Shown piece by piece: positions 1 through 20,000 of a DNA stretch of 20,000 nucleotides. How positions within the stretch are numbered: position 1 is the stretch's first letter; every line of letters begins with the position of its first letter. A model generated the notes under the pieces. That model was not told the DNA's origin, ran no database searches, and worked only from the letters and a program-made list of their open reading frames with translations. This stretch comes from an uncultured virus (IMG/VR IMGVR_UViG_2585427945_000001) (Duplodnaviria > Heunggongvirae > Uroviricota > Caudoviricetes). The DNA lies in the IMG/VR virus record IMGVR_UViG_2585427945_000001; one strand, given 5' to 3'. Both the position numbers and the translations under genes were made by a program.

Positions 1-1961
1 GCCTCCAGCAGCCACCACATGGCGTCGAGTTCTTCCGCCGTCTCCGTGACGAGGGTGAGTGTCCCCTCGCGCGATGTGCGCATGTCGGAGATGACGATGG
101 GCCGAGCACGCCCGCGGACTGCGTTGACGCTCTGCCGCGCCTTCCTCGTCCACGTCGGCTGGCCGCCCTTGGCGACGACGGCCGTCGTCTGGCGGGCCGG
201 CATGCCGGGGTCCTTGAGGACGATCTCCGTCGGGAGCGGCTCCGGGATGGTGATGGGGTCGGACATCGTGCCGTTGCCGGTAGCGCTGGTCGTCCAGAGC
301 TTCAGGTAGTAGGACACGGGGATGCCGAGCGGTGCTTCGTAGTCCTCGACCACGGTACGATCGCCCACCACCGTGTTCTGCGACGTGTCGCCGGACTCGC
401 CGCGTACGGGGGTGAGGTTGCCGTCCGCCTCTACCCGCCACAGGCCCCAGTTGACGTACCCGCCGGCGGTGAGGCCCTGGAGGGCGATGGATGCTCCGTA
501 CTTGTCGGGGATCGGGTCCGCGATAGCCGCAATGCCGCCGGGTGCCATCGTGACGGCGTCGACGTAAATCTGATCACCCGCTGGGGCGTCGATCATCGTC
601 AGGACGAACCGCAGGCCAACGGCACCGTCAGGAGCGGCGGCCGACGAGGGAATGGTGTACCACCCGCCACCGGACGCATTCAGGTGCCATTGCAGGGTGG
701 TGGATCGCATGTCCGCACCCGCAGCATCCACCCACACCAGCCGGGTGCTGAGGGATCGTCCAGTGGTTGCCCCGACCCGGATCCGTGCCGTAACGACGTA
801 GGCCTGGCGGGCGGAGACCGGGGCCGGGACAGCGGTGCTGATGACGGCGTCGCCTGTGGCGGTCGGGGTGATCAGCAGCGAGGCGCTGCCCTCGTAGGCG
901 ATCGTCGTCGACCGACTGATGGTGCAGCCGGAGACCGCCGTCCAGCCGGAGACGTCGACCTCCATCGACTGGGTGTTGTAGTTGATGAGGGAGCCCGCCG
1001 GGACCGGGGCCGTGATGAGCGCCATCCGGTCGAACAGCCACACTTGTCCTGCGACCCCTGCCGCTGCCCGTAGGCGCAGCCGGCCGTTCACGGCGCCTGG
1101 TGGGGCAACTCCGATAGTGGAGATGTACAGCCACTCGTCCGCCGTCGGCGTCCAGGCCGTCGACGGGGAGGACGTCAGGTAGGTGCCAGCCTCGTCGTAC
1201 CACCGCAGTTCAACGCGCACCTCTGCACCTGACACCGTAGCCCCGACAGGGCGCACCATCGCCGACCCCAGGAACTCGGCCCCCGGGACTGTAGGAACGT
1301 TGGCACCCATACCGACCTGGACCTCACCTGCGGCCACCGATGTGGCCTGGAGGCTGTACCACCCTTCGTAGGCGGTAGTTGCTCGGCCCAGGGTGACGTT
1401 TCCCCACGCCGCCCAGCCCGCGCTACTCACCTCCACTGACGAGGTGTTGTACGGCAGCAGGTTCCCGGCAGGGCTGTTGGGCGGGCCGAGCGCGATGGTG
1501 TCCGCGAGCACTGCTGCCCCCGCCGTCAGGCCGGTGACGGTCAACGTTACGGAGGCGTAGTTGGCGCCGGCTGGGGCCGTCCCGATCGGTATCGGCGGCG
1601 GGGCGTTCCACGCGGTGCTGTTGACCAGGGTCACCCCCGCAGACGACAGGGAGCCCAGCGAAGTACCGCCCGTCACGGCGGCATACCAGTCGACACGCAT
1701 GGTGCCAACCCGTCCTGCGGCAGCAACCACGTTGGCCAGCAGGGCGTAGCCGGTGTATTCCTGGCCCGCCGTCACCGGTACACGAGCGACCGTGGTGGCG
1801 GTGACCGAGCCCGCAGCCGTGGCGGTCATAGCCAGGCTGCGGGCCCCCTGGTAGAAGCGGGTGGAATGGCTGAGCGTGGTGTTCGCTCCGGCCATCCACC
1901 CGCTGGTGTCGGTCTCAATACCGCTGGTGTTGGCGTTGAGGAGGTTAGTGGAGACGGTCAT
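1..1961 (-). CDS. Dit-like/minor tail protein with three N-terminal CBM_4_9-like repeats (partial, runs off the window edge; absent from the ORF track)
   Basis: My translation from ATG at 1961 (ATGA overlap with the upstream stop) stays open to position 3: MTVSTNLLNANTSGIETDTSGW...GNLLPYNTSSVEVSSAGW...GSLINYNTQSMEVDVSGW...VVEDYEAPLGIPVSYY...VLKDPGMP...VRGRARPIVISDMRTSREGTLTL. It lies just downstream of the tape measure gene. Confidence 0.8.
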   Translation of the reverse strand, partial: MTVSTNLLNANTSGIETDTSGWMAGANTTLSHSTRFYQGARSLAMTATAAGSVTATTVARVPVTAGQEYTGYALLANVVAAAGRVGTMRVDWYAAVTGGTSLGSLSSAGVTLVNSTAWNAPPPIPIGTAPAGANYASVTLTVTGLTAGAAVLADTIALGPPNSPAGNLLPYNTSSVEVSSAGWAAWGNVTLGRATTAYEGWYSLQATSVAAGEVQVGMGANVPTVPGAEFLGSAMVRPVGATVSGAEVRVELRWYDEAGTYLTSSPSTAWTPTADEWLYISTIGVAPPGAVNGRLRLRAAAGVAGQVWLFDRMALITAPVPAGSLINYNTQSMEVDVSGWTAVSGCTISRSTTIAYEGSASLLITPTATGDAVISTAVPAPVSARQAYVVTARIRVGATTGRSLSTRLVWVDAAGADMRSTTLQWHLNASGGGWYTIPSSAAAPDGAVGLRFVLTMIDAPAGDQIYVDAVTMAPGGIAAIADPIPDKYGASIALQGLTAGGYVNWGLWRVEADGNLTPVRGESGDTSQNTVVGDRTVVEDYEAPLGIPVSYYLKLWTTSATGNGTMSDPITIPEPLPTEIVLKDPGMPARQTTAVVAKGGQPTWTRKARQSVNAVRGRARPIVISDMRTSREGTLTLVTETAEELDAMWWLLE

Positions 1962-2242
1962 TCGCCGTCACCGCCAGTCTCCTCGTCACCCCCACCGTCC
2001 TCACCGGGCTCCGGGTCCTCGTCGGGGTTGGGTACCGGCTCCACATCGTCGGGGTTCGGCACCGGCTCGTCGCGCAGGTCGGGGTTGCCCGCCCCGCCGG
2101 AACCGTCGCCGTCACCGAACCCGTCGTTGTCTCCGAGCATCCACCCCGGGGAGTACCCCCAGCCCGGCGCGACCGGCGGGTCCGGCTCCGGGGGCCCCGC
2201 GTCGTACACGGGCGATACATCGGGCTCAACTGGGGTACCCAT
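1958..2242 (-). CDS. 94-aa acidic, Pro/Gly-rich hypothetical protein
   Basis: ATG at 2242 overlaps the TMP stop (TGATG), and its own stop overlaps the next ATG (ATGA). It fills the gap exactly. Sequence MGTPVEPDVSPVYDAG...GGDGE, the 3' part of track ORF 1958..2491. Confidence 0.7.
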   Translation of the reverse strand: MGTPVEPDVSPVYDAGPPEPDPPVAPGWGYSPGWMLGDNDGFGDGDGSGGAGNPDLRDEPVPNPDDVEPVPNPDEDPEPGEDGGGDEETGGDGE

Positions 2243-5200
2243 CAGGTCCACCGTCCTGTCTCTAGATCTGCTGCCACGTTGTTGTCGTGCACGACGATTT
2301 CCGTCCGCACGATGTCCTCGATCTCTCGGTCCCCGACGAAGACCCTGACGTCCGCCTGGAGCGTCGTCGGACTGGAGCCACCCGCGGACATACCGTTCGT
2401 CGCGCGGGCGATGGCCATGGAATCGGAGTTCGAGTGGACTCGCGTCGGGGTGAGGAACTCCAGCAGTTCCGGCCCCCGCTCCCCGACCCACGCCGTCTCA
2501 CCGAGGCCCGGGAAGCCGCCTGCCGCGTACCCGCCGGGACGGTTGTACGCCTTCGGAAGCGACCCGTACGCGGCCTTCGCGTAGCGCATCGAGGAGAAGA
2601 TGTTGGCCAGCGGGTTGGTCGAGACCCCGTACAGCTTGGGTCCGACGCCCTGCATCTGGCCGGCGTAGGCGTCGAAGGTCGGCCGGATGACCTGCATGAG
2701 GCCGACCGACGGGTGGCCCGCCTGCCAGTTGGAGTCCCAGCGGTTGACAACGTTCGGGTCACCGCCGGACTCCTGCTGCATGCGGCGCAGCGTCAGGTCC
2801 GCGTACGACGCCGGGTTGCCCGTCATCTTGAGGGCCTGCTGCACCGTGCCACGCCAGCGGTTGACGCTCTTGCCGCCACCGCCCCCGGCGCTGCTCAGGT
2901 ACGGCATGGGGTCCACCGTCTTGCCACCGACTCGCGCCTCCAGGTGGAGGTGAGGGCCGGTGACGTTGCCGGTGGCGCCAACCTGTCCGATGACCTCGCC
3001 CTGCCGGACGCTCTTGCCGAGCGTGGCAACGAGGGAGGACATGTGGGCGTAGAGGGACGAGAGCCCACCACCGTGCGCGACCGTGGCGTGTACACCGTAC
3101 GGTCCGCTGCTCCCCGTCGATGCCACCTTGCCGTCGGCCACGGCGCGAATCGCGGTACCCACGGCCGCCGGGAAGTCGAGCCCGGTGTGATGCCCGGAGG
3201 ACCACATCTTGCCCGCGACGCCGAAGCGAGTGCCGTACGGGGCGTTCACGGGCTTGATCCACTGCCCGCTGCCGCCCCCGTCCCCTCCACTGAAGACCTC
3301 GATCGCCTTGTCCTTCAAGGAGTTCAGCACCTTGCCGGGGATCTTGGCGACGGATTTCGACCACGGGTCCGTCAGATACGGCTTCAACTGGCCCGCGATG
3401 TAGTCCTTCGCCTTGCCGAAGATCGCCGTCGGGTCCATGAAGTCGCCGATGCCGGATATGAAGCTGCCGACGTCGTTCGCCTTGTCCTTGAACCAGCCGA
3501 CGATGCCACCGTTCTTGTAGGCCGGCATACCGCCCGCAATCGCCTTCTGAACGCCGCCGACGCCGCCTGAACGAGCAGCGGCATTCCACGCGTTGATCCG
3601 GTCGGCTCCGATTGCCCGGGTCCACTCGGGACGCATGACAGCCTCACCGCCGCCCACGGCGATGACTCGGTCATCACGGCCCGGGGAGTAGCCGGACATG
3701 ATGCCACCCGTGTGGAAGCCCTCAAGGTTCAGCTTCTTCAGCGGGTCGGCGCCTGTGACCTTGGAGACCGCATTCCACAACGGCACGATTCCGCCGTTGT
3801 ACACGTGCTCCATAATGAAACGCACAGGCTTCTTGGCGATATCCTCGACCTTGTCCCAGGCCCGTTTGATCGAGTCCTTGGCGTCGTTGAAGGAATCCGC
3901 CACGGCACTAACGGCCTTCTTGATTCCGTCGAATGCCGGCTTCAGGGCCTTGTCGTAAAGCCAAGTCGCCTTGTCCGCGATCCAGCCGAAGACTGGAGAA
4001 AGCACCTTGTCCCAGAGCCACTTACCGGCGTCGCCCAGCGCCTCGAACTTCTTCTTGGCGTCGTCCATGGCGGGCTTGATGGCCTTGTCGTAAAGCCATC
4101 CTGCCTTGTCGCCGATCCACTGGAAGGCAGGCCGGAGTGCCTTCTCCCACAGCCACGTGGCACCGGCTCCGATGCCACGGAAGGCAGGGCCAAGTGCCTT
4201 GTCCCACAGCCACATCCCGATAGCACCGAGCGCCTTGATAGCGAGCCAGACCGGGAGGAGCAGGAGGGTGATCAGGACTGTGATCAGGATCTGAGCAGCG
4301 TCCGCGATGAAGCTGAAAGCGGGTCGGAGCGCCTTCTCCCACAGCCAGACGGCTGCGGAGCCCACCGCCTGCATCCCCGCCCATATGCCGTCGAATGCCG
4401 GCTTGAGGCCGTTGTCCCAGATCCAGATTGCCGCCGTCTTGATGGCACCTGCGACGGTGTCCACCGCGACGCGGAACCAGTCCCAGTTCTTGTAAGCGTA
4501 GACAACGGCTGCGACGAGAAGGCCGACCACGAGAATGATGGCCCGGATGATGGGGACAATTCCCGTCGCGCTCAATGCCACCGCCCAACCGCTTGTGGCG
4601 ATGGTGGCGACAATCATGACCGACTCGTACAGCACCATAGCGCCTGCGAAAGCGGTCATGCCGAGCGCTATAGCCTTCTGGGCGAAATAGAGCAGCCATA
4701 GCGTCTGAATGAACTCTGGGCAGTTCGTCGCCAGCCACGATATGGCACCGAAGAGCGGGCCCAGAACGTCGAACATCGCCGTCGACAACGGGGAAAGAGC
4801 TTTCGCGGTGTCCAATGCGGCGCGCATGATGTCGCCCAGGAACTCCGCCAGACCAGGTGACGTGTCCTTGACGTACGCGAGGAACCGTTCAAAGTCCGGG
4901 GACCCCTTCAGGCTCGCACCCCACTTGGCGAATCGGCCGGTGATGCGGTCGGAATGCCTGACGATCCCTTCCATGTGCGGGAGGAACGCGTCGATCATCC
5001 CCGTAATGCCCTTGAGGACGTTGCCGAACGCCCGGCCGAACCCCTCAACGGCAGGCTGGACGTTGCCTCGCAAATCCTCCTTGAAGGACACCCAGAAAGG
5101 CTCCTTCATTTCCGCCGACGCACTGTCCTGGAGGGACTCGATCCCCTTCGCAGCACCGAGCGCCAGAGGCGTCAGGCCGGGCAATGTGTTCTTCGCGCTG

Positions 5201-7407
5201 TCCACCCCGCGGGTAAACAGGGGGAGCACGTCGGGCTGGAGAGCGAGGGACCATTCCTTGAACGCCTCGGTCAGCCCTCGCGGGCCGGCGATGGAGTCGT
5301 ACAACGCCCGCTGGGGCGGTGTGAGGTCCGCAAGCGCCTTACGGTACTCGTCAGCCTTGGAGATCGCCTGGACCGTGGTGTCGATCGAGGAGAGCCGGGC
5401 GGACTGCACCGAGCGTTCGGCGGACGCGATGGACTCCGCGGCAGACACTTGTGCGTCGGCAGCCGACTGAACGGCGTCAGCGACCCCTCGTTGGGCGTCG
5501 GCCACAGACTGAGCGGACTCCCGCGGGGAGCGGGCCGCCTTCGACTGGGCGTCGGCCACGGCCATGGCGGCTTCCCGGACCGCCCTCTGAGCGTCGGCCA
5601 GGCCCTCGGTCTGGTCCCGCACCCGCCGCTGTGCGTCAGCCAGTCGGTCGGCTGCTGTGGTGACGGCGTCGGACCCCTCCACGCCGGCCTTACGCATCTT
5701 GCGCGCCTCGGCCTGGAGGTCCGTGTAGCTCTGCTTCTGCTTCTTCTGGCTCTGGATCGCCTGGTCGTAGGCAAGCTGAGCCTTGTCGAAGTCAGTCTGA
5801 CTCATCAGACCGGCGTCGTACCGACCCGTCGCCCGCTGGAGTTCCTCGCGGGCCTCGGTCACCCGCAGCGCTGCCTCACGCTGGTTGAGGGCACCGTCGG
5901 TGAGGCGGTCGTTCAGGTCCTTCAGCGCACGTTCGGCGTCCTTGCGGGCCCGGGTGAGGCCCTCCTCCGCCTCCAGGGCGTTCTGGTTGGCGTCGGTGAG
6001 ACCCTCCTGCGCGTTCCGCACCCGACGATGGGAGTCCACGAGGGACTGCTCAGCACGCTTGATGTCCTCGGCCGACTGCTTGCGCTGGTCCGCTGACCGC
6101 TGAACGGCCTGCTGGACGGCCCGCTCTGCGTCGGCCACCTGACGAGAGGCGGATGCGATGGACCGGGCGGCGTTTCGGTGGGCGGTTGCGAGCGTCGCTT
6201 GTGCGCCAGCCATCTGAAGGGCCCGCTGCGCTGCCTGCTGGTTGACCTTCGCGCTGTTGTCGGTGGCAGTCGTCGCCTCCTTCTCAGCGGCGGTCTTCGC
6301 CTGCATCACCTCCATCACATCCATGACGGCCGGGATGGCGACGAGGGCCACTGCACCGATGCCACCTGCGGCTGCCGTCGCCATGGCGGCTACGGCACCG
6401 AGACCCGCGGCAAGTACGGGCCCGAGGGGGATGGCGGCCAGGACCGCAGCCTGAATCGTCAGGCCCAGCAGGGCACTTGAGGCCCCGGACGTGTCAGCCA
6501 GGGCCTTGATGCGGAAGATCTTGGTGTCGTCCGCCATGGCCTGTAGAGCGGCGAGCTGGGCTGCGGCCCGCTGGGCGTCCACCCGGACGTCGATGTCATG
6601 CCGCTGCACGCTCAGGATCGCGAGGCGCTCTTGCAGATGGTTGATCTTCGCAAGTGCCTCGGTGGCGCTGATGTCGATCCCGATGCGCTTGTCCGACAGC
6701 TCGGTGAGCTGCGCACGAATGCCCTGGATCTGCGCGCGGGCCGGCGATGTGTCGGCGTCGACGTTGATCTCGGGAAGGGATGCCTGCGCCTCCTTGACGG
6801 CCGCACGCATGCGGGCGCCCAGGGTCCCGTCAGTCTCGAACCGGATGTGGCCGGGCCGAGCAGTCAGGAGCGCGATCTCCTCCCGGATCTCCGCCAGAGC
6901 CGCGCGAGCTGTGGCGGTGTCGGCCCGTACCGCGATGTTCGGATGAGCAGCCCCCAGCCGACGGAGCTGCTCCTCCAGCCGCGTGACCTCCGCCTCCGCG
7001 GCTTCAGCGGATACGTCGATACCCACGCGCTTGTTGGAGAGCTGTTCCAGCTTGGCCCGGATGCGGGCGAGCTGGGCGTCTACACCCTCGTCGCTGAGCT
7101 TGACGTCCAGCTTCGGCATGGCCTTGAAGGCCGCTTCGAGCTTCCTCCGGATGCTGCGCGCGAAGGCGCCACCCGCGTCGTCACCCTGCTTGCCCGCTAC
7201 GCGAACACCCACTCGACCACCGTTGACGATGGCGTCGGGGATGGCGATGACGATATTCTTCGATATCGCCTCCCCCATCCGCTTACCGGCGTCCTCGCCG
7301 ACCCTGTCCGCGATGGGAAGAACCATCGCCTTCAGCTTGGTGTGGAACTGGGGGATCACGGGGACGACGTCGACCGCCGCACCACCGACGATGTCAAGGT
7401 CCGGCAC
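2242..7407 (-). CDS. Tape measure protein with C-terminal M23 peptidase and lytic transglycosylase (SLT) domains
   Basis: 1721 aa with Ala-rich coiled-coil segments, hydrophobic stretches and periodic Trp repeats (WLW[ED]KAL.PAF). M23 motifs HTGLDF, YAHMS and GPHLHLE; SLT motifs QQESGGDP and GLMQV. Follows the tail assembly chaperones. Confidence 0.93.
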   Translation of the reverse strand: MPDLDIVGGAAVDVVPVIPQFHTKLKAMVLPIADRVGEDAGKRMGEAISKNIVIAIPDAIVNGGRVGVRVAGKQGDDAGGAFARSIRRKLEAAFKAMPKLDVKLSDEGVDAQLARIRAKLEQLSNKRVGIDVSAEAAEAEVTRLEEQLRRLGAAHPNIAVRADTATARAALAEIREEIALLTARPGHIRFETDGTLGARMRAAVKEAQASLPEINVDADTSPARAQIQGIRAQLTELSDKRIGIDISATEALAKINHLQERLAILSVQRHDIDVRVDAQRAAAQLAALQAMADDTKIFRIKALADTSGASSALLGLTIQAAVLAAIPLGPVLAAGLGAVAAMATAAAGGIGAVALVAIPAVMDVMEVMQAKTAAEKEATTATDNSAKVNQQAAQRALQMAGAQATLATAHRNAARSIASASRQVADAERAVQQAVQRSADQRKQSAEDIKRAEQSLVDSHRRVRNAQEGLTDANQNALEAEEGLTRARKDAERALKDLNDRLTDGALNQREAALRVTEAREELQRATGRYDAGLMSQTDFDKAQLAYDQAIQSQKKQKQSYTDLQAEARKMRKAGVEGSDAVTTAADRLADAQRRVRDQTEGLADAQRAVREAAMAVADAQSKAARSPRESAQSVADAQRGVADAVQSAADAQVSAAESIASAERSVQSARLSSIDTTVQAISKADEYRKALADLTPPQRALYDSIAGPRGLTEAFKEWSLALQPDVLPLFTRGVDSAKNTLPGLTPLALGAAKGIESLQDSASAEMKEPFWVSFKEDLRGNVQPAVEGFGRAFGNVLKGITGMIDAFLPHMEGIVRHSDRITGRFAKWGASLKGSPDFERFLAYVKDTSPGLAEFLGDIMRAALDTAKALSPLSTAMFDVLGPLFGAISWLATNCPEFIQTLWLLYFAQKAIALGMTAFAGAMVLYESVMIVATIATSGWAVALSATGIVPIIRAIILVVGLLVAAVVYAYKNWDWFRVAVDTVAGAIKTAAIWIWDNGLKPAFDGIWAGMQAVGSAAVWLWEKALRPAFSFIADAAQILITVLITLLLLPVWLAIKALGAIGMWLWDKALGPAFRGIGAGATWLWEKALRPAFQWIGDKAGWLYDKAIKPAMDDAKKKFEALGDAGKWLWDKVLSPVFGWIADKATWLYDKALKPAFDGIKKAVSAVADSFNDAKDSIKRAWDKVEDIAKKPVRFIMEHVYNGGIVPLWNAVSKVTGADPLKKLNLEGFHTGGIMSGYSPGRDDRVIAVGGGEAVMRPEWTRAIGADRINAWNAAARSGGVGGVQKAIAGGMPAYKNGGIVGWFKDKANDVGSFISGIGDFMDPTAIFGKAKDYIAGQLKPYLTDPWSKSVAKIPGKVLNSLKDKAIEVFSGGDGGGSGQWIKPVNAPYGTRFGVAGKMWSSGHHTGLDFPAAVGTAIRAVADGKVASTGSSGPYGVHATVAHGGGLSSLYAHMSSLVATLGKSVRQGEVIGQVGATGNVTGPHLHLEARVGGKTVDPMPYLSSAGGGGGKSVNRWRGTVQQALKMTGNPASYADLTLRRMQQESGGDPNVVNRWDSNWQAGHPSVGLMQVIRPTFDAYAGQMQGVGPKLYGVSTNPLANIFSSMRYAKAAYGSLPKAYNRPGGYAAGGFPGLGETAWVGERGPELLEFLTPTRVHSNSDSMAIARATNGMSAGGSSPTTLQADVRVFVGDREIEDIVRTEIVVHDNNVAADLETGRWT

Positions 7408-7865
7408 TACGCCTCCTTTGGCTGGTTCCGCAGACGCGGGTCAAGCGCGCGGCGCTGGTCGTCCGTCATCCCCTTCCGGGGCGTGACGTTGGGGGGGATT
7501 CCGGGGCGTGACGTCGGCGTGAATTCGGGAGGCTTACCGCCGGCGGCTGCGATGGCCACGGAGCGGCTGAGTACGATCTCGTCCCGCAGCTCCGCGAGGA
7601 AGATCTCGACACGGCTCCACGGAGCCAGGTCGGGGCGGTACTCGGTACGAGCCCGCTCCATCTGCTCCGGCGTCACCGCGTTACGCATCTCCGTCTTCGT
7701 CGACGACTCCTGCGGGAGCTTCTCGATCCAGATGCGGAGGGTGCGGAGGGAGACACCCCCGCGGTACACGTCCAGGAGCCTGGCTCCGGGGTAGTACCGC
7801 GGGATGTCAGCCTCTAGCGCTTCCGCGTGCTCTTCGAGGACTTGGCACGTCCAGAGGACTTTCCC
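7407..7865 (-). CDS. Tail assembly chaperone, C-terminal (gpT-like) part reached by -1 frameshift
   Basis: The -1 frame is open from the slippery site (GKVLWTCQVLEEHAEALEADIPRYYPGARLLDVYRGGVSLR...) into track ORF 7407..7769. Its stop overlaps the TMP GTG start (TAGTG). Confidence 0.82.
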   Translation of the reverse strand, partial: GKVLWTCQVLEEHAEALEADIPRYYPGARLLDVYRGGVSLRTLRIWIEKLPQESSTKTEMRNAVTPEQMERARTEYRPDLAPWSRVEIFLAELRDEIVLSRSVAIAAAGGKPPEFTPTSRPGIPPNVTPRKGMTDDQRRALDPRLRNQPKEA

Positions 7866-8134
7866 GGGGCCTCCCCGGTGGACTCCATGGCGGCCGACGT
7901 GAAGTCGTTGATCTCGTCGAAGGTCGGGTCCAGGTCGATGAACGACTGGACGTCGTCCTCATGCAGGACGCCAGCCGCCCACGCGTCGTAGTCGCCGTTC
8001 CGGAGAGCACGGAGGTACGAGGGCCGCCACTTGTTGCCGGGCTTGATCCGCAGCTCAGCGCCACAGAGCGTCGCCGTGCCGTACTCCTCGTTCGCCTCGT
8101 TCTCCTGGGCGTCGGCAGGGGTGATGTCAGTCAT
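7814..8134 (-). CDS. Tail assembly chaperone (gpG-like)
   Basis: 106-aa acidic ORF between the major tail and TMP genes, with an AGGAG RBS and a G GGA AAG site near its end. Confidence 0.85.
   Translation of the reverse strand: MTDITPADAQENEANEEYGTATLCGAELRIKPGNKWRPSYLRALRNGDYDAWAAGVLHEDDVQSFIDLDPTFDEINDFTSAAMESTGEAPGKSSGRAKSSKSTRKR
7859..7865 (-). other. -1 ribosomal frameshift site G GGA AAG
   Basis: CCG GGA AAG in the gpG frame, the same heptamer as the lambda G-T frameshift. Confidence 0.85.
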
Positions 8135-8190
8135 GGGCGCGGGTCTCCTATGTCAGGGGGTAGCTCTGCGCGGGTCTACGTGCAGGGTGA

Positions 8191-8227
8191 AGCGACGCCC
8201 CGGACCCGCGCGGAACGGGGCGTCGCT
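8191..8227 (-). terminator. 12-bp perfect stem-loop downstream of the major tail gene (terminator/attenuator or mRNA stabiliser)
   Basis: agcgacgccccg (8191-8202) and cggggcgtcgct (8216-8227) with a 13-nt loop. No strong U-tract. Confidence 0.5.
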
Positions 8228-8235
8228 GGTCAGTA

Positions 8236-8294
8236 GGTGCGGCCTAGCCCAGGTCGAGGGCCACGGTTCCCGGCGACACCGTCAGGGAGAAGGG
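8236..8294 (-). other. Putative -1 frameshift cassette extending the major tail protein by one Ig beta-strand (...LTVSPGTVALDLG*)
   Basis: C CCT TCT CCC TGA followed 7 nt after the heptamer by stem GGUGUCGCC...GGCCGCACC. The -1 frame ends at TAG 8246-8244. The 31 nt at 8264-8294 match 10955-10985 with one mismatch. Confidence 0.7.
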
Positions 8295-8890
8295 GTGTCA
8301 CCCTCCGCCTCGAAGAAGCCCGAAACGTCTACGCCGCCGTAGTCGATCGAGCGCCTCACAGCACTGGAGTTACCGGCACCCTTGTAGAACTTGAACGTCA
8401 TCTGCACGTTCATGACGTCACTCGTCTGCGGCTGTTCGTCGCCACGCTCGACGACCTTCCCGTTCGGCATGTAGAGCCGCATCCGCTTGTCACCGTCCAG
8501 GGTGTCGAAGACGAATGCGTACCGAAGGTCAGCCGGCTTGTCGGGGAGGGAGTACGTCACGATGTCCTCGGTGGGCTCCAGGGAGGCCACGGGCACGTTG
8601 TCGTACAGGGCCCGGACAAGCGGGGACAGGCCCTCCAGGAAGGTGACCTGCGTGCTCTTGACGCTCTTCGTCATGAGCGTGCGGATGGGCTCCAGAGAAC
8701 CTGCCGCATCGACGTCCTTGGACTCCTCCTCAATCTTGAAGAGGCCGCCGTCGGTCGTCACCCAACCCATGTTCATCCACGGGGTGGCCGGGTCGGCGAA
8801 GTCGACCGGCATCACGGTGTTGATCGGCGCCGCGTACACGAGATAGTCACTTGCGCCGAACGTCAGATCGGCATTGCGGGTGTCCGCCAT
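8282..8890 (-). CDS. Major tail (tube) protein
   Basis: 202 aa with a GGAGG RBS. Motifs WMNMGWVTTDG and LRYAFVFDTLDGDKRMRLYMPNGKVVERGD are typical of actinophage tail tube proteins. Precedes the tail assembly chaperones. Confidence 0.88.
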   Translation of the reverse strand: MADTRNADLTFGASDYLVYAAPINTVMPVDFADPATPWMNMGWVTTDGGLFKIEEESKDVDAAGSLEPIRTLMTKSVKSTQVTFLEGLSPLVRALYDNVPVASLEPTEDIVTYSLPDKPADLRYAFVFDTLDGDKRMRLYMPNGKVVERGDEQPQTSDVMNVQMTFKFYKGAGNSSAVRRSIDYGGVDVSGFFEAEGDTPSP

Positions 8891-8915
8891 GAATGCCTCC
8901 AGGGCATGCGTAGGG

Positions 8916-8939
8916 GCTCCGTGAGTCGACTCACGGAGC
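8916..8939. repeat. 24-bp perfect palindrome upstream of the major tail gene
   Basis: gctccgtgagtc|gactcacggagc. Confidence 0.85.
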
Positions 8940-8953
8940 TAGGTAGTCGGGGG

Positions 8954-9325
8954 TTACGCGGCCCGGAGGCTCACGGTGTACGTGGCGCCACGTCGGTGGA
9001 CTGCCTCGTTGGCCCAGGGCTGGCGCGTGGGGCCGGACATGCAGCGGACGGAGCGGATGACGGCGCCGGGAACCGGGCCTGTGAGGAAGACGAGCGCCTC
9101 GCGTACCTCGTTAGCCAGGCTTCGCGCCTCATCCGCCGTGGCTGCGAACACGTCGACGGCCACGGCGGGGGTCTGCCCGAAGCGACCGTCCGCGCCGGCG
9201 ACGCGCTCCACGCGGATCATGGGGAGTGCGTCCTCCAGGTCCGCAGGGGTCTCGGCCGCGCAGAAGACGCCGAAGCGGCCCTCCAGCCACGGGGCGAGGA
9301 CGGCCTCCACGTCAGCCATTGGCAT
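8954..9325 (-). CDS. Tail terminator / tail completion protein
   Basis: 123 aa (LPMIRVERVAG...VAVDVFA...ATYTVSLR), immediately upstream of the major tail gene. The start could be 9325 or 9319. Confidence 0.72.
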   Translation of the reverse strand: MPMADVEAVLAPWLEGRFGVFCAAETPADLEDALPMIRVERVAGADGRFGQTPAVAVDVFAATADEARSLANEVREALVFLTGPVPGAVIRSVRCMSGPTRQPWANEAVHRRGATYTVSLRAA

Positions 9326-9674
9326 GCTCCGCCAGGGCCGCCATGTACGCCTTGGTCAGCGGGGCGTACCGCGGGATGTTCCAGTTGCCGTACTCCACCG
9401 CCTTGGCGTGGGGAGCGGTGTTCACCACCATGGCTCCGTGCCGCATCCGGGGCTTACCGCGGAACGGGATGTTTCTGAACACCGGCTCGACGCTGAAGCT
9501 GGCCTTGTACAGGCCGGGGTGCCTGTCCTCGGCAGGGTCGCCCACCGGGGAGAAGCCCTCCGCGGAATGCATGATCCGCACCGCTGCGTCGCGGCACGGC
9601 TTGCCCATCCACGGGCGACTGACCATGCGGCCAAGGCCGCTGTACTTACCGACGTACTTGGAGCGGTACGTCAT
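9312..9674 (-). CDS. HK97 gp10-like neck/tail-completion protein
   Basis: ATG at 9674 has an ATGA overlap with the upstream stop. MTYRSKYVG...GLYKASF...VVNTAPHAKAVEYGN resembles the gp10-family motif. The track ORF start at 10115 is over-extended. Confidence 0.72.
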   Translation of the reverse strand: MTYRSKYVGKYSGLGRMVSRPWMGKPCRDAAVRIMHSAEGFSPVGDPAEDRHPGLYKASFSVEPVFRNIPFRGKPRMRHGAMVVNTAPHAKAVEYGNWNIPRYAPLTKAYMAALAEHANG

Positions 9675-10030
9675 CCGGTCACCTCCTTCAAGGCGGCTTC
9701 TACGCGAGCAAGGGACGTCAGGGGAAGGACGAGCGGGCGGCCGATGACCTCCCACGCCTCGGCCCCGTCCTCGCTGACGATGCGGTCCGCTGGGCGAACG
9801 TCGGTGCCTAGAGGAGCAGCGAACACTCTCCGGGTGATCACGGTCTCGCTGGCGTCGTGCTCCTCCGTCGAGGAGCCCACGGTCACGCCGTACGGGCTCA
9901 TCACGGCGCAGTGGTCGACGCGGATGCGGATCTTGGGGCCGGGCACCCAGGACCCCGTAGAGTCCCGGACCCGCTCCCCGGCCCGCTCGATGTACCACGT
10001 CTGCGACAGCACGTTGGCGATGAGGCTCAT
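9671..10030 (-). CDS. Head-to-tail stopper (head closure) protein
   Basis: ATG at 10030 (ATGA overlap). RDSTG...VFAAPLGTDVRPADRI...WEVIGRP is typical of stopper proteins. Confidence 0.75.
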   Translation of the reverse strand: MSLIANVLSQTWYIERAGERVRDSTGSWVPGPKIRIRVDHCAVMSPYGVTVGSSTEEHDASETVITRRVFAAPLGTDVRPADRIVSEDGAEAWEVIGRPLVLPLTSLARVEAALKEVTG

Positions 10031-10404
10031 ACCGGCCGCCACACGGTGACCGGCGGGACGTAGTCCGCGGGGGCGATGTCGAGCATGCCGGCGCCTGTGG
10101 GCATCCCGACTGCACGACGAAGCCGTCGAAGCTCGTCGTCGGAGAGGACGACGCCCGTCTGTGAGTCTGCGTAGGACTGGAGCATGCCGCCCGCCTGCTC
10201 GGTCCTGAGCCCCTGGGGGTTCGTCAGGATCCGAGCGGCGACGGACAGGGCCACCGTCTTGATGCCGCGCTGCGGGGGCTCGGTGATCCGGTCCCCCACC
10301 TCACCGAGGATGGCGTCTTCAGCCAGGTCGTGGGCGAGCTGGGCGCGCTCCTCGGTGAGCGGGGTGCCCAGGAGGGCCCGCAGCTCAGCCAGGCTGAACA
10401 GCAT
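10027..10404 (-). CDS. Head-to-tail adaptor protein
   Basis: MLFSLAELRALLG...VAARILTNPQGLRTEQAGGMLQSY...LSDDELRRL is a Gp19/Gp15-like adaptor pattern. Real start at 10404 rather than 10575. Confidence 0.78.
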   Translation of the reverse strand: MLFSLAELRALLGTPLTEERAQLAHDLAEDAILGEVGDRITEPPQRGIKTVALSVAARILTNPQGLRTEQAGGMLQSYADSQTGVVLSDDELRRLRRAVGMPTGAGMLDIAPADYVPPVTVWRPV

Positions 10405-10627
10405 CGCCGCCCCCCGTCTTCCGGCGAGGAGAGGCCCGTTTGACGGGGGCTGCTCTCTTCGCCGGCGGCGCCACGTGTGCCGACTTACGTGGAGCCGGCG
10501 CGATCTCCCACGCCTTCGAGTTGGTGATGAGCGCCTGTGCCCACTCGGGCACATCGTCGCCGGGGCCGAACACATGGGCGCGACCCTGGGCGTCTGTCAG
10601 GTGTACGTTCGTCCGGAGTCGCGCCAT
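10385..10627 (-). CDS. Small post-capsid hypothetical protein with basic C-terminal tail
   Basis: 80 aa, VHLTDAQGRAHVFGPGDDVPEWAQALITN; tightly packed between its neighbours. Confidence 0.75.
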   Translation of the reverse strand: MARLRTNVHLTDAQGRAHVFGPGDDVPEWAQALITNSKAWEIAPAPRKSAHVAPPAKRAAPVKRASPRRKTGGGDAVQPG

Positions 10628-10628
10628 G

Positions 10629-10892
10629 TCAGCTCACCGTCAGTTCAGCGGTGGACGGGCTCACGGCGAGCGACTCCGGGTCGTCGGTGACGGTCACGGT
10701 GCACGTTCCGCTCTTACCCTGCGCCGTCGCAGTGATCACGGCAGTACCCGCGGACACCGCTGTCACGAGGCCACCTGCCGAGACCGTGGCCACTGCCGGG
10801 GTGGCACTGGTCCACGCGGCTGTGCTGGTCACGGTCTGCTTCGCACCGCTGGTCAGGGTAAGTTCCGCGGCGAGCTGCTGGGTCTTAGCCAT
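10629..10892 (-). CDS. Circularly permuted Big_2-like Ig-domain protein
   Basis: GAGG RBS. WTSATPAVATVSAGGLVTAVSAGTAVITAT...GTCTVTV is the Big_2 core. The strand normally at the N-terminus (SLAVSPSTAELTV) is at the C-terminus. Confidence 0.85.
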   Translation of the reverse strand: MAKTQQLAAELTLTSGAKQTVTSTAAWTSATPAVATVSAGGLVTAVSAGTAVITATAQGKSGTCTVTVTDDPESLAVSPSTAELTVS

Positions 10893-10925
10893 TCATCCTC
10901 GTCTGTCGTCGTCGGGTTGGTCACA

Positions 10926-10985
10926 GGTGCCGCCTCAGCCCGTGGTCAGGGCTGCGGTTCCCGGCGACACCGTCAGGAAGAAGGG
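10926..10985 (-). other. Putative -1 frameshift cassette extending the major capsid protein by one Ig beta-strand (...LTVSPGTAALTTG*)
   Basis: C CCT TCT TCC TGA followed 7 nt after the heptamer by a 9-bp stem GGUGUCGCC/GGCGGCACC enclosing CAGCCC/GGGCUG. The -1 frame ends at TGA 10937-10935. Confidence 0.7.
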
Positions 10986-12010
10986 TCGTCAAGCACCGTT
11001 GCACGGAGGGTGAGGTCCGGGGCGGCCACGACCGGGAGGGCGATGGTGGTCGCGCGAGTCCACACGGTCTGTGGGTCCTCCGACTTGTAGCCGCCGACGG
11101 CGATACCTGCGGCGTCGCCGGCCAGGCCGTACCGCGGGTCGTTCGCCTCAACCGGCACACCCCACAGGGTTTTACCGGCGGCGTCGCCCTGCTCGGGCAG
11201 GAAGAGGAGCTGGTCCTCAGGAGTGATTCGCGTGGCGACTCCGTCCACATTCACCTGCGCGTCGTAGATCTCGACCGGCGGGATTCCGAAGGAGGCCAGT
11301 ACCGCGTTGACACTCGCTTCGGTGATCAGGCCGGGAGCCACGGCGGAGCCCGCGAACGCCAGGTCGCGCACCTGCTTGTTCCGCATCAGCAGGTTGTACA
11401 CCGTCAGCGACATCAGCGTCGCTGCTGGACGGTGCCCGTTGGTGCGGTTGTACACCGCCACCCACGCGCGAAGGTTGTCGATCGCCTTCGCGTTCTCGGT
11501 GTCGTCCCACGCCACCGACGCGGTAACCGAGTGGGCCGCCGAACGGCCGAAGTCTACGGACGCCTGGACGCCGTTCTCGTTCAGCGTGACGGCCCCAGTG
11601 AACAGCGCCTCGCCCCGGGCAAGCTCTATGCGCGCCGCGAGCTGAGCGACGAGCTTGACAGAGTCCGACTCCATGGCGTCACGGATATCGGCGTTCTGGG
11701 TGTCGACGTTCCGCATCTTGATCTGGTCGTACTCAGAGACGGGCATCTTCCTGCTGATGGGCGGCAGTTCGCCGCTCACCCGAGACCCGCCAGGCCGGTA
11801 CGCGATGTCCGACTCGGCGTCGAAGGCACGGAACCTCGCCGCCTCTACGAGGCCGCCCCCGCCTCGGCTGAAGCGAAACATCAGGTCGTTGATGGTCTCG
11901 TTGGGGAGCCACCGGTTCAGGTTGAGCGCGTTCTCCTCGCGGAACCGGAGCGCCTCGCGGGCGTAACCGGTGAGTTCCGCAGGAGTCGCGTACTCAGTGA
12001 TGAGCTGCAT
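10973..12010 (-). CDS. Major capsid protein (lambda gpE / Phage_cap_E-like)
   Basis: 345 aa; GELPPISRK, RIELARGEALFTG, VDFGR and EDPQTVWTRATTIALPV motifs. Follows the scaffold and decoration genes. Confidence 0.92.
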   Translation of the reverse strand: MQLITEYATPAELTGYAREALRFREENALNLNRWLPNETINDLMFRFSRGGGGLVEAARFRAFDAESDIAYRPGGSRVSGELPPISRKMPVSEYDQIKMRNVDTQNADIRDAMESDSVKLVAQLAARIELARGEALFTGAVTLNENGVQASVDFGRSAAHSVTASVAWDDTENAKAIDNLRAWVAVYNRTNGHRPAATLMSLTVYNLLMRNKQVRDLAFAGSAVAPGLITEASVNAVLASFGIPPVEIYDAQVNVDGVATRITPEDQLLFLPEQGDAAGKTLWGVPVEANDPRYGLAGDAAGIAVGGYKSEDPQTVWTRATTIALPVVAAPDLTLRATVLDDPSS

Positions 12011-12023
12011 GTATCAGGGCCTC

Positions 12024-12419
12024 TCAGACGAAGATGATGCGGCCGGCGACATCCGCCTTGCCGTTGGCGTCGACGGGGACAGGGAGCTTCGCCTCACGGA
12101 TGAAGCAGTGGATGAGCATCGAGCCCACGACCGAGGTGGACGCGACCCCGCGGGCGTCGACGTCCTGAGCGGTGAAGAGGAAGCCCACGAGGGTCTGCCG
12201 ACCGTCGCTCGCGGCGTCGTCGTACGGGCCGTACTTCCCGCCGGTCGTCACCTTGCCGAGCGGGATGCCGCTCTTGATGTAGCCGTCCGGGTAGTGGGTG
12301 GCCTTCGTGAACTTCGAGATGTCCAGGGTGACCGAGACAGGGGCGTCAGTGCCGTGGGCGCTGCCGAGCCAGTCACGGCGGTCCTGGGTGAAGCTCTCAA
12401 CCTTGAGGTTGAGGTCCAT
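12024..12419 (-). CDS. Head decoration protein (lambda gpD-like)
   Basis: 131 aa; YPDGYIKSGIPLGKVTTGGKYGPYD...DGRQTLVGFLF; GGAGG RBS; located between scaffold and capsid. Confidence 0.85.
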   Translation of the reverse strand: MDLNLKVESFTQDRRDWLGSAHGTDAPVSVTLDISKFTKATHYPDGYIKSGIPLGKVTTGGKYGPYDDAASDGRQTLVGFLFTAQDVDARGVASTSVVGSMLIHCFIREAKLPVPVDANGKADVAGRIIFV

Positions 12420-12443
12420 GGATCCTCCAGAGGGGAGTAGTGG

Positions 12444-12980
12444 TTACTTGCCGTGCTTCTGCCGGAAGCGCTCAGCTCCGGTCGCGACCGACGAGCCTCC
12501 GCCGACGTCGGATCCGCGGTCTCCGCCAACCCGGTAGGTTCCGGTGGCGCCCGTGGGAGCGAAGTCCTTCAGCAGCGCGTCTGCGTCCGCCTCCAGCTCC
12601 TCCTTCGTGGAGCCCTGGAGACGCGCGGCCTGCGTGGTGGTGAGGCTCTTCGCGATGGCGACTTCGAGAAGCAGCGCCCTACGGACCGCTGCGTCGGCCT
12701 CCGCGCGAGCGGTAGCGGCGGCTGCCTCTGCGGTCGCCTTCTCGGCCTGGACCCGCTCGGTCTCGGTGAGGTCGGCCGCCTGGCGCCTCTTCAGCTCCTC
12801 GTCGGCCTGGCGCAGTCGCTCCAGCTCCGTGGCGTCCGGGGCGGCCTTCGAGGCTGCCTCATGCTTGCGGGCGTGGTGCTTCCAGTACGCCACCTGGTGT
12901 TCGGGCGTCATGTCGGCCGTCGGCGTGTTGTCCGGGTAGCCGTGCTCGTTGACGGTCGGGAGGTTCTCAGGCTCAGGCAT
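12444..12980 (-). CDS. Scaffolding protein
   Basis: 178 aa, coiled-coil; YWKHHARKHE and RLQGSTKEELEADADALL motifs of actinophage scaffolds. Confidence 0.85.
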   Translation of the reverse strand: MPEPENLPTVNEHGYPDNTPTADMTPEHQVAYWKHHARKHEAASKAAPDATELERLRQADEELKRRQAADLTETERVQAEKATAEAAAATARAEADAAVRRALLLEVAIAKSLTTTQAARLQGSTKEELEADADALLKDFAPTGATGTYRVGGDRGSDVGGGSSVATGAERFRQKHGK

Positions 12981-13021
12981 GGTGGGGTCCCCTGTCGGGA
13001 GTCGTCAGCCCGTGGCGGGCG

Positions 13022-13831
13022 TCAGGTCGGAAGACGGATGTCATCGGGGCCGGTGAAGCGCTGGCCCTTGAAGCCCAGAACGGGCCCGATCTCGCCGTGG
13101 TCGTTGGCGATAATGATCTTGCGGTAGTCCACCGCGCGGCCTCCGCGGTCGAAGGTGCCGAGCGCGTCCTCCACGGCATCGTGGATGCGTTCGAGCTTCT
13201 CTTCGTCGATGACCTGGCCGGGGTCCTCGTCGGCTGTCACCAGCTTCACGAGGCAGTCACACCCGGGATGGATCGGCGCTAGGTCGCGCTTGTGGTAGCG
13301 CTGGGTGGAGGCGATCATGCAGAGGGCGCAGTCGTACTCGCCCTGTAGTTCTCGGACGGTGTACGAGAAGCGAGGCATGTCGTCCCCCACCTCTCGCACA
13401 GTGTGGGTCCGGGCTAGCTGTAGATCCGTCTTGGCGATGGTTTCCAGCCGGTGCGTACCGCGGGCCAAGGCGGCGTCGAAAGCGACGTCCTTGTCCAACG
13501 CGGCCCAAACCTCGGCGAACGGGCGCCGGTAGACGGTCTCAGGATCGACGTCGCGTAGCGCGCGTCCGGTCACCCTGTCAAAGTCCAGGTCCGTCCGCGG
13601 TGCTCGCCCGTCGACCTCGCGGTACAACTGCTCCAGGTACGACGCCGTGAGAGCGGCGACCTGCCGCTGACCACCAAGAAGCACCGGCAGAGTAGTGCGC
13701 TCGAAGCGCCGCACGTCGGCATCACGCCACGAGCCGAGACCGGACCATGCGCGAGTGGTACGACCGAGGGTCGTCCTCCACACGCTCTGCACTGCGGCGC
13801 CGTACTGCCGGTCAAGCCGCGTCAGGGACAT
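13022..13831 (-). CDS. MuF-like minor head protein (often annotated capsid maturation protease in actinophages)
   Basis: 269 aa, directly after the portal. CALCMIAS...PIHPGCDC Cys/His motif. Confidence 0.78.
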   Translation of the reverse strand: MSLTRLDRQYGAAVQSVWRTTLGRTTRAWSGLGSWRDADVRRFERTTLPVLLGGQRQVAALTASYLEQLYREVDGRAPRTDLDFDRVTGRALRDVDPETVYRRPFAEVWAALDKDVAFDAALARGTHRLETIAKTDLQLARTHTVREVGDDMPRFSYTVRELQGEYDCALCMIASTQRYHKRDLAPIHPGCDCLVKLVTADEDPGQVIDEEKLERIHDAVEDALGTFDRGGRAVDYRKIIIANDHGEIGPVLGFKGQRFTGPDDIRLPT

Positions 13832-15320
13832 CGTCCTCCTCGCGGGTGATCAGCGTTCGGGAGTCGCGCTTGCCCTGGAGGGACGCCGGCTCGGGATCCG
13901 TGTCGGGCACGGCGTTCAGGGCGTCAGCCGCGCGGTCGATCTCCATGCGGGAGATCTGCGACGGGGTGTAGCCCATGTCCTCCATGCGCTGCCGCCACGG
14001 GACGCCGGCCGAAGCCTTCTTGACGGCTGCGTCCGCGAGTTCCGAGACGGTGCGGGACTCGGGGTCACGCCAGATGGTCTCAGCGCTCCATGTCGTGGCG
14101 CGCTCGTCGTCGCCCAGGACCCGGAAGGCCATGCGCATGACGCTCTCCCATGACTCGCCGTACGCACGTTGACGGTCGCGCACCTTGCTGATGAGTCCGG
14201 TTTCCGCAGCTTTCAGCGCGTCGCCGGAGACGTTCACAACGGCGCCGATCAGGTAATGCGGAGGTGTGCGGCTGATTGCGGCCAGATCCTGCACGGCGGC
14301 AGTCACGGCGCGCACGTAGGGAGCTAGGTCCGTAGCCGCGAACTCCCCAAAACGGACGTCGGGGTTGTCGGTCGTCCAGAGCTTGCGGATGTCTAGCTGG
14401 AAGGGCTGGATCGCTGCCCCGGTGATCGGGTCCTCGTCGACCTCCAGGCCGGCGGCGTACCGCTGTCGGAAGGCGCCGTACTTCATGGCGGCAATGAGGT
14501 TGATCAGCGAGAGGTTGATGCGGTTCTGGATCGAGAGGACGTCCTCGTGCTCCGCGAACCCTTCCGGCCGACGGTTTCGACGGTTGATGAAGGGAACGAG
14601 GGGCACCACGCCCAGCTCGTTCACACGGTAGCCGTCGGGCAGGTTCGGAAGCGCCAGGGCGTCCCACCCACGAAGCTCCGCAGCGCGACCGGAGAAAGCC
14701 GGGTTGCCAGTCTTCGTGGTGAACTCGTGCACCCCCGTCGGCGTCCAAAGCGTCGCCCGGGTGTTCCCGGTCCAGTCATCACGCCAGAGCTTCAGTCCGG
14801 CAGCCAGCTTGCGCCGATTGCCCTGCTCATGTTCGACAGCCACCTGCGTGGGTGTCTCATGAGTCAGCACAGGCCGCCCGTCGTCGCCCTTCTCCACGAG
14901 GACGAACGCACGCCGCTGAGACATGGCGCCGTAGTGCACCAGGGCGGAATCAGCATCCATGCTGTTCTCCTGCCAGATGCGGTTGGCCTCCCGGTCTGCC
15001 ACACGAGCATCGTCAGGGGAGTCCCGGTCTGCATCGTCGAACCGGAAGCCGTCAACCCCCAGCCGCTCGCCGGGGCTGTCGATGACGAGACTGAGCCAGT
15101 TGGTGCGGGCGTCCCGCATCCACTCCGAAATCTCGCGCGGATCAACGCCCGGAACGTGTGGCAGCTTCGGCTTCCCCTCTGCGGCCTTCCGGAGGGAAGT
15201 GAGCCCTGGGGTGACCTCGTTGTCGTCGTCGATGCTGTCCTTGCGCTCGTCCAGCATCCTCTTGCCTAGCCGCTGGAGCCACCATCCCGGGGATTCCGGA
15301 ACCTGTGCGTCAACCGGCAT
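13812..15320 (-). CDS. Portal protein (SPP1 gp6-like)
   Basis: 502 aa; NWLSLVID...ERLGVDGF, GVVPLVPFIN, AFRQRY, TPPHYL and SGDALKAAE motifs. Confidence 0.93.
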   Translation of the reverse strand: MPVDAQVPESPGWWLQRLGKRMLDERKDSIDDDNEVTPGLTSLRKAAEGKPKLPHVPGVDPREISEWMRDARTNWLSLVIDSPGERLGVDGFRFDDADRDSPDDARVADREANRIWQENSMDADSALVHYGAMSQRRAFVLVEKGDDGRPVLTHETPTQVAVEHEQGNRRKLAAGLKLWRDDWTGNTRATLWTPTGVHEFTTKTGNPAFSGRAAELRGWDALALPNLPDGYRVNELGVVPLVPFINRRNRRPEGFAEHEDVLSIQNRINLSLINLIAAMKYGAFRQRYAAGLEVDEDPITGAAIQPFQLDIRKLWTTDNPDVRFGEFAATDLAPYVRAVTAAVQDLAAISRTPPHYLIGAVVNVSGDALKAAETGLISKVRDRQRAYGESWESVMRMAFRVLGDDERATTWSAETIWRDPESRTVSELADAAVKKASAGVPWRQRMEDMGYTPSQISRMEIDRAADALNAVPDTDPEPASLQGKRDSRTLITREEDDVPDAA

Positions 15321-15332
15321 GCGTCCTCCTCC

Positions 15333-17045
15333 CTAGAATGCGACGAGGCGGCCAGTCCGCTTCTTTCGCTTAGTGATCCCTGCGGCAACGGCGTCAGCGC
15401 GGCACTCGTAGGCGAGCGTCGCGGACATGGCGGCGTCGATCTTCTTCGGCGACTTCGGGTGTTCCTTGCCGATGCCGATGTGGTTGCGTCCCAGCGGCCG
15501 ACGCTTGGCGTTCAGCACGTGGCGGGTGAGTGTGGTGCCTTTGCGGGCGTAGTCGGCGTCGGTGTCACCGGCCTTGTCGGTGCCGCACCACGAAAGGCCC
15601 TTGTCGTCAACGGCCTCCACGAAGCGGTTGAGGGCCTGCTCCATGGCCGTCGGACGGTTGGTCCACCACTCCAGCGGGCGGGCCTGTGTAGCGCGTACCG
15701 ACAGGTTCTCGCCGTAGTCCCTGGTCCAGGCGTCCGCGTAGTCCTGCCAGTGCGGCGGGTCGCAGTAGAAGCCGCACACGTCGAAGCGCTCGAAGGCTCG
15801 GGCGACGGCAGCGTCAACCGACTCCCGGTCGACCTGCCACCCGTCGCCCTCTGGACCCTCGGGCTTCTCCCAGACCCCGAGGAGCTGGAGGTGGCCGTCA
15901 GATACGCGGCAGGCTGTAAGGGCCGTGGCGTCGTCGCGGATCGATCCGTCGAAGCCGAGTGTGACCAACTCGCCGGGGGCGATCTCCTCGTCCCGCCGGC
16001 AGAGAAGCCAGGCGTCCGGGTCCATCCACGCATCGGAGGACGACGTCCGGGAGTTGAGGAAGTAGCGCTTGCCGTCCGCGGAGTCGGTGCGGAGGTCGTA
16101 GAAGTCGTCGACGAGGGTGTCTTCGTCGATCCACTCCATGGCGTCGCCGTACGCGTCCCGGAGAGCGGCACGGAGCTGGACCTCATCCTTCAAGTCCGCG
16201 CAAACGCCGTAGCGGTGGTCGTACATGAGTCGCGACCGGCCGCGCTTCTTGCGGCCCTCGCGGATCGCTTCGGCCTCCTCGTACGTCCGCTCAGCGACAC
16301 TGTCCTGGCCCGGGGCGAACATGGTCGTGGTTTCGAGATACCACGTGCCGGCGCCCTTCTTCCTCTTGCGGAGGTTTCGGGTCACGGTCGCGTACATGCG
16401 ACGCAGCTCAGGCGTGTTGTACAGGTGCGTCTCGTCGAAGCAGACCCACGTCTCCTTACCGCCGTCCTTCGAGGAGGATGAAGCGGTTGACGGGGTGATC
16501 TCCCCACCCTGCGGAAGGTTGATCTTCGTCAGGCCGGGATCGATGCCTGGGATGGCGGAGAGGGGTGACGACTCGTCGGTCAGGTTGAAGTAGATCGTGT
16601 CGTAGACGTTGCCGGTCTGGCCTTCCTCCGTGGCCATGATCCGGAGGTACGGCACCTTGACCGGGCGGCCCATCGGCTCACCGGGCTCGTAGACGTACTC
16701 GAAGCCGAAGCCCCAGGGGTCTCGGTAGACCTCTCCGCCCTCCGCCCAGCCGGCGAACCGGGCGGGGCCGAGCGCTTCGAAGAGTCCGATGCGGGCGCCT
16801 AGGCCGGACTTGTCGCAGCCCTTGGGGCGGGAGAAGAAGGCCGAGTCGTAGAGGAGCTTGCCCTCGTCGTCATCGACCGCGTAACAGTCCACCACGAAGC
16901 CGCTGTACTCGTCGCCGTGGCGGACGGGCTCACCCTGGACGTCACCAGGGCCGTGGACGACCATGAACTCCATCCACGCCAGCGCCATCCACCCGATCGA
17001 GCGGGACCGATCATGACCCGGGGCGCGTACCGTGACGTGCGGCAT
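15333..17045 (-). CDS. terL: Terminase large subunit
   Basis: 570 aa; Walker A-like SRPKGCDKS, Walker B VCFDETH, nuclease motifs LGFDGSIRDDAT and KKIDAAMS. Confidence 0.93.
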   Translation of the reverse strand: MPHVTVRAPGHDRSRSIGWMALAWMEFMVVHGPGDVQGEPVRHGDEYSGFVVDCYAVDDDEGKLLYDSAFFSRPKGCDKSGLGARIGLFEALGPARFAGWAEGGEVYRDPWGFGFEYVYEPGEPMGRPVKVPYLRIMATEEGQTGNVYDTIYFNLTDESSPLSAIPGIDPGLTKINLPQGGEITPSTASSSSKDGGKETWVCFDETHLYNTPELRRMYATVTRNLRKRKKGAGTWYLETTTMFAPGQDSVAERTYEEAEAIREGRKKRGRSRLMYDHRYGVCADLKDEVQLRAALRDAYGDAMEWIDEDTLVDDFYDLRTDSADGKRYFLNSRTSSSDAWMDPDAWLLCRRDEEIAPGELVTLGFDGSIRDDATALTACRVSDGHLQLLGVWEKPEGPEGDGWQVDRESVDAAVARAFERFDVCGFYCDPPHWQDYADAWTRDYGENLSVRATQARPLEWWTNRPTAMEQALNRFVEAVDDKGLSWCGTDKAGDTDADYARKGTTLTRHVLNAKRRPLGRNHIGIGKEHPKSPKKIDAAMSATLAYECRADAVAAGITKRKKRTGRLVAF

Positions 17046-17064
17046 CGGCGCCCCCTCTCTGTAG

Positions 17065-17532
17065 TTAGCCGGTCAGCCTCGCTCGCCGTGAAGTGATGTC
17101 GGAAACGTTGCTGCCAGGGCTCTGTGCGGGCCTCTGCGGGGCGCTCGTGGGGTCGTCGACCTTGAGCTTGAGGCGGGCCCTGTCCTCCGGCGTGGCGCCG
17201 AACTTGGCGACTCTGAGGCGTACCTCAGCGGCCAGGGTCCAATGCCCTTTCTGCCAGTACGCGTTGTGCAGCAATGCCGTATCCAAGAGGCTGTCCCAGT
17301 CCGTAGCTATGAACGTCTGAGCCTGCGGGCTCGTGCGCCAGGTGTGCCACCAGGCAACGGTCATGGGGTGCCAGTCAACAAGCTCACCGGTCTTTGTATC
17401 GACGCCTAGTACACCTTCGGGGAGGTCGGGTCCGCGAAGTTCGTCGTCAGGGGCGATCACGGTTTCAGGCTCGGTCGCGTTGCGCCTGCGCCGCTTAGAA
17501 GGGTCCTTTGGTGCTGGTCCGCGGCCGGCCAT
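17065..17532 (-). CDS. terS: Terminase small subunit
   Basis: MAGRGPAPKDP..RRRRN...WWHTWRTSPQA...EVRLRVAKFGATPEDRARLK; directly upstream of terL. Confidence 0.88.
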   Translation of the reverse strand: MAGRGPAPKDPSKRRRRNATEPETVIAPDDELRGPDLPEGVLGVDTKTGELVDWHPMTVAWWHTWRTSPQAQTFIATDWDSLLDTALLHNAYWQKGHWTLAAEVRLRVAKFGATPEDRARLKLKVDDPTSAPQRPAQSPGSNVSDITSRRARLTG

Positions 17533-17678
17533 CAGCCACGCCCCTCGTCAGCCCACCGACGGCAGTACACGTCAGAGGCGTGCTGCGTGGTGTGCTCCTC
17601 GTGCGGGTACGACAGCCGTACGCACTGCTGATCAGTCTCCGGGTGTCTCGCAGGGCACTGCGTGAGAACACCATCCAT
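17532..17678 (-). CDS. 48-aa Cys/His (possible Zn-binding) mini-protein coupled to terS
   Basis: GGAGG lies upstream of ATG 17678, and the stop overlaps the terS start (TGATG). Contains C-x10-C-x6-H-x2-H. Confidence 0.55.
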   Translation of the reverse strand: MDGVLTQCPARHPETDQQCVRLSYPHEEHTTQHASDVYCRRWADEGRG

Positions 17679-17722
17679 CAGGCCTCCCAGGTAGGAACGA
17701 CGAACGCCGCCCATGTCGGGAG

Positions 17723-18316
17723 CTACGCCGTCAGCTTGGTCACCACCGCGGAAAGGTCCGCGAGGATCGACGGGCAGGAGCCATGTCGGCGGCCCGTCAT
17801 TGCGATGTACCGGCCGGTCCCGTAGATCTCCACGGCCGTGCCGTCGGGGCGTCGGATGCGGCGTCCCTGTCGGACGTTCGCGCGGCCCCAGATGTGCAGT
17901 CCGTCGCCGGACGGGGACACCTCTACGTAGGTGGCGCCCGCGTCACGTACGACGGCTGCGGCCCACGGCGCCAGGCGGCCCGTGAGCGGGTTCAAGCAGT
18001 GGTCCAGGTCGATGCAGATGATGTCGTCAACGTCCGAGAGGACGAAGCCCAGACCGACGCCGGCCGACGAAGCGGCGGCATCCTTGTAGCTGCTCCACGT
18101 CCGCGGGTCGGTGCTGGACGCCGGCATGTCGCCTGTCGTCAGCGGGACCTTCGTCGCGGATCGTCGGACCCATCTGTCGCAAGTCGTCAGTTCGAGGGGC
18201 AGTGAAGTCTTGCTGGCGCGCGAAAGCGCCTTGCGGCACCGGGGCGAACAAGTGCGCGCGTGGGACCGTGCCGTGATCGGCATCGGCTCGGGGCACATGG
18301 CGCAGGTGCGGTTCAT
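17723..18316 (-). CDS. Stand-alone AEP-family primase/polymerase domain with N-terminal Zn finger
   Basis: CAMC...CSPRC N-terminus, then STDPRTW, GLGFVL, CIDLDHC (DxD), EVSPSGDGLHIW (SxSGxGxH) and EIYGTGRYIAMTG. Start placed at ATG 18316 from the promoter position. Confidence 0.82.
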   Translation of the reverse strand: MNRTCAMCPEPMPITARSHARTCSPRCRKALSRASKTSLPLELTTCDRWVRRSATKVPLTTGDMPASSTDPRTWSSYKDAAASSAGVGLGFVLSDVDDIICIDLDHCLNPLTGRLAPWAAAVVRDAGATYVEVSPSGDGLHIWGRANVRQGRRIRRPDGTAVEIYGTGRYIAMTGRRHGSCPSILADLSAVVTKLTA

Positions 18317-18322
18317 GGCTCC

Positions 18323-18351
18323 ATCATATTGGGGGCGTGTCACACTTTCAA
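18323..18351 (-). promoter_or_regulatory. Housekeeping-sigma promoter for a leaderless primase transcript
   Basis: TTGAAA (18351-18346), 17-nt spacer, TATGAT (18328-18323), 6 nt, then ATG. Confidence 0.7.
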
Positions 18352-18403
18352 GCCTCTCACCTGCGGCGATACATCGAAGAGCAAAGGCCGCGCGTCACAC
18401 TTT
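18335..18403. repeat. 14-bp direct repeat pair (candidate operator)
   Basis: gcgtgtcacacttt (18335-18348) and gcgcgtcacacttt (18390-18403), 13/14 identical and 55 bp apart. Confidence 0.7.
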
Positions 18404-18489
18404 GCGCCTCCCTCCCCGCTGAGAGGCCCCCAGAAGGCCCTGTGTGGGCGCCTGACAGCCTGCCAGCCGGCTCGGTTCAGTGGCTCGAT

Positions 18490-18626
18490 TCTCAAGCTGG
18501 AGACCCGTACTCGGGGGGCGAACCAGCACTCTCTCGGTGCTCACAGGAATGATCAAGGGATCACCCCCTGGGTGATCTTGCTCAAACGATCTTGCTAGAT
18601 GATCTTGGCAGTGAACCCGATCTTGG
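18490..18626. other. Candidate cos/packaging-initiation region
   Basis: Mostly non-coding gap between the HNH genes and terS. Hairpins at 18525-18541 and 18559-18577, plus GATCTTG repeats. The assignment rests on synteny. Confidence 0.4.
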
Positions 18627-18852
18627 TCTCCCGATGATCACCGTCGGCATGCTCGCCCTTGATCGTTAGCCGGCCGGGGATCAAGGTCAGGGTAATCGTC
18701 GTCAGGTCGGAGCTGCTGCTCGTCCCGACGTGGATCTTGGGCGCCTTCGCGAGCCGGCCAACGTCGACACCGTTGACGATCACTCGCGTCACCTGGAGTC
18801 CGTCCTCGCCCGTGTCGTCGGCCTCCTCCAGGACCACATGGGAGCCAGTCAC
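18595..18852 (-). CDS. 85-aa hypothetical protein
   Basis: GTG at 18852 overlaps the HNH stop (GTGA) and is preceded by GGAGG. Predicted beta-rich sequence. Confidence 0.65.
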   Translation of the reverse strand: MTGSHVVLEEADDTGEDGLQVTRVIVNGVDVGRLAKAPKIHVGTSSSSDLTTITLTLIPGRLTIKGEHADGDHRETKIGFTAKII

Positions 18853-19328
18853 GCCGCCTCCATGCGGTTGCCCTTGCGCAGGTTGCATCGAAGGTGCGCA
18901 GTCATGACGTTGGCCATCGTGTGCGACCCACCTCTGCTCAGTGGTACTACGTGGTCAACGCTGGCACTCTCGGGGTCAGGCCACGCAGCAGCAGCGTCCA
19001 CGGGGCCGTTACATAGAGAGCACGTCCATGCGTCACGCACGAACACCTCGACGGCACGTACGGTCTCGCTCTCCACACCCATCTTGCGAGCCCTGCGCCG
19101 CTGATCCGCGGCCTTGGTCGCCTCCGGGTACAGCTCCCGCACACTCCCGTGCTCTGCCCAGTACGCCCGCAGGTAGGCCGCATGTCGGTCCTTGGTCCGC
19201 TGCCGATACGCCACCAGCCGGCCGTCTGCTGCCCGGCGCTTGTTGTACGCGCGCTGCTGGCACAGTTCGGTGCAGTACTTCGCTCGGGCACGGTCGTGGG
19301 GCGAACCGCAGTGCGCACAGAGCTTCAC
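18849..19328 (-). CDS. HNH endonuclease with N-terminal Zn finger
   Basis: CAHC...CTELC; VFVRDAWTCSLC...VDHVVPLSRGGSHTMANVMTAHLRCNLRKG; GGAG RBS. Confidence 0.9.
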   Translation of the reverse strand: MKLCAHCGSPHDRARAKYCTELCQQRAYNKRRAADGRLVAYRQRTKDRHAAYLRAYWAEHGSVRELYPEATKAADQRRRARKMGVESETVRAVEVFVRDAWTCSLCNGPVDAAAAWPDPESASVDHVVPLSRGGSHTMANVMTAHLRCNLRKGNRMEAA

Positions 19329-19408
19329 ATCTACTCCAAGGGATGGCGAAGGCCCCGACGCCTTGGAACGTCAGGGCCCTCTTCCCGCGGGGATCAACCG
19401 CGGGCGAC

Positions 19409-19708
19409 TCAGTCGCCCAGCGCGGGGTGCGTGGGCGGTTCTCGGTGCACGGACGGACGCGATCGAGCCGCGTTACCTTCCGCAGATGACTTGCGCTGGT
19501 GGTGCCAGGGACACAAGAGGCGTAGATTCGCCTCTCTGTGGTCATCTCCGGGCTCTATGTGGTCCACGTCGGTACCAGGTAGCTCGCACCGCCTGTCGTC
19601 GCTGTAGAGGGCCGTACAGCGCCCCTCGTCACGCCGGATGATGCGACGTCGGATGGCGGGCCAGTTCTTCGGCAGGCGGCTTCTGCGGGTACTTCCAGCC
19701 CAGCTCAT
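19409..19708 (-). CDS. Packaging-associated HNH endonuclease (HK97 gp74-like)
   Basis: 99 aa; W..IRRRIIRRD..RC...DVDHIEPGDDHREANLRLLCPWHHQRKS; GGAGG RBS; upstream of the terminase genes. Confidence 0.9.
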   Translation of the reverse strand: MSWAGSTRRSRLPKNWPAIRRRIIRRDEGRCTALYSDDRRCELPGTDVDHIEPGDDHREANLRLLCPWHHQRKSSAEGNAARSRPSVHREPPTHPALGD

Positions 19709-19748
19709 TCCGCCTCCATGCTCTGGTCGTTGGCCGTATGCTCACGGC

Positions 19749-20000
19749 ATGCTGAAGAAGTTCCTGGCCGCCCGCGGATACGGGGCGATAGACGATCTGG
19801 CCCGGCTCGCGTACAAGCGGGGCGACGCGATCTTCACGAACAAGTTCCATCCGCGTCCGACGAAGAACGACACCGACCTGGCGCTGGCCATCGCCGACGT
19901 CGAAGCAGTCGGCTGGGTACTGGTCAACCAGCAGGCAGAGGGTGAGGGGCTGACGCGCTTCGTCAGCCTGACGTTCCGCCGGCGCGAGGACGGCGTCTGA
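19749..20000 (+). CDS. 83-aa hypothetical protein on the opposite strand (weakly DUF4177-like)
   Basis: MLKKFLAARG...VEAVGWVLVNQ...LTFRR; codon usage fits a high-GC gene; TATGCT lies 6 nt upstream of the ATG. Confidence 0.6.
   Translation: MLKKFLAARGYGAIDDLARLAYKRGDAIFTNKFHPRPTKNDTDLALAIADVEAVGWVLVNQQAEGEGLTRFVSLTFRRREDGV

Follow-up and report, generated by a model that had tools for sequence, protein, structure and literature searches.

A candidate split Big_2 (Ig-like) domain in an uncultured Caudoviricetes virus, with putative frameshift-encoded strand tags on capsid and tail proteins and a separate strand-A-less Ig gene

The 20,000-nt stretch analysed here (IMG/VR record IMGVR_UViG_2585427945_000001, taken to be from a Streptomyces phage; hereafter the window) is best explained, with moderate confidence, by a Big_2 (Ig-like) domain split into a natural tag and catcher, so that one small gene would serve both head and tail. 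A complete Big_2 domain was not found in any one polypeptide, and the strand it lacks was located in the capsid and tail genes, each of which encodes it in the -1 frame. According to this reading, the majority of ribosomes translating the capsid and tail-tube genes would terminate at the normal stop, while a minority, stalled by a hairpin 7 nt downstream, may slip back one base at C_CCT_TCT and append 15 residues forming strands A/A' of a Big_2 domain. An 87-aa Ig protein, made from its own Shine-Dalgarno sequence and ATG, would dock non-covalently on the tagged subunits, the tag supplying the missing edge strands, and Ig domains from one small gene would thereby be displayed on head and tail. 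The Ig protein also has a strand-A-like tail, which may either recruit a further copy, giving short chains, or cap the groove until the tag displaces it. In origin, this split layout is probably derived from a conventional whole Ig domain appended by frameshifting, through insertion of a stop and a Shine-Dalgarno-ATG unit exactly at the A'-B turn.

The major capsid protein gene (10973..12010, minus strand; Phage_cap_E family, Pfam E 5e-33) encodes 345 aa with the zero-frame C-terminus TVLDDPSS, and belongs to a structural module sharing 74% nt identity with Streptomyces phage Samy. Its 3' end reads GAC GAC CCT TCT TCC TGA (stop at 10975-10973) and contains, by sequence, a putative -1 slip heptamer C_CCT_TCT (10979..10985, minus strand). 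From CCC (10985), the -1 frame reads P FF LTVSPGTAALTTG up to a TGA stop at 10937-10935. The resulting tag, P-FFLTVSPGTAALTTG (10935..10985 with its TGA, minus strand), aligned with strand A of uninterrupted homologues and was assigned to Big_2 strand A/A' (AlphaFold2 (AF2) strands E4-8 and E11-16). G or C occupied the third position in 14 of the 17 codons of the tag frame (stop counted), compared to 8 of 14 in the spacer that follows. A hairpin (10926..10971, minus strand; dG -27.2 kcal/mol, z -2.9) starts 7 nt past the heptamer, with its 5' arm (GGUGUCGCC) within the tag codons and its 3' arm (GGCGGCACC) directly past the tag stop.

The same cassette was found in the gene of the major tail (tail tube) protein (8282..8890, minus strand; Phage_TTP_17 family, Pfam E 3.1e-13; 202 aa, zero-frame C-terminus EAEGDTPSP), which ends GAC ACC CCT TCT CCC TGA (stop at 8284-8282). 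From its putative -1 slip heptamer (C_CCT_TCT; 8288..8294, minus strand), the -1 frame reads P FS LTVSPGTVALDLG to a TAG stop at 8246-8244, giving the tag P-FSLTVSPGTVALDLG (8244..8294 with its TAG, minus strand). The capsid and tail cassettes have CCCTTCT[T/C]CCTGACGGTGTCGCCGGGAACCG in common (30 of 31 nt identical); in both, the normal stop lies two codons beyond the heptamer, the hairpin 7 nt downstream, and the -1 frame adds 15 residues (FFLTVSPGTAALTTG and FSLTVSPGTVALDLG, respectively) corresponding to strands A/A' of a Big_2 domain. The tail hairpin (8236..8280, minus strand; dG -20.5 kcal/mol) repeats the capsid one in weaker form, its outer stem containing a single C-C mismatch, and its stability was not above that of shuffled sequences (z -0.5). 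The tail tag sits in an insertion of ~52 nt relative to the tail gene of L027, the closest relative, which ends FFPEEG and has no tag; by this comparison of sequences, the window tail cassette is a fresh gain, inserted precisely ahead of the stop.

The Ig ORF (10629..10892, minus strand; 87 aa, MAKTQQL...), the proposed catcher, begins at strand B. Residues 3-67 matched the Big_2 profile (PF02368; 35.9 bits against a Pfam gathering score of 22.8), and the Big-like profile PF22359 was also matched (38.1 bits against 27). Strand A is absent from the ORF, because the Big_2 match covers only positions 18-78 of 79; by this match the Ig protein has all strands but A/A' and hence a predicted incomplete fold, which AF2 supports. 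The last tag residue is the G that precedes 'ATTEL', and the ORF begins '(M)A.TQQL'; aligned to the uninterrupted -1 extension of L132, tag and ORF make up one Big_2 domain with neither overlap nor gap. Between them, the spacer from tag stop to Ig start (10893..10934, minus strand) holds the 3' arm of the hairpin, the Shine-Dalgarno sequence GAGGA (10896-10900) and a second in-frame TGA adjoining the ATG. Compared to L027, the hairpin arm and Shine-Dalgarno sequence of the spacer were conserved and its middle part was divergent, and codon differences in the Ig core were synonymous in 28 cases vs non-synonymous in 6, consistent with selection. The C-terminal tail of the Ig ORF, DDPES-LAVSPSTAELTVS (10632..10685, minus strand), is a third strand-A-like segment; it ends in DDPESLAVSPSTAELTVS, level with the structural end point of the tags, and aligned contiguously with the next repeat in tandem Big_2 arrays (query stretches 2-84/86). 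The register of the three C-termini noted in the sequence-only reading of this DNA held, with 13 residues from L to stop in the capsid tag, the tail tag and the Ig ORF alike; the residues given there as xF and xS become FF and FS if the slip falls at C_CCT.

Across relatives, the heptamer C_CCT_TCT was identical at 11 tag sites in 8 contigs. It is non-canonical (not X_XXY_YYZ); the capsid genes of phage P318 and L135 carry the canonical C_CCA_AAT instead. At C_CCT_TCT, CCT would re-pair as CCC, the next zero-frame codon, TCT, being presumably rare in a high-GC host. In 10 of the 10 short-tag cassettes, the hairpin started 7 nt past the heptamer, within the 5-9 nt looked for in a downstream RNA structure, and the outer stem was retained. 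The z values ranged from -0.5 to -7.3 in the nine cassettes folded with shuffle controls (the tenth hairpin pair, from L135, was folded without shuffles), and at both P318 sites none of 200 shuffles was as stable. In the stem alignment, 88.9% of cells were paired, compared to 34-71% with the partner slid; compensatory changes were present at two stem positions, covariation being modest, with 37 of 500 shuffles reaching the score. The -1 ORFs, 15-18 residues long (35 in L134 and L140), stop at the A'-B turn, and none encodes a whole Ig-like domain except that of L132, in which the C_CCT_TCT slip site leads into an uninterrupted -1 extension with a whole Big_2 domain. Between the window and L027, the cassette was identical at 35 of 36 nt against a background of ~80% (810/1020 in the capsid gene). 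The claim that frameshifting adds strands to capsid and tail proteins thus draws comparative support from the slip site, hairpin and intact -1 ORF conserved in five further lineages, and from the use of the same slip site ahead of a whole domain in L132.

Beyond the window, tags together with a strand-A-less Ig ORF were detected in seven further sequences representing five lineages. The tagged capsids fall into three families (Phage_cap_E, Phage_capsid_4/Gp10A-like and HK97-type), the tagged tail tubes belonging to TTP_17. Tag-only cassettes and split Ig ORFs (starting MA.TQQL or MAVSEQL) occurred jointly in the window, L027, L136, L135, L133, L134, L140 and P318, a cultured Thermobifida phage, and every split ORF had a Shine-Dalgarno sequence and an ATG of its own, placed precisely at strand B. 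The L136 Ig gene lies downstream of the tail gene, and no Ig gene adjoins the tagged L136 capsid gene; the tail genes of the window and of P318 likewise carry tags without an Ig ORF downstream. Neither tag nor Ig gene was found in 67 of 68 loci with related capsids, nor in phages Samy and Ibantik. A six-frame regular-expression search for the strand motif in these 68 loci gave a gene-end match only in L027, with off-target matches elsewhere in seven others; with this single gene-end match, the window tag motif is more than a chance occurrence. The layout was rare (seen in 5 of the top 80 viral-contig Ig relatives), with no match in two metagenome scans and in none of 401 Streptomyces-genus genomes. 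The co-occurrence check that the sequence-only reading, whose interpretation was supported in part, had proposed for relatives came out in its favour: tags and split Ig ORFs occur together, and untagged relatives lack the Ig gene.

The Ig protein might instead be an ordinary decoration or adhesion protein attached through another surface, the -1 extensions, if made, or the hairpins serving otherwise, in mRNA stability or translational control. The module consists of phage head, connector and tail genes only and already includes a lambda gpD-like decoration gene, i.e. classical docking, and mRNA can be affected by stable hairpins located at the ends of genes. This account is nonetheless improbable, as it leaves unexplained the 12 tags encoding exactly the missing strand of the Ig ORF and ending at the split point, the joint gain and loss of tags and split ORFs, and the tags on genes without a nearby Ig gene (window tail, P318 tail, L136 capsid).

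In the window, L027, L136 (tail gene) and L134, the Ig ORF is in frame with the tag, and the GGC TGA GGC context could permit a hop, so that a covalent capsid-Ig fusion might be made by frameshifting followed by read-through of, or a hop over, two TGA codons. With two stops to pass, a ribosome-binding site for each Ig ORF, and tags without any downstream Ig ORF on the window and P318 tail genes and the L136 capsid gene, such a fusion is extremely improbable; it is largely refuted by the frame relations, since the frames differ in P318, L135 and L140. The cassettes could also derive, by decay, from a frameshift-appended Ig domain that was once whole, the tags being unmade or without a role. The whole-domain version of L132 fits such decay, as does the non-homologous Ig-domain shuffling described for phage genes in the review of Atkins et al. 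(2016; PMC5009743). Decay is very improbable in view of intact tags that persist with stops at the same structural position although the Ig cores of the lineages are only ~50% identical, of a slip site and stem conserved at the nucleotide level against ~20% background divergence, of the freshly gained tag in the window tail gene, and of the Shine-Dalgarno sequence and ATG placed exactly at strand B in every split ORF.

Structure prediction was consistent with the split-domain reading. In the AF2 model of the contiguous read-through (cis construct), the tag formed strands E4-8 and E11-16 (scoring 67 and 49), placed as strand A, and the C-terminal strand was disordered; the input alignment included homologues with a contiguous strand A, and pLDDT exceeded 60 in only two of five models. 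The core reached pLDDT 85-88 only with the tag present. This model aligned from its first residue with a LigA Big_2 domain (Z 15.2, rmsd 1.6 A, 87 residues) and, at 42% identity in the structural alignment, with residues 296-382 of the capsid protein of mycobacteriophage Douge (Z 13.7), the Douge capsid and tail domains (PDB 8ZDH and 8ZDJ; Z 13.7 and 12.3) being the closest solved relatives. The ORF alone gave a mean pLDDT of 59 and Z of at most 7.0 in structure comparison. The predicted completion of a free strand-A-less Ig subunit by the tag is supported by the strict co-occurrence of tags and split ORFs, the exact split point, the contiguous read-through model and the homologue present in P318 virions.

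The role of the Ig tail admits several readings. It was present in six of the seven complete split Ig ORFs compared and absent from L133, an eighth ORF (L140) ending at the contig end. The tags might prime a chaperone-free, donor-strand, head-to-tail polymerisation of the Ig protein, so that a single 87-codon gene would give non-covalent fibres, variable in length, on head and tail; this is a tentative possibility, under which tag and catcher might be a general and overlooked means for phages to carry decorations. As the L133 Ig ORF is tail-less, chain growth is, by sequence comparison, at most optional and the polymer not universal. The tags might also dock the Ig protein while its C-terminal strand occupies the groove of the same molecule, or of its partner in a closed dimer, and gives way when the tag displaces it, leaving one Ig per tag. 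The ORF-alone model did form two tail strands (E74-78 and E81-85), albeit with pLDDT of 54-55. In L133, which has no capsid tag, the tail-less Ig ORF coexists with a tail tag, and the Ig tail would thus be dispensable for docking; an unbounded polymer would, moreover, have no obvious length control. Such self-capping appears unlikely, though worth keeping in mind: the tail is disordered in the read-through model where strand A is present, the linker past strand G measures just 4-7 residues, a native-like insertion in cis looks sterically hard from known Ig topology (strand A would start opposite the end of strand G), and the Ig tail resembles the tags as far as their common end point, the L134 pair even continuing past it (LDSPG in both).

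In P318, the homologous split Ig protein (ORF22) was reported by LC-MS/MS in gel-filtration-purified virions with 18% coverage (PMC6893835). The same preparations contained nucleotide-metabolism enzymes (PMC6893835), so presence in virions is no proof of specific docking, and since the mass-spectrometry database comprised predicted ORFs only (PMC6893835), trans-frame peptides were undetectable in the published search. P318 is a cultured, non-pathogenic system for direct testing, with an Ig protein already known in virions. If true, the split-domain reading would add a third way of mounting virion proteins besides surface docking and covalent fusion, namely a split domain made whole by a strand that frameshifted subunits alone carry. 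It would explain how one small gene decorates two unrelated structural proteins, the dose being set by frameshift efficiency, and would give short -1 extensions without apparent function a testable role. It would also provide a natural, genetically encoded peptide tag/catcher pair for phage display.

Among known systems, mycobacteriophage Douge likewise displays C-terminal Ig domains on head (gp8) and tail tube (gp13), but these are described as whole and fused in frame, with no split or separate Ig gene and no mention of a frameshift (PMC13033339). They were experimentally found to bind mycobacterial surface glycans (PMC13033339), and by analogy the Ig domains displayed here probably serve weak adhesion to cell-wall glycans.

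In phage SPP1, gp17.1* carries a frameshift-appended Ig-like domain. Such domains are also described for the T3 coat protein, Lactobacillus phage A2 and Listeria phages A118, A500 and PSA, in which coat and tail genes both undergo shifting (Atkins et al. 2016; PMC5009743). As in these phages, a putative shift at the 3' end of the major capsid and tail genes would yield an Ig-related C-terminal extension on a minority of subunits, and L132 does exactly likewise from the slip site of the window. The difference is that only strands A/A' (15 residues) are appended here; because the remaining strands are encoded by a separate gene that has a start of its own, attachment would be non-covalent and one gene would serve head and tail.

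In chaperone-usher pili, the Ig-like pilin subunits polymerise through donor-strand complementation. Archaeal cannulae are described as polymerising by donor strands without a chaperone (bioRxiv 10.1101/2024.12.30.630787). In both, an Ig-like subunit lacking an edge strand is completed by a strand of another polypeptide, as proposed here, and a subunit that also carries a donor strand could in principle polymerise. In the present system, however, the missing strand is the N-terminal A/A' rather than the C-terminal G, the donor is C-terminal rather than N-terminal, and the putative primers would be installed on virion proteins by ribosomal frameshifting, with no chaperone, usher or secretion. 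Membership in the chaperone-usher family, which calls for a dedicated periplasmic chaperone and an outer-membrane usher, was rejected on the gene content of the module, and the comparison drawn in the sequence-only reading holds at most as an analogy of mechanism.

No description of a split-Ig tag/catcher arrangement was found in the literature searched. SpyTag/SpyCatcher is an engineered split of the CnaB2 Ig-like domain, locked by an isopeptide bond. There too, a truncated Ig-like domain is made whole by a peptide tag that a different protein carries, but the present system shows no sign of covalent chemistry, is natural and belongs to the Big_2 family.

The best-supported reading of the head and tail genes is a split Big_2 domain, made up of a strand tag installed by frameshift and a separately made catcher. 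A fraction of the capsid and tail-tube subunits would carry the strand tag through a -1 frameshift, and the catcher, encoded by the 87-aa Ig ORF (10629-10892, minus strand), would be made separately, without the strand that the tag supplies. The major capsid gene (Phage_cap_E; 10973-12010, minus) ended in GAC GAC CCT TCT TCC TGA and the major tail gene (Phage_TTP_17; 8282-8890, minus) in GAC ACC CCT TCT CCC TGA. In the -1 frame both continued as P-F(F/S)-LTVSPGT(A/V)AL(TT/DL)G before a stop, and the two cassettes (slip heptamer, extension and hairpin) were identical at 30 of 31 nt. After its last strand, the Ig ORF ended in DDPES-LAVSPSTAELTVS, which repeats the strand motif a third time and has the same end position as the tags. 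The sequence-only reading had placed the capsid -1, tail -1 and Ig C-termini in one register, and the window sequence bore this out, including the common end. It had also proposed that the Ig ORF starts where strand A would end, which agrees with the match to the Pfam Big_2 profile, limited to positions 18-78 of 79 and beginning at strand B. A phmmer search against 1.84 billion representative proteins was dominated by giant tandem Big_2 proteins and was useful solely for repeat register; in it, residues ~3-84/86 of the Ig ORF matched tandem Big_2 arrays in one contiguous stretch, and the ORF thus corresponds to a repeat whose boundaries are offset by one strand. A PDB sequence search returned teneurin-like Big_2 repeats only. 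Extension in the +1 frame was ruled out, as it gave non-Ig peptides past the stops (e.g. LLPDGVAGNR...), and a capsid-Ig fusion produced by read-through or hopping was judged improbable from the frame relations of the tag and the Ig ORF.

These genes are part of the late structural module of a siphophage or prophage of the Streptomyces type, and the gene order on the minus strand is terminase, portal, protease, scaffold (12444-12980), decoration, capsid, Ig ORF, connectors, tail, two chaperone ORFs and tape measure. The closest cultured relative was Streptomyces phage Samy (74% nucleotide identity across 85% of the region). The head decoration gene (12024-12419, minus) encodes a lambda gpD-like protein (HDPD, E 5.9e-08); if the Ig protein does dock, the head would bear two kinds of decoration, Ig and gpD-like. 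The first tail assembly chaperone ORF (7814-8134, minus) contains, close to its end, a canonical G_GGA_AAG slip site in the correct phase (7859-7865, minus), and the -1 frame of this ORF leads into the second one (7407-7769, minus), as predicted for the usual G/GT-type chaperone frameshift. The tape measure gene (2242-7407, minus) encodes 1721 aa, with C-terminal motifs that we take to resemble an M23-type peptidase (HHTGLDF...GPHLHLE) and a lytic transglycosylase. Between the tail and chaperone genes lies a GC-rich hairpin, AGCGACGCCCCG...CGGGGCGTCGCT (8191-8227, minus), with no clear T-run seen 3' of it; its sequence was found again 3' of the tail gene in most of the related-capsid loci ('RGPYLRGSGPR'-type translations).

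These related loci were collected with the capsid protein as query, which yielded 67 loci (21 genome, 46 viral), or 68 with Samy. In 67 of the 68 (Samy counted), the capsid gene ended in ...ADV(L/I) and a stop, directly followed by the connector gene, with neither a tag nor an Ig ORF. The exception, L027, encoded a capsid 80% identical to that of the window, a matching capsid cassette (FSLTVSPGTAALTLG, then stop) and an 89-aa Ig ORF with the C-terminus ...LMTVTPGTADLDLTEA, preceded, as in the window, by two in-frame TGA codons and a Shine-Dalgarno sequence. Its tail gene ended in FFPEEG and a stop, without a cassette, and from this comparison the tail tag of the window lies in an insertion of ~52 nt exactly before the stop. 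The Ig core is under purifying selection: in the window and L027, 28 of its codons differ synonymously and 6 non-synonymously. Identity between the two reached 35/36 nt for the slip site and 5' stem arm, compared to 810/1020 for the capsid gene and 166/207 for the Ig core.

The decisive finding is the recurrence of this arrangement in unrelated phages. The read-through protein (tag, spacer and Ig ORF joined) had no tblastn match among cultured phages at E 1e-5, and the Ig ORF alone, searched at E up to 1, matched Thermobifida phage P318. Its orf22, an 88-aa 'Ig-like domain-containing protein' after the capsid gene, had the N-terminus MAATQQL and the C-terminus ...INVEPSSAELELEE. The P318 capsid gene ended in GAC CCA AAT TCA CCC TGA, where a -1 slip at the canonical heptamer C_CCA_AAT would give PKFTLTVTPDSVSLELGS and a stop, and the tail gene ended in GTC CCT TCT CCC TAA, with PFSLTVSPATVELSF and a stop in the -1 frame. 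The P318 tail cassette (CCCTTCTCCCTAACGGTGTCGCC, 7396-7418 of that locus) differed by one base from that of the window. The P318 genome has 54.6% G+C (PMC6893835), and the DNA surrounding the window cassette is visibly more GC-rich; near-identity despite this contrast points to nucleotide-level constraint or to recent transfer of the cassette.

Scanning viral contigs with the cassette pattern gave ten matches, namely the L027 contig, L131-L137, L139 and L140, three of which (L131, L137 and L139) were set aside as unrelated ORFs. Among the others, L135 was close to P318 and had both tags and the Ig ORF, and L136, with a Phage_cap_E capsid 45% identical to that of the window, had tags on both capsid and tail genes and its Ig ORF after the tail gene. 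L133, with a capsid 74% identical to that of P318, had a tag on the tail gene only. L134 and L140 encoded HK97-type capsids with a tag lengthened by a basic tail, and their Ig ORF tail repeated the tag up to LDSPG. The capsid tag of these two loci (L134:3285-3392; L140:5001-5108) passes the A'-B turn and runs on for ~20 more residues to a basic end, ...STRKRK. The co-occurrence of tags and split Ig, for which the sequence-only reading had suggested a search in relatives, was thus found in L027, P318, L135, L136, L134 and L140, and in L133 with the tail tag alone. Readings of the tags as decay remnants or as elements with an unrelated role fit the data poorly.

In L132 (4769-5023, minus strand of the locus), a TTP_16 tail gene ended in VVPSP at a CCCTTCTCCCTGAC slip site, as in the tag cassettes, and its -1 frame stayed open for another 85 residues, entering a Big_2 domain that is whole and uninterrupted. 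In an alignment with L132, the tags stopped at the G preceding 'ATTEL', and the split ORFs opened with '(M)A.T(Q/E)QL'; by this alignment, a tag and a split ORF add up to one Big_2 domain, and the whole-domain form is likely ancestral to the split system. Split forms accounted for 5 of the best 80 Ig relatives in viral contigs, the other 75 being whole.

The cassette itself was rare. A stricter pattern matched only the L027 contig among viral contigs, the P318 capsid cassette pattern matched only the L135 contig, and among cultured phages the P318 tail gene was the only meaningful blastn match to the cassette. It was absent from two metagenome scans (0 matches), 401 Streptomyces-genus genomes (0/401) and three further sequences (0/3). 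Ibantik, which among cultured phages comes closest to P318 in its capsid, had neither tags nor an Ig gene.

The read-through construct was modelled with AlphaFold2 as a single chain in the contiguous -1 frame, with both TGA codons as W. The tag formed strands E4-8 and E11-16, with a core pLDDT of 85-88, from an input alignment that included homologues with contiguous strand A and with pLDDT > 60 in only two of five models; the linker and C-terminal tail were disordered. Its alignment to the LigA Big_2 domain began at residue 1 and covered 87 residues (Z 15.2, rmsd 1.6 A). In mycobacteriophage Douge, the C-terminal Ig domains of the capsid (Z 13.7) and the tail tube (Z 12.3) also aligned with the model, at 42% identity each. 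Modelled alone, the Ig ORF reached a mean pLDDT of only 59 and Z 7.0 across residues 2-70.

Concerning the slip site, C_CCT_TCT departs from the textbook heptamer form, and it would permit exact P-site tRNA re-pairing (CCU to CCC) beside a rare codon. The hairpin started 7 nt past the heptamer in all ten short-tag cassettes; the T-V-S-P codons contain its 5' arm, and the 3' arm lies just past the tag stop. Across the nine cassettes with shuffle controls, stabilities ranged between -17.6 and -36.8 kcal/mol, and z was weakest for the window tail (-0.5) and strongest for the P318 capsid (-7.3); the two L135 copies were folded with no shuffle control. Folds that included the slip site gave unremarkable z (-1.2, 0.0 and -1.15), only the segment downstream of it being informative. 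Nine copies were aligned, and 88.9% of the stem cells in this set were paired, compared to 34-71% with slid partners. Two stem positions changed on both sides, and 37 of 500 shuffles reached the covariation score, which makes this support modest.

The C-terminal strand motif of the catcher may, as the sequence-only reading proposed, donate its strand in trans to the next catcher and so build chains; the short linker (4-7 residues) and the mimicry of the tags by the catcher tail argue for donation in trans. The split Ig ORF of L133 (2711-2932) lacks the C-terminal strand and ends in VTVVDDGV, and chains are therefore not essential. Alternatively, the tail could act as a removable cap. For the split-domain tag and catcher as a whole, the role is likely weak adhesion to host wall glycans.

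In P318, the orf22 product was detected by LC-MS/MS in virions purified by gel filtration (18% coverage, compared to 47% for the capsid and 31% for the tail protein), in a preparation with which some metabolic enzymes co-purified and with a search database of predicted ORFs only (PMC6893835). That paper makes no mention of Ig-like domains or frameshifting (PMC6893835). No description of a split Ig or of strand-complementation decoration on phages was found in the full-text literature searched, nor did a 2020 review of decoration proteins, checked for terms, contain such a system. Ig-like domains appended by frameshift to both coat and tail genes are established (PMC5009743).
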